Source: a virus. Taken from it: a stretch of DNA of 64,000 bases. The stretch is from positions 6,857-70,856 of the IMG/VR virus record IMGVR_UViG_3300025120_010288. One strand, given 5' to 3'. The notes below the pieces were generated by a model. The model saw only the letters and a list, made by a program, of their open reading frames with translations, had not been told where the DNA came from and searched no databases. Position 1 is the first letter of the stretch, and each line of letters begins with the position of its first letter. Shown piece by piece: positions 1-64,000 of this stretch. Made by a program: the position numbers and the translations under genes.

Positions 1-24
1 TCCAAAGAAAATCCGCAATAGTAT

Positions 25-348
25 ATGACATACGTTGTTACTGAAGCATGTATTAAATGCCGATACACTGATTGTGTTGAAGTATGCCCGGTGGATTGTT
101 TTAAAGCAGGTCCAAACTTTTTGGTTATTGATCCTATTGAATGTATTGACTGCGGTGTATGTGTACCTGAATGTCCAGTTGATGCAATATATGCAGAATA
201 CGATTTGCCTGAAGAAATGTTGCATTTTACAGAATTAAATGCTGAACTCAGCCAGGAATGGGAAGTGATAGATGCACAAGAAGATCCTGACCCTGATGCG
301 GAAGAATATTCAACTATAACAGAAAAACTTCATTTACTTGAACGTTAA
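25..348 (+). CDS. fdxA: 7Fe (FdxA-type) ferredoxin
   Basis: [26 protein letters not shown] and [16 protein letters not shown] motifs; acidic C-terminal tail. Confidence 0.95.
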
Positions 349-351
349 CAG

Positions 352-380
352 TTGACAATTTTCTAGACTTGTGTTATAAT
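352..380 (+). promoter_or_regulatory. sigma70-type (early) promoter
   Basis: TTGACA-17 bp-TATAAT, perfect consensus. Confidence 0.85.
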
Positions 381-408
381 AGTGTTACATTAACATAAAC
401 TAAAGAGG

Positions 409-618
409 TTGAAAGTGCATAAATTATCAAATATGACAGTAAGTGATGACGAAGCACGAGCATTTGGCATCTCTGACAGAGAACTTATTAAGACATTGTA
501 TAAGAAAGTAGTTATGCTCGAAGAAAGACTTAACGAGTCTGAGCATAACTCTAGACTATGCAGAGAATGGATTGCCAAAAACGAAGGTATTTTATTCCGT
601 CTCAATCGTGGAGATTAA
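409..618 (+). CDS. hypothetical protein
   Basis: ORF after promoter; start codon uncertain. Confidence 0.55.
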   Translation: MKVHKLSNMTVSDDEARAFGISDRELIKTLYKKVVMLEERLNESEHNSRLCREWIAKNEGILFRLNRGD

Positions 619-620
619 TT

Positions 621-1055
621 ATGACTATGCATTTAGTTGGTCCTTACATGACCACAACCAATTATCGCAAGCGTAAAGCAACCAAACGTACTAAAAAACA
701 ACAAGCAGAATTTGAACAGCGTCATCGCGAGTACAATAAAAGTATGAAGCGTATAGGCTGTCATTCACAACAAATGACACTAGAAGATTTTGACTTGTAT
801 GTACGAGGAAAATACAAGCCAAAAGCTACTAAATCTAAACCGTATGTACCTGCTGACACACAAGGTTGGCGCAGAGAAACTCCTCACATTCCAAGCCTTG
901 GCGATGGAGTTGGAACAGGTGCGGCTAAAGAAAGTAATGTGTACAGCGGTGAAAGACAACTGCTGGGCATAGCAACAATGCACAAGAGCAATATGGTTCC
1001 TGTGTTTGCTGACCAAAAAGAGCAAGCGAAAGAAATCGCAAGCATGAGACGATAA
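621..1055 (+). CDS. conserved phage hypothetical basic protein
   Basis: GGAG SD before ATG 621; C-terminal GIATMHKSNMVPVF motif seen in T4-like phage proteins. Confidence 0.75.
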   Translation: MTMHLVGPYMTTTNYRKRKATKRTKKQQAEFEQRHREYNKSMKRIGCHSQQMTLEDFDLYVRGKYKPKATKSKPYVPADTQGWRRETPHIPSLGDGVGTGAAKESNVYSGERQLLGIATMHKSNMVPVFADQKEQAKEIASMRR

Positions 1056-1074
1056 ATATAGTACAAGGAAAACA

Positions 1075-1404
1075 ATGATGAAAATTGAAAATCAACAATC
1101 TTTTGACAGCTTAGACAACGCTGAAATGGAAACAATGCAACAGTTTTTGCGTGAAGCATTGCGTAAAAACACTGTAGAAGTTACATTTGATAAAGCTGAT
1201 GGCACCAAACGAGTAATGAAATGCACACTCAATGAAGCTGTACTTCCTGTTGTTGAGGTTGATCCAGATAAACCTGCTAAAACAAAAAAGAATAACCCTG
1301 ACGTTATGTCAGTGTTTGATATAGAAGCTAAGGGGTGGAGAAGTTTTCGATGGGATCGCTTAAAAAGTGTAAACTACAATCTCAATTTAGGCGTAAATGA
1401 GTAA
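1075..1404 (+). CDS. SH3/WYL_2-like phage protein
   Basis: VTFDKADGTKRVMKCTL...VFDIEAKGWRSFRWD pattern; TAAATA at 1053. Confidence 0.75.
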   Translation: MMKIENQQSFDSLDNAEMETMQQFLREALRKNTVEVTFDKADGTKRVMKCTLNEAVLPVVEVDPDKPAKTKKNNPDVMSVFDIEAKGWRSFRWDRLKSVNYNLNLGVNE

Positions 1405-1618
1405 AGCAGACGATTATATTAAAATGCAAGGCACTGTGGTAGAAGTTCTGCCCAGTGCCAAATTCAAAATAAAACTTGAATCCAATAACGTTGAAATACT
1501 AGGCCATGTTAGTGGACGTATGAGAAAGAATAATATACGTGTACTACTAGGAGATACGGTTACTATTGAAATAAGTGCATACGATTTAAGTAAAGGTCGT
1601 ATCGTCCAACGACACTAA
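1397..1618 (+). CDS. infA: translation initiation factor IF-1
   Basis: GTVVEVLP..F.I.L, GHVSGRMRKNNIRVLLGDTV, YDLSKGRI. Confidence 0.95.
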   Translation: MSKADDYIKMQGTVVEVLPSAKFKIKLESNNVEILGHVSGRMRKNNIRVLLGDTVTIEISAYDLSKGRIVQRH

Positions 1619-1621
1619 ATA
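1616..1621 (+). promoter_or_regulatory. late promoter core (TAAATA)
   Basis: T4 late-promoter-like box upstream of the SOD gene. Confidence 0.55.
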
Positions 1622-1645
1622 CTTAATAACAGTAGGAGAGGTTAG

Positions 1646-2206
1646 TTGGCATACATGAGACAAGTTATAGATTTAATTGAAGCAAGCACTCGGCCTGCTA
1701 AATTAGAAACAACCCCACTTCCATATGCAACAAACGCCCTTGCTCCAAGCATGAGCCAAGCTACAATTGATTATCATTACGAAAATCTAACCAAAGCATA
1801 TGCTAAAAACTACAACACAGGCAAAGGCAACAAAGATTTTAATCGTGCGGGAAGCTATTTGCACAACAAATTTTGGCCACAATTTAAAGCGCCGGCCGGT
1901 GCTAATGCTGCCAATCGACCCAAAGGTGCAGTGCTTGAATTAATTCAAGCAAACTTTGAAGATTACGAAGATTTTAAACAAGCGTTTAAAGAAGCTGCAA
2001 CAAGTATAATGGGAAGTGGTTGGGCTTATCTTAGCACAAATGGTACTATTAAAACTATTAAAAACCACGCCGTGCGTACTGATATTGCCATGTTAGTTGA
2101 TATGTGGGAACACAGTTGGGCACTGGATTACCAGCAAGATAAAGGAAAATATGTAGATAATATTTTCAAAATAATTGACTGGAACGTAATTAACGAAAGA
2201 CTCTAA
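1646..2206 (+). CDS. Fe/Mn superoxide dismutase family protein
   Basis: LPY..NAL.P, YHY, LHN.FW, GSGW, DMWEH: the four metal ligands are present. Confidence 0.9.
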   Translation: MAYMRQVIDLIEASTRPAKLETTPLPYATNALAPSMSQATIDYHYENLTKAYAKNYNTGKGNKDFNRAGSYLHNKFWPQFKAPAGANAANRPKGAVLELIQANFEDYEDFKQAFKEAATSIMGSGWAYLSTNGTIKTIKNHAVRTDIAMLVDMWEHSWALDYQQDKGKYVDNIFKIIDWNVINERL

Positions 2207-2208
2207 TA

Positions 2209-2523
2209 TTGCTTATTGAAGAAAGTGCAGTTAAAAAACTCAGCGAACTAAAAGAACCTGGATTTCCATACTTCAGAATATACGTCGACGGTGGTGGATG
2301 TAGTGGATTTCAATATGGGTTTCAGTTTGTTGAGCAAACATATGATGACGATAAATTATTTGAATTTGATAATATTACTATTATTGTTGATACTATGAGT
2401 TATGCATTTTTAGGGGAAAGCACAGTAGCTTGGGAAGAAGATATTATGGGTGCCCAGTTAAAAATAAACAACCCAGGAGTAGCAAGTACGTGCGGATGCG
2501 GTGCAAGTTTTTGTCCAAAATAA
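2209..2523 (+). CDS. HesB/IscA/ErpA Fe-S carrier protein
   Basis: GGGCSGFQYG and CGCGASF. Confidence 0.92.
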   Translation: MLIEESAVKKLSELKEPGFPYFRIYVDGGGCSGFQYGFQFVEQTYDDDKLFEFDNITIIVDTMSYAFLGESTVAWEEDIMGAQLKINNPGVASTCGCGASFCPK

Positions 2524-2526
2524 ATC

Positions 2527-3006
2527 ATGCACATCAAATTTTTCATTTTATCAACTATATGTGTGCTAACAAGTTGCTCACCAAAAATTAATTCTAATCT
2601 TGTGGTTGCCGAACAGTATTTTGGTTACAACGAATACACACATAGACAAGAATTAAAAACATTCACAGGAATAGACCCAGTTAAAACTGAATGGTGTGCA
2701 GCGTTTGTAAATGCAGTGCTAGCAGAACAAGGTATTCTGGGTAGCAAAAGTGTAAGTGATAATCCTTTAATGGCACGTAGTTTTTTAAACTGGGGAGAAA
2801 AAGTTAGCAAAACAGATATACAACCAGGAGATCTTGTTGTGTTTCCTAGAGGACCAATGCCATGGAATGGGCATGTGGGTTTTTATGTAAGTACTACCAA
2901 AAGCAATAGCTGGGTAATACTTGGCGGAAACCAATCAAAACAAGTAAAGTACGACTTATACATACCTTCAACTGCGATTGCAATACGCAGACAACCTGTA
3001 CAGTAA
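2527..3006 (+). CDS. NlpC/P60 (CHAP-like) peptidoglycan hydrolase with lipoprotein-like signal
   Basis: WCAAFV catalytic Cys, PGDLVVF, GHVGF, LGGNQ; N-terminal VLTSC lipobox-like. Confidence 0.85.
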   Translation: MHIKFFILSTICVLTSCSPKINSNLVVAEQYFGYNEYTHRQELKTFTGIDPVKTEWCAAFVNAVLAEQGILGSKSVSDNPLMARSFLNWGEKVSKTDIQPGDLVVFPRGPMPWNGHVGFYVSTTKSNSWVILGGNQSKQVKYDLYIPSTAIAIRRQPVQ

Positions 3007-3020
3007 TATGCATAATGCGG

Positions 3021-3026
3021 TAAATA
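3021..3026 (+). promoter_or_regulatory. late promoter core (TAAATA)
   Basis: Intergenic, directly upstream of structural genes; second copy at 3676. Confidence 0.6.
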
Positions 3027-3056
3027 TAAGAATAAGAACAGTGCTGGGAGTATTTA

Positions 3057-3671
3057 ATGACGCAACAGGTAATTAACACAGGCGCAGTAGCCAATGATGG
3101 CACTGGTGATCCTTTACGCAGTGCCTTTATAAAGGCAGATGATAATTTTGATGCAATCTGGGCATATGGTCCAGTTGATACCAATATCAAAATTAGCGGA
3201 ACTACAATAACAGCAACCAGCACAAATGGTAATATAACACTTGCTCCCAACGGAATAGGAAGTGTAATAACAACCAATGTGTTACCTTCAACAAGTAATG
3301 TATACACATTAGGAAGTAGTACAGCTTACTACAACAGTGCTCATATTACTACTGTAAACACTCCTACACTTGCAGCTACAGCTATTACTGCCACAACAAT
3401 AACTGGTGGGACTATAGCAGGATCTCATACTGGTACTTTTGACGGTGATCTAACTGGAAGTGTATTTGCTGATGACAGTTCATTGTTAGTTGATGGCATC
3501 AACAGTACAGCAACACTTACAGCGTTAACAACAGGTAATGTTACCACAACACCACAAACAGTAACTAGTACTAGTCCAGGAACAGCAGGACAAATTGCTG
3601 TAGATGCTGACTATGTTTATGTTTGTACAGCGACAAACACTTGGAAACGTGCGGCATTGTCAACTTTCTAG
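3057..3671 (+). CDS. baseplate/tail fiber structural protein
   Basis: INTG..ANDGTGDPLRSAF.K...NF (T4 gp9/gp10-like N-terminus); Thr/Gly-rich; C-terminal GQIAVD.DYVYVC..NTWKR. Confidence 0.8.
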   Translation: MTQQVINTGAVANDGTGDPLRSAFIKADDNFDAIWAYGPVDTNIKISGTTITATSTNGNITLAPNGIGSVITTNVLPSTSNVYTLGSSTAYYNSAHITTVNTPTLAATAITATTITGGTIAGSHTGTFDGDLTGSVFADDSSLLVDGINSTATLTALTTGNVTTTPQTVTSTSPGTAGQIAVDADYVYVCTATNTWKRAALSTF

Positions 3672-3698
3672 TACATAAATATTTAGGCGGAGATTAAA

Positions 3699-3977
3699 AT
3701 GACTCAACAAACAATTAACATAGGTGCTGAACCAAATGACGGGCAAGGAGACAGTATTCGTGTTTCTTATACCAAAACAAATGAAAATTTTAACGAGTTA
3801 TACAGTCGTTTACAACCTGCACCTACTATAAATACAGGTAGCACTGGTGATGTTGCTGGGATGATAGCAGTACAAACTGATCCAACAAAAGCAGATTTTA
3901 GTAAATTTTATTATTGTTTTCAAGACTACGATGGTAGTAGTGAAATATGGAAAGTATTATCAGGAAGCACATTCTAA
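3699..3977 (+). CDS. small baseplate/tail structural protein, paralog of 3057 ORF
   Basis: INIG..PNDGQGDSIR.SY.K.NENF. Confidence 0.75.
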   Translation: MTQQTINIGAEPNDGQGDSIRVSYTKTNENFNELYSRLQPAPTINTGSTGDVAGMIAVQTDPTKADFSKFYYCFQDYDGSSEIWKVLSGSTF

Positions 3978-6900
3978 ATGGCACAACCACAGTGGGTAAC
4001 ATTAGCAGGCAGTTTAGGCACTATTGCCGAAGGGGAATTTTACCAAATACCTCTTGAAACAACTGTGTCTGATGCATCAACTGTATATTATTCTCTAATT
4101 GCAGGACGGTTCCCACAAGGTATTCAAGTTACGGACACTGGCATAATTGAAGGCACTCCTAAAAGTGTAGAATATATTCAAGGTGTTCCTACTGAAGTAA
4201 GCCGAGATATAACCAGCACATTTACAATACGTGCGTTTACTAAAAAACCAGATGGTGTTACGACCAATCGAATTAATGATAGAACATTTAACTTAACTGT
4301 AAGTGGCCAGGATGTTCCACAGTTTGTAACACCTGCAGGATTATTAACTACAAGTTTTGATGCTAAACAGATAAGTTTTCAAATTGAAACATCTGACACT
4401 GATACAACAGACACAGTAGTTGTTACCCTACTAAGTGGTACTTTGCCTCCTGGCTTAACATTAAGTTCAAGTGGATTAATTAGTGGTATTATTACACCAG
4501 GTGAAACAACTCTATATACGTTTGTATTAAAAATAAGTGATGGCAAAGATCAAGACATTAGAAGTTTCAGTATTCAAGTAATTAATCAAGAAGACATGAG
4601 TGCTGATACAATTGAATTTACAGCAGACAGTACTGTGATTACAGCAGATGCAAGCCCAACTCGCACACCAATACTACTAACACCGCCGGGTGATTTAGGA
4701 AAGGTAAGAGCAGATAATTATTTTGCTTTTCAGTTTACCAGTATTGACTTTGATGGAGACACAGTTGAGTATAGCATTAGTACTGGGAATGGTATTGGAT
4801 ATGACGCCACTGGCAGTTTATACGACGAAGATGGAATTGGATTTGACAAAGGCGACTTTAGTTTGCCGCCTGGCTTACTAATTGATGATGAAACTGGTTG
4901 GTTTTATGGATACATACCCGACCAAGGTGCAACTGAAACCACTTATAGATTTTCAGTACAAGTTTACAAAGCAAACAACATTACATTTATCAGCCCACCT
5001 GCATTTTTTACTATTACAATTGTTGGGAATATTGACACTGAAGTTAAATGGTTAACTCCTGCTAATTTAGGAACAATTGATAATGGAGCAATCAGTGAAA
5101 AATATGTGCAAGCAATTAACACTGGCGGAAAAGCGTTACAATACAAAATTCCAAGCGGCAGTGATAGTAAATTACCGCAAGGATTAGAATTACAAGAAAC
5201 AGGAATTATTACAGGACGAGTTAGCTTTAACACATTTGCTTTAGACAGCGGCACAACTACATTTGATGTAACTCGAGACACACGGTTAGATGTTCCAGTA
5301 ACAACATTTGATTTAAAGTTTACATTTACAGTAAATGCATACAGTCCACAAACTCAAGAACTTGGATTAAAAATACAAGTAATTACAATGTCAAACGGCG
5401 GCAGTGGTTACACAACCCAACCAATTATTACAATATCTTCTCCACCAGATAGCGAAGTTGCAACGCCAGCAACTGCTGGATTGGCTACAATAGTTGATGG
5501 AGTGATTACATCAATTGCAGTTGGTAACCCAGGCAGAGGATATACAACTCCCCCTCAAATTACTATAACTGGAGGTGGCGGAACTGGAGCTGAAGCAACA
5601 GCAAAAATGAGCGAGATTGACCAAGTCAACAGTGTTAGTGTTAACAGAATTTTTACAATAACTGTAACAAGAGAATATCAAAGTCCGTATAATGCATTGT
5701 ATATAAAAGCAATGCCAAATGACACTGATAGAGAGAAGATAACAGATATTCTACAAAATCAAGATTTAATTCCATATAATTCATTGTATCGACCTGATGA
5801 TCCAAATTTTGGAATATCAAGCAATTTATCTTATGCACATGCATATGGACTAACTCCAACTACCTATAAAAAATATGTTGAAAGTTTAAATCTAAATCAC
5901 TATCGAAAAAATCTTACGCTTGGAGAGATTAAAACTGCTAGAGCATTGGATGCAAATGGCAATCCTAAGTATGAAGTAGTATATGCTAATATAGTTGACA
6001 ACTTGGTCAACAACAAAGGTGTCAGTGTAAGCAAAAGTGTTAAACTACCGTATAGTGTTACAGTTGATGGGTCACTTACATCTGCAAAAAATAGCTGGGA
6101 TGCATTTGATCCCAATCCAGAAGTAAAACCATTGCCATTGTCTAAACAGACTACCGCTTGGTTTGACGCTGCTAAAGATTTAAATATGCTTACAAACATT
6201 GGCAGCCAAATGGCAAGGCAATGGGCAGATGATTTACAACCAGGTGATCCTGCTGCCCCAGGTGGTAGTAAAGCTGGTGAGCCTTTTAACTGGAAACCCG
6301 AAAACAGTTGTGATATATATAAAGGTGAACCAGAAAGATATGCAAGATTTAAGGATCAAATAGCTGCACTAGGTGGTGAAAATGGAAATATTATCTGGAG
6401 TTGTTATAACTTAGATGGTGTAGTAAATTGTGCTCCGTTTGCATTTTTAGTTGAAGAGGGCGAATATGCATACTTGGTGTGCCGCGGAACATTAAACCTA
6501 AATGATAGTAGACTAGACGCATTGGCATTACCAAGTGCTAATCCAATTGGAGGATTTGGTAAAGGTCTTGTTCATAGTGGATTTAATAGAGCAAGCCTTG
6601 GATTGGGAATGGATCCTTTTACTGATCGAATTTTTCCAAATATTAGAGACGTTGCACAAGGAATATCTATTACCCAGGCGTTAAACAATACTACTAAAAA
6701 GAAATTACGATTAGGTGGACACAGTTTAGGTGGTGTTATGACAGTGTGGACTACTATGTTTGCACAGTACTTAGATAAATTTGATGTTATTGAATCATAC
6801 CCAAGTGCTGGACCACTACCGGGTAATCCTAATTTTGGACTATGGTTTAACGCACTTGAAGACAAGTCAGGTAATAAGTTAGGTGATAGTTTTCAAAGAC

Positions 6901-8195
6901 TTACCAACAAGTACGACGGCATTCCAACTGTACCTGGGCCTAAATTTGGATACGCAAATGTTGGTGTTCATGTACAATACGAAGCTGAATATTTAAATGA
7001 TGAGGGGAAACCTGATGTTGGCGAAAATCATCAAATTTGTTGTGCGTATGCATATGCACTACAACATCCGTTTGATCCTTACAACAATAAAAATAACGGT
7101 GTAGATTGTGTGTTTCCTAAACCAATTCCTAAACCAATTCCACCACTGATATTGACAAGTGCTGACAATCTATACAATCCAAACGATCATTATGATAATT
7201 TAGTTGCAGAATTAACTGGTGGAGACTTTCCAGAACCACGTACTTCTCAAATAGTATCAACTGTATACCCAAACAGTTTGTTTAACATGAGAGAACAAGT
7301 TATTACTCAAGTTGGGCAAGTTAGTAAACAATTACCTGATTGGATGACAAGTACACAGGAAGATGGAAGTGTATTAGGATTTACCCCGGCTTGGATACTT
7401 GCATATGTTGAACCTGGTAAAGCTGACGAAATAAAATACTTTTTAAATCAAGACACCACACTAAATTTAAATCAAATAGACTTTGAAGTAGATCGATATA
7501 ACTTAGATTTAGGACAAAGTTTTAATTGGAACACTAGTAAACAAGAATGGATCCCATCTCCACCATTAGTTACAACTTTTGATGAACTTGATAGACCAAG
7601 CCAGTTACTGGATCGTGGTGAAGTAACATATGCAACAGTATTGCCTTATGTTGATGTGCAGTATAAAACACTTGATTATATTGCAGCCCGTGGTGGATTA
7701 GATGGGGCAACCACCAAAGCAGAAATTAATGGAAGTATTATAATATTCCAAAGACAAGAAGGTTTTAGTGACCTAACGCCAGACCAAGGATTTACTAAAT
7801 TTGAAGTACTATACGATGGTGGTAGCCCAACTGGCTATGACAATGGATCTTTTGATCAAAGTACAATTCTTACTGACACACAACGATTAGATACCTATAG
7901 AGTATCAGTTGCAGATGATAATATTGTAACATTAACACAAGTAAAAAACATTACCACGTATGATTATGTACTAGTAACAAGTGGTACACGATTTAATAAT
8001 ACACAATTGTACATTCCACCAGTACCAAGTGAGGGCTTGACAAGGATTAATTGGTCTTTAATACCAGAAGAACCAACTACAGCTACCATTTTTGATGGCA
8101 ATAGCACCGTGTTCTCTAGCCCTGCAGATACGTGGACCGGTACAGATATACATGATAAATATCTTGTATTCCCGAAAACGAACATATTAGGATAA
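3978..8195 (+). CDS. large baseplate wedge-type virion protein with Ig-like repeats and an inserted lipase_3 domain
   Basis: Repeated LPPGL..G.ISG He_PIG/Ig-like units; GGSGYT..P.ITI repeats; internal RGT, VHSGF, GHSLG motifs. Confidence 0.8.
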   Translation: MAQPQWVTLAGSLGTIAEGEFYQIPLETTVSDASTVYYSLIAGRFPQGIQVTDTGIIEGTPKSVEYIQGVPTEVSRDITSTFTIRAFTKKPDGVTTNRINDRTFNLTVSGQDVPQFVTPAGLLTTSFDAKQISFQIETSDTDTTDTVVVTLLSGTLPPGLTLSSSGLISGIITPGETTLYTFVLKISDGKDQDIRSFSIQVINQEDMSADTIEFTADSTVITADASPTRTPILLTPPGDLGKVRADNYFAFQFTSIDFDGDTVEYSISTGNGIGYDATGSLYDEDGIGFDKGDFSLPPGLLIDDETGWFYGYIPDQGATETTYRFSVQVYKANNITFISPPAFFTITIVGNIDTEVKWLTPANLGTIDNGAISEKYVQAINTGGKALQYKIPSGSDSKLPQGLELQETGIITGRVSFNTFALDSGTTTFDVTRDTRLDVPVTTFDLKFTFTVNAYSPQTQELGLKIQVITMSNGGSGYTTQPIITISSPPDSEVATPATAGLATIVDGVITSIAVGNPGRGYTTPPQITITGGGGTGAEATAKMSEIDQVNSVSVNRIFTITVTREYQSPYNALYIKAMPNDTDREKITDILQNQDLIPYNSLYRPDDPNFGISSNLSYAHAYGLTPTTYKKYVESLNLNHYRKNLTLGEIKTARALDANGNPKYEVVYANIVDNLVNNKGVSVSKSVKLPYSVTVDGSLTSAKNSWDAFDPNPEVKPLPLSKQTTAWFDAAKDLNMLTNIGSQMARQWADDLQPGDPAAPGGSKAGEPFNWKPENSCDIYKGEPERYARFKDQIAALGGENGNIIWSCYNLDGVVNCAPFAFLVEEGEYAYLVCRGTLNLNDSRLDALALPSANPIGGFGKGLVHSGFNRASLGLGMDPFTDRIFPNIRDVAQGISITQALNNTTKKKLRLGGHSLGGVMTVWTTMFAQYLDKFDVIESYPSAGPLPGNPNFGLWFNALEDKSGNKLGDSFQRLTNKYDGIPTVPGPKFGYANVGVHVQYEAEYLNDEGKPDVGENHQICCAYAYALQHPFDPYNNKNNGVDCVFPKPIPKPIPPLILTSADNLYNPNDHYDNLVAELTGGDFPEPRTSQIVSTVYPNSLFNMREQVITQVGQVSKQLPDWMTSTQEDGSVLGFTPAWILAYVEPGKADEIKYFLNQDTTLNLNQIDFEVDRYNLDLGQSFNWNTSKQEWIPSPPLVTTFDELDRPSQLLDRGEVTYATVLPYVDVQYKTLDYIAARGGLDGATTKAEINGSIIIFQRQEGFSDLTPDQGFTKFEVLYDGGSPTGYDNGSFDQSTILTDTQRLDTYRVSVADDNIVTLTQVKNITTYDYVLVTSGTRFNNTQLYIPPVPSEGLTRINWSLIPEEPTTATIFDGNSTVFSSPADTWTGTDIHDKYLVFPKTNILG
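7116..7141 (+). repeat. 12-bp tandem repeat encoding a PKPIPKPIP linker
   Basis: CCTAAACCAATT x2 at the end of the lipase insert. Confidence 0.8.
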
Positions 8196-8199
8196 AAAA

Positions 8200-9078
8200 A
8201 TGACCAGTAATATTAACCCAAATAACATCAACGGCGCTTACCCTGTAGCAGGGCAAGACAATGATTCGCAAGGTTTCCGTGATAACTTTACGAATATAAA
8301 AACTAACTTTACATATGCGAGTGATGAAATTGATGATTTGCAAAGCAAGGCAGTGCTTAAAGCAGCACTGACGGGAACAACGCTAAACAATAACATGAAT
8401 CTTAACTCTATTAGTAATGGCAGTTTATTTGCAATGAGTGAGCCTCGTGTAGCGTTAGGGACTACTACAACCGGTACATTAAACTTTGCACAAAGTTCTT
8501 ATTATACTATAACAACTGGCGGAAGTGTAACGATATCATTTAGTAACTTTCCAGCTACTGGATCAACAGCTCGAATACGACTACAAATAACAGTCACCAA
8601 CACAACTTACACATTAACATTGCCAGCCGCAGTTACAGTAGGAGTTGATAATCTGCAAGGTTATTCTTCTAATGTTATTACCTTTAATAAAACTGGCACA
8701 TATGAATATGAATTTGAAACAAATGATGCTGGTACAACTGTTAGTATATTTGATTTAAATCGCAATGCAGACCCAATATATCTCCCTAGTGCTGAAGATT
8801 TAGCAGACACAGGAGCAGCAAGCCTTACAGTAACAACCAGTTACTTTACAACAGCTGCAGCAGAAACAGCCACATTAGCTGCAGGCAGTGAAGGCCAAAT
8901 AAAAACATTTGCCATGTACGGTGATACTGGAGATATGGTTATTACTGTAACCAATGCTGGATGGAAAGCTACGGGCACAGGTACAATAACATTTGCTAAT
9001 ATTGGTGAAGCATGCACACTGATGTATATCAATAGCAAATGGTTTGCTACAGGAAACAACGGCGCAGTTTTTGCTTGA
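8200..9078 (+). CDS. virion structural (tail/baseplate) protein
   Basis: YPVAGQDNDSQGFRDNF N-terminal motif; Thr/Ala-rich beta composition; follows the wedge gene. Confidence 0.7.
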   Translation: MTSNINPNNINGAYPVAGQDNDSQGFRDNFTNIKTNFTYASDEIDDLQSKAVLKAALTGTTLNNNMNLNSISNGSLFAMSEPRVALGTTTTGTLNFAQSSYYTITTGGSVTISFSNFPATGSTARIRLQITVTNTTYTLTLPAAVTVGVDNLQGYSSNVITFNKTGTYEYEFETNDAGTTVSIFDLNRNADPIYLPSAEDLADTGAASLTVTTSYFTTAAAETATLAAGSEGQIKTFAMYGDTGDMVITVTNAGWKATGTGTITFANIGEACTLMYINSKWFATGNNGAVFA

Positions 9079-9103
9079 CAAGGACAGCTTTTTGCTGTAA
9101 TAT
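9075..9103 (+). promoter_or_regulatory. sigma70-type promoter
   Basis: TTGACA-17-TAATAT, 6 nt before ATG 9110. Confidence 0.7.
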
Positions 9104-9109
9104 ATTACT

Positions 9110-9352
9110 ATGGAACATCCTTTAGTATTCATAGATTCTAATCTGACAATTGCAGAAGTGCAAGAAAAAACCAACGAATTGCAAAAAAAGTTAAACAGTG
9201 CTTATCGTTTGGGCAATGCTCACCTGGCACACCAAATTCAAATGGCCCTTGAAACATACAAACGTAAATTATCTGAGATGTATGAACAACTTGCTAGGGA
9301 AGAAGCAGGCGAAGATGGACGTGATCTTGGCAGCTATATTGATATATCATGA
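9110..9352 (+). CDS. hypothetical coiled-coil protein
   Basis: ORF with ATGA overlap to the next gene. Confidence 0.7.
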   Translation: MEHPLVFIDSNLTIAEVQEKTNELQKKLNSAYRLGNAHLAHQIQMALETYKRKLSEMYEQLAREEAGEDGRDLGSYIDIS

Positions 9353-9873
9353 TGAATCAAAATAAGTTTGGCGAAATAGTATTCAACGATATTGATATAA
9401 ATGACACACTACTCAGTGGAGTCAGCATTGATGATCTTGTTAATATACGAATTGATCAAACAATAGATTTAAAAAAATTACAAGTATTATTTCCAGATAC
9501 GTCTAGTATAACAACTTGGAAATCACCACAAACAGACAATATATCAGTACAGGAGTTTGATCGACAAAATCAAAGTCAGTGGTTTATGCCAGAAAAATAT
9601 CAAAATTTAGACCTGCCGCAACACATACTTGGGTTGTGCAGTAATGATGCTGAATTGCAACGAGTCGGTGAAGAACTTTTGTTGTTCCAAGAGCGTGATA
9701 TGTTTGATATATTAAAATTTATGGTTTATTTGGTAGACCATATGCGTGAAAATAATATTGTTTGGGGTATAGGGCGTGGAAGTAGTGTTGCAAGTTTTGT
9801 ATTATATCTAATAGGAGTGCATCGTATTAATAGTATGTACTACGATTTAGACGTACAGGAATTTCTACGTTAA
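9349..9873 (+). CDS. DNA polymerase III alpha (DnaE)-like fragment
   Basis: RV.EEL...YLVD.MRENNIVWGIGRGSSVASFVLYLIGVHRIN....LD..EFLR matches the DnaE GRGS palm segment. Confidence 0.8.
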   Translation: MMNQNKFGEIVFNDIDINDTLLSGVSIDDLVNIRIDQTIDLKKLQVLFPDTSSITTWKSPQTDNISVQEFDRQNQSQWFMPEKYQNLDLPQHILGLCSNDAELQRVGEELLLFQERDMFDILKFMVYLVDHMRENNIVWGIGRGSSVASFVLYLIGVHRINSMYYDLDVQEFLR

Positions 9874-9906
9874 ATACATTGTAACGCACGTTAATAGGAG
9901 AACATA

Positions 9907-10365
9907 ATGTCAAAAGTTTATAGAACAGCACATGGGCGTAGAATTGATTTAGGCGAAATAATGCTTAAAAACGAAAAAGTTCGAGCAGTAGGTAACATGG
10001 GTGTAAATGCCCGTGGTGATCTAGTAAATTCATACAACGAAAGTATTCAAACTCGCAATCAACAAGTTCGCAATCAATACAATGTACAAGTTACAAATGT
10101 AAGTGATGATACTATTTACAGTAGTTCAGCACAGCAAACAGCAATGGAAGCGGCAGTACCAGATACTGTAGTACCTGTTAGTATTGAAGAAGAAATAGAG
10201 CAAGTAAGCCCCGATGAACGTCCGCCTCTTGCTGAGAAAAAAGAAGAAAATAAAGTCAAAGAAAGTAAACCCACAGGACTTGCAGCAGCTATTGCAAAGT
10301 CACAATCGGTTAAGCAAGAAAAAGTAGCAGATCCAAGTGCATCAACTGGAGTTAAACGAATCTAA
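9907..10365 (+). CDS. phage hypothetical protein
   Basis: AGGAG SD; TAAATA at 9871; RAVGNMGVNARGD motif. Confidence 0.75.
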   Translation: MSKVYRTAHGRRIDLGEIMLKNEKVRAVGNMGVNARGDLVNSYNESIQTRNQQVRNQYNVQVTNVSDDTIYSSSAQQTAMEAAVPDTVVPVSIEEEIEQVSPDERPPLAEKKEENKVKESKPTGLAAAIAKSQSVKQEKVADPSASTGVKRI

Positions 10366-10746
10366 ATGGCCGGAACAAAAGCTCACAGTGTAGTAGCAAT
10401 TGATGCTCTCACTGCAATTGGTGATACAATATTAGTTGTAGATATGGAGTTTGGTGAACGAGCTCTTAGTAGTGGAATTGTACTACTAAATGATGACGGT
10501 AAATCACACGGTATTCGCCCTAGATGGGGCTGTGTGTTTGCTAAAGGACCTGAGTCTAGTAACAATATTGATATTGGTAATTATATCTTGGTAAGTCATG
10601 GACGTTGGACACGTGGAGTTGATATTGAGATAAACAAAGAAGTTGTAACCATTCGGCGTGTAGATCCAAATGATATACTTGCTAAGTCTGCTACACGTCC
10701 AGATGATGATACACTCAGCACAGCAATAAGCATTACTCAAAAATAA
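10366..10746 (+). CDS. GroES-like co-chaperonin
   Basis: L.AIGD.ILV...E....SGIVL, G.V.A.GP, I.IG..IL pattern. Confidence 0.8.
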   Translation: MAGTKAHSVVAIDALTAIGDTILVVDMEFGERALSSGIVLLNDDGKSHGIRPRWGCVFAKGPESSNNIDIGNYILVSHGRWTRGVDIEINKEVVTIRRVDPNDILAKSATRPDDDTLSTAISITQK

Positions 10747-10749
10747 TAG

Positions 10750-10778
10750 TTGACAAATTAATTTATATCTGCTATACT
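10750..10778 (+). promoter_or_regulatory. sigma70-type promoter
   Basis: TTGACA-17-TATACT. Confidence 0.8.
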
Positions 10779-10813
10779 TTAACTTACATATGTGAGATTA
10801 GATAGGAGCAAAA

Positions 10814-11734
10814 ATGAAAGAGTTATGGACAGAAAAGTATCGTCCGACGACTGTTGACGGGTATGTGTTTCGTGACAACGAACAAAAAGCACAAGTACAA
10901 ACTTGGATAGACAGCGGTACTATTCCACATTTATTGTTTAGTGGTGCTCCTGGGGTTGGCAAAACTACACTAGCAAAAATATTAATTAATACGCTTGATA
11001 TTGACGAATACGATGTATTAGAAATTAATGCTAGTAGAGAAAACAGCATTGACACTATCCGTGATAAGATCACAGGCTTTGTGCAAACAATGCCATTTGG
11101 TGACTTTAAGATTGTACTACTTGATGAGGCTGACTATATATCACCAAATGGGCAAGCTGCATTGCGTGGTGTTATGGAAACATATCATGCAAGTGCTAGA
11201 TTTATATTAACTTGTAACTATCCCAATAGAGTTATTCCAGCATTACATTCGAGATGTCAAGGCTTTCATATTGAAAGAGTAGATCAAACTGAATTTACTG
11301 CCAGGATTGCAACAATACTAATTGAAGAAGGTGTAGAACTTGACCTTGACACATTGGATAATTATGTAAAGGCAACATATCCCGATTTACGCAAATGCAT
11401 CAACATGTGTCAAATGAACAGCACAGCTGGGTCATTAACAGCACAAAAAGGTGACGAAGGTGGTGCAACCAAAGAATGGAAACTTGGTGCGGTTGAATTG
11501 TTCAAAGCAGGTAAAATACGTGAAGCAAGAACGTTGATCTGTAGCAGTGCCCGTCCTGAAGAAATGGAAGATGTATTTCGTTGGATGTATGATCATTTAG
11601 ATATATGGAGTGCTGACGAAACAGTACAGGATCAAGCTATTGTTGTTATTAGACAAGGACTAGTAAATCATAGTTTTGTTGCTGACCCAGAAATTAATTT
11701 AAGTGCAACCCTTATTGAATTAAGTAATTTGTAA
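10814..11734 (+). CDS. clamp loader AAA+ subunit (gp44/RFC-like)
   Basis: WTEKYRP, GAPGVGKT, LLDEAD, SRC motifs. Confidence 0.95.
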   Translation: MKELWTEKYRPTTVDGYVFRDNEQKAQVQTWIDSGTIPHLLFSGAPGVGKTTLAKILINTLDIDEYDVLEINASRENSIDTIRDKITGFVQTMPFGDFKIVLLDEADYISPNGQAALRGVMETYHASARFILTCNYPNRVIPALHSRCQGFHIERVDQTEFTARIATILIEEGVELDLDTLDNYVKATYPDLRKCINMCQMNSTAGSLTAQKGDEGGATKEWKLGAVELFKAGKIREARTLICSSARPEEMEDVFRWMYDHLDIWSADETVQDQAIVVIRQGLVNHSFVADPEINLSATLIELSNL

Positions 11735-11982
11735 TGTACACTATTGAATATGATTATGATGAAGTTAGCATTACAATATTAGATGATTATGCCAGACACG
11801 AAGATTTAATTGTAAATGCATTTGATGATATTGTTTACTTTAGGCAATATGATCCTGATATAGATCGAATGATATCTATTGCTATTGCACCGTCACAATG
11901 GGACGAGCTTATTAGTGCAATAAACAGCCCAGAAGGGGCATTTATTACCCGTACAAAGCATGTAAAAAACAAAAAAAGTTAA
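11734..11982 (+). CDS. hypothetical protein
   Basis: TAATG-coupled ORF. Confidence 0.7.
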   Translation: MYTIEYDYDEVSITILDDYARHEDLIVNAFDDIVYFRQYDPDIDRMISIAIAPSQWDELISAINSPEGAFITRTKHVKNKKS

Positions 11983-12033
11983 ACTTTTTTTCTAATTCCT
12001 TATTAATCAATGACTTAGCTGGCCAGGAAAAGG

Positions 12034-12062
12034 TTGACCATTTGAGCTTTATAGTCTATACT
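12034..12062 (+). promoter_or_regulatory. sigma70-type early promoter
   Basis: TTGACC-17-TATACT followed by AGGAG SD. Confidence 0.75.
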
Positions 12063-12094
12063 ATATATATAAAGTTAGAAATTAGGAGCAACAC

Positions 12095-12427
12095 ATGCTA
12101 GTACAAGTTATCCACAGTGCGTTTAGTGAGCGTAATAACCCAATTACAGTTGCAACAGTTAAAGCACCTCAAAGTGATATAGATGCAGCACTTGAGTATG
12201 CTTATCGTTGGACTAACAATGTAATGGGTAGTTGGAGCCGCGATGAGCAAGTATTCGAAGACGGTTCTGAGAACGGTGATTTTAATCCAAATGTTACTCG
12301 AGTCGCTCCATTGCATAATGGAATGGGACTACGATCAACTTCAATGGGAGATCGAATGATAATTGATGGTGTAACTTACGAAGTTGCAATGTTTGGTTTT
12401 GAAAAACTTGATGAGGAGACTGTATAA
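12095..12427 (+). CDS. early hypothetical protein
   Basis: Strong SD; RSTSMGD...Y.VA.FGF (YodL-like C-terminus). Confidence 0.75.
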   Translation: MLVQVIHSAFSERNNPITVATVKAPQSDIDAALEYAYRWTNNVMGSWSRDEQVFEDGSENGDFNPNVTRVAPLHNGMGLRSTSMGDRMIIDGVTYEVAMFGFEKLDEETV

Positions 12428-12600
12428 TGAATCCGATTGAGCAACTTGACAATCTCATTGCGTCTACAAAACGTAAAAGCACAACTATTTTTGATTTTGA
12501 AACATACAGAGAATATTGTGCTGCTCGACGAGGATTTCATGTCATTCCTGAAGAGCTGTTTGATAACCTTAAAGCTGATGTTGTGCCAGGAGATCAATAA
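12427..12600 (+). CDS. small hypothetical protein (57 aa, not in ORF track)
   Basis: MNPIEQLDNL...VPGDQ*; GAGGAG SD; TAATG-coupled at both ends. Confidence 0.7.
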   Translation: MNPIEQLDNLIASTKRKSTTIFDFETYREYCAARRGFHVIPEELFDNLKADVVPGDQ

Positions 12601-12869
12601 TGCCAACTAATTATAATCCATTGGGTTGGGCTAAGAAATTTTGTAACGCACATAATCTTATGCAAATTGGTGATGAAGTTGTTAGTCGGCACGGTGTTGC
12701 CAAGATTATAGGTATTGAATTGTGTGAAAACAAATATGAAAAATATGGCATTGAAGTAAAGCAGGTATACGCACTATACAAAGATCGTTGCGTATTTGAT
12801 TTAGACAATGGCCATTGGGCATACGGTTATCAAGTAGATATTATCAAAAAAGAGGTTGACACAACTTAA
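12600..12869 (+). CDS. hypothetical protein
   Basis: AGGAG SD, coupled ORF. Confidence 0.7.
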   Translation: MPTNYNPLGWAKKFCNAHNLMQIGDEVVSRHGVAKIIGIELCENKYEKYGIEVKQVYALYKDRCVFDLDNGHWAYGYQVDIIKKEVDTT

Positions 12870-12884
12870 AAACTGTGTTATATT
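12856..12884 (+). promoter_or_regulatory. sigma70-type promoter
   Basis: TTGACA-17-TATATT. Confidence 0.75.
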
Positions 12885-12913
12885 AATTTGTAAGTAAGAA
12901 AAAGAGTTAGAAA

Positions 12914-13501
12914 ATGAATAAAGTAATATTAACAGACTGCGACGGTGTCTTACTTGATTGGGAAACACAGTTTAAAGATTGGATGCAACAACAAGGGTAT
13001 ACGTTAGTTGATCCAGCCGCATACAACATGAGTGTTGCATACAATGTACCTAAAGAAGAATCCAAACGATTAGTTAAGATTTTCAATGAAAGTGCATGGA
13101 TGGGCTTTTTGCCTGCACTACGGGACGCACGGAGCGGAGTTGCTAAACTAGTTGAGGCTGGTTACCAGTTTATAGTTATTACCAGTTTAAGTTTAGATGC
13201 CAAAGCAAAAATGCTACGGATTAGCAACTTAAAAAATATATTTGGTAAAGATGTTTTTCTTGATGTTGTGTGTTTGGATACTGGTGCCGATAAAGATGAT
13301 GCACTAGCTGAATACAAAAACACTGGCATGTATTGGTTAGAAGATAAAACTGAAAATGCGTTGTGTGGTGTACGAGCTGGTTTAAAAAGTATTTTAATTA
13401 CACACGATCATAATCTTAGCTGTAATGAAAACAAAACAGATATTATTCGGTGCGATAGCTGGAGCGACATAGTTGACGTTATTACCCAAACCCCTGGTTA
13501 A
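12914..13501 (+). CDS. HAD-family phosphatase (5'(3')-deoxyribonucleotidase-like)
   Basis: DCDGVLLDW motif I, ITS motif II, K, WLEDK motif IV. Confidence 0.85.
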   Translation: MNKVILTDCDGVLLDWETQFKDWMQQQGYTLVDPAAYNMSVAYNVPKEESKRLVKIFNESAWMGFLPALRDARSGVAKLVEAGYQFIVITSLSLDAKAKMLRISNLKNIFGKDVFLDVVCLDTGADKDDALAEYKNTGMYWLEDKTENALCGVRAGLKSILITHDHNLSCNENKTDIIRCDSWSDIVDVITQTPG

Positions 13502-14123
13502 CAACACAGTATTATTAATGTATGGCAGTGGCCTAAGTGGAGAATTTATCACTTGGGCTTTGTCACAGAGTTTAGATAACTTTGCAGTTGGAGAAAATCA
13601 CTGGGAAGGAGCAAGATTTAAATATACTGATGCTATTGGTCGAAGCATGTATGGTGGTGATAGTGTTATTAAAGTAAATGAAGTACTTGATAGGTACAGA
13701 ATGTTTAACGAAAATCAAAGTCAAGCAGGCGAAAAACATTTTGTAATGTTACATCCAGATCCTCAAAACATACAATTTGTGCGTGAAAATTTTAATACTT
13801 GCCCAATGATTGAAATAGTTAATCGTAAGTTATCAAGTCAAACTTTTCAACACCTAGGTCGTCAAAAAATAACACAAGACGATATAAAAAACAGCGGAGC
13901 AAGTTTTATACCAAATTTTGGGTTAAAACCATACAGAAAAGTATACAATGCCCTAGACCATTTAGAAATTGAATGGGAAGATCTAATTTTAACAAATACC
14001 AATCAAGTGTTAGAGAATGTATCAAAATTTGTAGACGGCTTAATTGATGTCTCTATTTTTAATCGTTTACTAAATGATTATAAAAAACGTAACCAAAGTT
14101 ACTTAAATTCTATAAAGATTTAA
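13473..14123 (+). CDS. hypothetical protein, possible sulfotransferase/P-loop fold
   Basis: YGSGLSGEF loop after a hydrophobic strand; IEWEDL near the C-terminus. Confidence 0.5.
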   Translation: MTLLPKPLVNNTVLLMYGSGLSGEFITWALSQSLDNFAVGENHWEGARFKYTDAIGRSMYGGDSVIKVNEVLDRYRMFNENQSQAGEKHFVMLHPDPQNIQFVRENFNTCPMIEIVNRKLSSQTFQHLGRQKITQDDIKNSGASFIPNFGLKPYRKVYNALDHLEIEWEDLILTNTNQVLENVSKFVDGLIDVSIFNRLLNDYKKRNQSYLNSIKI

Positions 14124-14834
14124 TACACTACTAATAATTGGGTGTCTTTGTATATCTTTTAATCCGAGTCTACATACATCAAGTCCTGGTGTTGGCTCTG
14201 CATCTAATCTACTGCATAAGTCTAATAATCCATTATTTGAAATTGTCTTATCGGTTTGTTCAATGTCTCCTGTTATTATAATTTTACTACCCTCACCAAT
14301 ACGTGTTAAAAGCATCTTAACTTGATTGGGTGTAGCGTTTTGCATTTCATCAGCAACAATCCATGAATTTTTAAAAGTTCTACCTCGCATAAAAGCAAGT
14401 GGTGATATCTCAATGATTTCATCCTCAATAAACTTGTTTACTTGTGCTGGAGTATAAAACTCTTTCATGATGTCAGTAAGTGGTCTTGTCCAAGGTTCCA
14501 TTTTTGCATTTAGGTCGCCGGGTAAGAATCCGTGTTTTTCTTCCTCAACACCAACTGCTGGCCTAGTGATAATAATTTTACTGCACTCGTTTTGTTGAAA
14601 TGATTTTAGTGCCGCTAACATTCCAAGATAACTTTTACCGGATCCAGCTGGACCTACTGCGATTGTAATGTCTGTATTTGGATTACATAAACTTAGTACA
14701 AGTGATTCTTGGGATACACTTCTTGGAACTAGATTAATAGATTTAGTTCTTGAAGGTTTGACGTATTTGTAGGAAATGTCCGTAGTATTTCCATCTTGTA
14801 TTAATTGGAACTTACGATTTGTTTTTCGTGCCAA
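14103..14834 (-). CDS. phoH: PhoH family ATPase
   Basis: GPAGSGKS, GFLPGDL, FMRGRTF, DEMQN, GDIEQ; AGGAG SD; minus-strand TAAATA at 14877-14882. Confidence 0.95.
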   Translation of the reverse strand: MARKTNRKFQLIQDGNTTDISYKYVKPSRTKSINLVPRSVSQESLVLSLCNPNTDITIAVGPAGSGKSYLGMLAALKSFQQNECSKIIITRPAVGVEEEKHGFLPGDLNAKMEPWTRPLTDIMKEFYTPAQVNKFIEDEIIEISPLAFMRGRTFKNSWIVADEMQNATPNQVKMLLTRIGEGSKIIITGDIEQTDKTISNNGLLDLCSRLDAEPTPGLDVCRLGLKDIQRHPIISSVLNLYRI

Positions 14835-14979
14835 AAATATCTCTCCTTTGAGTTAACTTTCAACCGTCTACATGTTTATTTACTACCTAACAAAACATTT
14901 TAAAACATACTATAGAATAATCGTAAACGCCGATAAGTATAGTACGTATTCAGTATATCTGCATACCCTAGCATAAAGA

Positions 14980-14985
14980 TAAATA
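14980..14985 (+). promoter_or_regulatory. late promoter core, 5 nt before ATG
   Basis: TAAATA-ATACT-ATG with no SD. Confidence 0.6.
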
Positions 14986-14990
14986 ATACT

Positions 14991-15539
14991 ATGGACGAAA
15001 ATATATTCAAGAACGACACAGATTACTGGATGGTTGCACAGAACATCAAGGATATCTATATGAGTGAAGGTAGTATGCTCACACTTATGGACTTTGAACG
15101 AGTACTTGATGAGTTAGATATTTACGCATTTAAAAACTGGGAAAAGGGAGAGCTAGTAGCAGGTCCTGATATTGAAAGATACTCGGTTAGCTGTACCTTT
15201 ATGTGGCCCAAAGATTTGATGCCTGACCCTAGAGGGGGCAAAAGATTGTTACCATTTGATATCAATGTTAAATGGAAGAAAACAAAAATTACTATACCAA
15301 TTAAAATTGAAAATCCAAGTGATTATGCAAATGGTACTAAAGTAGCAAAACTAGTAAAAAAACCAGTTTGGCTTGTAGAAATAGTAATGCCTAAATCATT
15401 AATAAGTGATATCCGCACTGGTAGTATTGAACTAGAAGGTGATGTTATTGACCTTGAAGATATTGACAGCAGCTATCAAAATGACCTAGATCAAGAAGAG
15501 TATGTAGCAGATGACAACATTGAAGCACAAACTGGCTAA
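14991..15539 (+). CDS. conserved jumbo-phage hypothetical protein
   Basis: FERVLDELDIYAFKNW, MPDPRGG motifs; acidic tail. Confidence 0.75.
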   Translation: MDENIFKNDTDYWMVAQNIKDIYMSEGSMLTLMDFERVLDELDIYAFKNWEKGELVAGPDIERYSVSCTFMWPKDLMPDPRGGKRLLPFDINVKWKKTKITIPIKIENPSDYANGTKVAKLVKKPVWLVEIVMPKSLISDIRTGSIELEGDVIDLEDIDSSYQNDLDQEEYVADDNIEAQTG

Positions 15540-16074
15540 TAAGCCACTATACGAAACATTAAATTATAAAGACATGGTTGGCATGGTAGATCCAGTTGTC
15601 ACGGTAGATGAATTTGTATCTAAAATGGGAGAAGATGATGACATTACTGTTTTATCTTTTACTGTTAAGGACAAAAAAGCCGCAGATGATTTATCAAATT
15701 GGTTTGAAAAAGGCTATGATTTTGTGCTAGACTCAGAAGTCAGCCCAGGAGAAATAAGCACAGGCAAATATCTTGTGTTTGTTGAACTAAAACGCCGAAC
15801 TTGGGTTAGTGAACGTATTAATGACATGTTAGATGACTTGAATACACTAACTGATATCAATGTTGATGATTGGGCATTCACATACGATAAAAAATCATAC
15901 AAATGGGATAAGGAAGTATACGACGATAAGGTACCTAATAGTCCACATGAATATAGAGAAATCATTGATATTGAACTTAATGAATGGCGTAATGCAGCAG
16001 GCATTGCTCCTAAAAAAATTTACAAAACAGATCGAATATTACGCAACTTACAAGCAAACGCTGGTATAATTTAA
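15511..16074 (+). CDS. conserved phage hypothetical protein
   Basis: DEF.SKMGEDD, FEKGYDFVLD; start uncertain. Confidence 0.7.
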   Translation: MTTLKHKLANKPLYETLNYKDMVGMVDPVVTVDEFVSKMGEDDDITVLSFTVKDKKAADDLSNWFEKGYDFVLDSEVSPGEISTGKYLVFVELKRRTWVSERINDMLDDLNTLTDINVDDWAFTYDKKSYKWDKEVYDDKVPNSPHEYREIIDIELNEWRNAAGIAPKKIYKTDRILRNLQANAGII

Positions 16075-16077
16075 AAA

Positions 16078-16743
16078 ATGCATTCATTACGTAGTTACGG
16101 GTGTAGTTTCATATACGGAACTGACTTGCAAGACAACGTTGATAATCCTCACTTGCCTAGTCAATACACTTGGCCAGCACTATTAGCACAACATGCACAA
16201 TTAGAATATGTGTGTAATGCTAGAGGTGGTAGTGGCAACTTACATATACTTGAAAAACTTTTACGTGATGTGCATAAAAATCCGCAAGACTTTTATATTA
16301 TTGGATGGACCTGGATTGATAGATTTGATTATACTGATACTAAATTTGATCAAAACGATCATTGGTATACACTTACCCCAACTAACACAAGCACAGTAGC
16401 TAAAACTTATTATAAAGAATTACACAGCGAAGTAAGGGATAAGTTTGCAAGTTTAACTTACATAAACACTGCAATTGATGCATTGAATACAGCAGGCTCA
16501 AGTTACATTATGACTTGTATGGATAATTTAATATTTGACAACCAATGGAATGCACCCGATAGTACCAAATATTTACAACAGCGTATTGTTCCTCACATAA
16601 TGACTTTTGCAGGTGATACGTTTTTAAATTTTGCAAAATCCAATAATCATCCTATAAGTACTACACTGCACCCGTTAGAAAAAGCACACCAGCAAGCCGA
16701 AGTTCTAATGCGACCTGTGTTCAATGAAAGTAGAAACAAATGA
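16078..16743 (+). CDS. SGNH/GDSL hydrolase-like protein
   Basis: GCSF..G block I, N.ARGGSGN block II, LHP block V. Confidence 0.7.
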   Translation: MHSLRSYGCSFIYGTDLQDNVDNPHLPSQYTWPALLAQHAQLEYVCNARGGSGNLHILEKLLRDVHKNPQDFYIIGWTWIDRFDYTDTKFDQNDHWYTLTPTNTSTVAKTYYKELHSEVRDKFASLTYINTAIDALNTAGSSYIMTCMDNLIFDNQWNAPDSTKYLQQRIVPHIMTFAGDTFLNFAKSNNHPISTTLHPLEKAHQQAEVLMRPVFNESRNK

Positions 16744-17510
16744 ATCTTAGTGTAATACAAAATATTTCTACTGTGGAATACTATCCGTATCCATATGTGA
16801 TAGTCGAAGATGCATTGCCTAATAAATTATACAATGAACTACACAACAGTTTTCCTGACAAATTGTTACTAGAGCAGCCTGCCGAAGATATAGATTATGT
16901 TACCGGCAAACCTATTTGTTATAGATATAAAAGCTCAAAAGCCGCACAAGAACAAGTTATTCCCAATATATGGAAAGATTTTTTTGAATACCATACTAGT
17001 GCTGAATATTTTCGAGCATGTGCAAGGCTTTTTGAAAAACCAATTATTGAATATTACAGTGCAGAATTTTATGAAAATTTATTAAGTGACCCAGTAGGAG
17101 TACGCAAGTTACGTAAAGGACCTTTAGTAACAGATTGTCAGTTTGTGTTACACGAAGCACTTGGCGAAACCAGCACCACAAAAGTTCCGCATATGGATAA
17201 TAGTAAAGAAATATACGCCGGTTTACTGTATATGAAACATCATGATGATAAAAGCACAGGCGGAGATTTTGTAGTACATGAAGTAGACACAAACAACGAT
17301 CAATGGTTTAATCCACAAGGTGGTCGTAATGTACTTGACGGGTTTCATCGTCCATATAATGTGGTACCATATAAACAAAATATGTTTACTATGTTTTTGA
17401 ATGTGTTTAACAGCATACATAGTGTAACACCAAGGAAAAACGCCGTTGAACGTAGATATAGCATCAACATCATTGGCGAGTTCAAAGATAAAAAGATGTG
17501 GGAACACTAA
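16740..17510 (+). CDS. 2OG-Fe(II) oxygenase
   Basis: PYPYVIVEDALP, HMD, GGDF, HSVTPR..R. Confidence 0.85.
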   Translation: MNLSVIQNISTVEYYPYPYVIVEDALPNKLYNELHNSFPDKLLLEQPAEDIDYVTGKPICYRYKSSKAAQEQVIPNIWKDFFEYHTSAEYFRACARLFEKPIIEYYSAEFYENLLSDPVGVRKLRKGPLVTDCQFVLHEALGETSTTKVPHMDNSKEIYAGLLYMKHHDDKSTGGDFVVHEVDTNNDQWFNPQGGRNVLDGFHRPYNVVPYKQNMFTMFLNVFNSIHSVTPRKNAVERRYSINIIGEFKDKKMWEH

Positions 17511-18259
17511 TGCCTATTAAAGATGATATTGCAGCAGGATTGAGAACCAAGCCACCAAGGCTACAAGCAAAAAAATCAAAAGAAACTAAGGATACAGTGA
17601 GATTTAATATAACAAGATGGCCTGAATTTAATGTAAACTTTTGGGCAATTAACAAAAATGCCAGTAGTACTATTATTAATCATTTAATACATGAAGCAAC
17701 TGGTGTAGATGTTGACTATGAACATCGTTACGGCCAAGAAGGCAAACGTCTTATTCAAGACAGACGTATTGACAGAGATGAAGCACTTCGCAATCAACAT
17801 CTTAACTTTGCTATAGTGCGACACCCTCAAGATAGATTTGAAAGTGCATACAGGCAGTTTAAATTTCGTGACGAGCCCGAGGGGCTTAAGGCTGCACGTA
17901 AAGCAAGATTTGATAAAAGCTGGGAACCTCAAGATTTTTTAGAATATATTGAACGTAAGTTTGAACTTAGAAAAGATCCTGTTGTTAAAAAATATTCACA
18001 ACTAAGTGGAAACAAACATTTCTGGAAACAAATGGATTTTATTCCATTTAAGGTGTTAGATAAAATAGACTACATTGTTAAGTTAGAAGAATTAAATGAC
18101 AAGTGGCCTTTGAAACTTATAGGACCACCAACATTTATTGCAAATTCTACAGAACCACAGCCTTTACCTGACTATGATCTAGAACTTTTAAAAAATCTAT
18201 ACTTGGAAGATTTTTTAACTTTTAATTATACTTTAAAGTTTGGTATAGACAAAGAATAA
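17510..18259 (+). CDS. sulfotransferase family 2 protein
   Basis: INKNASST (5'-PSB) and VRHPQDRFESAY (3'-PB). Confidence 0.8.
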   Translation: MPIKDDIAAGLRTKPPRLQAKKSKETKDTVRFNITRWPEFNVNFWAINKNASSTIINHLIHEATGVDVDYEHRYGQEGKRLIQDRRIDRDEALRNQHLNFAIVRHPQDRFESAYRQFKFRDEPEGLKAARKARFDKSWEPQDFLEYIERKFELRKDPVVKKYSQLSGNKHFWKQMDFIPFKVLDKIDYIVKLEELNDKWPLKLIGPPTFIANSTEPQPLPDYDLELLKNLYLEDFLTFNYTLKFGIDKE

Positions 18260-18967
18260 ACGCTCGAGTGCATCTTTTTTAAATGTTTCTAAAAACAAAT
18301 TGTACTTTTTTTCAAATTCTTTTGCTACAGCAAAGTTCCATGGAAATATATCTACCCATGGGCCAGTTTTATGCGGAATACCTGGATTGGCCCGCAAATA
18401 AAATTTTCCCCCGGGCTGTAGTAGGTTAACACAATGCGAAAAACGTTGTTCAATATCATCTTTGCTGTTGAAATTGATACTACCTAGTGCAATGATGTTG
18501 TCATGTGATTCTGGCTCAACAGCATATTCCAGTATGTCTACCATATAGTCGGCCATATCGTTGTAAGGATCAATACCAACCAAATTGGGTATAAGTTCTT
18601 TATATGGATGATATCCACACCCAACGTCTAGTACACTTTTTGGATTAGCTTCATTTATAACATCAGCTAATTTAAATCCAGTGTAATCGTACTCTGCGTT
18701 ACGAGGTACCCAAACTTTACTAAAAAAGTGATTGCTATACTGTGTATCTAAATCATTGACAATATCTTCAACAGTTCCAGTTTCTATCATATAAAACCCT
18801 AAAGTTTTATGTATATTCTTTTTGTACTTAGAAAACCTAGCAGGTGTCCACGGAAGTTCCTCTATTCGAGTTTTTTCTGTAATATCATCATATAATGATG
18901 AATAGCGTTTTAATTTAAAACTATCTTGTAAATTTTCTAGCACAAGAGTTAAAATCTTTTGATTCAT
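18233..18967 (-). CDS. class I SAM-dependent methyltransferase
   Basis: VLDVGCG, GID, LQPGG; ATG 18967 has an AAGGA SD. Confidence 0.8.
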   Translation of the reverse strand: MNQKILTLVLENLQDSFKLKRYSSLYDDITEKTRIEELPWTPARFSKYKKNIHKTLGFYMIETGTVEDIVNDLDTQYSNHFFSKVWVPRNAEYDYTGFKLADVINEANPKSVLDVGCGYHPYKELIPNLVGIDPYNDMADYMVDILEYAVEPESHDNIIALGSINFNSKDDIEQRFSHCVNLLQPGGKFYLRANPGIPHKTGPWVDIFPWNFAVAKEFEKKYNLFLETFKKDALERLFFVYTKL

Positions 18968-19035
18968 ACTAAAATATTCCTTTGTTAACAAATTTCTATA
19001 AGTACTTTATACAAGTAATTATCACGGAAGCAATC

Positions 19036-19659
19036 ATGCAATTTATTTTCGCAGCTGGCGCGCCTGGCTCAAAATGGAGTAGTGTATGTAAAAATATATA
19101 TGCTAGTCCCTCTATTAATACTTCTGATCACACTAACGAACGACAATACTGGCACGATGCAAGTGGCACTAGTAATTTAATGCATAGTGGCGCTTACTGG
19201 GATCCTGGTATGGAGTTTGGACGTGGGTTTGACAATATTGATCATCTTAGCAAAACAGAAGCAGAAGATGAATTTATTGCCCCTTTTGCAAGTTTTGAAG
19301 GAACTGCAATTGTAAAAAGCCATGTGTTTTGTAACCATTTAGAACACTTGTCAAAAACTTGGTTAGATGTTCCTATTGTTTTAATTCATAGACCCGATGA
19401 TGCATGTTTAGGATGGTGGGTTAAGTGTGGACACTTTGACATCACTTATCCTTTGTATCATGAATATTACAAAAATCTTCGTACTATGGCAACAATTATC
19501 AAAAAACAAAACGAAGATTTATCCAAATTTATTGCAAACAATAACTGTATGCAATATACTACAAATCAAGAGTTATGCAATGACCTTGGTTTACTTGCAC
19601 CACCGCAAGTTCAAAACTACGTTAATGATAACATTAACGTATATCTTTATAAAAACTAG
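19036..19659 (+). CDS. P-loop/sulfotransferase-fold hypothetical protein
   Basis: FIFAAGAPGSKWS, IVKSH, IVLIHRP. Confidence 0.6.
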   Translation: MQFIFAAGAPGSKWSSVCKNIYASPSINTSDHTNERQYWHDASGTSNLMHSGAYWDPGMEFGRGFDNIDHLSKTEAEDEFIAPFASFEGTAIVKSHVFCNHLEHLSKTWLDVPIVLIHRPDDACLGWWVKCGHFDITYPLYHEYYKNLRTMATIIKKQNEDLSKFIANNNCMQYTTNQELCNDLGLLAPPQVQNYVNDNINVYLYKN

Positions 19660-19679
19660 AATAAAGGAAAGACTAAAAA

Positions 19680-20732
19680 ATGAAAAAAATTGTTACTTTT
19701 GTAACAGCATTAATGTTGTCATCAACAGCAGCACTTGCTGATTACACTCTTATTGTTCCACAAGCACCAGGTAAAGGTACTAGTGTATGGGGAGAAATTA
19801 TTGCCAAGAACTTGGAACAGTTTATTGGTGAACCGGTAGTGGTACGCCATATTCCAGGCGCACGTGACATTCCGGGCTTTAACAAGTTTCACAACAGCCT
19901 ACGTTTTGATGACAAAACAATTATGGTTGCACACGGTGGTAACGGTGTGTCATACTTGCTAGACGATGTTGATTATAACTATTACGATTATGATCTTATT
20001 GGTTCAATGAACAATGATATTGTGCTTGGTAAACAAGAAGGCAAGAACGAAAAAACAGAAACTTGGACCATTGCAGGCGGATCAGGTTTTGAACCAGATG
20101 CAGCAGCAGCGGCCATGTTGATATGTGGACCACAGCCAAACGGTTCAATTGATGCATACTTGGAATGCTGGCGTGAGCGAGTAACTTGGGTCAACGGGGT
20201 ATCAGGCGGTGAAAAGCGTCTAGGTTTTCAAAATGGTGAATTTGATATTGCACGTGAATCACCAGCGGCATGGAAACGTTTCTATACAGGTATCGAAGGT
20301 AACGAACTTTGGTTCACACACGGCATCCTAGACTTGGAAAACAAAGTACAAATGGATGATCCAAACTTTCCAAACACACAGTTCGAAGATGTATATGAGG
20401 CATTGTGGGGCGAACGTCCAGCTGGTGACTTGTATCAAGCATATCGGTTAACACGTAACTGGCGAGATGCAATTCAAAAATCATTATGGGTTAACAAAGG
20501 CAATCCAAACACTACAAAAATTAAAGATGCTGTAACTGCAATGATCAACGATCCAGTTGCAAGTGCAGAAATTTATGCTAAGACAGGTGTTTATCCTTGG
20601 ATCCAAGACGGTCCAGCATTGTTGGCAACTCTTAAATCATTGATTACAGAGAAAGCTCTTAAAGATGCTGTTACGTGGAACCAAGAAGCATATGGCTTCC
20701 CATCAATTTACAAACCACAGCTACTAGACTAA
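19680..20732 (+). CDS. tripartite tricarboxylate transporter substrate-binding protein (TctC/Bug-like)
   Basis: Signal peptide; TLIVPQAPGKGT, GEPVVV..IPGA; adjacent to TctA. Confidence 0.8.
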   Translation: MKKIVTFVTALMLSSTAALADYTLIVPQAPGKGTSVWGEIIAKNLEQFIGEPVVVRHIPGARDIPGFNKFHNSLRFDDKTIMVAHGGNGVSYLLDDVDYNYYDYDLIGSMNNDIVLGKQEGKNEKTETWTIAGGSGFEPDAAAAAMLICGPQPNGSIDAYLECWRERVTWVNGVSGGEKRLGFQNGEFDIARESPAAWKRFYTGIEGNELWFTHGILDLENKVQMDDPNFPNTQFEDVYEALWGERPAGDLYQAYRLTRNWRDAIQKSLWVNKGNPNTTKIKDAVTAMINDPVASAEIYAKTGVYPWIQDGPALLATLKSLITEKALKDAVTWNQEAYGFPSIYKPQLLD

Positions 20733-20747
20733 GAAAGGTTAAACTTT

Positions 20748-22259
20748 ATGATTGAATACTTGATCTGGGCAACACTTGGTACTCTTTACGGAATGCTAGT
20801 TGGCATTATCCCAATTGCAGGAGTTACTACAGCCCTAATTACAGTGTTCAGCATGGGTACTTACTTTATGGCCGACCCCTATTTGGGGTTGGTCTTCTTA
20901 ACTGCTATTGTTGCTAGTTGTGCTAGTGCTGATAGTTACACAAGTATCCTAACTGGCATACCCGGCGCAAGTACAACAGCAGCTTGCGTTATAGACGGCT
21001 ACCCAATGGCAAAGAAAGGCCAAGCCGCTAGAGCAATGGGAATAGCAATTGCAGACAGTACGTTCAACGGTGTTGTGTATGCTGTGTTTGCATTTGCACT
21101 ATTACCATTTTACGGAAAAATTATTGTATTATTTGGACGCCCAGAGTTTTTGGGCTTCATGATGATGGCATTGGCCTGTGTAGGCTTTGTTGCAAGTAAG
21201 AATGTGTTTACAAGTATTTGTGCAATTATATTTGGACTGTTTTTAGGTATGATTGGGCAAGATGTTGTGGGCAATCCACGTTATGCATTTGGTTGGGAAT
21301 ATCTAGAAAGTGGCATTGGTATGATTGTGCTACTATCAGGATTGTTTGGCATACCAGAATTATTAGATGGCTTTAGACGTGGTGCTAAAAGTGCAGCTCC
21401 ACCAATATCAGATCAGTACTGGACACAAATGCGTCAAGGATTTAACGATGCTAGAAAGAATTGGCGAGATATGGTGCGTGGTGGCGCTATAGGATTCGTC
21501 ACAGGACTACTTCCGGGTGTAGGAGGGGCAGTTGGTGATTTCCTTGCATATGGAGCAACCAAAGCTGCACACAAAGAAAAAGATCAAGAAGTACCATTCG
21601 GAGAAGGTAATCCAGTAGGATTGCTAGGATGTGAAGGAGCCAACAATGCACAAAAAGTATCTAGTATGATACCTGCTTGTTTGTTTGGTATTCCAGCAGC
21701 ACCATTTGCAGCTATGGTCATGGCAATCTGTATGTATTTTGGTATGGAAATTGGGCAACCTAGCCTATTAGATGATACACAGTTTACAAACAGTTTATTA
21801 TTAGGTTACATCTTTGGTACTATTGGTGTTGCATTATTAAGTATATTTTTATACAAATATATTATTAAAATATTAGAAGTGCCATATTGGATTTACGCAA
21901 CATTTATTTTAACTGTAATTGTTTATGCAAACATGCAATATACAGGTGGATGGGAAGATTTAGCATTACTTGCTATACTAAGTGCAATTGGTTGTTTCTT
22001 AAAATATTACAATGTAAGTCGCCCTGCTATTCTAGTTGCATATGTTGTGGCATTTAAAATTGATGAATACTTTTGGGGAACATTGCAGTTATATGGATAC
22101 AAACAATGGAAAGAAGGATTAGCAGCCTGGGCTGACATTAGATGGCTAGAATTGTTTAGTCCAACTGATCATCCAATCTTTATTGTGTGTATTACTATTA
22201 GTGTTGCTATCTTTGTAAATAGCTTAGTAAGAAAAGACAAAGGTCTTGAATATACATGA
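20748..22259 (+). CDS. tctA: tripartite tricarboxylate transporter permease TctA
   Basis: G.LVGIIP, SIL.GIPG...A...DGYPMAKKG.A.RA, G.LPGVGG, EGANNA; many TM helices. Confidence 0.9.
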   Translation: MIEYLIWATLGTLYGMLVGIIPIAGVTTALITVFSMGTYFMADPYLGLVFLTAIVASCASADSYTSILTGIPGASTTAACVIDGYPMAKKGQAARAMGIAIADSTFNGVVYAVFAFALLPFYGKIIVLFGRPEFLGFMMMALACVGFVASKNVFTSICAIIFGLFLGMIGQDVVGNPRYAFGWEYLESGIGMIVLLSGLFGIPELLDGFRRGAKSAAPPISDQYWTQMRQGFNDARKNWRDMVRGGAIGFVTGLLPGVGGAVGDFLAYGATKAAHKEKDQEVPFGEGNPVGLLGCEGANNAQKVSSMIPACLFGIPAAPFAAMVMAICMYFGMEIGQPSLLDDTQFTNSLLLGYIFGTIGVALLSIFLYKYIIKILEVPYWIYATFILTVIVYANMQYTGGWEDLALLAILSAIGCFLKYYNVSRPAILVAYVVAFKIDEYFWGTLQLYGYKQWKEGLAAWADIRWLELFSPTDHPIFIVCITISVAIFVNSLVRKDKGLEYT

Positions 22260-23497
22260 CGTACAATATATGGAACAAATGGGATCCATTACAAAATGTA
22301 ATGCTTGGTACTTGTTACACTAGCGAATTTTTTAGAGACATTGTTAGTGTAAAAGTACGTGATGCATTGTGTCAAATTGCTGATGAAACTGAAGAAGATT
22401 TAGCAGCATTCCACGACATTCTTGTGGACTTTGGGGTAGATGTAATACGTCCAAAATTAGATCGCAATGATTCAATAATGAATTATGTTAATTTAGATGG
22501 ACAAATACCTAATCGTATACCACGTTCTCCTTTACAACCTAGAGATCAACAGTTAGTTGTGGGAAATGATTTAGTTTATGTGAACGAAAACGATCACTCT
22601 GCTATAAAAACAGCACTGGATGCATACAATCCACAACACAAATGGATTAATTTTGGAGGCAATAGCAAACTTGGTGGCATAGATAGACAAACTGTATTTG
22701 AAAATACATTTAGAGTAAAGTATGATATAATGTCAGGCAGCGACTGGCCTGGCGTAGACAGTTGTTTATCACACAAATTTATTGCTAGTAGTTTTATAAC
22801 CAAAGAGATCAATCAACTACATCAACATGTAAATCAATTGGTGGATAACTACAATCACAATCGTATTGGTGCGCCAAGTATAACCAGTGTTGGCAAGGAC
22901 ATTTACATTGATAGTTATGTGAGCGACTTTGATATTAAACAACACACAGACATATTTGAAGATTTTAGAATCAATAGACTTACAATTGGTGGACACAACG
23001 ATGCATGTTTTCATACACTCAAACCAGGTGTTATATTAAGTTTATTTGAAATACAAAAATACGAACATACTTTCCCAAATTGGGATGTGTGTTATTTGCC
23101 TGATGCAGCATATAATGCTATCCCTGAATTTATGAAAATACGTAACAGTGTAAATGGTAAATGGTGGGTACCAGGACAAGAAGATAACAGTGAATTTACT
23201 CAATTTGTTGAAACTTGGTTAAAAGATTGGGTAGGATATGTTGAGGAAACAGTGTTTGATGTCAATGTATTAGTACTTGATGAACACCATGTTTGTGTAA
23301 ATAACATTAATAATAAAGAAGTCAACAAATTTTTAAAGAAACATAACATGGAACCAGTGTTAGTTCCATGGAGGCATCGATATTTTTGGGACGGTGGATT
23401 GCATTGTATAACGCTTGATTTAAATCGACGTGGTACACAACAAGACTATTTCCCCAATCGCAAAGATGCTATTTTAGATTTAGGAGCAGTACTATGA
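22256..23497 (+). CDS. amidinotransferase (glycine/inosamine-phosphate family)
   Basis: WDPLQ.V.LG, PRD, GGHNDACF, FDVN, DGGLHCITLDL.R. Confidence 0.85.
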   Translation: MTYNIWNKWDPLQNVMLGTCYTSEFFRDIVSVKVRDALCQIADETEEDLAAFHDILVDFGVDVIRPKLDRNDSIMNYVNLDGQIPNRIPRSPLQPRDQQLVVGNDLVYVNENDHSAIKTALDAYNPQHKWINFGGNSKLGGIDRQTVFENTFRVKYDIMSGSDWPGVDSCLSHKFIASSFITKEINQLHQHVNQLVDNYNHNRIGAPSITSVGKDIYIDSYVSDFDIKQHTDIFEDFRINRLTIGGHNDACFHTLKPGVILSLFEIQKYEHTFPNWDVCYLPDAAYNAIPEFMKIRNSVNGKWWVPGQEDNSEFTQFVETWLKDWVGYVEETVFDVNVLVLDEHHVCVNNINNKEVNKFLKKHNMEPVLVPWRHRYFWDGGLHCITLDLNRRGTQQDYFPNRKDAILDLGAVL

Positions 23498-24198
23498 CAC
23501 AAGAATCTTATACAAGCAGCTGGCAATGGACAGTAGATAACAGTGACTATCATTTTGATTATACTCGTCACGATCAACCAGGAGAATGGTTTACTCAATT
23601 AGGAAAATACTCAGGTGAATGGACACAAGAGTTAGAGACTTTAATGGAAGCCTCTAATCCTATCACTTGGCGCTCACGTAAAATATCACCGCACTATCTT
23701 AATAAAGATGGTACATATGAACAAAGTAATATGATTGATCAAGAAGAAGCTGACTTAGAAAACACCGGGATTGATAAAAATTTAGTGCTAACTGATGTGA
23801 TTGAGAAAGAAGACTTGCCTCCAGTTTTTGAACGTATGTATAAGGTTTTTGGGCTTGAAGATCCATGGGTTAGATTGCATTTACAACAACCGGGTCAAAT
23901 GTTTAATTTACATATTGATAAATTGTATGATCGTTATCCAGAAGATCCTAGTCAAGTAGTAAGAATTGTTGTTAATTTAACTGATTGGGAACCAGGACAG
24001 TTTTATGCATATGGTACTTACAACATGAGTCACTGGAGTTCAGGCGATATACACATGTTTGATTGGCAAAATATTCCACATGCTACGGCAAATTGCAGCA
24101 GAAGTATTCGACCAACCATGATGATGACTGGTGTTAAAACTAAACTAACAGAGGAAGTGTTGGCTAATACAACACCAACCTCAATTTACAGTATATGA
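23494..24198 (+). CDS. 2OG-Fe(II)/cupin oxygenase-like protein
   Basis: LHID, DWEPG, PHATAN...R. Confidence 0.7.
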   Translation: MTQESYTSSWQWTVDNSDYHFDYTRHDQPGEWFTQLGKYSGEWTQELETLMEASNPITWRSRKISPHYLNKDGTYEQSNMIDQEEADLENTGIDKNLVLTDVIEKEDLPPVFERMYKVFGLEDPWVRLHLQQPGQMFNLHIDKLYDRYPEDPSQVVRIVVNLTDWEPGQFYAYGTYNMSHWSSGDIHMFDWQNIPHATANCSRSIRPTMMMTGVKTKLTEEVLANTTPTSIYSI

Positions 24199-25100
24199 CA
24201 AAACCAACTTTACTAATTGTTATTGGGCCGCAAGGCAGTGGTAATCACATGTGGAGTAAAATACTAAGCTCGCACAGTGATGTTATTGGGTGGCAACAAC
24301 TTCAAGAAGAATACTGGGTTGGGCACGATAATGAACCATTTGCTGACTGTTGGCGCAATCCTCTATTATTGAAAGAGTTTGATTTTAGCAAAAGTAATTA
24401 TTGGGTCACAAGTATTAGTGTGCCTTATTTTGATGATGGTAAAGAAAAAACTCCGTTAATAATGGAATTTATTGGCACTGCAATACAACATGTAAACATT
24501 AAAGTTGCATTGATAAGCAGAGATAAAAGCATACTCGAGAACCAACAGCAGCGTCTTAGAGAAAGAGTCACACTACCTAAATTTGTTGAAGAAACTGAAC
24601 ATACTGTTCATCCTGATGTGTATTTAAGTTTTGAGAGCTTACACCTATACGGGAGTAAATACTTGCAGCACATTGGGACGCTTTTGGACTTTCCTGTCGA
24701 TTTTGAACATGAAAATATATTAGAAAATGATTCAAATAAAAAATATATTACAGGATATAACGATAGCGATTACTGGTTAGACAACTTAGCACGTAAAACA
24801 AGTAGTGCAAATGTTAAAACTGTTAGACCTGAGCCTACCGAGGAGGTCAAAATGGGAAGAATAGCAAGATGGTGGCATAACTTTTGGCGAGAAGAATACG
24901 AGCTTATTATAACTGTGCCAGATATTAACACAGTACACGACAATGGTGATAGATCAAACACTAAAAAAGATCTACACTTTTCTGCTAAAAAATTAATAAA
25001 AACATCTCCAAAACATTTTATATTTGTAGATATGAAAGATCAAAGGAATGAAATTAAATTTTTAACAGCAACAGATTTTCATATTATAAAAATATGGTGA
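24195..25100 (+). CDS. P-loop/sulfotransferase-like protein fused to a small C-terminal domain
   Basis: IGPQGSGNH; internal GGAGGT SD plus in-frame ATG at 24852. Confidence 0.65.
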   Translation: MTKPTLLIVIGPQGSGNHMWSKILSSHSDVIGWQQLQEEYWVGHDNEPFADCWRNPLLLKEFDFSKSNYWVTSISVPYFDDGKEKTPLIMEFIGTAIQHVNIKVALISRDKSILENQQQRLRERVTLPKFVEETEHTVHPDVYLSFESLHLYGSKYLQHIGTLLDFPVDFEHENILENDSNKKYITGYNDSDYWLDNLARKTSSANVKTVRPEPTEEVKMGRIARWWHNFWREEYELIITVPDINTVHDNGDRSNTKKDLHFSAKKLIKTSPKHFIFVDMKDQRNEIKFLTATDFHIIKIW

Positions 25101-25109
25101 GGGAAAATA

Positions 25110-25562
25110 ATGAAAATATTAATATTTGGGCTTCCAGGTAGTGGTAAAACTACACTGGCAAAACCATTTGCGGAGTTAATTGGTGGTGTGCATATTAATG
25201 CCGATGCAGTAAGAACAAAATACGAAGGACCCGACATGTCACAGTGGGACTTTAGTTTATCCGGAAGAGTACGCCAAGCAGTTCGTATGAAACATTTGTC
25301 AGACGGTGTAGTACTAGCAGGCAAGATTGCTGTTACAGATTTTGTATGCCCTACAGAAGCATCACGTAAAGAATTTGCCCCTGACTTTACTGTGTGGATG
25401 GATACTATTAAAGAAGGTAGGTTTGAAGATACAAACAAGGTATTTGAACAACCAATACATTGCAACTATCATGTGTCAGATTGGTTTGAAGATACGCATG
25501 TGGCGTTAGTCCAGGTTGTTAATCGTTATATTGAATGGCAAGAAAAACTTGACAAACAATAA
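25110..25562 (+). CDS. adenylyl-sulfate kinase-like P-loop kinase
   Basis: GLPGSGKTT, NADAVR, DFS..GR.RQ..RM, DFVCP, FEQP. Confidence 0.8.
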   Translation: MKILIFGLPGSGKTTLAKPFAELIGGVHINADAVRTKYEGPDMSQWDFSLSGRVRQAVRMKHLSDGVVLAGKIAVTDFVCPTEASRKEFAPDFTVWMDTIKEGRFEDTNKVFEQPIHCNYHVSDWFEDTHVALVQVVNRYIEWQEKLDKQ

Positions 25563-25746
25563 AAAAGCAATAGCTAAAACAATCACATGGAGAATTACTG
25601 GAACATTAACTACTTTCACAGTAGGATGGATTGTTAGCGGTAGTATCACAATTGGTATAGGAATAGCTAGTATTGAGTTTTGGGCCAAGCTCGTATTGTA
25701 TTATGTACACGAACGTTTATGGGATAAAAAAGATGAGTCACTTTGA
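25549..25746 (+). CDS. DUF2061-like small membrane protein
   Basis: KTITWRI.GT, K..LYYVHERLW. Confidence 0.8.
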   Translation: MTNNKKAIAKTITWRITGTLTTFTVGWIVSGSITIGIGIASIEFWAKLVLYYVHERLWDKKDESL

Positions 25747-26149
25747 TTGGAAGAAACCAACAACACAAATGCTAGGGAGATGGCAACCGTGGCACGATGG
25801 ACACACAGCACTATTTAAAAAAGCATTGTTAGAGACAGGACAAGTGTGTATACAAGTACGCAATGTTGGCGGGATTGTAGGTGCAGATGCAGGCGACGGG
25901 CGTACTGCCACACAAGATGATAATCCTTTTGATGTAGAAACAGTGTTTGGAAATATAGTTAAAGAATTAAAAAAAGAAGGCTTTACACATAATAAAGAGT
26001 ATGTTATAATGATAGTACCCAACATTGTTGATATCAGCTACGGAAGAGGTGTAGGGTACACGTTTACACAACATGATCTTGGAGAAGAGATACATAATAT
26101 TAGTGCTACACAAATTAGAGCACAATTGCGTGAAGAAGGAAAACTTTAA
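25733..26149 (+). CDS. HxGH cytidylyl/adenylyltransferase-like protein
   Basis: GRWQPWHDGH, NPF, ISATQIR. Confidence 0.85.
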   Translation: MSHFDWKKPTTQMLGRWQPWHDGHTALFKKALLETGQVCIQVRNVGGIVGADAGDGRTATQDDNPFDVETVFGNIVKELKKEGFTHNKEYVIMIVPNIVDISYGRGVGYTFTQHDLGEEIHNISATQIRAQLREEGKL

Positions 26150-26160
26150 AGGAAACTATC

Positions 26161-26646
26161 ATGGGTATACTAGCTTCGTTAAAATTATTTGCTGTGGTAG
26201 GTGTGTTAGCAGGTGCTGGATTTTTATTTAATCAAACCACTAATTTAAAAGCCGAACTAGCAGTTGCAGATGGAAACATTATTACACTTGAAACAGCAAA
26301 AGAACAACAAGATGCAGTAATAGAAAGTATGAAACAAGATATTGTACAAAAAACTCAACTAGCTGAAGAAATGCAAGCAACAATTGAACAGCAAGCAAAA
26401 GACTTGGCTGCTCTTAACGAAAGGTTTCAGCGTAGTGCAAATGGTAATCCACGTGATATTGGCAATTTAGCAATAGCTCGTCCACAAAGTGTACAAAGAG
26501 TAATTAATAATGCTAGTGCAAAAGCTGCAAGATGCATAGAACTAGCAAGTGGTGCAACCTTAAACGAGGAGGAATTAAAAGTTGAAAGTAAAAATTCAGA
26601 ATGCCAGGGTCTTCTTGATACTTTGCGTACTGCCACTAGTCCTTAG
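26161..26646 (+). CDS. i-spanin (Rz-like)
   Basis: N-terminal TM helix, long coiled coil, C-terminal Cys; overlaps a lipoprotein gene. Confidence 0.75.
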   Translation: MGILASLKLFAVVGVLAGAGFLFNQTTNLKAELAVADGNIITLETAKEQQDAVIESMKQDIVQKTQLAEEMQATIEQQAKDLAALNERFQRSANGNPRDIGNLAIARPQSVQRVINNASAKAARCIELASGATLNEEELKVESKNSECQGLLDTLRTATSP

Positions 26647-26959
26647 TGCTTGTAGTAATTTTAGTACGCAACGAGAAATTATTGAAGTAGCAGCAAAACC
26701 TGTTGAACGGGTTCCACTTGCATTGCCCGAGATCCCTCCATTAATAATAGATACACCAGAATGGATAATTGTAACTCCTAATAACGTTGATGCTGTATGG
26801 GAACAACTTGGCAAAGATCGAAAAGACATTGTTATATTTGGGTTAACCGATGATGGTTATGAACAGCTCAGTTTAGATTTTGCTGAAATGCGAAATTACA
26901 TTGCACAACAAAAACAAGTAATATTACAATATAAAAAATACTACGAAGCGAATGAGTAA
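26582..26959 (+). CDS. o-spanin (Rz1-like) lipoprotein
   Basis: LVLSAC lipobox, Pro-rich segment. Confidence 0.75.
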
Positions 26960-27708
26960 TGAACAATTATGCTGTTCTTGGTGTACAACACGGAGCGTCT
27001 TTGGATGAAATTAAAAAAGCATACAAACGTAAAGTTATGGAACATCATCCTGACAGAGGTGGTGATGCCGATAAGTTTCGCCAAGTAACACAAGCATATG
27101 AATCATTAACCAATAAAAGCGAGCCAATAACTCCTACATTTGGATCAAGTCCACAGTGGGACTTAGATGATATGTTTGCTAGATTTGGCGCTCATATGAA
27201 TCCACGTCATCAACAAATAGCTCGAGTATTACTACGAGTAGACCTTGAAGATGCAGTACAAGGTGGCAAACGTTTGATTAGTTTGCAAACACCACAAACC
27301 AGTAATATTGATATAGAAGTAGATTTGCCACGTGGAGTAATTGATGGGCAAAAGATAAAATATGGTAACATTAAAGGTTTGGGGTTTGACTTAATTGTAG
27401 AATTTCGAATCAATCCAAATAAGAAATGGCAACGGGTTGGGGATGATTTATATCTCACTATTAAACTTCCAATTTGGCAACTTATAACAGGAAGCTGTGT
27501 TAACATAATAACTATATACGGTAGACAAATAGCAGTAACAATACCCGAACGATTCCAACCTGGCAGACAACTGCGGTTAGCCAAACAAGGTGTACATAAC
27601 GAAGCTATGAGCAACACCGGAGATTTGCATTTAAAAGTTGAAGGAACTATTCCATTGAATATCCATCCCGACTTGTTAAAAGCAATCCAAGACCTATCAA
27701 ACAACTAA
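26959..27708 (+). CDS. DnaJ/CbpA-type co-chaperone
   Basis: J-domain with HPD; DnaJ_C domain; no Zn finger. Confidence 0.92.
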
Positions 27709-27741
27709 ATATTATTATAGTAGAATAACTAAAGGACTGTT

Positions 27742-30054
27742 ATGCCAGACCAATCGAATGATATTGAACTAATTATTGAAAATGCAGTAAGATATGCTGT
27801 AGAAAAAATGCACGAATATGTAACAACCGAACACTTGTTATATAGTTTGTTGCATACACAACCGTTTAGGAAATTGCTTACACAATTTGGTGTTGATACA
27901 CAAGCACTCAGCCAGGAAATTGATGCTTACATGAGCAGTTTAACAGCCGTACAATCACAAGAAAAAATCATAAAACCAAAGAAAACAAACACAATTGAAC
28001 GTGTGGTTAATCGAGCATTAACACAAGTCATGTTCCAAGGACGTAGTAGTATTACACCAATTGATTTGTATCTTAGTATAATGAGCGAAGGCAACAGCCA
28101 TGCACAGTATTTTTTAATGAAGTATGGGGCAAATAACGCAACATTCATGCAATGGTTAAACAAACAAAACAAAGGCAATGGTAACGAAATGCCAGGGCAA
28201 CTTACAGAAAAAGCTGCACATGAGATATTAAATGAGTACTGTGATAACATTACAGAAAAAGCTGCTGAAGGACTACTAGAGCCTATTATAGGACGAGACC
28301 AAGATATTGATGATATGATTGATGTATTAGCTAGAAAATTTAAAAGTAATGTGTTATTAATTGGTGACCCCGGCGTTGGTAAAACTGCACTTATTGATGG
28401 ATTAAGTACTAAAATTGTAAACGATGAAGTACCTGAATACTTACAGGGACATGATGTGTACGAACTTAATATTGGTAACTTGTTAGCAGGCAGCAAATAC
28501 CGCGGTGACTTTGAAGAAAAATTAAAATATATTATAGAAGCTCTTAGTAAAAATAAAAATAGTATATTATTTATTGACGAAGCACACACTATGAGAGGGG
28601 CTGGTGCTACAGGTGGTGGCAGTGTTGATTTTGCAAACATGATTAAACCAGCACTTAGTAGAGGTACTCTTAAAGTTATTGCTAGTACTACATTTGAAGA
28701 ATTTTACGAAACGTTTGAAAAAGACCGAGCATTGATGCGTAGATTCCACAAACAAACAGTTGGGGAACCTACTCCTGAAGTTACTGAACAAATATTAATT
28801 GGCGTTAGCACAAGACTTGAACAATATCATAATGTATTAGTTGACACTGATGCTATTATGAGTGCAGTAGAATTAAGCAACCGCTATATAACTGATAAGA
28901 AGAATCCAGATAAAAGCATTGATTTAATTGATGCAGTATGTGCTAAATTACGTGCAAAAGATTTGAAAGAAGCTACAGTAACAAAAGAAATGATTGTTGA
29001 TCAAGTTAGCAGTGTTACTCAAATCAGTATAGATAGATTAGACAAAAGCAATAGCGACAAACTTACTAATCTTGAAACAAATATTAAAAGCAAGATATAT
29101 GGCCAAGATACGGCAATTGACGAGATATTATCTAAAATTTATGTAAGTTTTAGTGGTATTGGAAATCCAAATCGCCCAATGGCAAGTTATCTATTTTTAG
29201 GGCCAACTGGCACAGGCAAAACTGAAGTTGCAAAACAACTAAGTGAACAATTGAGCATGCCTTTAATGAAATATGATATGAGTGAATATCAAGAAAAACA
29301 TACATTAAGTACACTAATAGGTGCACCTCCTGGATATGTTGGATTTGAAGACAGTAGTTTACAAGGTGGTAAATTAATTAGCGATATTAACAAAAATCCT
29401 TTTAGTATTTTGTTGTTTGATGAAATTGAAAAAGCTCATCCAGATGTTACTAATATATTGTTGCAAATGTTAGACGAAGGAAATATTACCAGCAACAACG
29501 GAAAAGCCGTAAGTTGTAAAAATTGTTTAATTATACTTACAAGTAACTTAGGTGCGGCCGCAAGCGAACGAAACAACATTGGATTTGGGAATCAAGAAAA
29601 GACCGGTGAAGACGATAAAGCTATGAAACAATTTTTTAAGCCTGAATTTAGAAATAGGATTGATAGCATATGTAAATTTGATCATCTAAGTGAATTAAGT
29701 ATTAAAAAGATTGTAGTTAAATTTTTAAATGAATTACGTGAGTCATTAAGTGACAAAAAAATTAAACTTGATATATCAGAAACTGCGATAGATTATATAG
29801 CAACTAGTGGTTATGACAAGAAGATGGGTGCAAGACCACTTAGTAGAAAAATTGACAGTCTGGTGCGAGTCCCGTTAAGTAAAAGAATACTGTTTAATAA
29901 TCTTCAAGATACTATTATAAAGATAGACTTTGTTGATGGTGACATAGTATTTGAAGAAAAAGAATTATCTACTGTGGATTTAGAACCAGTAGTTGGTTCT
30001 GTAGACCAATCAGGATATATAGTAATTGACCGTTTTAAACCTAAAGATCAATAA
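27742..30054 (+). CDS. clpA: ATP-dependent Clp protease ATPase subunit ClpA
   Basis: Clp N-domain, GDPGVGKT and GPTGTGKT, IGF loop; no ClpB middle domain; TAAATA at 27706. Confidence 0.92.
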   Translation: MPDQSNDIELIIENAVRYAVEKMHEYVTTEHLLYSLLHTQPFRKLLTQFGVDTQALSQEIDAYMSSLTAVQSQEKIIKPKKTNTIERVVNRALTQVMFQGRSSITPIDLYLSIMSEGNSHAQYFLMKYGANNATFMQWLNKQNKGNGNEMPGQLTEKAAHEILNEYCDNITEKAAEGLLEPIIGRDQDIDDMIDVLARKFKSNVLLIGDPGVGKTALIDGLSTKIVNDEVPEYLQGHDVYELNIGNLLAGSKYRGDFEEKLKYIIEALSKNKNSILFIDEAHTMRGAGATGGGSVDFANMIKPALSRGTLKVIASTTFEEFYETFEKDRALMRRFHKQTVGEPTPEVTEQILIGVSTRLEQYHNVLVDTDAIMSAVELSNRYITDKKNPDKSIDLIDAVCAKLRAKDLKEATVTKEMIVDQVSSVTQISIDRLDKSNSDKLTNLETNIKSKIYGQDTAIDEILSKIYVSFSGIGNPNRPMASYLFLGPTGTGKTEVAKQLSEQLSMPLMKYDMSEYQEKHTLSTLIGAPPGYVGFEDSSLQGGKLISDINKNPFSILLFDEIEKAHPDVTNILLQMLDEGNITSNNGKAVSCKNCLIILTSNLGAAASERNNIGFGNQEKTGEDDKAMKQFFKPEFRNRIDSICKFDHLSELSIKKIVVKFLNELRESLSDKKIKLDISETAIDYIATSGYDKKMGARPLSRKIDSLVRVPLSKRILFNNLQDTIIKIDFVDGDIVFEEKELSTVDLEPVVGSVDQSGYIVIDRFKPKDQ

Positions 30055-30742
30055 GTGCAATACAAATAAGCTATATTTTAATCAATATCGGTATTGTCTG
30101 AGTTTTGATTTAATAGGGATCCAGTGCCTGCGAAACATCATGCAAGTGCGTGATCAAACACAAATAAATAATTTTATTTTAACCAGTGTTGCGGAATACG
30201 CTCGAGGTCGCAAAGAAGGACCTTACTATCACGAACCCAAGCATCCTAAGTTTGAAATTGGTCATGCAGACAACAAATGTTTGTTAAAGTTTGGTAACCG
30301 TTTGTATCAAAACAAAGGCAAAGTACACTTTAAAATTGTTTACGAATCAGGTGCATATGTATATGGAAATAATCTTATTGAATTAGCCGAATTGTTTGAT
30401 GACACTTGTGCATTAGTTACTAATATAAGAGAAAGCGTAGTTACAAGGCCTAGAGATTCTTTTGTATGTAGGCATAGTCTTCATAATTTACGCAGTTACT
30501 TTAAAGAACAACGAATAAACAGCAAAACAAAATCAAGCATTACAACATATTTTAGAACTCAAGATACAAAAACTATAACACTTAGCAAAAGTATGTCAGA
30601 ATTTTTAGATAGCCCACAACAGTTATGGATTGAAAGACATTACTTTTTTGATTATACAAACGCAAGCATTTTAAACATGTTAGAGTTTGCATATCCAAAT
30701 TTAATTAGAGAGACAATGATAAAACATAAGGTAAATAGTTGA
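30026..30742 (+). CDS. hypothetical protein
   Basis: Long ORF filling the gap; KLYFNQYRY motif; start uncertain. Confidence 0.65.
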   Translation: MTVLNLKINKCNTNKLYFNQYRYCLSFDLIGIQCLRNIMQVRDQTQINNFILTSVAEYARGRKEGPYYHEPKHPKFEIGHADNKCLLKFGNRLYQNKGKVHFKIVYESGAYVYGNNLIELAELFDDTCALVTNIRESVVTRPRDSFVCRHSLHNLRSYFKEQRINSKTKSSITTYFRTQDTKTITLSKSMSEFLDSPQQLWIERHYFFDYTNASILNMLEFAYPNLIRETMIKHKVNS

Positions 30743-30744
30743 CT

Positions 30745-30924
30745 ATGGCAAAGATACAAGAACAAATACTGATTATAAAGTTAAGCAAATTGGTTAAAGA
30801 CGATTCCAATTCTGGAAATGTAGTAGCCGATACCGATGGGTTGATTGGAACACTTGAGCAAGTGGCACAAGAACTAGTTGACAAAGACATCATAGTCGAA
30901 GTAGAGACGGTAGAACAGCAATGA
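30745..30924 (+). CDS. small late hypothetical protein
   Basis: MAKIQEQILIIKLSKLVK; TAAATA 7 nt upstream. Confidence 0.7.
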   Translation: MAKIQEQILIIKLSKLVKDDSNSGNVVADTDGLIGTLEQVAQELVDKDIIVEVETVEQQ

Positions 30925-31286
30925 AAACAACAACTTTACAATTATTACCTACAACATCGTTTGGCACGCCCAGCGGTAATTACGATGGCAGTAGTGTTGA
31001 TTGGGAAGGTGATCGAGCAAAAGCTGCTGCATATTATGTACGAGGTGGCGGACTTCAAACTGTTGCTTATTTCTTAACTGGATTTGTTGGAACTATTAAT
31101 TGTCAAGGCAGTGTAGCAACAGATCCAACCACAGATGCTGATTGGTTTATAGTTGACACGTACACTGCAAGTAGCACAACAACTTCAAATTTTAGCAAAA
31201 ACATAAACGGAAACCTGAGTTGGCTTAGAGCTGAAGTCAAAGACTTTAGTGCTGGCAGTATTCAAAAATTAATGGTATCTTATTAA
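30921..31286 (+). CDS. putative virion beta-sandwich protein
   Basis: Ser/Thr/Gly-rich beta pattern; in late operon. Confidence 0.6.
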   Translation: MKTTTLQLLPTTSFGTPSGNYDGSSVDWEGDRAKAAAYYVRGGGLQTVAYFLTGFVGTINCQGSVATDPTTDADWFIVDTYTASSTTTSNFSKNINGNLSWLRAEVKDFSAGSIQKLMVSY

Positions 31287-31724
31287 ATGACCCCACAAAC
31301 GTGTAACATTCGTTTCCAAACTCGAGCAACGGGATTGGGACTAACCCTTACTATAAAACTTAACGATGAAGTAATTAAAACTTTTGAAGAAACTCCAGTT
31401 GAATGGACTGAGGTATTTTATAGCTTTCCTGACGAAGATAAGCCATATAAACTTGTTATTGAAATGAGTGGCAAAACAGATGACCATACTGTGCTGGATG
31501 ACGATGGTAATATTATGTTAGACTCGCTTATTGAAATCAAAGATATGTCACTTGATGAAATAGAGTTAGGATTTGTATTCAGTGAACAAGCAAAGTATCA
31601 TCACAACGGTAATGGCTACACAGAATGGCAAGAAGAAGAATTCCACGGCATAATGGGATGTAATGGCTACGTTGAAATGAACTTTACAGGACCAGTGTAT
31701 CTGTGGTTACTAGAAAACATGTAA
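31287..31724 (+). CDS. hypothetical protein
   Basis: Adjacent ORF ending PVYLWLLENM. Confidence 0.7.
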   Translation: MTPQTCNIRFQTRATGLGLTLTIKLNDEVIKTFEETPVEWTEVFYSFPDEDKPYKLVIEMSGKTDDHTVLDDDGNIMLDSLIEIKDMSLDEIELGFVFSEQAKYHHNGNGYTEWQEEEFHGIMGCNGYVEMNFTGPVYLWLLENM

Positions 31725-31732
31725 GATTAAAA

Positions 31733-31738
31733 TAAATA
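31733..31738 (+). promoter_or_regulatory. late promoter core, 5 nt before ATG
   Basis: TAAATA-GTATT-ATG. Confidence 0.6.
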
Positions 31739-31743
31739 GTATT

Positions 31744-32796
31744 ATGAAAAAGTTAGTTATTATACCAGGTGGGTTTCATCCGTTTCATGCAGGACATATG
31801 AGCTTGTATAATGCAGCCAAGAGTGCATTTCCCAGTGCAGATGTGTATGTTGCTGCAACAAATGACAAAAGCACAAGACCGTTTCCTTTTAAATTGAAAA
31901 AGATGTTGGCTATTGCCGCTGGTGTTCCTGCTAACAGATTCATACAAGTTAAATCACCTTTTAGAAGTCAAGAAATCACACAACATTACGATCCTAAAAC
32001 TACGCAATTAATATATGTACGCAGTGAAAAAGACAAAACTGAACAGCCTGTACCAGGTGGAAACAAAAAAGACGGATCGCCCAGTTACTTACAACCGTAT
32101 TCACGCACAGGCCGTAAAGCTATGGATGAGTTTGCATACATGACTTACATGCCAGTTGAGCAATTTGGACCTGGTATGACCAGTGCTACTGAAATACGTA
32201 CTAAGTGGCCCGACATGCGTAATGATCAAAAACTTAATCTAGTAGGTGTACTTTATCCAAATTATGCTAATAACGAAAAACAATTACAAAAGTTAGTTGA
32301 CATTATTGATCAAGTGCTTGGTAAACAAGTAGATGAAAGAAAACTCACTGGTGCAGAAAAACGTAGTAAAGAAGTAAACTTTAAAAAACTAAAACCAGAA
32401 CTTGATGACTTTAAGAAACGCTATGGCAAAGATGCAGAAAGTGTAATGCATGCTGTTGCAACAAAACAAGCAAAAGCAAAAAATGAAGATGTTGCAAACG
32501 AAGCCACTATGGCAAATACTGACGATGGTATACTAGTATATCCTGATGGTGGACTAGGTGGTTATTCTCCTGAGGGACTTGAACGTGCTGTAATACGACA
32601 TTTTGAAGAAGTGCTTGCACAAGCTAAGTCTGGCAATTTAGATAATGTTAATTACTTACTGTACAAAGGTGGAGTAATTGAAAGCAAACTCAAAGCATTG
32701 CGCCAATGGCAAGATTGGCTTGAAAAACGTGGCAAACGTCCACTAGCTAAAAGCAAGACATATGATCTTGCAAACGAAGATTACTTAGATGAATAA
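31744..32796 (+). CDS. HxGH cytidylyltransferase-like domain with extra C-terminal modules
   Basis: GGFHPFHAGH, PF, SATEIR; then VDE|RKLT...FKKRYGKDAESVMHAVATK and ANE|ATM modules. Confidence 0.85.
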   Translation: MKKLVIIPGGFHPFHAGHMSLYNAAKSAFPSADVYVAATNDKSTRPFPFKLKKMLAIAAGVPANRFIQVKSPFRSQEITQHYDPKTTQLIYVRSEKDKTEQPVPGGNKKDGSPSYLQPYSRTGRKAMDEFAYMTYMPVEQFGPGMTSATEIRTKWPDMRNDQKLNLVGVLYPNYANNEKQLQKLVDIIDQVLGKQVDERKLTGAEKRSKEVNFKKLKPELDDFKKRYGKDAESVMHAVATKQAKAKNEDVANEATMANTDDGILVYPDGGLGGYSPEGLERAVIRHFEEVLAQAKSGNLDNVNYLLYKGGVIESKLKALRQWQDWLEKRGKRPLAKSKTYDLANEDYLDE

Positions 32797-33050
32797 TGTC
32801 ACCAAGTACTCTGATAGAAATCCTCCAGGAATGGCGTAAAGAACGCAACAAACACTCCAACAAAACTTTCAAACAATGGTTAAAACATGTAGGCGGCCTT
32901 TGGGTGTCCAAAGAAGAATGGGCAAAGCTAGGGCGTTGGGAGACATGGCGTCCAGCTGTTAAAGATACAGGTAACAAATTAGGAAAATTATTCATAGTAA
33001 AAGTAGGAACAGTAATAATTTTAATACTATGGGTGACATTTTTCTCTTGA
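32796..33050 (+). CDS. hypothetical membrane-anchored protein
   Basis: C-terminal hydrophobic helix; TAATG coupling. Confidence 0.6.
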   Translation: MSPSTLIEILQEWRKERNKHSNKTFKQWLKHVGGLWVSKEEWAKLGRWETWRPAVKDTGNKLGKLFIVKVGTVIILILWVTFFS

Positions 33051-33075
33051 CATTGTTATTAATGTGTCATATAAT
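33047..33075 (+). promoter_or_regulatory. sigma70-type promoter for tRNA-Gly
   Basis: TTGACA-17-TATAAT. Confidence 0.85.
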
Positions 33076-33087
33076 AATATAGAATAA

Positions 33088-33161
33088 GCGGGTGTCGTAT
33101 AATGGTATTACCTGAGATTTCCAATCTCATGACAGGAGTTCGATTCTCCTCACCCGCTCCA
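33088..33161 (+). tRNA. tRNA-Gly (TCC)
   Basis: GCGGGTG/CACCCGC acceptor stem, TGAGA-TTTCCAA-TCTCA anticodon arm, TTCGATT T-loop, encoded CCA. Confidence 0.95.
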
Positions 33162-33231
33162 ACTATAAATTTATCCCGTACCAGTTATGCAGTGTAAATA
33201 TGCATAGTGTCACAACATATTAGAGGATTAT

Positions 33232-34167
33232 ATGCCAAGTACAACCAAAACAATACCTACAGATGAATTTGAACAAGCCGAAGAGGGCATTAAACAGTCA
33301 GAACAAACTGGTAATCAAGTAACAGTTGATGTTGACTATTTAAGAACTACTAAAATACATATTTGTATGCCATGTTACGGAGGACAGTTAACCGAATCAG
33401 CATTTATGAGTTATATTCGATTTGCTAATACATGTCGACAACTTGACATTGATTGGACAATGGAAACACTAACAAATGAAAGTTTGATTTGTCGGGCTCG
33501 TAATACATTAGTTTCACGTTTCTTGTCTAACCCAGACAGCACTCATTTAATGTTTATTGATGCTGACATTGGGTGGGAGCCTTGGCATTTATTAGCACTA
33601 CTTGATCACAGGAAAGATGTAATTGGTGGGCTATATCCAATGAAAACCCTTCCCATTAAATGGGTTGTAAATGGGTTTGAAGGAGCAGAAATTGATGGTA
33701 ACTTACAGGAAGTAAGTAAAACCGGCACTGGCTTTATGCTAATTAAACGTGATGTATTTGAGAAATTAAATCATCACAAGAGTGTTATTCCATTCAAAAA
33801 CGACATTGGCCTAGACCCAGCACTGGACCAACATCTCAAAACATATTTTACTACAGAAGTACGTGACAATCGATACTATAGTGAAGATTGGACCTTTTGT
33901 GAAAACTTCCGAGACATTGGCGGAAAAATTTGGATTGACAAACGAGTGTTGTTATCACATACTGGTACTTTTGTATATGACTTTAAAACACAGCCAAAAA
34001 TTTATCAAGCTCTAAAAGAACTTGAGGCAAACAATCAAATTACAAAACTACAACCAGCAGAAGAATCTGACCAAGAAGAAGCAATTTCAGAAAAACCTGA
34101 GATTGGTGACGTTGCTCCTATATTATCTGCTACTAACAAAAAGAAAACAAAGACAAAGCCCGCGTGA
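33232..34167 (+). CDS. GT-A fold glycosyltransferase
   Basis: MPCYGG, ESLI.RARN, FIDAD, GTGFMLI, YSEDW.FC; TAAATA at 33195. Confidence 0.85.
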   Translation: MPSTTKTIPTDEFEQAEEGIKQSEQTGNQVTVDVDYLRTTKIHICMPCYGGQLTESAFMSYIRFANTCRQLDIDWTMETLTNESLICRARNTLVSRFLSNPDSTHLMFIDADIGWEPWHLLALLDHRKDVIGGLYPMKTLPIKWVVNGFEGAEIDGNLQEVSKTGTGFMLIKRDVFEKLNHHKSVIPFKNDIGLDPALDQHLKTYFTTEVRDNRYYSEDWTFCENFRDIGGKIWIDKRVLLSHTGTFVYDFKTQPKIYQALKELEANNQITKLQPAEESDQEEAISEKPEIGDVAPILSATNKKKTKTKPA

Positions 34168-34173
34168 AAGATA

Positions 34174-34250
34174 CTGCCCTTAGCTCAGCTGGATAGAGCA
34201 AGTGCCTTCTAAGCACTAGGTCGGAGGTTCGAATCCCTCAGGGCAGGCCA
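34174..34250 (+). tRNA. tRNA-Arg (TCT)
   Basis: CTGCCCT/AGGGCAG acceptor stem, AGTGC-CTTCTAA-GCACT anticodon arm, TTCGAAT, CCA. Confidence 0.95.
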
Positions 34251-34286
34251 ATTTGACTCTTCAGTTCATGCATTTTAGATCTAAGG

Positions 34287-34292
34287 TAAATA
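34287..34292 (+). promoter_or_regulatory. late promoter core, 7 nt before ATG
   Basis: TAAATA-TGTTACA-ATG. Confidence 0.6.
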
Positions 34293-34299
34293 TGTTACA

Positions 34300-36786
34300 A
34301 TGGATATACATGAGCTAGAAAACTACCAATTATCAGATGCAGTGAAATTTCACCAAGCATTAAATCCCGTACTATGGAACAGTAACGAACATTTAGAACC
34401 AGAAGTTCGAGATGCGTTGTTGTCAATGGCTGATGATTTTAGAGAATTCCTCGGCGTGCCTGCGTTAGATATTAAAGATATCACTGTCAGTGGCAGTAAC
34501 AGTGCTTATAATTATACACCAACTAGTGATATAGATTTACACCTTGTTGTAGATATTTCAAAACTCAAAGACAATGAAATATATGCAGAGCTATTTAATG
34601 CTAAAAAATATCAATACAACGATTTGCACAACTTTCATGTTGGAGATCATGACGTTGAATTGTATGTACAACAAGCAGATGAAACGCATCATTCACAAGG
34701 AATTTATAGTTTAGTTGACAATGAATGGAAACGTGTACCCAGTCGAAAGTTTCCAAAAATAGATGACATGAGTGTACAAAACAAGTACGAAGATTTAGGT
34801 CATCGTATTGAAGCTGCTATTGCCGATGGTGGAATAGAAGAATTAACCAGTATTAATGAAAAAATTGGAAAAATTCGCAGTAATGGATTAGAAACAACTG
34901 GCGAGTTTGGACCTGAGAACTTATCTTTTAAATTGTTACGTAACAATGGATTAATTGATGAATTACGCAATGCCCTCAATAATGCTGTTGATGATGAGTT
35001 TAGTATTAAAGAAACTACTCCTAGCATACTAGATGAAATATGGGGATTTGCTTCTAGGAGTGGATCTAGCCGAAGCCGTGGTACAATTAAAAAGAAAAAA
35101 GAAAAGTTTGAACCTAGTACTAGAGACAAATTAATAGCACGTAGACAAGCAGCTGCAAAAGGCGATAAAGATGCGTTCCGTAAAAGTTATGATCAACTAT
35201 CTAAAGAAAAAGAAGTAACTGAAGTAATTGACGAACCACAAGAAGTTGAAAACATTGTAATTACGATTAAAAAATTTGTAGACTACTGTAAAGACTATTT
35301 GAAAATAGAAACTGTTCCAATTATACGTATTAAAAAAGACCCACAGTGGAGTAAACGCAACAAAACATTTGGACAATATGACAGTTTAAATAATTTACTT
35401 CATATCAGTGTTGCAAATCGACACACAGTAGATGTACTTAGAACATTAGCCCATGAACTAGTACACCGAAAGCAAACGGAACTAGCCGATCTTCCGTATG
35501 ATGCTGGCACAACTGGTAGTCACTGGGAAAACGAAGCCAATGCTGGCGCTGGTATCATAATGCGTAACTTTGCTGAACAAAACCCAAGTGCATTTGTATT
35601 TGAAAGCAGCGGGTATATTCCAACTGCAGCACAAGCTAACGATCCACGATACAGTATGGCACTAACCAAAGATGTACGACCTGGCGCTATACATAAAAAT
35701 GCTAAAAAGATGGGATGGAAAACTGATAAGTTGGGAAGACCTCCTGTTATGATGAAAAAAGCTGCAAAAAACAGCACTCCTAATAAACTTTTTAATTTGG
35801 GATTAAGTGAGGATATTTCACAACCACAATTAGACGGTCTGGAAACAATTGTTGATCGTGCATTTAGTAAAGTAGGTATTGATGTTGAGTTTACTCGACA
35901 TTTTTTACAAAGAGCAAACGATGATCGTAACGGTGAACCAATTACTATAAAAGAATTAGGTCAAATATTTGCTAAAGAATATAAGCGTTGGGGCAAACCT
36001 ATTGCACAAATGGGGCCTGATACACAAGCAGTAATGAAAGATTTAGAAAGCGATATTAATATCCCATTCGCTCTAAATTGGAATGGCAAAGAACTAGAAC
36101 TAGTTGCTAAAACTGTAATGCGTAAGAAAAACTTTAAAACACCAAATCAAGAGTTTAGAGTTGAAAACAAAGTAAACGAAGCATTGGATAATCCATATCC
36201 TTATACACTAGAAGGACCTAGCAAAATTGGCACTTGGGTAGGAAAAGCAGACACACCTAATGGTCCACTAGTTATGGACTTTGACGGAAATGAAAATCAA
36301 GATGATTTTAGTATTGACTTTTCAGTTAACAGAAGAATGGGCCTTGAAGGTACCGGAGATGCATTTAGAATATTCGCTACAGTTGTAGCAATAATGAATG
36401 AATGGATATCCAAAGTAGGCATTGAACGTGTACAACAATTTGATTTTAACGCTGACAAAGAAGAACATGACAGTGACGGTAGATCAAAATTATATGATCG
36501 CTTTGCAAAAAAACTTGCTAGCCAATTGGGATGGAGTGTACAAAAGAGTGTTACAGGCAATGGTAGTACAGACTTCTTTTCACTACAGAATCCAAAACTA
36601 CAAACAAATGAAAACTTTGCTGACGGTAAGAAAAAAGGTAAAAGTCGTCCAGGTAGAGTAAAGAAGTCAGGTGCTAGTTGTAATGGCACAGTAACACAGT
36701 TGCGTAAACGTGCTAAAAATTCAAGTGGTGAGAAGGCTAAAATGTATCACTGGTGTGCAAATATGAAGTCAGGAAAGAAAAAATGA
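34300..36786 (+). CDS. multidomain (polyvalent) protein: Pol-beta nucleotidyltransferase, zincin metallopeptidase and further modules
   Basis: GS...Y.Y...SDIDLH and DVELY; RTLAHELVH..Q....E.EANA; modules separated by IKE/LDE/VTE/VFE/LSE/VNE/TNE. Confidence 0.85.
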   Translation: MDIHELENYQLSDAVKFHQALNPVLWNSNEHLEPEVRDALLSMADDFREFLGVPALDIKDITVSGSNSAYNYTPTSDIDLHLVVDISKLKDNEIYAELFNAKKYQYNDLHNFHVGDHDVELYVQQADETHHSQGIYSLVDNEWKRVPSRKFPKIDDMSVQNKYEDLGHRIEAAIADGGIEELTSINEKIGKIRSNGLETTGEFGPENLSFKLLRNNGLIDELRNALNNAVDDEFSIKETTPSILDEIWGFASRSGSSRSRGTIKKKKEKFEPSTRDKLIARRQAAAKGDKDAFRKSYDQLSKEKEVTEVIDEPQEVENIVITIKKFVDYCKDYLKIETVPIIRIKKDPQWSKRNKTFGQYDSLNNLLHISVANRHTVDVLRTLAHELVHRKQTELADLPYDAGTTGSHWENEANAGAGIIMRNFAEQNPSAFVFESSGYIPTAAQANDPRYSMALTKDVRPGAIHKNAKKMGWKTDKLGRPPVMMKKAAKNSTPNKLFNLGLSEDISQPQLDGLETIVDRAFSKVGIDVEFTRHFLQRANDDRNGEPITIKELGQIFAKEYKRWGKPIAQMGPDTQAVMKDLESDINIPFALNWNGKELELVAKTVMRKKNFKTPNQEFRVENKVNEALDNPYPYTLEGPSKIGTWVGKADTPNGPLVMDFDGNENQDDFSIDFSVNRRMGLEGTGDAFRIFATVVAIMNEWISKVGIERVQQFDFNADKEEHDSDGRSKLYDRFAKKLASQLGWSVQKSVTGNGSTDFFSLQNPKLQTNENFADGKKKGKSRPGRVKKSGASCNGTVTQLRKRAKNSSGEKAKMYHWCANMKSGKKK

Positions 36787-37337
36787 GAGCTATTCAATTC
36801 ATAGAAAGTACAATATATGAACAGTTAGGTAGAAAACTACCCGATTCTGCAGAAATTTATGTTGACATGGATGGTGTATTAGCTGATTTTTTTGGTGAGT
36901 GGACTAAAATGATGAATGTCAAAAACTGGAAAGACATCAAAGATATACAACCTGCATTGCAAAAAATACGCAACACAGAAAATTTTTGGTTAAACTTGCC
37001 ATTGCTACCCGAAGCTAAAAAGTTACTAATGTTAATTAAAAAAGTCAAAGGTAGTTACAATATATGTACAAGTCCTCTAGCCGATGATCCTAGAAGTGAG
37101 CCGCACAAGCGTGAATGGATTAAAAAGAATCTAGCATTTTTCCCACCAAAAAACATTTATATTACACATGATAAACCACAGTTTGCCAAAAACCCAGATG
37201 GTACTCCTAATATACTAATTGATGACTTTGGTAAAAACATTGCAGCGTGGGAAGCAGCAGGTGGTATTGGATTTAAATACAAAGACACAAAATTTAATAG
37301 AACAGCCAAAGCACTCAGCATGGCAGAAAACGGATAA
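36783..37337 (+). CDS. 5'(3')-deoxyribonucleotidase (NT5C HAD) with an N-terminal MRAIQFIE tag
   Basis: YVDMDGVLADF, K.EWI, ILIDD...NI..W..AGG.G. Confidence 0.88.
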   Translation: MRAIQFIESTIYEQLGRKLPDSAEIYVDMDGVLADFFGEWTKMMNVKNWKDIKDIQPALQKIRNTENFWLNLPLLPEAKKLLMLIKKVKGSYNICTSPLADDPRSEPHKREWIKKNLAFFPPKNIYITHDKPQFAKNPDGTPNILIDDFGKNIAAWEAAGGIGFKYKDTKFNRTAKALSMAENG

Positions 37338-37345
37338 ATATATCT

Positions 37346-37579
37346 ATGAGGGCAAAACAGTTCATACGTAATACAAGAAACCAATACAATCATCCTTCAG
37401 CGGCAGGCGCTGGGTTGAAAACCTATACTATGAAAATTAAACTCAAACAGCCTGGGTATACTCAAATAGTTGACACTACAGTACAGGCTCGCACTCCAGA
37501 AATGGCACGTAGAATTATACGTCAGCAACACAATAACCGAAATGTAATAGTTGGAACACCTCGGGAAATCAAAAGCTAA
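37346..37579 (+). CDS. small basic late protein
   Basis: TAAATA 5 nt upstream; starts MRAKQFI. Confidence 0.7.
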   Translation: MRAKQFIRNTRNQYNHPSAAGAGLKTYTMKIKLKQPGYTQIVDTTVQARTPEMARRIIRQQHNNRNVIVGTPREIKS

Positions 37580-37587
37580 ATAAAAAT

Positions 37588-37872
37588 GTGGAAAACATTT
37601 TTGTAAAAGCAGCTTTTGATATTCATTGTCGTCCTTTGAAAGGAACAGTACCCGTTTACCGAATATATGTTGACGGTGAATTGTTTACTGAACGTAAATG
37701 GGTGTGGAATAAAAACGAATACCTTACACAAATATTACAAATTGAAGCACCCCCAGGGGAATACGAAATAGAATTTGAGAGCTGGGATACTGAATTAAGC
37801 ACTTACAATTACAAAATACTTGTAGGTGACAATACTAGTTGGATAGATAAAGACAGGTTGTTAATTGGATGA
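37588..37872 (+). CDS. hypothetical late protein
   Basis: TAAATA 5 nt upstream of GTG; YRIYVDGELFTER. Confidence 0.7.
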   Translation: MENIFVKAAFDIHCRPLKGTVPVYRIYVDGELFTERKWVWNKNEYLTQILQIEAPPGEYEIEFESWDTELSTYNYKILVGDNTSWIDKDRLLIG

Positions 37873-38036
37873 GAGCAATTGAATTTATAAAAGAAGAAGC
37901 AACAACTAGTTCTAATGTTGCTGTAGTAAGCCAAAATATGAATGGTGTTATAACTCGCAACAACGAGCCCGATAAGCATAAATACCTATATACAATTAAT
38001 AAGAAAAGGTACCAAAATGCTAGCCCAAAATCTTAA
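37869..38036 (+). CDS. small protein with MRAIEFIKEE tag (55 aa, not in ORF track)
   Basis: ATGA-coupled; N-terminus matches neighbouring tags. Confidence 0.65.
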   Translation: MRAIEFIKEEATTSSNVAVVSQNMNGVITRNNEPDKHKYLYTINKKRYQNASPKS

Positions 38037-38460
38037 AGTTTTATTAGCCAGTAGTTATGCATTCGGATTGAAAGCACAAAACTTTCATTGGAATGTAGAA
38101 GGACTAAACTTCTCGGAATATCATTTATTCTTTGAGAACTTATATAATGAAGTAAACAACAACACTATCGATAGATGTGCTGAATTTGTGCGTGTGTTAG
38201 ACGAATATAGCCCTGGTAGTTTTAGCCGATTTCAAGAACTTAGTTTAATTGAAGATCAAACTAAGATTCCACGTGCAATGTTAATGTTTGAAGAACTTGA
38301 TAGAGATAACACTATTATACTAGAACATTTGCGTCCCACCTTTGAATCAGCACAAGAAGAAAAACACGAAGGCATTGCAAATTTTATTGCTGAGAGAGAA
38401 GATGCTCATGGCAAACACGGTTGGATGCTTAAAAGTTTTTTAAAAGGAAATAGAGTATGA
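38017..38460 (+). CDS. dps: Dps/ferritin-like DNA protection protein
   Basis: NFHWNVEG.NF..YH.FFE, D..AE, K..WML. Confidence 0.92.
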   Translation: MLAQNLKVLLASSYAFGLKAQNFHWNVEGLNFSEYHLFFENLYNEVNNNTIDRCAEFVRVLDEYSPGSFSRFQELSLIEDQTKIPRAMLMFEELDRDNTIILEHLRPTFESAQEEKHEGIANFIAEREDAHGKHGWMLKSFLKGNRV

Positions 38461-39242
38461 CAAGCACTAGTATGACAGACATACTTGCAGGCTTTAACAA
38501 AGCAGCTAGTGGTAAAAATGTTAGCAGATCGAGCAAGGGTGACCCAAATGATATGTTTGCAATCCTTCAAAGGTTAGACGAAACCAAAGAAGGACCTGGT
38601 ACACCAACATTAGGAGCTAAAGCTAAGATACCTAATATTTCTCCAGTATTAGGAACTAACAAACCTATCAAACATCCTCTTGATGGGTACTTAGTAGGAG
38701 AAGATGTTGAAGATTTACGTGAACTAGGTGACCGGGCTGAACGAGATCATGAAGTACAAATGGCAAGATCAGACTTGTATAAAATTGCAAAGTATGCCAT
38801 GAAACTTCATTCCATGTTAAAAAATGTAAGTGAAGAAGAAGGCATCGAAGGCTGGAAACAAAGTAAAATTACTAAAGCAGCTGATTATATTGGTAGTGTA
38901 TATCACTCACTTGACTACGAAACAAATGTTGAAGATGAAGTTGTAATACAAACCGAAGATATACTTAGTCAACTACAAGCAGAAATTGGTGATGTACTAT
39001 CTGATGTAAGCGATAGTTTGGATGACAAAGACATACAAGATATGATGCCTGACAAAGGTGATACACTTGGAACAATAGTAAAAACAATTACTACAGATGA
39101 CGGACGTGATATTAAAATTACTGGTAACGAAGATGATGGTTTTCGGGTAGTAATTAAAGATAAAACAAGTGAAAGTAGTTTTGCAAACTTAGAAGAAGCA
39201 TCAATGGCTGTTGAGATGTACTGTGCAAGGAATGCAAAATGA
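38457..39242 (+). CDS. modular late hypothetical protein
   Basis: DHEVQMARSDLYK...W.QSKITKAADY module flanked by acidic linkers. Confidence 0.75.
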   Translation: MTSTSMTDILAGFNKAASGKNVSRSSKGDPNDMFAILQRLDETKEGPGTPTLGAKAKIPNISPVLGTNKPIKHPLDGYLVGEDVEDLRELGDRAERDHEVQMARSDLYKIAKYAMKLHSMLKNVSEEEGIEGWKQSKITKAADYIGSVYHSLDYETNVEDEVVIQTEDILSQLQAEIGDVLSDVSDSLDDKDIQDMMPDKGDTLGTIVKTITTDDGRDIKITGNEDDGFRVVIKDKTSESSFANLEEASMAVEMYCARNAK

Positions 39243-40291
39243 TTATAAGACAACTCTTTGAATCACAAATACCAAACATTGCTGATCGAGAGTTTACAGT
39301 TGACAACCATACCTATTATACAGATATTGATGATGATGGGGATGTTAGAAAACTTTGGCATTATTTAGAATTGCCAAATGGGGATGTAGTTGAACCAGAT
39401 TTTACTCCATACGAACGCATGGATGTAGACACAGTTAGAGCCTTTATAGAACAAGGGTATCCCAAGAGAAAAGGACCAGGACCATTGCGTAAATCAGATT
39501 TTATAACAAGCGAAAGCCGCGAAACAACTAAAACACAATTGGTAGCTGCTGATATTGGTCGTATACTAATGGACAAAGGGGCAAAGACAAACGACATGAA
39601 ACTGTCGGTACTGTTAAGCCGTTTAGGCGATGAGCTAACTAGATTTGGCGAGCCTTTTGCTGCTAAAAATACTACAGATCTTGCTAAAGCTGTTGGAATA
39701 AATGTTGCACAAATCAACAAACTTATCAAATATGGACAGGCAATACTCAACAGAGATGGGCCAATTGATCCTAGAACGCTAGGTGGGAAAAGTGATCTCG
39801 ACGAGGCATGGGCTGGAGATGCAGATATTAAAAGCACAGGTAAATGGGCTGGTAAAACTATTGCCGAGCTTCAGAAACGCCGTAATGCATTAAAGAAAAA
39901 AGAAAAAAGAACATCAGCCGAAAGCACCGAGTTACGACAAATTAATTTTGCTATACGTAGCAAAAAAGACTGGAAAGGTAAAGTAGCTGAAGAAATGTCA
40001 ACTACACCACACGATGATGTTGAAGTAAAAAATCCAAAAACTGGAATGACTCAAACAGTTTCTAAAGATAAAGCCAAGCAATTGATACGCAAAGGTTATC
40101 AAGTTGTAGGTGTCCATCACAATGAATCAATTACAGAAGCACAGTTTAACGAAGCAGCAGGCGAAAAAGATGCTTGCTATCACAAAGTTAAAAGTCGTTA
40201 CAAAGTATGGCCTAGTGCATATGCTAGTGGCGCACTAGTTAAATGCCGCAAAGTTGGTGCTGCTAACTGGGGCAACAAAGGTAAAAAATAA
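39239..40291 (+). CDS. modular late protein (putative head internal polyprotein)
   Basis: MIIRQLFE tag; ends with KDACYHKVKSRYKVWPSAYASGALVKCRK module. Confidence 0.75.
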   Translation: MIIRQLFESQIPNIADREFTVDNHTYYTDIDDDGDVRKLWHYLELPNGDVVEPDFTPYERMDVDTVRAFIEQGYPKRKGPGPLRKSDFITSESRETTKTQLVAADIGRILMDKGAKTNDMKLSVLLSRLGDELTRFGEPFAAKNTTDLAKAVGINVAQINKLIKYGQAILNRDGPIDPRTLGGKSDLDEAWAGDADIKSTGKWAGKTIAELQKRRNALKKKEKRTSAESTELRQINFAIRSKKDWKGKVAEEMSTTPHDDVEVKNPKTGMTQTVSKDKAKQLIRKGYQVVGVHHNESITEAQFNEAAGEKDACYHKVKSRYKVWPSAYASGALVKCRKVGAANWGNKGKK

Positions 40292-41412
40292 TGATTATAC
40301 AGGATTTCATCACAGAGAAGTGTTGGAAAGGCTACAAAAAGAAGGGCATGAAAACCATGTTCGGAAAACGTGTGCCTAACTGTATTAAGAACGAAGATGT
40401 TGGCGGCGAGTATAGTGCATGGGATCATGAATACCCTGTAGAATATGCAGAATTTTTAGGTAAAACATTTGGTCCACCAGACGAACTGACTAAAGAACAA
40501 GCAGTTTGGCATGACAAAGACGGATTCAAAAGAATTGTTGTAAGAGATGAATATATCTTACATGGATCACCAGCACCACACTATGACTTTGTATACTGTT
40601 ATGTTGACTTAGAAGTGCCAGAAGAACTAAGTGATGAACTAGCAAAATGTAGTGGTAGTATACTAATTGATCATCTGAAGAATGAAGTAGGCGCACGTTG
40701 TGGTAGTCTTACTGCAAATGCAACTACACTAAACTTTGTAATGGATGTAGTAGCAGGTAGAGTAGAACCAACAAAAGAAGAATACGAAGCTCGTATACTT
40801 GGTATGAAGAAACAATTTGAAGACGGCGAACGCTATGAATTAGATTGGTGGCCAGATGAATCAAGTGACGCAGATCCAGATAATCCTTACTATGCAGAAG
40901 GCATCAAAGAAGATCTTAAAGCCTGGTTTGGTAAAGGCAAAAAAGGCGGTGCTGGCGGAGGTGGATGGGATCGTTACAATACTAAAGGCGAACGTATTGG
41001 AAAATGCGGAGATGCCAGTAAAGGCGAAGGCAAACCTAAATGTTTAAGCAAAAGCAGAGCTGCAAGTCTACGATCCAAAGGTGGTAAGAAAGCTATTGGT
41101 GCTGCAGTTAGTAAAAAGCGTAGAAACGATCCAAATAAAAATCGCAAGGGCAAAGCTAAAAACGTAAGCAACACAGTAAAAGAATCTAAAGTAAGTGTAT
41201 TGGATGCAATCAATCGTATTGTCGACAATCAACAGGCTGAAAACGTAAAGTTGTCTGATGGTCGGGTATTAATTGATTTGTTCACAGCTAGTGCAATACA
41301 GCAAGTATACAATGCTGTAAATGACACAAATAAAGAAAAAATATCTCAAAAAATAAACACCAGCAGTGGTCTAAATCAAATAGCAAGTTTTGCATTTAAA
41401 CAACTTACATAA
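40291..41412 (+). CDS. modular late protein (putative head internal polyprotein)
   Basis: MIIQDFITE tag; CWKGY..VPNC module, acidic domain, DLKAWFG basic module, DLFTASAI module. Confidence 0.75.
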   Translation: MIIQDFITEKCWKGYKKKGMKTMFGKRVPNCIKNEDVGGEYSAWDHEYPVEYAEFLGKTFGPPDELTKEQAVWHDKDGFKRIVVRDEYILHGSPAPHYDFVYCYVDLEVPEELSDELAKCSGSILIDHLKNEVGARCGSLTANATTLNFVMDVVAGRVEPTKEEYEARILGMKKQFEDGERYELDWWPDESSDADPDNPYYAEGIKEDLKAWFGKGKKGGAGGGGWDRYNTKGERIGKCGDASKGEGKPKCLSKSRAASLRSKGGKKAIGAAVSKKRRNDPNKNRKGKAKNVSNTVKESKVSVLDAINRIVDNQQAENVKLSDGRVLIDLFTASAIQQVYNAVNDTNKEKISQKINTSSGLNQIASFAFKQLT

Positions 41413-41415
41413 GAC

Positions 41416-41444
41416 TTGACTTAGCATGTTTGTTGTGTTATAAT
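41416..41444 (+). promoter_or_regulatory. sigma70-type promoter
   Basis: TTGACT-17-TATAAT, 6 nt before ATG 41451. Confidence 0.8.
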
Positions 41445-41450
41445 AGTATT

Positions 41451-42149
41451 ATGAATTATATATTTGATATTGACGGAACACTAACACCAAGTCGAGGTAT
41501 TATTGACATACATTTTAAAATGTTTTTTAATACATTTTGCTTAGATAATGATGTTTATCTAGTTACTGGCAGTGACCGTGCTAAAACCATCGAGCAACTA
41601 GGTGAAGACACTTATATTCTATGCAAGCGTGTTTACCAATGTTCAGGCAGTGATGTTTGGGACGGTGACACAAATATACTTAAAAGCGAATGGAAAGTAC
41701 CAGAGCATGTACGTTCATGGCTAGAGGATAAACTTGAAGAAAGTAATTTTAGTATACGCACAGGTAATCACATCGAAGAAAGACCAGGTATGATTAACTT
41801 TAGTATTGTGGGACGTAATGCAAATGCAAAGCAACGTGCGGCTTATGTAGAATCTGAAAAATTTATTAGCGAACGTAGTATAATTGCTGATTTGTTTAAT
41901 CGAGAATTTCCAGAATTATTAGCTCGAGTTGGCGGGGACACAGGAATTGATATTGGTCCTGTTGGCGCAGATAAAAGCCAAATATTACGAGACTTTGATG
42001 ATTCAAGCATTATAAATTTCTACGGTGATGCTATGGGCTTATCTGGTAACGATTTTCCACTTAAAGTGGCATTACTAGAAAGAGGCAACAGTTATAGTCA
42101 TACTGTAGTTGATTGGAAACACACTTGGGAGTTGCTAAAAAGTCTATGA
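41451..42149 (+). CDS. HAD-IIB phosphomannomutase-like enzyme
   Basis: FDIDGTLTPSR, VTGSD, IEERPGMINFSIVGRNA, GD....GND. Confidence 0.88.
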   Translation: MNYIFDIDGTLTPSRGIIDIHFKMFFNTFCLDNDVYLVTGSDRAKTIEQLGEDTYILCKRVYQCSGSDVWDGDTNILKSEWKVPEHVRSWLEDKLEESNFSIRTGNHIEERPGMINFSIVGRNANAKQRAAYVESEKFISERSIIADLFNREFPELLARVGGDTGIDIGPVGADKSQILRDFDDSSIINFYGDAMGLSGNDFPLKVALLERGNSYSHTVVDWKHTWELLKSL

Positions 42150-43246
42150 GTGATTGGTTGTGTCCTGATTTAGCTCATTCATTATTTGTTGAACGAAATC
42201 CACAAGGCAATCCTCAAATTGCTTTTTGTTGTAATGCCATGAGTCAACCTGCTGAAACTGTTGATCAAAACGATCCAGTATTAGCTCGTGAACGTAATAT
42301 TAGTATTACACAAGGAATACTCCCTCCATCATGTATACGTTGCAGTAGAAGTGAAGAGCTTGGTGCACCTAGTAGGCGTACTGCAATTATTGAACATTAC
42401 CGCAGTAATGATATACATTTAGGTCCTGATATACAACTACACAATTTAGATTTTAATTGTCAAACTGTGTGCAATTTAAAATGTATAATGTGCAATGGAG
42501 ACTACAGTAGTAGTTGGCATGATGACGAAGTTAAGTTAGGTATAACCAACCAACGTAGCACTCCTAAAAATAGAAATCTTGCACAAGAAATATCAGCAAA
42601 AGATTTGCGACGAGTTCATTTCAATGGCGGTGAGCCATTTATGAGTAATGATCATATTCATTTACTACAAAAAATAATCAAAGAAGGCAATCCTGAGAAG
42701 TGCCAACTAAGTTACAACACAAACGGCACATATATTCCCACAAACAATGTACTGAAACTCTGGCAACAATTTCAATTAGTAAAAGTTTATTTTAGTATAG
42801 ACGCAATTAATGAACAATTTGAATACATTAGATTTCCAGCAAAATGGAATGATGTAACCCAAAACATTCAATGGTGGAAACAATTAAATGATCCTTGTGT
42901 TATACTAGAGTTTAATGTAAGTGTAGGTGTACAAAACATACTTTATTTGCCACAATTAATCGATTGGATTGAAAATACGGTAACTGCTAATGCACAAGGA
43001 GACCCAGTTAATACCAGCGTTCAGTTAGTAACACACCCAAGTTTAGGATTGGAAAATTTACCTGTAAAAAATCGTAAATTAGCTATTGACATATTGAAAA
43101 ATTTATCGTATTATAACTGGAGTAATGGCTTATTGGCTCATTTAGAAAACAATGCAACACCCAATACTGAATGGAAAAATTGGTTATCTAAATTGGATCA
43201 TATCCGCCAAAACAACTGGCAAACTAGTTTGTCTTTATTAATTTAA
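42146..43246 (+). CDS. radical SAM protein with N-terminal SPASM/twitch-like Cys cluster
   Basis: CNLKCIMC, GGEP, TNG, SID; upstream CP..CC..C..C. Confidence 0.88.
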   Translation: MSDWLCPDLAHSLFVERNPQGNPQIAFCCNAMSQPAETVDQNDPVLARERNISITQGILPPSCIRCSRSEELGAPSRRTAIIEHYRSNDIHLGPDIQLHNLDFNCQTVCNLKCIMCNGDYSSSWHDDEVKLGITNQRSTPKNRNLAQEISAKDLRRVHFNGGEPFMSNDHIHLLQKIIKEGNPEKCQLSYNTNGTYIPTNNVLKLWQQFQLVKVYFSIDAINEQFEYIRFPAKWNDVTQNIQWWKQLNDPCVILEFNVSVGVQNILYLPQLIDWIENTVTANAQGDPVNTSVQLVTHPSLGLENLPVKNRKLAIDILKNLSYYNWSNGLLAHLENNATPNTEWKNWLSKLDHIRQNNWQTSLSLLI

Positions 43247-43260
43247 TCAGGCACAATGTT

Positions 43261-43431
43261 ATGAATGAAATACGTGTAGTAAGATTTTTAAAAGACTTGT
43301 TAAATCCTGAAATGTACGGACATGCTGTTAGTGCAGAAGTTCGGGACAGGGCAAGAATGCTACTGGATATGAAACCAGTAGAAACAACAACCGCAATTAT
43401 TAATGCTGACAAAATAAGGAGCAGTAAATGA
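43261..43431 (+). CDS. small hypothetical protein (56 aa, not in ORF track)
   Basis: MNEIRVVRFLKDLLNPEMYGHAVSAEVR...; ATGA-coupled to the next gene. Confidence 0.65.
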   Translation: MNEIRVVRFLKDLLNPEMYGHAVSAEVRDRARMLLDMKPVETTTAIINADKIRSSK

Positions 43432-43682
43432 CTACTTTTAATCAAGAGCAAAAAATTAAACTAGGACAAATTATCAACGAAGGTATTACTGTAATGCACG
43501 AAGTTGAAGCACTTAACAGTGGACTTAGTGATACAATAAAAGCTATTGCCGAAGAAATAGATATTAAACCTAGTGTGTTAAAAAAAGCAATTCGTATTGC
43601 ATATAAAAGTGGGTTTACACAGGAACAAGAAGACCACGACACGTTAGAAACTATACTAACCACGGTGGGTAAAACACTCTGA
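43428..43682 (+). CDS. T4 DsbA-like dsDNA-binding protein
   Basis: Small helical protein, D.IKAIAEE.DIKPS.LKKAIRIAYK; next to DNA polymerase. Confidence 0.7.
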   Translation: MTTFNQEQKIKLGQIINEGITVMHEVEALNSGLSDTIKAIAEEIDIKPSVLKKAIRIAYKSGFTQEQEDHDTLETILTTVGKTL

Positions 43683-43793
43683 ACACTGACATAAAAGTTT
43701 TAGGCATCAAGGATTTAGCTAATTAAAGTAGAGAGTCGCTCACTAACGAGTATGAAACACGGTAAGTTGGCCATAAACAACACAGGAGAGTAA

Positions 43794-46463
43794 ATGAGTT
43801 ATGTAGATGCATTATATGATCGAAACAAAGATCGTATTCATATTGTAGAACGCAAAAGCAATGGCGAGAGAGTGTATCAAGACTTTCCTGCACAGTATGT
43901 GATGTACTATCCGGATCCCAAGGGCAAACATCGCACAATTTTTGGCGATCCAGTAAGTAGATTTGCTACCAAACAAGGCAAAGAGTTTCATAAAGAACTA
44001 AAAATGCATCATGGAGAAACACTGTATGAAAGTGATATTAATCCAGTGTTTAGATGTTTAGCCGATAATTATCAAGGACAAGATGCTCCTAAACTGAACG
44101 TTTGCTTTTTTGATATTGAGACTGACTTTGATGCTAAAAAAGGATTTAGTCCTCCGGCTGATCCTTTTAATCCAATTACAGCTATTACATTGTATTGTAA
44201 TTGGATTGACAAACTAATAACATTAGCTATTCCACCAAAAAATATGAGCGAGCAAAGTGCATACGATAGTGTTGCAGGATTTGATAATACGTATTTGTTT
44301 ATGGGGCCTGATGCTGAAGCTGACTTATTAAAAGCATTTTTAGATTTAATTGATGATGCTGATGTACTTACAGGATGGAACAGCGAAGGTTATGATATTC
44401 CGTATACTGTAAATAGATGTATACGAGTATTAAGCAAGGATGATACTAGACGTTTTTGTTTATGGGATCAGTTGCCTAAACAACGCACATTTGAGCGGTT
44501 TGGTGCAGAAAATATTACATTTGACTTAATTGGTCGAGTACACATGGACTATATGCAATTGTATCGCAAGTACACGTATGAAGAACGACATAGTTACAGT
44601 CTAGATGCAATTGGTGATTATGAAAACCTTGGCAGTAAAACAGTGTACGAAGGTACACTAGATTCATTGTACAACAATGACTTTCGTAAGTTTATAGAAT
44701 ATAACAGACAAGACGTTGTGCTTCTTAAAGACATTGATAACAAGTTAAAGTTTTTAGATCTAGCAAACACACTAGCACATGAAAACACAGTGCTGTTGCC
44801 CACAACAATGGGGGCTGTTGCAGTTACTGAACAAGCTATTATCAACGAAGCACACGAGCAGGGACTAGTTGTACCAAGCCGCAAAAACAGAGATGGAATG
44901 GGAGATACACAAGCTGCAGGCGCCTATGTTGCGTATCCCAAAAAAGGTATACATGAATGGGTTGGTAGTATTGACATTAATAGTCTATACCCCAGTGCAA
45001 TTCGTGCATGTAATATGGGGCCTGAGTCTATAATTGGACAATTAAGACCTATAATGACCGACAGCTATATACAAGACAAACAAAATGCAGGCAATAGTTT
45101 TGCAGCAAGTTGGGAAGGCTTGTTTGGTAGCTTAGAATACACCGAGGTAATGAAACAATCCAAAGATGTTGATATAACTGTGGACTGGGAAAATGAAACT
45201 AGCGAAACATTTAGTGCCGCACAAATTTGGAAAATGATTTTCGATAGCAATCGTCCTTGGATACTAAGTGCAAATGGTACAATCTTTACACATGATAAAA
45301 AAGCAATTATACCTGGCTTGTTAGAGCGTTGGTATGCTGAACGTAAAGTTATGCAAAAGAAGTTACGTGAATGCAACGAAAGTGAAAAAGAATACTGGGA
45401 TAAGCGACAGTTGGTTAAGAAGATTAACTTGAACAGTTTGTATGGTGCTATTCTTAATCCTGGTTGTAGATTCTTTGATAAGCGTATTGGACAGTCAACT
45501 ACACTAACAGGTAGAGCTATTGCCCACCATATGGATGCATTTACAAATGAATGTATTACAGGCAAATACGATCACACAGGCGATGCTGTTATATATGGCG
45601 ATACAGACAGTGTTTATTTTAGTGCATACCCTGTTCTCAAAGAAGAAATTGATGCTGATAAAATGGAATGGAACAAAGAAATTTGTGCTCAACTGTATGA
45701 TACTATTAGTGATGAACTAAATGTAAGTTTTCCTGCATTTATGGAACAAGCATTCCATTGTCCACGGGCAAATGGTGAGATAATCAAAGGTGGTCGAGAG
45801 ATTGTTGCTACAAAAGGATTATATATTACAAAAAAACGCTATGCAGTAATGGTGTATGATCTTGAGGGTAAACGTATGGATGTTGATGGCAAACCAGGCA
45901 AGGTAAAAGCTATGGGGCTTGATCTCAAACGTAGTGACACTCCTAAGGTTATACAAGACTTTTTAAGCGAAGTACTAACGCACACACTTATTGGTGGATC
46001 TAAACCTGAAATAATTGATCGTATACGAGAGTTTAAATTAGAGTTTACTCAACGTCCTGGTTGGGAGAAAGGTTCACCAAAACGTGTTAACAATCTAACT
46101 AAGTACCAAAAGCTACAAGAAAAAAATGGCAAAACAAACATGCCTGGTCATGTAAGAGCAGCATTGAATTGGAACACACTGCGTCGAATGAACAGTGATG
46201 CATACAGTACTGAAATGACAGATGGTATGAAGATTATTGTGTGTAAATTAAAACAAAATCCATTGGGATACACTAGTATTGCATATCCTATTGATCAGTT
46301 GCGTTTGCCACAATGGTTCCAAGATCTTCCTTTTGATCACGCAGCTATGGAAAGTACTGTCATTGATGGAAAGATACAGAATTTATTAGGAGTTCTTAAT
46401 TGGGACCTAAATACACAGACTAATACAGAAAACACTTTCCAGTCTTTATTTGAGTTTGAATGA
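43794..46463 (+). CDS. family B DNA polymerase (gp43-like)
   Basis: FDIET, GWNS.GYD, YN.QD exonuclease motifs; DINSLYPS, K.NLNSLYG, YGDTDS, KKRY. Confidence 0.97.
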   Translation: MSYVDALYDRNKDRIHIVERKSNGERVYQDFPAQYVMYYPDPKGKHRTIFGDPVSRFATKQGKEFHKELKMHHGETLYESDINPVFRCLADNYQGQDAPKLNVCFFDIETDFDAKKGFSPPADPFNPITAITLYCNWIDKLITLAIPPKNMSEQSAYDSVAGFDNTYLFMGPDAEADLLKAFLDLIDDADVLTGWNSEGYDIPYTVNRCIRVLSKDDTRRFCLWDQLPKQRTFERFGAENITFDLIGRVHMDYMQLYRKYTYEERHSYSLDAIGDYENLGSKTVYEGTLDSLYNNDFRKFIEYNRQDVVLLKDIDNKLKFLDLANTLAHENTVLLPTTMGAVAVTEQAIINEAHEQGLVVPSRKNRDGMGDTQAAGAYVAYPKKGIHEWVGSIDINSLYPSAIRACNMGPESIIGQLRPIMTDSYIQDKQNAGNSFAASWEGLFGSLEYTEVMKQSKDVDITVDWENETSETFSAAQIWKMIFDSNRPWILSANGTIFTHDKKAIIPGLLERWYAERKVMQKKLRECNESEKEYWDKRQLVKKINLNSLYGAILNPGCRFFDKRIGQSTTLTGRAIAHHMDAFTNECITGKYDHTGDAVIYGDTDSVYFSAYPVLKEEIDADKMEWNKEICAQLYDTISDELNVSFPAFMEQAFHCPRANGEIIKGGREIVATKGLYITKKRYAVMVYDLEGKRMDVDGKPGKVKAMGLDLKRSDTPKVIQDFLSEVLTHTLIGGSKPEIIDRIREFKLEFTQRPGWEKGSPKRVNNLTKYQKLQEKNGKTNMPGHVRAALNWNTLRRMNSDAYSTEMTDGMKIIVCKLKQNPLGYTSIAYPIDQLRLPQWFQDLPFDHAAMESTVIDGKIQNLLGVLNWDLNTQTNTENTFQSLFEFE

Positions 46464-46464
46464 T

Positions 46465-47409
46465 ATGAAACTTAGCCAGATAGTCAATACTAGATATCAA
46501 TTAGGATCTTACGATCCAATTAAAAGCAGGCAAGAGGCTTTGCTTGGGTTTGAGAAATATCTTAAGAGTGCAGAATCAGGTGTTGGCTCAGATACACTAC
46601 TTGCCCTAAACAATGCATTTGACAGTATATCCAACAGTATAGAAAATTATACACAAATATATGATGAACATTTGGATTATTTGGATTCAGAAATTGAGTT
46701 ACAGGAAGCTGAATATTTTGCAAACAGTCGTCAACTATATGATGATATGCAACACGAAACAAATGAATACATTTTAAGTAGACAAGCACAATTCAATAAA
46801 GAAACCAGTAACTGGATTAACACTAGGATTGAAAGTTATGGCGATTGGCATCATGCAGGACTAATCTTTAGGCCCATGCAAGGACAAATGTTATCATCAT
46901 TGGTTAGAATGGATCCTTTGTATTTGGTAGATCAACATGCTGAGTTGCTAGAACCAGTGTTTGAAACAGCTCGCAAAGAACACAGTTTGCAATATGTTAA
47001 TCGACTCAATGACTATGTTATCAACGAACGTGATGGACACGGATTTCTTGATAAGTTGCCGCAGAATCAATTTGGTTATATGCTAGCATATAACTTTTTT
47101 AATTATAAACCCTTGGAAGTAATAATTTCTTATCTTGAAGGTGCATGGGAACTATTACGACCAGGAGGTAAAATTGCATTTACAATCAATGATTGTGACA
47201 GGCCGGGTGCAGTTGTACTTGCCGAAAACTTCTTTAGTATGTACACCCCAGGGAGTTATATTGAAGATTATGCACTAGAAAAAGGGTATAACATTGTTGA
47301 ATGGAAAGAATTAGATAGTGCAAATACATGGGTTGAACTTACCAAAGCTGGAACTTTAGAGAGTATCCGGGGTGGACAAAGTTTAACAATGATCCATAAA
47401 AGTCATTGA
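46465..47409 (+). CDS. coiled coil plus methyltransferase-like domain
   Basis: C-terminal Y..FNY.P, LLRPGG.I.FT pattern; SAM-binding motif I degenerate. Confidence 0.6.
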   Translation: MKLSQIVNTRYQLGSYDPIKSRQEALLGFEKYLKSAESGVGSDTLLALNNAFDSISNSIENYTQIYDEHLDYLDSEIELQEAEYFANSRQLYDDMQHETNEYILSRQAQFNKETSNWINTRIESYGDWHHAGLIFRPMQGQMLSSLVRMDPLYLVDQHAELLEPVFETARKEHSLQYVNRLNDYVINERDGHGFLDKLPQNQFGYMLAYNFFNYKPLEVIISYLEGAWELLRPGGKIAFTINDCDRPGAVVLAENFFSMYTPGSYIEDYALEKGYNIVEWKELDSANTWVELTKAGTLESIRGGQSLTMIHKSH

Positions 47410-47434
47410 CTTTTAACAATAAATCAGCTATAAT
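47406..47434 (+). promoter_or_regulatory. sigma70-type promoter overlapped by a 19-bp palindrome
   Basis: TTGACT-17-TATAAT; TAAAAGTCA-T-TGACTTTTA at 47397-47415. Confidence 0.8.
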
Positions 47435-47463
47435 ATTATTAATTACATGATAAGGAAAAGATA

Positions 47464-48195
47464 ATGAGAGACCATTTATTAGACCTAGTGTCGCACAGCT
47501 TTGATCTAGGGTGCATTGAACTTGTTAAGATCAGTGGCACTACAACTGAAACTGTTATTGATGGATTAGCAGAAGATCGTAGTGTTGTACTACAAGCTAA
47601 ATTCCATAATCCAGTTGCTGATTTTATTGGCACATTTGGAATGCCCAACTTAAACAAGTTAAAAATTATTCTAAATCTAAGCGAGTATAAAGAAAATGCA
47701 ACTATTTCTATTAAGAAACAAGATAGAAACGGTGAGAGTGTCCCAGTAGGGATGAATTTTGTTAACGCTGCCGGCGACTTTAAGAATGATTATCGCTTTA
47801 TGACAAGTGAAATTATTAATGAAAAGCTCAAAGCAGTAAAGTTTAAAGGTGTAAGCTGGAATATTAGTTTTGAGCCATCTATGGCTGCAATTGGAAGGCT
47901 TAAAATGCAAGCCGCAGCAAATGCAGAAGAACTACACTTTATTGCAAAAACAGAAAACGGTGATCTTAAATTTATGTTTGGTGATCATAGTACTCATGCT
48001 GGTGAGTTTGTATTTGAACCAGGTATAAGTGGCACACTTAAACGCAGTTGGAGTTGGCCAGTACGACAGTTCATTGGTATTATGGATCTGGTTGGTGACA
48101 AAAAGATTGAAATTAGCGATGACGGTGCCGCACAAATTACAGTAGACAGTGGGGTTGCAGAGTACAAGTACATTCTGCCAGCACAGAGCAAGTGA
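47464..48195 (+). CDS. DNA sliding clamp (gp45-like), putative
   Basis: 243 aa with two-domain alternating beta/alpha pattern, C-terminal ISDDGAAQI...YKYILPA; near polymerase. Confidence 0.65.
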   Translation: MRDHLLDLVSHSFDLGCIELVKISGTTTETVIDGLAEDRSVVLQAKFHNPVADFIGTFGMPNLNKLKIILNLSEYKENATISIKKQDRNGESVPVGMNFVNAAGDFKNDYRFMTSEIINEKLKAVKFKGVSWNISFEPSMAAIGRLKMQAAANAEELHFIAKTENGDLKFMFGDHSTHAGEFVFEPGISGTLKRSWSWPVRQFIGIMDLVGDKKIEISDDGAAQITVDSGVAEYKYILPAQSK

Positions 48196-48839
48196 GCAGA
48201 CAGTTCTTATCACATGTGTACGGAGAAGGTGTAATCAATCGTCCCAGGCAATTAGCATATTTTCATATTCCAAAAAATGCTAGCAGTTGGTGTAAACGTT
48301 ACGTTGCACAGCTTGGTGTTAATCTATTAGAAGATACTTGGCATGCAACAAACCTGCAACAAGAGCAGCGTAACGAATATCTAAGTGTGGTACTGTTGCG
48401 TGATCCACTAAAACGCTGGTACAGTTATTGCCATATGGAAAGAACTGTGGATCAAGTGGACAAGAATCATATTATGAGTATGTTGACAGAACCAAAAAAG
48501 ATTGCACAAATGTTCTCAAACGAACACCTTGCACCACAAACTTGGTTTTTTGATTACGATGCAAACAACACGCAAACTCGACAACGTGATACGGTATTTT
48601 TTAATGTAGACGAAGACTTGTCTGCAAACTTGCAACACTTTTTTAAAAACCAAGGATTTAAAAATTGGGAGAATTGCCCTGAGCCGTTTAACCAAAGTCC
48701 AGTGACAAAACAGAGAAAACGTGCTATAAAAGAATGGAAACGTTGGTTGCGTGATCCAGATATAGCACACGCCTGGCGCACTCTTTACCAAGATGATATT
48801 GAACTAATACGACTAGCTAATTTTTACAAAGCATGGTGA
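48192..48839 (+). CDS. sulfotransferase family 2 protein
   Basis: FHIPKNASSW, LRDPLKRWYS, EH..PQ, LYQDD. Confidence 0.8.
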   Translation: MSRQFLSHVYGEGVINRPRQLAYFHIPKNASSWCKRYVAQLGVNLLEDTWHATNLQQEQRNEYLSVVLLRDPLKRWYSYCHMERTVDQVDKNHIMSMLTEPKKIAQMFSNEHLAPQTWFFDYDANNTQTRQRDTVFFNVDEDLSANLQHFFKNQGFKNWENCPEPFNQSPVTKQRKRAIKEWKRWLRDPDIAHAWRTLYQDDIELIRLANFYKAW

Positions 48840-50359
48840 CAATGGAACAAGATAATTTAACAGAAAAACAAAACGACTATGCAATATTCTTACCTGCTAT
48901 TAGTAGTTTTTATGGCACATATATAGGCAAGCAACGCCATATGGAATATGTTCCACAAGATAGAATGCCCGCACAAATACCTGACATGGAAATGATGAAT
49001 TGGCTTAATCCAAAAAAAGGATTGTTTCCATATAAATGGAGTTTGTATAGTGCAGGGCATGCTAACTTAGATATGACCAAAGTTGCACCCAAAGAAGATA
49101 TGGTGCGTAATAGAGATCCCAATAGTTTTATGTTAGCTGACAGTGGAGGCTTCCAAATCGCCAAAGGCGTTTGGCCTGGGGATTGGAAAAATCCTAAATG
49201 CCCACATGCTGAAAAGAAACGTCGGGCAGTGTTAGAATGGCAAATGCAAATAAGCGACTATGCTATGACTATGGATATTCCAACTTGGACCAGCACTAAT
49301 CCAGAGTGGGCTAAAGCAAGTGGCATATACTCTTATGAAGATGCTGTAACTGCTACTAAGTTTAATAACGATTATTGGATGGCAAATCGGTATGGTGACA
49401 CTAAAATATTAAATGTATTACAAGGTGCTAATCATGCTGACGCAGACAGTTGGTATGAAACAATGAAACACTACTGCGATCCTAGCTTACATGAAAAACC
49501 ATTTAATGGTTGGGCAATGGGCGGACAAAACATGTGTGATTTGCATTTAGTATTGCGTAGACTTGTTGCTCTTGTACATGATGGATTGTTAGAAAGCGGG
49601 CATCAAGACTGGATGCACTTTTTGGGTACTAGTAAATTAGAATGGGCAGTAGTACTTACAGATTTACAACGTGCAATACGCAAGTACCATAATCCTACTT
49701 TTACTATTTCATTTGATTGTGCTAGTCCGTTTTTAGCTACTGCAAATGGACAGTTGTATTATAATATATCAACTGAAGATAGAAAAAAGTGGAGTTATCA
49801 AATGGAAAGTACTGCTGATAATAAAGCATGGGCAAAAGATTCACGAAGTTATAGAGATGCAGTATTGCAAGAAAAAGTACATTCAAAATTTGAAGACTCA
49901 CCAATTAGTAGTCGTATGTCAGTAAGTGATGTATGTTATTATGGGCCAGGTGACCTAAATAAAATTGGCAAAGAAGGTAAAACCAGTTGGGATAGTTTCA
50001 GTTATGCATTGCTAATGGGTCATAATGTATGGATGCATCTAGAAGCAGTACAACGTGCTAACCGAATAGTTGACCAAGGTGGTGGTCCTAGTATGTTGTT
50101 GCATCCTCTAGATAGTGGTCTTAACACCCGCACATTAATTGATCAAATTTTTGCACAACACGATAGAAAAAAGTCATTGCAAATGATTGATGATTATGCT
50201 AGTATATGGGAAAGAGTAATTGGTACAAGAGGCTATACAGGTAAAAAAGCAACAAATGCAACCAGTATGTTCAACAATTTGTTTGAAACTGATGATGCAG
50301 AATTTGACGAAGTTGAGTTTGATGAATCGTTATTAGATAAATTAGAGGAATCAGTATGA
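48833..50359 (+). CDS. dpdA: TGT-like transglycosylase (DpdA family; 7-deazaguanine insertion into DNA)
   Basis: ADSGGFQ, MDIP, NVLQG, GWAMGG, HFLG, SFDCAS; no tRNA-TGT Zn motif. Confidence 0.82.
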   Translation: MVTMEQDNLTEKQNDYAIFLPAISSFYGTYIGKQRHMEYVPQDRMPAQIPDMEMMNWLNPKKGLFPYKWSLYSAGHANLDMTKVAPKEDMVRNRDPNSFMLADSGGFQIAKGVWPGDWKNPKCPHAEKKRRAVLEWQMQISDYAMTMDIPTWTSTNPEWAKASGIYSYEDAVTATKFNNDYWMANRYGDTKILNVLQGANHADADSWYETMKHYCDPSLHEKPFNGWAMGGQNMCDLHLVLRRLVALVHDGLLESGHQDWMHFLGTSKLEWAVVLTDLQRAIRKYHNPTFTISFDCASPFLATANGQLYYNISTEDRKKWSYQMESTADNKAWAKDSRSYRDAVLQEKVHSKFEDSPISSRMSVSDVCYYGPGDLNKIGKEGKTSWDSFSYALLMGHNVWMHLEAVQRANRIVDQGGGPSMLLHPLDSGLNTRTLIDQIFAQHDRKKSLQMIDDYASIWERVIGTRGYTGKKATNATSMFNNLFETDDAEFDEVEFDESLLDKLEESV

Positions 50360-50538
50360 CAAAAAATCAACTGAATCGACTGCAAAACAAGCACAGTGAA
50401 ATGTCAAAACAAGTAGATATGTTAGAGAAAAATCGCAACACCAACCGCACTACGGAATCTAAAATACAACTTAATGATTTAAAAAAACAAAAACTTTTAT
50501 TACGAGATCAAATTGAAAAGGCAAAATTAGATGGATAG
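50356..50538 (+). CDS. DUF465-like coiled-coil protein
   Basis: L..KH..M, LKKQKL.LRDQI. Confidence 0.7.
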   Translation: MTKNQLNRLQNKHSEMSKQVDMLEKNRNTNRTTESKIQLNDLKKQKLLLRDQIEKAKLDG

Positions 50539-51043
50539 AGCCGGGCACAGTAATATAGCATTTTTTACAGGACGTGAAATTGAACGTACACCACAATACG
50601 GACAGCATACATTGTTTGTAGTTGGAGTACAATCAGTTGATACTATTGTAAAACATGCAGATATGCATGGATGCAATCATATTTATCTTGGAGCTGATAT
50701 GAGTTTTAACGTTACTGTTAATACCCAAGATCAATGGGATCCATGGGAAAAAATTGGGCATGCATTGCTGGATAGAAATTTTTGGGTTACATTAGATATT
50801 GATGCAAGTCAAGTTGAAGGATTATTAGAAACTGGGCTTACTGAAAAAAGACGATTTATCCCAATGATCAGCGTTAAACTACCTTACATTGATCAACTTG
50901 GTTACAATGCATGTATTAAAATTGATGACAAAGACTTTGATGCAAGCAATCCAGGGGTTTGGGTGCACCAATTAGAAACTTTAAAGCATAGAAATAACTT
51001 CACATGCTGGGACAACTATACACAAGATGAGGTAATAAAATGA
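50531..51043 (+). CDS. conserved hypothetical protein in the dpdA operon
   Basis: FFTG.E.E.TP..G..TLFVVG, HIYLGA..SF, KIDD.DF..SNPGVW. Confidence 0.75.
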   Translation: MDRAGHSNIAFFTGREIERTPQYGQHTLFVVGVQSVDTIVKHADMHGCNHIYLGADMSFNVTVNTQDQWDPWEKIGHALLDRNFWVTLDIDASQVEGLLETGLTEKRRFIPMISVKLPYIDQLGYNACIKIDDKDFDASNPGVWVHQLETLKHRNNFTCWDNYTQDEVIK

Positions 51044-51474
51044 TACAACAAGAACGTGAACTTGCCGATTCAAGGAGACAACAAGCACATAGAATGATTT
51101 GGGTAACTTTTGCCAAAGAGGGTATTCATATGTATCCTGGTGCTGATAAAGATCCTAAGTTAGCAACTGGTGGCTGGGATGATGTATCATTCTTGGGTGT
51201 TCCACATCGTCATATTTTTCATTTTCGTGTTGGGATTGAAGTATTTCACAATGATCGAGATATTGAGTTTATACAATTCAAACGTTGGTTAGAGCGGTTG
51301 TACAGCGAAGGTACATTAGAACTTGATCATAAAAGTTGCGAAATGATAAGTGATGATATATACTTTCAAGTTGTTAACAAATATCCAAATCGTGATATTG
51401 AAATATCAGTAAGTGAGGATAATGAAAACGGTTGTGAAATATTCTACGGTAAAAAAATTGCGTTAAATACTTGA
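51040..51474 (+). CDS. QueD/PTPS paralog (DpdL-like T-fold enzyme)
   Basis: LGVPHRHIF (LxxxHRHxF), SCEMI, VSEDNENG; lacks the QueD CxxxHGH motif. Confidence 0.7.
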   Translation: MIQQERELADSRRQQAHRMIWVTFAKEGIHMYPGADKDPKLATGGWDDVSFLGVPHRHIFHFRVGIEVFHNDRDIEFIQFKRWLERLYSEGTLELDHKSCEMISDDIYFQVVNKYPNRDIEISVSEDNENGCEIFYGKKIALNT

Positions 51475-51513
51475 GTAACACATTTACTAGTACATTCTAA
51501 AAGGAATATAAAA

Positions 51514-51777
51514 ATGTCTAAAACCGCAGTCAAATTCAACACTACAACCAACAGTGTATTTGATGATTTAGATTTATTTCGTAAATTCTGTGTATCGCAT
51601 GGATACAGTTTTAACGAACAAAACTTGTATAACTGGAAAAGTTATGCATACCAGCAATATAGTAAATTTATTAACGGTAAATTTGCTAAAAATATGTGGG
51701 AGATTGACGAAGCTAACTTTAAAAAATCTTCTTTCCGTAAACCTTACAATCGAAATAACAACTATCGTAGAAAATGA
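51514..51777 (+). CDS. hypothetical protein
   Basis: AAGGA SD; TAAATA at 51464. Confidence 0.7.
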   Translation: MSKTAVKFNTTTNSVFDDLDLFRKFCVSHGYSFNEQNLYNWKSYAYQQYSKFINGKFAKNMWEIDEANFKKSSFRKPYNRNNNYRRK

Positions 51778-52655
51778 TAGGTGTTTGGTTTGTGCCAGGT
51801 ATGTTTGGTAGTACAATTGAACAAGTACTTAGAACATATCTGAGCGACTACAGTAATAGTAATAGTACTATATTACCAGATGGAAGCCTGCACAGTTTAG
51901 ATAAAATGGCCCACTTGGCACTTACCAAAGATCTCAATAGTTTTGTAGACAACCATCACCAGTACCCTGATAGCATTGTAACAGTGATGTATCCTTTTAT
52001 TGATCAACATCGCAATGAACTACAACACACATTAGCACCTATATTAAACAGTAAAAATATATTAGTATACAGTGATTCTTTGTGTGCTAGTGAATTAAAC
52101 TTATTGTTTCAGTACTATAAAATTGCTAATGGTAGTGCTTGGAAAAAAGGTCGTAGTGTTTTTGCAGGAAACAATAAGTTAGATGCACAACAATGGAATT
52201 CCGCTTATCAAAGTTTTAATGACCTCAACGATTGGGAATGGAGAGAATGGTTTAGCTTATTTTACCCAGGATATACATCCGAATGGCAAGACCAAAATGT
52301 TCCCAATGATTGGTTGGTACTAAGCAACACTGAATTATTATTTGAACCTGTTGCGTCTTGGCATCGTATATTTGAATATTTAGATAAAACACCATTACTA
52401 GGGTTAAATGATTTTGCTAAAATTTGGCAAGATAAACAAAACTACATAATTGAAGAATTTAATTTAATTGATCAAATTGTAAAAAATACAATTGATAATA
52501 AAGAATTCAATTGGATATGTATTAGCCCAGTTGCTGAGGCTATTGTACAAAATAGACTGAGATCTGCAGGGTGGGAAATAAAATGCCAAGATTTAAATAT
52601 TTTTCCAACCACAACAAAACACTTGCATAATATAATTGAACGTGTTATAATATAA
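51774..52655 (+). CDS. hypothetical protein, possible sulfotransferase-like fold
   Basis: FVPGMFGST loop; WEWREWFS motif. Confidence 0.55.
   Translation: MIGVWFVPGMFGSTIEQVLRTYLSDYSNSNSTILPDGSLHSLDKMAHLALTKDLNSFVDNHHQYPDSIVTVMYPFIDQHRNELQHTLAPILNSKNILVYSDSLCASELNLLFQYYKIANGSAWKKGRSVFAGNNKLDAQQWNSAYQSFNDLNDWEWREWFSLFYPGYTSEWQDQNVPNDWLVLSNTELLFEPVASWHRIFEYLDKTPLLGLNDFAKIWQDKQNYIIEEFNLIDQIVKNTIDNKEFNWICISPVAEAIVQNRLRSAGWEIKCQDLNIFPTTTKHLHNIIERVII
52623..52651 (+). promoter_or_regulatory. sigma70-type promoter
   Basis: TTGCAT-17-TATAAT followed by AGGAG SD. Confidence 0.7.
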
Positions 52656-52676
52656 ACATTAATCACAGGAGACAAC

Positions 52677-53294
52677 ATGCCACTAATACCAATGGTTGTA
52701 GAACAAACTACTCGAGGAGAACGTAGTTGGGATATTTACTCACGTTTAATGACTGACCGTATTGTAATGTTAAACGGTCAAGTTGAAGATAATATGGCAA
52801 ATGTTATTGTTGCACAATTATTATTTTTAGAGAGCGAAGATCCAGACAAAGATATTAATTTATACATCAACAGTCCAGGCGGCGCCGTGACAGCGGGCTT
52901 GGCTATTTACGATACTATGCAGTTTATCAAATGTGATGTGCGTACTATTGTAATGGGCCAGGCCTGCTCGATGGGCAGTTTTCTATCACAAGCAGGCGCA
53001 GTTGGTAAACGTAATGTGTTGCCAGAATCACGTACAATGATACATCGAGTAAGTAGTGGAACACGTGGCACTAATGGCAGTGTACATGTGCAAGAACTAC
53101 AGTTTGAGGATGCTATTCGTAGCATGGAAGAAAGTAAAAAAGTAAACAAACGTCTTACTGAACTTTATGTTAAACACAACACAAAAGGTAAGACATATGA
53201 AGAACTATTTGAAACAATGAAGTTTGACACATTCCTTACAGCAGAAGAAGCAGTTGAATATGGACTAGCTGACACTGTAGTTGACAAACGATAA
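52677..53294 (+). CDS. clpP: Clp protease proteolytic subunit
   Basis: [18 protein letters not shown] (Ser), MIH (His), D.FLTAEEA.EYGL.D. Confidence 0.96.
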
Positions 53295-53308
53295 ACAGGA
53301 GAATTAAC

Positions 53309-54487
53309 ATGCGTAAACTGTTTTATATGGGATTAGAACCATACGAAGGTCGTTATACATTACAATTACAAGACTGGAGCGAACGTGCATTTAAACGCAG
53401 GGGCATTGACTATGTTATTGTTCCTGGTACAACTATTGATAATACCAAAGCAATTAGTGTTGGCCAAGTGTTAGATGCACATGGACGCAGTTACTTTGGT
53501 ATGAGTCAAATGATGAATCTTGTACAAATGATGCGTGAAGGTGAATGCACTGGCGAAGACGTTGTTTTCTTTGAAGATATGTTTCAGCCTGGTATGGAAA
53601 GTTTGCCTTATATTATGGATCAAATTCCACAAGAAGATCGTCCAAAAGTTTGGGTGCGTTGTTTAGCACAGGCTGTAGATCCAGATGACTTTGTGCATGT
53701 TTGGGGTATGAGCAAGTGGATGAGTTTGTATGAAGAAATGTGTAATGAATTTGTTACAGGTGTATTAGCAAGCAATGAAGAAATGGTTGCTAACATGAAA
53801 GTTGCAAACTGGAAGGCTCCTCTCTATAATGTCAGCGGACTTGCTTTTGATAAGACAGAAGTGCAGGAACGGGTAAACGGTGTAATCAAAGATTGGTTAG
53901 ATCGCGTGGATCGTGTTGTGTTTACTGCACGTTTTGATCAGGAAAAACAACCAGACTTCTACATGGATTTGATTGAGGAATGGTACGGAACACCCGGAAC
54001 ACCCGAAGTAGAGTTTGCTATTTTACAAGGCGGACCATTGCGTTCAAACAATCCAAAGTTCATCGAACGTGCTAGAAAAATGCAAGAACGTGGTCAACTT
54101 GTTATCTACGAAAACTTGAAGAAAGACGAATACTACAATATTGTAAATCACAGTAAAGTATTGTTTAACTGTGCATTGCAGGACTGGACAAGCAATACTG
54201 TAAGTGAAGCAGATGCATTGGGTTGTAATGTATTGTTTCCAGCATATCGTAGTTTTCCTGAAATCTTTAACAACGATCATACACGTTTGTATGTTCCGTG
54301 GAGTATCGAAGATGCAATGAACAAAATGCAAACTTTATTACAAGTTCCACACAAAGACGTTGGTAAGATTTCGGATTGGACCACTGGTACTATTGATCGA
54401 TACATTGATATTATGCAAGGAAACGATTGGGAATGGAACCGGGATAGCAATCGTTATAGAGATAAAGTATCACAGCCTAAATACTAG
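53309..54487 (+). CDS. GT-B glycosyltransferase (GT4-like)
   Basis: ARFDQEKQP, QD......SEA.ALGC, P.YRSFPE. Confidence 0.82.
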   Translation: MRKLFYMGLEPYEGRYTLQLQDWSERAFKRRGIDYVIVPGTTIDNTKAISVGQVLDAHGRSYFGMSQMMNLVQMMREGECTGEDVVFFEDMFQPGMESLPYIMDQIPQEDRPKVWVRCLAQAVDPDDFVHVWGMSKWMSLYEEMCNEFVTGVLASNEEMVANMKVANWKAPLYNVSGLAFDKTEVQERVNGVIKDWLDRVDRVVFTARFDQEKQPDFYMDLIEEWYGTPGTPEVEFAILQGGPLRSNNPKFIERARKMQERGQLVIYENLKKDEYYNIVNHSKVLFNCALQDWTSNTVSEADALGCNVLFPAYRSFPEIFNNDHTRLYVPWSIEDAMNKMQTLLQVPHKDVGKISDWTTGTIDRYIDIMQGNDWEWNRDSNRYRDKVSQPKY

Positions 54488-54519
54488 TAAATAAGTAACA
54501 AAAAGCAAAAAGGTTTTAA

Positions 54520-55470
54520 ATGAAAATTGTATATGTTACTGGGTGTTGTGGATTTATTGGCAGTTATGTTACACAGCATTGTCTGGAATTGGGCTGGCGT
54601 GTTATTGGTGTTGACAAGATGACATACGCTAGTAATCCTGATTTACTACAAGAATTTACCCAAAATCCTAATTTTAAATTTATACGCAATGATATTAACA
54701 ATCTTGAAAGATTAATGGACTGTGATTATATCATTAACACAGCGGCTGAATCGCATGTGGACAACAGTATAGTTGATAGTGATGCATTTATACACAGTAA
54801 TGTAAACGGTGTTCATCATTTACTCAAACTAATATTACACAAACGCCACGCACTAAACATGCCTACATTTTTACATTTTAGTACAGATGAAGTGTATGGC
54901 GATATCAGTAGTGGTCAACATTTTGAATTTGACTTACTTAAACCTAGCAATCCATATAGTGCTAGTAAAGCAAGTGCAGATATGTTAGTGTATGCATGGG
55001 GTCGAACATTTAATATTCCTTACGTAATTGTGCGTCCCACCAACAATTATGGTATAGGGCAATATGTTGAAAAGTTAATACCTAAAAGTATCAAACATCT
55101 TGGCTTAAACAGACCTATACATTTACACGACAACGGAAAACCTGTTCGAACTTGGTTACATGCTGACGACACTGCAAGGGCTATTACTACAATTATTGAA
55201 AGCAATGTTCAGAACGAAATATACAATATAAGTGGAAACACAGAACTTCCAAACAAAATAGTAGTTCAAGCGATTATTAATAATTATTTTGATAAAGATT
55301 TAACTAATGATTGGGGAAAATATATTGGTCATATAAGCAGGCCTGGTCAAGACATACGCTATAGTGTTAATGATGACAAGTTAAAAAAATTAGGTTGGGA
55401 AGCAACTGCTGACTTTGATGAAGAACTGTATAAAATAACCAATTATTACAAGGACAATTTTGTATGGTAG
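54520..55470 (+). CDS. rfbB: NDP-glucose 4,6-dehydratase
   Basis: GCCGFIG, DKMTYA, AAESHVD, STDEVYG, YSASK, EKLIP. Confidence 0.9.
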   Translation: MKIVYVTGCCGFIGSYVTQHCLELGWRVIGVDKMTYASNPDLLQEFTQNPNFKFIRNDINNLERLMDCDYIINTAAESHVDNSIVDSDAFIHSNVNGVHHLLKLILHKRHALNMPTFLHFSTDEVYGDISSGQHFEFDLLKPSNPYSASKASADMLVYAWGRTFNIPYVIVRPTNNYGIGQYVEKLIPKSIKHLGLNRPIHLHDNGKPVRTWLHADDTARAITTIIESNVQNEIYNISGNTELPNKIVVQAIINNYFDKDLTNDWGKYIGHISRPGQDIRYSVNDDKLKKLGWEATADFDEELYKITNYYKDNFVW

Positions 55471-56795
55471 ATGCCAAACTTGAAAACATATTATCACAAG
55501 TAAGTGATTACATTGTTGAAAAATCCAAAAATAAAACCTGGACCGAAGGAAAAGATCTTGTACATTATGCTGGCACTTATTATGACAGCGAAGAATATGT
55601 AGCAGGTGTAAAAAGTTTACTTGGTGGTTGGTTAGCAATGGGCATGCAAAGCCGAAAGTTTGAAAAGTTTTTTCCTCCGCAATTTGGCAAACAGTATGGT
55701 ATCCTAACCAACAGTGGGAGCAGTGCTAATCTGCTTATGATGAGCAGTTTAACAAGTAAACGCACACAGAATTTTCCCAAGGGTACTAAAGTACTGATGC
55801 CTATTGCAGGCTTTCCTACTACCCTAAATCCTACATTACAAGTCGGATTTAAACCTGTATTTGTAGATATTGAATTAGATACATTAAACATTGATTTGAC
55901 TCATGCTGAAAAACTTATACGTGAACATGACATAAAAGTTATAACATTTGCACATGTACTAGGTAATCCCCCTAACATGGACGATGTAATGACACTAGTT
56001 GACAAATATAATTTGGTATTATTAGAAGATTGCTGTGATGCATTAGGAAGTACATGGCATAACAAACCATTAGGAAGTTTTGGACTAATGGCAAGTTGTA
56101 GCTTTTATCCAGCACACCACATGACTATGGGTGAAGGTGGGTTTGTTGCCACAGCAGATAAATTACAAGAAACTGTTCTCACTAGTTTTAGAGAATGGGG
56201 CAGAGGTTGCTATTGCATAGGCCCAGAGGCTAATAAATTAAAAAATGGTACATGTGGTAAACGTTTTAGTTGCTGGATCCCAACACTCCCAGATCATGTA
56301 TTTGATCACAAATATGTATATGATGAAATTGGTTATAACCTAAAACCTATTGAACTACAAGCTGCAATGGGTATGTGTCAATTAGAAAAATTGCCTACTA
56401 TACATGCAAAACGTAGAAAAAACTTTGCACAACTAAGCAAAATATACAGCAAATACGAAGAATTTTTTTATATTCCACGTGCCCAGCCAGGTAGTGATCC
56501 AAGTTGGTTTGCGTTTCCTTTAACTATACGCCCTGGGGCTCCGTTTACTAGAAGTGAGTATGTAGATTTTTTAGAAACAAATCTAATACAAACTCGTCCT
56601 TATTTTGCAGGAAACATTATGTTACAACCAGCCTACAGTCATTTAATGAATCCTGTGGATGCTAGAGACAATTATCCTGCAGCAACTCATGCTATGTTAA
56701 ACACCATGTTTCACGGCACAAGCCCTGTTATAACAGCAGAACAAATTCAATACATTGGAAAAGTAGCTGATCAATTTTTAGGAAAGTATAGATGA
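55464..56795 (+). CDS. rfbH: NDP-4-keto-6-deoxyglucose 3-dehydrase (RfbH/DdhC, E1)
   Basis: NSGSSANL, EDCCDALG, SFYPAHHMTMGEGG (His for Lys), WGRGCYC...TCGKRF, DHKY. Confidence 0.9.
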   Translation: MVDAKLENILSQVSDYIVEKSKNKTWTEGKDLVHYAGTYYDSEEYVAGVKSLLGGWLAMGMQSRKFEKFFPPQFGKQYGILTNSGSSANLLMMSSLTSKRTQNFPKGTKVLMPIAGFPTTLNPTLQVGFKPVFVDIELDTLNIDLTHAEKLIREHDIKVITFAHVLGNPPNMDDVMTLVDKYNLVLLEDCCDALGSTWHNKPLGSFGLMASCSFYPAHHMTMGEGGFVATADKLQETVLTSFREWGRGCYCIGPEANKLKNGTCGKRFSCWIPTLPDHVFDHKYVYDEIGYNLKPIELQAAMGMCQLEKLPTIHAKRRKNFAQLSKIYSKYEEFFYIPRAQPGSDPSWFAFPLTIRPGAPFTRSEYVDFLETNLIQTRPYFAGNIMLQPAYSHLMNPVDARDNYPAATHAMLNTMFHGTSPVITAEQIQYIGKVADQFLGKYR

Positions 56796-57535
56796 AAAAT
56801 TATGTAGTACAAACACTATGTCAAGTTACTGGAAACAATAAAAACTCACGGTTAGATAAAGTACCACAAGACATGTCAAAAAAGTGGGAAACATATCAAG
56901 CAGTACAAAATGAAAGCTATAGTAGTATTAAACACTTCCTTGAAGGTGACTGGGAGTATGTGTTATTATCAGAACCTTGTGAGCATATGTTTGATGTGTT
57001 TAAGCAAAACTTTACAAAAATACATAAACTGTGGACCGAACAAGAATGTAATATATTATTCTGTGGGCTTGATGTGCAATTTATAAAACCTACTAAAATA
57101 TTTGGTGAGTTTGACAAGTTTTTAATGTTTAATTATTCCGATCCAAAAACTACAGCAAACTTTGAACACAATTTCAATTGCGACATACGATACTATCCAA
57201 GCACAATGAGTAAAAAATGGATGGACTGGACTGTAAACGAAGCTATGCACAATTTAAAAATTTGGGATGATGAGCAAGACATACACAATTATATTATGTG
57301 GGATCAAGATATCTCAATTGAAGAAGCAGTGCGTCCTCATCTTGCATGGCAAGGCATGGGTATTAGTGATTTCACAGACTTACAAATGATGGAAAATCAC
57401 CATCATTGGAACAACGGTGTTCCAATTATTGACGCACATATTATACATTGGCACACCAGCCGAGGTGCCGAAAACAGATTAGAAATAATGAGTGCTATTA
57501 ACGAATACAACAGAGTGCCTGTTAATCATGAGTAA
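56792..57535 (+). CDS. GT-A-like nucleotide-sugar transferase, putative
   Basis: ILFCGLDV, FNCD, DEQD..N, IIHWH. Confidence 0.6.
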   Translation: MKNYVVQTLCQVTGNNKNSRLDKVPQDMSKKWETYQAVQNESYSSIKHFLEGDWEYVLLSEPCEHMFDVFKQNFTKIHKLWTEQECNILFCGLDVQFIKPTKIFGEFDKFLMFNYSDPKTTANFEHNFNCDIRYYPSTMSKKWMDWTVNEAMHNLKIWDDEQDIHNYIMWDQDISIEEAVRPHLAWQGMGISDFTDLQMMENHHHWNNGVPIIDAHIIHWHTSRGAENRLEIMSAINEYNRVPVNHE

Positions 57536-58085
57536 AGTAGGCATTACTGGTCATAGCAAAGGATTAGGTCGTGCTATATTTGATAGACTTAGTGTTAATC
57601 ACGAATGTGTAGGATTTAGCCGAAGCAACAACTATAATATAGTAACAACGCCAAATTTGATAGTTAAACAAATAGAAGAGTGTGATGTGTTTGTTAATAA
57701 TGCACATTCTGGATTTATGCAACTTAACTTATTGAATATGATTTGGCAACAATGGCGTGCTGACAATACAAAAACTATTGTAAACATTAGTAGCCTTGCT
57801 CGATACCCAGGAATTAGCCAAAACGCTGATTTATACAGTACACAGAAAGCTGCATTAAGTCATCAAGCTAACATAATACAACGTGATCCTAATCGTAAAT
57901 GTCGTGTAATAAATGTTAATCCAGGATACATGGCGACAGGCATGACAGCACATCGAGATGAAAGACAAACTTCAAACATGCTATCAGCCTCTGAGGTTGC
58001 TAACATAGTGTGCTGGGCATTATCTCAACCACAGCATATTGAAATTGGTGAAATTGGCGTTTGGCCCACCACACTGGCAAAATAA
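57528..58085 (+). CDS. short-chain dehydrogenase/reductase
   Basis: TGHSKGLG, NNA, NISS, YSTQK, PG...T. Confidence 0.9.
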   Translation: MSKVGITGHSKGLGRAIFDRLSVNHECVGFSRSNNYNIVTTPNLIVKQIEECDVFVNNAHSGFMQLNLLNMIWQQWRADNTKTIVNISSLARYPGISQNADLYSTQKAALSHQANIIQRDPNRKCRVINVNPGYMATGMTAHRDERQTSNMLSASEVANIVCWALSQPQHIEIGEIGVWPTTLAK

Positions 58086-58089
58086 AAGG

Positions 58090-58118
58090 TTGCATAACTG
58101 CGTATTTTAGTCTATAAT
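58090..58118 (+). promoter_or_regulatory. sigma70-type promoter
   Basis: TTGCAT-17-TATAAT followed by AGGAGG SD. Confidence 0.75.
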
Positions 58119-58141
58119 ATATTAAAATTACAGGAGGTTTT

Positions 58142-59095
58142 ATGATAGTTGTAACAGGTAGTGCAGGCTACATTGGTGGACAAACAGTTCTTGAACTTGC
58201 AAATGCTGGTTACAGTGTTTTTGGTATTGATAAAGAATTACATAGCAACCAAATTAAAGAATATTTAACAGACTCAATACAAGCTGATTTTAGTAGTAAT
58301 GAATCATTACATGCGATTGCACAAGTAGATCCCATTGCTATTATCCATTGTGCTGGAACTAGCTTGGTTGGCCCAAGTGTTAAAAATCCTGAAGAATACT
58401 TTGATAACAATTTTGTAAAAACTAAAATTTTAATTGACAGTTTGATATCTAATAAAATGACAGACTGTAGATTTATTTTTAGTAGCAGTGCTAGTGTATA
58501 TGGTGATCCTGTAATGAACCCAATACTAGAAACTGATCCAACACTAGCGTTTAATCCTTATGGTCAAAGCAAGCTGGCTGTTGAATATTTGCTAAATAGT
58601 TATAACACAGCATATGCTACTAATTGTGTAAGTTTACGTTACTTTAATGCATGTGGTAGTGATCCCCTGGCTAGACACGGTCAAAAGAAAAATGCAACAC
58701 ATATCATACCAAAATTGATTACTAGTAATATTAATAATGAAAGTTTTAGTTTGTTTGGGACAAGTTTTCCAACTCCTGATGGTACTGCAATTCGCGATTA
58801 TGTACATGTAAGTGATATTGCTCAAGCTCATGTGATGTCTATTAACGGAACTGTAGCACCAGGAGTATATAATTTAGCAAATTCTAGAGGATACAGTAAC
58901 AAAGAAATTATTGATTTAGTACAAGAACAATTAACAACTGAATTAGTTGTAATTGAAACGCAGATGCGTGAAGGCGATCCTCCCCAACTCACTGCCGATT
59001 CAAGTAAATTTCAACAAATTAGCAACTGGGCTCCAAAGTACAGCATACAAGAAATGATAACTCATGCAATTGCATGGCACACGAAAGATATGTAA
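58142..59095 (+). CDS. galE: UDP-glucose 4-epimerase
   Basis: TGSAGYIG, SSSASVYG, YGQSK, RYFNA, TPDGT.IRDYVHV. Confidence 0.92.
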   Translation: MIVVTGSAGYIGGQTVLELANAGYSVFGIDKELHSNQIKEYLTDSIQADFSSNESLHAIAQVDPIAIIHCAGTSLVGPSVKNPEEYFDNNFVKTKILIDSLISNKMTDCRFIFSSSASVYGDPVMNPILETDPTLAFNPYGQSKLAVEYLLNSYNTAYATNCVSLRYFNACGSDPLARHGQKKNATHIIPKLITSNINNESFSLFGTSFPTPDGTAIRDYVHVSDIAQAHVMSINGTVAPGVYNLANSRGYSNKEIIDLVQEQLTTELVVIETQMREGDPPQLTADSSKFQQISNWAPKYSIQEMITHAIAWHTKDM

Positions 59096-60010
59096 ATGGT
59101 AATACTAAAAGGTCACAAAGATAAACTATATGGTGGTGCTAATGCCGTGCCCGAAACAAACATAAAAACAGTTATCAACAATTTATTTCGAGATCATGCT
59201 GCTACTGAATGGTTAGATAACGATAACATTCATAATGAATTTTTAAACACATATCGTAATTGGATTACAAATAGCAAACTTAATAATATATTGGGGCTGG
59301 AAGCATTTGGTGTCAGTGCGTTTGCAAATGGAACCAGTGAGGCATTTGATAAGTTTTATTTAAAAAATTGCACAAGGCGTTTTAGATGTTTTCAAGGCGA
59401 ATACATGTACCATCCTGCAAGTTGGAGAAATTATTTCCCAAACTGGGCTCGGTTAGAAGACGAACCATTAGATGCAAATGATGCTGTAGTATTAAGTTTA
59501 CCTTTCAGTGATACTGGTGACATACACAGCGAATACAATAATCTTATGACACAATGTACATTACAAGGAATACCAGTACTAATTGATATGGCGTTCTTTG
59601 GAACAACAGGTGGACTTGAAGTTAATATTGACTTTCCCTGTGTTACCGATGTTACCTTTAGTCTAAGTAAAACCTTTCCAATTGCACATGCAAGAGCAGG
59701 CATGAGGCTTACAAGACAAGATGATGATGACAGTTTGTTGGTTCATCATAAAACTAATTACACAAATAGACTGGGGGCAGGTTTAGGTATTGAATTAATG
59801 AAAATATACGCTGCTGATTATAACTATAATCGCTGGAGTAAAAATCACCAAGCTATTTGTAACAGCTTAGATATACAACCAAGCAAAAGTATTTTGTTTG
59901 GCATAGACACTAAAAATCTATATACAGAATATAGCCGAGGTGGCCCAACAAGTAGATTATGTGTAGCAAACCACCTCGAGCAATGGAATGAACCAAATGA
60001 TAGATATTGA
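59096..60010 (+). CDS. PLP-dependent fold type I enzyme-like protein
   Basis: G.SEAF, P...TG, LIDMAF, FSLSKTF....R.G. Confidence 0.7.
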   Translation: MVILKGHKDKLYGGANAVPETNIKTVINNLFRDHAATEWLDNDNIHNEFLNTYRNWITNSKLNNILGLEAFGVSAFANGTSEAFDKFYLKNCTRRFRCFQGEYMYHPASWRNYFPNWARLEDEPLDANDAVVLSLPFSDTGDIHSEYNNLMTQCTLQGIPVLIDMAFFGTTGGLEVNIDFPCVTDVTFSLSKTFPIAHARAGMRLTRQDDDDSLLVHHKTNYTNRLGAGLGIELMKIYAADYNYNRWSKNHQAICNSLDIQPSKSILFGIDTKNLYTEYSRGGPTSRLCVANHLEQWNEPNDRY

Positions 60011-60725
60011 ACTTATTGTTAACAAATATGATCCCAAAGATTATGCAGTAGACTACAGCCATGGTTCACCAATACCATGGCTGTATTTTGATGACTTTTT
60101 ACCCGAAGATACACTTGCTGCAGTACAAAATGATGTGAAAAATATGCCCAGTCACATGTGGAGTAACTTTACTCGTAACGATAGCATGATGAAAGAGTGT
60201 AACAATTTAAAGTATGCAAAAGTCATACGTGATCTTGTGCTTAACTTAAACAGTTCAGAATTTATTGAATGGTTGGAAGAAATGACCAACCATAAAAAAT
60301 TAATACCAGATCCTTTGTTAATTGGGGCTGGATTAATGAGGTGTGGAACTGGAAACAGTCTTAAATTACACACTGATTTTAATTGGAACGAACAATTGAA
60401 TTTAAATCGTCGATTAAATGCTATACTTTACATAAGTGAAGAATGGGATGAGTCTTGGGGCGGTGGGTTAGAGTTTTGGAATTTTGAACGTACCGAATGT
60501 TTGCACACTGTAGCCCCTAAATCCAATAGATTGTTACTCTGGGATTATGATAAAAGATTAGTACACGGTCATCCAATACCTCTAACATGCCCAAAAGATA
60601 CATATCGCGACGGACTTAGATTGTTTTACTTTAACAGCAATGCAACACCAGAACATCAACCTCATCGTAGTTTGTATTGGACGGATAAGGACGGTAATCC
60701 AGTTGATAAAAAAGAAAACTTATGA
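59988..60725 (+). CDS. 2OG-Fe(II) oxygenase
   Basis: DDFLP, LHTDFN, WGG.LEFW, HGHP, R. Confidence 0.88.
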   Translation: MNQMIDIELIVNKYDPKDYAVDYSHGSPIPWLYFDDFLPEDTLAAVQNDVKNMPSHMWSNFTRNDSMMKECNNLKYAKVIRDLVLNLNSSEFIEWLEEMTNHKKLIPDPLLIGAGLMRCGTGNSLKLHTDFNWNEQLNLNRRLNAILYISEEWDESWGGGLEFWNFERTECLHTVAPKSNRLLLWDYDKRLVHGHPIPLTCPKDTYRDGLRLFYFNSNATPEHQPHRSLYWTDKDGNPVDKKENL

Positions 60726-61366
60726 AAGATTTTGATGTAATTTTTGATACAGGAAGAATTACAACTTTTGTTGGCAACAGTTATTTTAATCAAGGACTCA
60801 ATACATATATGGGACGGTATGGCAAGACTACTGAACTAGTAACAATTGAACATGCACTTGAGCAAAATCAACAATGGTTTGATGATCGTCAATTTTTTAC
60901 TACAGTTAGTAGTATTGCATTTAGAAAAAACATAGTAGATTCATTACAACCATTTAATCCAAATTGGATCACTGTGGTAGGAACCAACACTGTTGATCCT
61001 TTTTATGACCTTAACCAACTTGGCAAAGGTGTATTTTTATATGGGCATAACTATGTAACAGATGATAGTGTTAGTATAGGCAATTATTCTATAATAACTG
61101 GTGCATGTGTAAGTCATGGAACAAAGGTTGGAAATTTTTGTTATTTAAGCCCGTGGTGCTATAGTAGTTATACTACATTAGGTGATGGTACTTGTCTAGG
61201 AACAGGTACTTATTTGTTTGGTAGACGAGACAACCAACTAGAAATAACAAACTGGTGTAATATTGTAGCTGGTAGTCGTGTTACAAAAAATATTCTTTAT
61301 CCAGGGACTTACCTAAATAACAAAACAATTAATAGCCAAAGTAGTATGGAAAATCATATACTTTAA
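60722..61366 (+). CDS. hexapeptide-repeat acyltransferase (NeuD/PglD-like)
   Basis: LGKGV, IGNYS, SHG..VGNFC, AGSRVTKNI..PG. Confidence 0.75.
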   Translation: MKDFDVIFDTGRITTFVGNSYFNQGLNTYMGRYGKTTELVTIEHALEQNQQWFDDRQFFTTVSSIAFRKNIVDSLQPFNPNWITVVGTNTVDPFYDLNQLGKGVFLYGHNYVTDDSVSIGNYSIITGACVSHGTKVGNFCYLSPWCYSSYTTLGDGTCLGTGTYLFGRRDNQLEITNWCNIVAGSRVTKNILYPGTYLNNKTINSQSSMENHIL

Positions 61367-61424
61367 CACTTGACTTTACCAGTAAAATGTTGTATAATAT
61401 GTGCAACACTATAGAGGATTTTAT

Positions 61425-61871
61425 ATGGCACATTATAGCACTAAACATTACGGACACAACATTGGACTAAGTGCAGTGTTTCGTCAGCCCAACGCAGATC
61501 ATTCACACTGTCATTTGTTACATGGTTACAGTTTAGCATTTACATTTACATTTGGATGTGATAAACTAGATAACAAGAACTGGGCAGTAGATTTTGGTGG
61601 GTTAAAGCCACTAAAGAAATGGTTAGAAGATAACTTTGATCACAAGACAGCAATTGACAGAGATGACCCATACTTGTATAAATTTGCAGAATTAGAAAAT
61701 ATGGGACTTTGCGAAGTCGTAGTAATGGACGGAGTTGGAGCAGAGAAGTTTGCCGAACATGCATTTAATTTTGCAAACAAACTTATACGTGAAGCAACAG
61801 ATAATCGTTGTTATTGTGTAAAAGTAGAGTGTGCCGAACATGGTGCTAATTCAGCAATATACGAGGCTTAA
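61425..61871 (+). CDS. queD: 6-carboxytetrahydropterin synthase
   Basis: HCHLLHGY, DFGGLK, FDH, GAEKFA; GAGG SD before ATG 61425. Confidence 0.88.
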   Translation: MAHYSTKHYGHNIGLSAVFRQPNADHSHCHLLHGYSLAFTFTFGCDKLDNKNWAVDFGGLKPLKKWLEDNFDHKTAIDRDDPYLYKFAELENMGLCEVVVMDGVGAEKFAEHAFNFANKLIREATDNRCYCVKVECAEHGANSAIYEA

Positions 61872-61873
61872 TA

Positions 61874-62695
61874 ATGAATCCTAAAATTAGTGTTATACTT
61901 CCAACTCGTGGAAGAACTGATATGCTAGAACGCAGCCTCGGTGGCCTTATTCGCAATGCATCTGATCCTAAATCAATTGAGGTGTTACTAGGGTTTGATA
62001 CTGATGATCAAGAAAGTATCAAGTACTTTAAAGAAAACATTGCTGGTATAATAGATAATTATGGAGCAACATACAATTTGTATGAATTTGAACCAATGGG
62101 ATATAACAATTTACATCGATACGTAAACGGTCTAGCTAAAGTAAGTTCAGGTGATTGGATGGTGTTTTGGAACGATGATGCAAACATGGTAGACACTGGT
62201 TGGGACAAAACTATTAGTTCATGCAAAGAGTTTGTTATACAATGTTTTGATACTCATCATTTACATCCTTATAGTATATTTCCTATTGTTCCTAGGCAGT
62301 GGCATGACATTTTAGGTTATTTAAGCAAACACCCTTTAAATGATGCATACATTAGCCAAATTGGTTGGGTACTTGGTATTATGAAAAGAATTGACGTCAA
62401 AGTAGATCATGATAGATTTGATCTAACTGGTGAAAACAAAGACGAAACATTTGATAATCGTAATTTAAATCCATTAGAAGGAAACCCAAACAATCCTACT
62501 GATATTAATTATTGGAAAAATCGAGACATTAGGCACAAAGATTTGAATAAACTTGCAAAGTGGCTATCCACAAATGGACATGACATGACACGTTGGAATA
62601 AAATAGTATCAGGTGAACTTGATCCTTGGCAACTAATGAGAGAACATGATCCAAACAATCAAGTAACACAAACCGCTATTAGGAGTGGAGTATGA
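61874..62695 (+). CDS. glycosyltransferase family 2
   Basis: ISVILPTRGR, D.DD, WNDD, FPIV. Confidence 0.85.
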   Translation: MNPKISVILPTRGRTDMLERSLGGLIRNASDPKSIEVLLGFDTDDQESIKYFKENIAGIIDNYGATYNLYEFEPMGYNNLHRYVNGLAKVSSGDWMVFWNDDANMVDTGWDKTISSCKEFVIQCFDTHHLHPYSIFPIVPRQWHDILGYLSKHPLNDAYISQIGWVLGIMKRIDVKVDHDRFDLTGENKDETFDNRNLNPLEGNPNNPTDINYWKNRDIRHKDLNKLAKWLSTNGHDMTRWNKIVSGELDPWQLMREHDPNNQVTQTAIRSGV

Positions 62696-63270
62696 AAAAA
62701 CATTATTATGGTTGGAATGACATCGAAAGTGCAGTTGATAATATTATTTTACAAATGTATAACGATATGTGGAGACCGGATTATATTGTTGGGATCACAC
62801 GCGGTGGCAACGTCCCTGCTACTATTCTTAGTAACCGACTAAACATACGGTGTGAAGCACTTAAAGTAAAACTACGCGATAACAAAGACAGCGAAGGAAG
62901 CGAAAGCAACTGGTGGATGCCAGAAGAAGCATTTGGTATCAATGACGAAACAAAGACCGGTGTTACTGGTGCCCGTTGGGATATCAAACTTCGAAAGAAT
63001 ATTTTAATTGTAGACGACATCAATGATACTGGTGCTACGTTTAACTGGATTAAAAAAGACTGGCAAGCAAGCTGCATGCCTAATGAAGAAAGTGCTTGGG
63101 ATAGTGTATGGAATGATAACGGCAATGTTAGATTTGCTACTATAACTGAGAATCTTGCAAGTGAATTTGATTTAGTAAAATATTATCATCACGAGGTAAA
63201 CAAAGTTGAAGAAGATGTTTGGCTCGTATATCCTTGGGAAAACAATAACTGGAGAGAAAATAATGGCTAG
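62692..63270 (+). CDS. purine (xanthine/guanine-type) phosphoribosyltransferase
   Basis: VGITRGG, ILIVDDINDTGAT PRPP loop, WLVYPWE. Confidence 0.9.
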   Translation: MKKHYYGWNDIESAVDNIILQMYNDMWRPDYIVGITRGGNVPATILSNRLNIRCEALKVKLRDNKDSEGSESNWWMPEEAFGINDETKTGVTGARWDIKLRKNILIVDDINDTGATFNWIKKDWQASCMPNEESAWDSVWNDNGNVRFATITENLASEFDLVKYYHHEVNKVEEDVWLVYPWENNNWRENNG

Positions 63271-63457
63271 AGTAAAAAAGAGAGAAATAGAACCAATTGA
63301 TGAACGCACACACGACGAAATGGTAGCAGAGTTTCTTGCAAATGGTGGTAAAGTACAAGTACTTGAACCTTATGCTCGTAGTGAAAATGTTGAGTACAAA
63401 GGTGGGTTTTGGGGCAGACGAAAGAAAAAAGAAGAAGACCCTAAAAAAGAAGAATAA
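63263..63457 (+). CDS. small conserved phage protein
   Basis: GGAG SD; VAEFLANGGKVQV motif. Confidence 0.7.
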   Translation: MARVKKREIEPIDERTHDEMVAEFLANGGKVQVLEPYARSENVEYKGGFWGRRKKKEEDPKKEE

Positions 63458-63717
63458 TGCCTAAAACTATTATTCACATCAATAAAAATTTAAAACAATC
63501 CAATGATAAAAACGGAAGGGCATTACCAGTTTGCCGTGTCGAAACGCAAGGAAAAACTTGGTATGGTAGTTCTGTAGATATTCAAGGCCCTAGCCGAATG
63601 ATATATAGTCCTGATAAACCGAGAACATGTGGGGCTAAATTATGGATTGAAACTGATGCTGAAGTAGTCATCTACGATAAAATAACCTATAAAGAAATAA
63701 ACCTAAATAAAAATTGA
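63457..63717 (+). CDS. conserved phage hypothetical protein
   Basis: IIHINKN...V.I.GPS...YSPDKP..CGAK.WIET. Confidence 0.75.
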   Translation: MPKTIIHINKNLKQSNDKNGRALPVCRVETQGKTWYGSSVDIQGPSRMIYSPDKPRTCGAKLWIETDAEVVIYDKITYKEINLNKN

Positions 63718-63742
63718 CACAATATATAAATTAGTGTATACT
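63714..63742 (+). promoter_or_regulatory. sigma70-type promoter
   Basis: TTGACA-17-TATACT. Confidence 0.8.
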
Positions 63743-63765
63743 GTACGTTATAGTAGGAGTATTAG

Positions 63766-64000
63766 ATGAGAATAGGTCTTATGTTTGGATCAACAACTTC
63801 AAATAGTGAACGTACTGCGGAAACTATTTGGAATACTATGCAAGAAACTGAACTACACGATATTAAAGATGGTGTAGAGGTTTTGGAACAGTATGAAAAC
63901 GTTATCATAGTTTCGCCTACTTGGGACTATGGTGATTTACAAGAAGATTATATAGAAGCATGGGATAATTTGCAAACTGTAAACTGGAGCAATAAAAGTA
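63766..64000 (+). CDS. fldA: flavodoxin (truncated by window end)
   Basis: MRIGLMFGSTTSNSE..AE.I and SPTWDYGDLQEDY FMN-binding motifs; AGGAG SD. Confidence 0.88.
   Translation, partial: MRIGLMFGSTTSNSERTAETIWNTMQETELHDIKDGVEVLEQYENVIIVSPTWDYGDLQEDYIEAWDNLQTVNWSNKS

What the first reader, a model, noticed from the sequence alone, without database searches (positions are those of the whole stretch)
34300..36786. 828-aa polyvalent protein: nucleotidyltransferase, zincin, possible BECR RNase and GNAT-like modules
Seen: a Pol-beta-type NTase (GS, DID, third acidic residue in DVELY; about 34300-35013) and a basic peptide. Next come an HELVH metallopeptidase (about 35224-35604), a short module, a FTRHFLQR...KTVMRK module (35812-36170), a TGDAFRIFATV...RSKLY module (36181-36600) and a Cys2 basic tail. 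Established: polyvalent proteins of phages and conjugative elements combine such domains for early host conflict. Inference: the FTRH module may be a BECR/RelE-like RNase and the next a GNAT-like fold. The NTase, encoded right after tRNA-Arg, might repair or modify tRNA ends or nucleotidylate host targets.
Basis: partly seen in the sequence, partly recalled or inferred. Interest (0 to 1): 0.7.

Follow-up and report, generated by a model that had tools for sequence, protein, structure and literature searches.

The report
Jumbo-phage multi-enzyme polyvalent protein
This is a real 828-residue phage protein that strings several different enzyme-like modules together, one member of a very large and unnamed family in uncultured marine giant phages, and it may be cut into separate early-acting enzymes.

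Summary
Fold predictions and searches back four calls:
- a Pol-beta nucleotidyltransferase with an intact GS/DxD/E set;
- an HExxH+E gluzincin;
- a RelE/RegB-like (BECR) module, whose conserved His aligns with RegB His48;
- a truncated GNAT-like module, whose cofactor motif is not canonical.

A basic, two-helix C-terminal tail closes the protein. Only the NTase gets any Pfam match, and it is below threshold.

The modules are independent units. They recombine in thousands of proteins (8211 clusters at E<=0.001) from T4-like marine phages, some with genomes of about 340-365 kb.

New here:
- Almost every module start follows a hydrophobic-x-Glu motif.
- Unrelated first modules share an M-x-I/L-x-E-L/F N-terminus, like the ITE-6 propeptide of T4 Alt.
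- Two of three complete relatives encode a T4-type prohead protease.

My reading is a polyprotein cut at its junctions into separate early effectors, possibly carried in the capsid. The cutting and the packaging are inferred, not shown.

The tRNA-repair idea is not supported: 0 of 30 related loci have a tRNA gene nearby.

The kind (polyvalent protein) is known. This family and its junction pattern did not turn up in the two searches and two main texts I checked.

The parts
34300..36786 (+). 828-aa polyvalent protein gene (P0001)
   Evidence: Single ORF. The N-terminus MDIHEL matches the family consensus.
34300..35013 (+). Module 1, residues 1-238: Pol-beta-fold nucleotidyltransferase plus a four-helix C-domain
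35014..35238 (+). Basic, poorly ordered linker, residues 239-313
   Evidence: pLDDT 35-68. 18 K+R, net charge +5. It holds the [LI]xE sites 244-246 and 310-312, and site 236-238 ends at its start.
35239..35595 (+). Module 2, residues 314-432: minimal gluzincin metallopeptidase (HELVH plus E410)
35596..35814 (+). Module 3, residues 433-505: conserved but poorly ordered motif region (SGYIP...DPR...ALT.D..PG...); it moves relative to the zincin in relatives
   Evidence: pLDDT 38-64. In relatives it sits directly after the zincin or behind inserted domains. No Pfam match at E<=10.
35815..36162 (+). Module 5, residues 506-621: RelE/RegB-like (BECR-fold) module, probable endoribonuclease
36181..36600 (+). 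Module 6, residues 628-767: truncated GNAT-like fold, related to DUF6934 in relatives
36610..36783 (+). Tail, residues 771-828: very basic two-helix module (NFADG...MYHWCANM...KKK)
   Evidence: Net charge +15. Helices have pLDDT 83-92. It is 75-93% identical in relatives whose other parts are 45-50% identical. In viral clusters it is fused to ART-PolyVal, NT5C, GNAT, NUDIX, Pterin_4a and Sod_Cu. There is one copy per genome, at the polyvalent locus, in 3 of 3 complete relatives.
36783..37337 (+). Downstream 5'(3')-deoxyribonucleotidase (NT5C) gene; its start overlaps the polyvalent gene's stop (ATGA). It is fused to the same module set in relatives.
   Evidence: Pfam NT5C 5.2e-11. Overlap seen in the sequence. 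PF06941 lies inside relatives P0004-P0006.
34174..34250 (+). tRNA-Arg(tct) directly upstream; not a conserved neighbour
   Evidence: ARAGORN. 0 of 30 related loci hold any tRNA gene.

Best explanation
P0001 is a polyvalent (multi-effector) protein of an uncultured marine phage with T4-type replication genes; some relatives have genomes of about 340-365 kb.

It joins these parts in order:
1. a Pol-beta-fold nucleotidyltransferase that looks catalytically competent;
2. a basic linker;
3. a minimal gluzincin peptidase;
4. a conserved linear-motif region;
5. a RegB/RelE-like endoribonuclease module;
6. a truncated GNAT-like module;
7. a strongly basic two-helix tail.

Shown: the modules, their folds, the conserved catalytic-type residues in the NTase, zincin and RNase modules, and the shuffling of modules among thousands of relatives.

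Inferred: the protein is made as one chain and then cut after the hydrophobic-x-Glu motif that precedes almost every module. The cutting enzyme would be the phage's T4-type (S77) prohead protease, its own zincin, or both. The pieces then act separately early in infection. The RNase module most likely cuts mRNA at the ribosome, as RegB and RelE do. The NTase and zincin would modify or cut host or phage proteins or nucleic acids. The basic tail would hold the chain on nucleic acid.

Whether the pieces travel in the capsid and enter with the DNA, as T4 Alt and the internal proteins do, is the least certain step.
For: Anatomy
- ORF and motifs.
- AlphaFold models: mean pLDDT 77.8 and 78.6, with the NTase, zincin and RNase modules mostly at about 85-97.
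- NTase: GS, DxD and E are 88-100% conserved; fold hits.
- The RNase topology has an extra first helix, two helices and a sheet. That matches the description of RegB in PMC3014915 (passages seen).
- Its His in helix 1 and Thr in the last strand fit the BECR active-site pattern described in PMC5512222 (passages seen).

Modularity
- 8211 cluster representatives at E<=0.001.
- Modules occur alone, re-ordered, or fused to PolyA_pol/CCA enzyme, SLT+LysM, amidoligase, GP88, dCMP deaminase, ParB_N, GNAT, zeta-toxin kinase, NT5C, PAP2, NUDIX, SOD and ART-PolyVal.

Processing
- In P0001, 4 of 5 BLAST-defined internal boundaries have a [LIVMF]xE within 3.5 residues (binomial tail 9e-4).
- In 376 family proteins the motif directly precedes 139 of 203 module-3 starts, plus 49 more with one spacer residue. 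It precedes 40 of 40 module-6 starts and 61 of 91 tails; Glu is at P1 in 87 of 91 tails.
- N-termini read M-x-[IL]-x-E-[LF] in 295 of 367 proteins, whichever module comes first.
- T4 gp21 cuts after L/I-x-E (PMC9026906). It removes six residues from Alt at ITE-6 and 63 residues from Alt's C-terminus (PMC5694885).
- An S77 prohead protease is encoded in 2 of 3 relatives that are at least 99% complete.
- A peptidoglycan hydrolase (SLT+LysM) sits in one relative's chain, P0007. Iyer et al. read that feature as a sign of injection.
Against: - No proteomic or expression data exist for this protein or for any close relative.
- The gene sits among replication and auxiliary genes (ClpA-like, cytidylyltransferase-like, NT5C, ferritin, DNA polymerase), not among head genes.
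- The own record has no S77 protease, but it is a 20% fragment. One of three complete relatives shows none at E<=0.01.
- The N-termini of window ORFs do not resemble the T4 IPIII targeting peptide more than internal Met-12-mers do: 3 of 86 against 4.3% at score >=15.
- Glu-containing motifs are common in linkers, and the family rows are not independent observations.
- The RNase module of P0001 has Q537 where 28 of 31 relatives have D.
- The GNAT-like module lacks alpha1-alpha2 and a canonical Q/RxxGxG/A loop.
Confidence: 0.55

Rival explanations
1. It is a cytoplasmic multi-enzyme, not packaged. The chain, whole or cut only by its own zincin, is made after infection and works in the cell on nucleotides and RNA. 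The basic tail tethers it to DNA or RNA. The hydrophobic-x-Glu motifs are ordinary linker or helix-cap features.
For: - The conserved neighbours are replication and auxiliary genes, not head genes.
- The RNase module lies next to DNA primase and nucleotide-metabolism genes in phages Melnitz and phiM12.
- Many fusion partners are nucleotide enzymes: NT5C, NUDIX, dCMP deaminase, cytidylyltransferase, CCA enzyme.
- Similarity to the T4 IPIII targeting peptide is not above chance.
Against: - In T4 the genes of packaged proteins (ipI-III, alt) also lie away from the head genes, and ipI-III lie beside the tRNA genes.
- The shared N-terminal M-x-I-x-E-L on unrelated first modules and the Glu kept before module starts need some common reader.
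- SLT+LysM in relative P0007 makes little sense for a purely cytoplasmic protein.
Confidence: 0.3
2. It is a tRNA repair or modification hub. The NTase rebuilds or modifies tRNA 3' ends, helped by the RNase and GNAT-like modules, and this explains the position right after tRNA-Arg.
For: - tRNA-Arg ends 49 bases upstream.
- Some relatives fuse the RNase, GNAT-like and tail modules to a CCA-adding/poly(A) polymerase head domain with its RNA-binding part (P0007; P0009, P0013, P0071).
- Jumbo phages are reported to use NTases in RNA repair (PMC7824862, passages seen).
Against: - 0 of 30 related loci hold a tRNA gene within about 6 kb.
- The NTase matches minimal NTases, ANT/AAD, CD-NTases and TENT5 about equally weakly. 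No class II CCA enzyme or RlaP match was listed.
- The CCA-enzyme fusions replace this NTase rather than accompany it.
Confidence: 0.07
3. The RelE-like and GNAT-like modules are non-catalytic adaptors (pseudo-enzymes). They only bind a conserved partner, such as the ribosome, a nucleic acid or a capsid part, and so aim the true enzymes.
For: - The RelE-like module is unusually conserved (about 60-85% identity) across very different architectures, often as the N-terminal domain.
- RegB's second catalytic His68 is not matched.
- The GNAT-like module lacks alpha1-alpha2 and a canonical cofactor loop. Antizyme, a non-enzyme, is among the fold hits.
Against: - The nearly invariant residues of the RelE-like module are just those expected of a BECR active site: His in helix 1, Thr in the last strand, flanking Arg/Lys (PMC5512222).
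- High conservation is also what a ribosome-dependent RNase would show.
Confidence: 0.15
4. It is one integrated structural (virion) protein whose parts fold together.
For: None beyond its size.
Against: - The modules occur alone and in many orders.
- The models show separate compact domains joined by low-confidence linkers, with pTM 0.47.
Confidence: 0.03

Closest known systems
Polyvalent proteins of phages and conjugative elements (Iyer, Burroughs, Anand, de Souza, Aravind 2017; PMC5512222)
   Same: Several unrelated catalytic domains lie in one chain. A zincin-like metallopeptidase is among them, along with BECR-type RNase and GNAT-type modules. Relatives are extreme mosaics. Release of the units by proteolysis is proposed for that class too.
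   Different: [quoted passage not shown] Here an NTase heads a phage protein.
- The words marine, cyanophage, Synechococcus and amidoligase do not occur in that text.
- No Pfam PBECR or other family matches the RNase module.
- The gene is not beside virion genes.
- The paper's supplementary architecture lists could not be seen and may include relatives.
T4 RegB endoribonuclease, and the RelE/YoeB toxins
   Same: - Same order of secondary-structure elements, including RegB's extra first helix (PMC3014915).
- A RegB-named phage protein is a BFVD hit.
- The conserved His and Arg align with RegB H48 and R52 in an H-x-L-D-R-A stretch.
   Different: - There is no significant sequence similarity (hhalign probability 1.7%).
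- RegB His68 has no counterpart.
- The module is fused into large chains and is far more conserved than toxin RNases usually are.
- No antitoxin-like partner was looked for.
T4 Alt and internal proteins IPI-III (capsid-packaged, ejected effectors processed by gp21)
   Same: - A short N-terminal peptide ends in I-x-E followed by Leu (IHE-5 here, ITE-6 in Alt).
- A C-terminal piece of about 60 residues follows an x-x-E site (TNE-770 here, LTE-619 in Alt).
- The genes lie outside the head module. In T4, ipI-III lie beside tRNA genes, and alt does not.
- Two Alt-named proteins are among the BFVD fold hits (ranks 39 and 50; the aligned part is not reported).
   Different: - HMMs of modules 5, 6 and the tail find nothing in T4 Alt.
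- Alt's C-terminal propeptide is acidic, whereas this tail is very basic.
- Resemblance to the IPIII targeting peptide is not above chance.
- Packaging is untested.
Minigluzincins (selecase, abylysin, jannalysin) and Wss1/SprT-type peptidases
   Different: - The third ligand is probably Glu410 on the next helix, as in gluzincins.
- It is not the HExxHx5H His of Wss1/SprT: no His follows at that spacing.
GNAT acetyltransferases, and Pfam DUF6934
   Same: The beta-sheet/helix core superposes over 100-120 residues. Relatives' equivalent region gets sub-threshold DUF6934 hits.
   Different: Helices alpha1-alpha2 are absent, and the Q/RxxGxG/A loop is replaced by a longer loop that keeps only G-D-x-F-R.

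Membership tests
Polyvalent proteins (Iyer et al. 2017) | Two or more disparate catalytic-type domains in one polypeptide of a phage or conjugative element | tested here: met
   Four fold-assigned enzyme-type modules plus a tail. The phage origin is shown by T4-type DNA polymerase and clamp loader in the window and by the IMG/VR record.
Polyvalent proteins (Iyer et al. 2017) | Zincin-like metallopeptidase domain (the commonest domain of the class) | tested here: met
Polyvalent proteins (Iyer et al. 2017) | Mosaic shuffling of the domains among relatives | tested here: met
Polyvalent proteins (Iyer et al. 2017) | Delivered into the host with the DNA (virion-packaged), or encoded beside virion or transfer genes | not testable with these tools
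   No proteomics is available. The neighbours are replication and auxiliary genes. The indirect hints are motifs only.
Pol-beta nucleotidyltransferase superfamily | hG[GS] motif, DxD on the next strand, and a third acidic residue on the adjacent strand | tested here: met
   G65-S66, D77-x-D79 and E120, conserved in 29-33 of 33 rows. The strands are in the expected order.
Pfam NTP_transf_2 (PF01909) / Polbeta (PF18765) | Score above the family's gathering threshold | tested here: not met
   14.6 bits against a cut-off of 21. 16.3 and 13.8 bits for the module alone. So it belongs to the superfamily by motifs and fold, but not to these curated families.
Gluzincin metallopeptidases | HExxH helix plus a Glu ligand on a following helix | tested here: met
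   H385, E386, H389 and E410 (20 residues between H389 and E410) are conserved in 28-30 of 33 rows. Helices 376-395 and 408-427. Metal binding itself was not tested.
BECR-fold RNases (RelE / RegB / PBECR) | N-terminal helix or helices followed by a four- to five-stranded sheet | tested here: met
BECR-fold RNases (RelE / RegB / PBECR) | [quoted passage not shown] | tested here: met
   H534 29/31 and T605 31/35, with R538, K604 and R608.
Pfam PBECR families | Match to a curated PBECR model | tested here: inconclusive
   No Pfam family at E<=10 for the module alone or at E<=1 for the whole protein. I did not confirm which PBECR models the library holds.
GNAT acetyltransferases | GNAT core fold (beta-sheet splayed between beta4 and beta5, with helices alpha3 and alpha4) | tested here: met
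GNAT acetyltransferases | Acetyl-CoA pyrophosphate loop Q/R-x-x-G-x-G/A after beta4, and helices alpha1-alpha2 | tested here: not met
   The loop N677-D687 is longer. Only G686 (17/20) and D687 (16/22) are conserved, and there are no helices between the first strands. So the fold is GNAT-like, but I do not file it as a GNAT enzyme.
T4-type capsid-targeted proteins (IPs, Alt) | N-terminal propeptide ending in L/I-x-E that gp21 removes | tested here: inconclusive
   The motif is present (IHE-5, and in 295 of 367 family proteins). Cleavage is untested. The IPIII-peptide likeness is not above chance.
T4-type capsid-targeted proteins (IPs, Alt) | S77 (gp21-type) prohead protease in the same genome | tested here: inconclusive
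   None in the own record, which is a 20% fragment. Present in 2 of 3 complete relatives.

The most novel reading that the evidence does not exclude
T4-like marine phages, jumbo phages among them, may use a common 'cargo grammar'. It has three parts: a five-residue M-x-I/L-x-E N-terminal tag, hydrophobic-x-Glu joints before every module, and a basic two-helix tail. Under this reading dozens of unrelated enzymes (NTases, RegB-like RNases, GNAT-like modules, CCA enzymes, lysozymes, ARTs, nucleotidases, NUDIX, SOD) can be strung into polyproteins, loaded into the prohead, diced by the gp21-type protease and ejected with the DNA. That would be a plug-and-play version of the T4 Alt / internal-protein system on a much larger scale.
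Probability: 0.25. Interest if true: 0.75.

Novelty: new variant of a known kind. Interest (0 to 1): 0.55.

Why it matters
The family is very large: 8211 cluster representatives at E<=0.001. Yet five of its seven segments (linker, module 3, RNase, GNAT-like module, tail) match no Pfam model at E<=10, and the zincin gets only chance-level hits.

It gives names and testable active sites to abundant 'hypothetical' genes of ocean phages. It also adds a RegB/RelE-like RNase that is unusually conserved.

If the junction motifs are protease sites, the family would show how large phages pack and release a changeable set of early effectors. It would also offer a natural tag set for loading foreign proteins into capsids of non-model phages.

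Tried and rejected
- Sequence libraries. NCBIfam and PADLOC gave 0 families. Pfam gave only sub-threshold hits. A PDB sequence search with the protein and with both alignment profiles gave nothing useful.
- Foldseek of the C-terminal model against PDB: 0 matches at E<=0.001, best 1.0e-3.
- Likeness of window N-termini to the T4 IPIII targeting peptide, read from locus L004. 3 of 86 ORFs scored >=15, against 4.3% of 394 internal Met-12-mers, so it is not above chance. One small ORF (37869) was not in the ORF set.
- HMMs of modules 5, 6 and the tail against T4 Alt: no hit. Alt's C-terminal propeptide is acidic, unlike this tail.
- hhalign of modules 5 and 6 against T4 RegB: probabilities 1.7% and 0.7%. 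These are not significant. The local H-x-L-D-R-A match is a lead only.
- S77 protease in the own record: none, and no control rang.
- Module 5 in three complete relatives: 0 of 3. So it is an optional module, not part of the invariant frame.
- Paralogous modules elsewhere in the window: none.
- tRNA synteny: 0 of 30 loci.
- A HeH/SAP-like reading of the tail rests on my own pattern recall and has no tool support, so it is left as speculation.
- Virion proteomics for phiM12-type phages: a search listing of 8 papers showed none with such data for the module-5 protein.
- The supplementary files of PMC5512222 were not seen.
Full report
**Observation**

The window holds one open frame at 34300..36786 (+) of 828 codons. 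It lies 49 bases after tRNA-Arg(tct) at 34174-34250. The window is part of a 70.9-kb IMG/VR virus record that CheckV rates 20% complete. It also carries a T4-type family-B DNA polymerase and a clamp loader.

**Size and nature of the family**

- A full scan of 1.84 billion cluster representatives found 8211 with E<=0.001, 5807 with E<=1e-10 and 1485 with E<=1e-30.
- The word-indexed search found 1654 proteins of 455-1449 aa among the 8000 candidates scored. For residues 496-770 alone it found 2560 shorter proteins among 2891 candidates.
- Of the 119 listed relatives, 102 cover the N-terminal module, about 100 the zincin, 17-28 the two C-terminal modules and 42 the tail.
- The same modules occur alone or in other orders. 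They are also joined to PolyA_pol plus its RNA-binding part, SLT+LysM, Amidoligase_2, GP88, DUF5661, ParB_N, dCMP deaminase, GNAT, zeta-toxin/AAA kinases, NT5C, PAP2, cytidylyltransferase, NUDIX, Pterin_4a, Cu/Zn-SOD and ART-PolyVal.
- Among cultured phages, only the first module (at most 37% identity) and the RelE-like module are found. The RelE-like module occurs in Methylophilales phage Melnitz (a 149-aa stand-alone gene), in Sinorhizobium phages of the phiM12 group (as the C-terminus of a 602-aa protein), and in a Paraglaciecola and a Flavobacterium phage. The GNAT-like module has one weak match, in Vibrio phage 207E48.1 (33% identity).
- Some relatives sit on contigs of 343-364 kb, one of them with terminal repeats.

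**Modules**

I predicted two models. Residues 1-500 used 34 aligned sequences (mean pLDDT 78.6). Residues 496-828 used 39 sequences (mean pLDDT 77.8).

2. *Residues 239-313.* This is a basic linker with low confidence.
4. *Residues 433-505.* This stretch is conserved but poorly ordered (SGYIP...DPR...ALT.D..PG). In relatives it can sit far from the zincin.
5. *Residues 506-621.* The model has pLDDT about 90. Its order is an extra helix, a strand, two helices and a sheet.
   - In the viral structure library, a 140-aa 'site-specific RNA endonuclease' of a coliphage is hit at E 1.8e-4 with TMt 0.62. The tool does not say which part of my model aligned.
   - RegB is described as a 153-residue cyclizing RNase with catalytic His48 and His68, an extra first helix, and structural likeness to RelE and YoeB (PMC3014915, passages seen).
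   - An hhalign of the module's alignment with T4 RegB is not significant (probability 1.7%). It does lay H534 and R538 on RegB H48 and R52 within a shared H-x-L-D-R-A stretch. His68 has no counterpart.
   - T532, H534, R538, K604 and T605 are kept in 89-97% of rows. This fits the pattern of His in the first helix and Ser/Thr in strand 4 that Iyer et al. give for BECR RNases (PMC5512222, passages seen).
   - P0001 itself has Q537 where 28 of 31 relatives have D.
7. *Residues 771-828.* This part has net charge +15 and two confident helices. It is 75-93% identical even in relatives whose other parts are 45-50% identical. The Cys and His residues are absent from a common variant. Three complete relatives have one copy each, at the polyvalent locus.

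**A pattern at the joints**

- In P0001 the [LIVMF]xE motif has a density of 1.8%. Yet 4 of the 5 BLAST-defined internal borders have one within 3.5 residues: E238, E435, E504 and E627 (binomial tail 9e-4). The fifth border has TNE-770.
It directly precedes 139 of 203 module-3 starts, and 49 more with one spacer. It precedes 40 of 40 module-6 starts and 61 of 91 tails, with Glu at P1 in 87 of 91 tails. S[LIV]xE occurs 224 times among 272 matches of a loose [LMF]S[LIV]x[EQN] pattern in 231 proteins; that pattern was not restricted to the NTase end.
- These rows are homologues, so they count as about six observations, not hundreds.
- N-termini read M-x-[IL]-x-E-[LF] whichever module comes first. 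The counts are 186 of 217 NTase-first, 78 of 95 RNase-first, 13 of 14 of a third class, 3 of 3 GNAT-like-first, 15 of 34 with an unassigned first part and 0 of 4 others.
- T4 gp21 cuts after L/I-x-E (PMC9026906, passages seen). It removes six residues from the ejected enzyme Alt at ITE-6 and 63 residues from Alt's C-terminus at LTE-619 (PMC5694885, passages seen). The T4 Alt N-terminus read from the genome agrees.
- A Peptidase_S77 gene is present in 2 of 3 relatives that are at least 99% complete.

Results against this reading are as follows. The own record shows no S77 gene, but it is a fragment. Window N-termini are no closer to the T4 IPIII targeting peptide than chance. No module matches T4 Alt by sequence. 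Alt's C-terminal propeptide is acidic, not basic.

**Context**

The upstream block is kept in 18-40 of 80 related loci. It runs ClpA/B-like AAA+ protein, three small genes, a cytidylyltransferase-like gene and a glycosyltransferase-like gene. Ferritin-like and DNA polymerase genes follow in 9 and 23 loci. No tRNA gene occurs in any of 30 related loci. The downstream NT5C gene overlaps the stop codon (ATGA) and is part of the same chain in relatives. In T4, the genes of packaged proteins also lie outside the head module, and ipI-III lie next to the tRNA cluster. So the context does not decide between packaging and a cytoplasmic role.

**Reading**

- Shown: a modular chain with NTase, gluzincin, RelE/RegB-like and GNAT-like folds; conserved catalytic-type residues in the first three; free recombination of the modules.
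- Inferred, in falling order of confidence:
  1. The RNase module is an active, probably ribosome-linked mRNA endonuclease.
  2. The chain is cut at the hydrophobic-x-Glu joints.
  3. The cutter is the gp21-type protease, and the pieces ride in the capsid.
- Main rival: a cytoplasmic, non-packaged multi-enzyme.
- The tRNA-repair idea has little left in its favour.

**Comparison and novelty**

The kind, polyvalent proteins, is known (PMC5512222). [quoted passage not shown] It does not contain the words marine, cyanophage, Synechococcus or amidoligase. A full-text search for 'polyvalent protein' with 'jumbo' and 'metagenom' gave three papers. The jumbo-phage review among them (PMC7824862, passages seen) does not describe this family. 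Supplementary tables were closed and may list relatives. I therefore rate it a new variant of a known kind, with an untested but concrete processing hypothesis.

**Limits**

- There are no expression or proteomic data.

Noticed in passing
window 36783-41412 (also 1655-2206): Several neighbouring ORFs start alike: MRAIQFIES, MRAKQFIRN, MRAIEFIKEE, MIIRQLFES, MIIQDFITE, and MRQVIDLIEAS further away. Two of them (39239-40291 and 40291-41412) end in or contain conserved basic, Cys-bearing motifs that hit phrog_727. Their likeness to the T4 IPIII targeting peptide was not above chance. The shared N-termini remain unexplained.
   Followed up: partly
window 27742-30054 and 52677-53294: The phage encodes its own ClpA/ClpB-like double-AAA+ protein (Clp_N, AAA, AAA_2, ClpB_D2-small) and a ClpP-like protease (phrog_94 'head maturation protease', 7e-48). 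The ClpA-like gene is a conserved upstream neighbour of the polyvalent gene in 35 of 80 related loci. Whether the shared N-terminal motif could be a Clp recognition tag was not tested.
   Followed up: no
window 36783-36786: The polyvalent gene's stop and the NT5C gene's start overlap as ATGA. In relatives P0004-P0006 the NT5C domain is part of the same polypeptide, so this looks like a gene split or fusion point.
   Followed up: partly
window 35596-35814 (residues 433-505): A conserved but low-confidence stretch (SGYIP...DPR...ALT.D..PG...G.PP) behaves as a mobile unit. It follows the zincin directly, or comes after large insertions, and its second half often precedes the RelE-like module. It may be a docking peptide. 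No function is assigned.
   Followed up: partly
window 35908-35910 (residue 537): P0001 has Gln where 28 of 31 relatives of the RelE-like module have Asp, inside the H-x-L-D-R stretch that aligns with RegB. This could change the activity of this particular copy.
   Followed up: no
window 33088-33161 and 34174-34250: tRNA-Gly(tcc) and tRNA-Arg(tct) flank a glycosyltransferase-like gene just upstream. None of 30 related loci has a tRNA gene there, so they look like a recent insertion into a conserved gene block.
   Followed up: yes
window 38017-38460: A ferritin/Dps-like gene (Pfam Ferritin, 2.2e-16) is conserved downstream of the polyvalent gene in 9 related loci.
   Followed up: no
BFVD hits of model m6ca07da230dc: Two proteins named Alt / split RNA polymerase ADP-ribosylase, from an Acinetobacter and an Aeromonas T4-like phage, match part of the C-terminal model at E 2e-4 to 8e-4 (ranks 39 and 50). 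The tool does not report which module aligned. HMMs found nothing in T4 Alt itself.
   Followed up: partly
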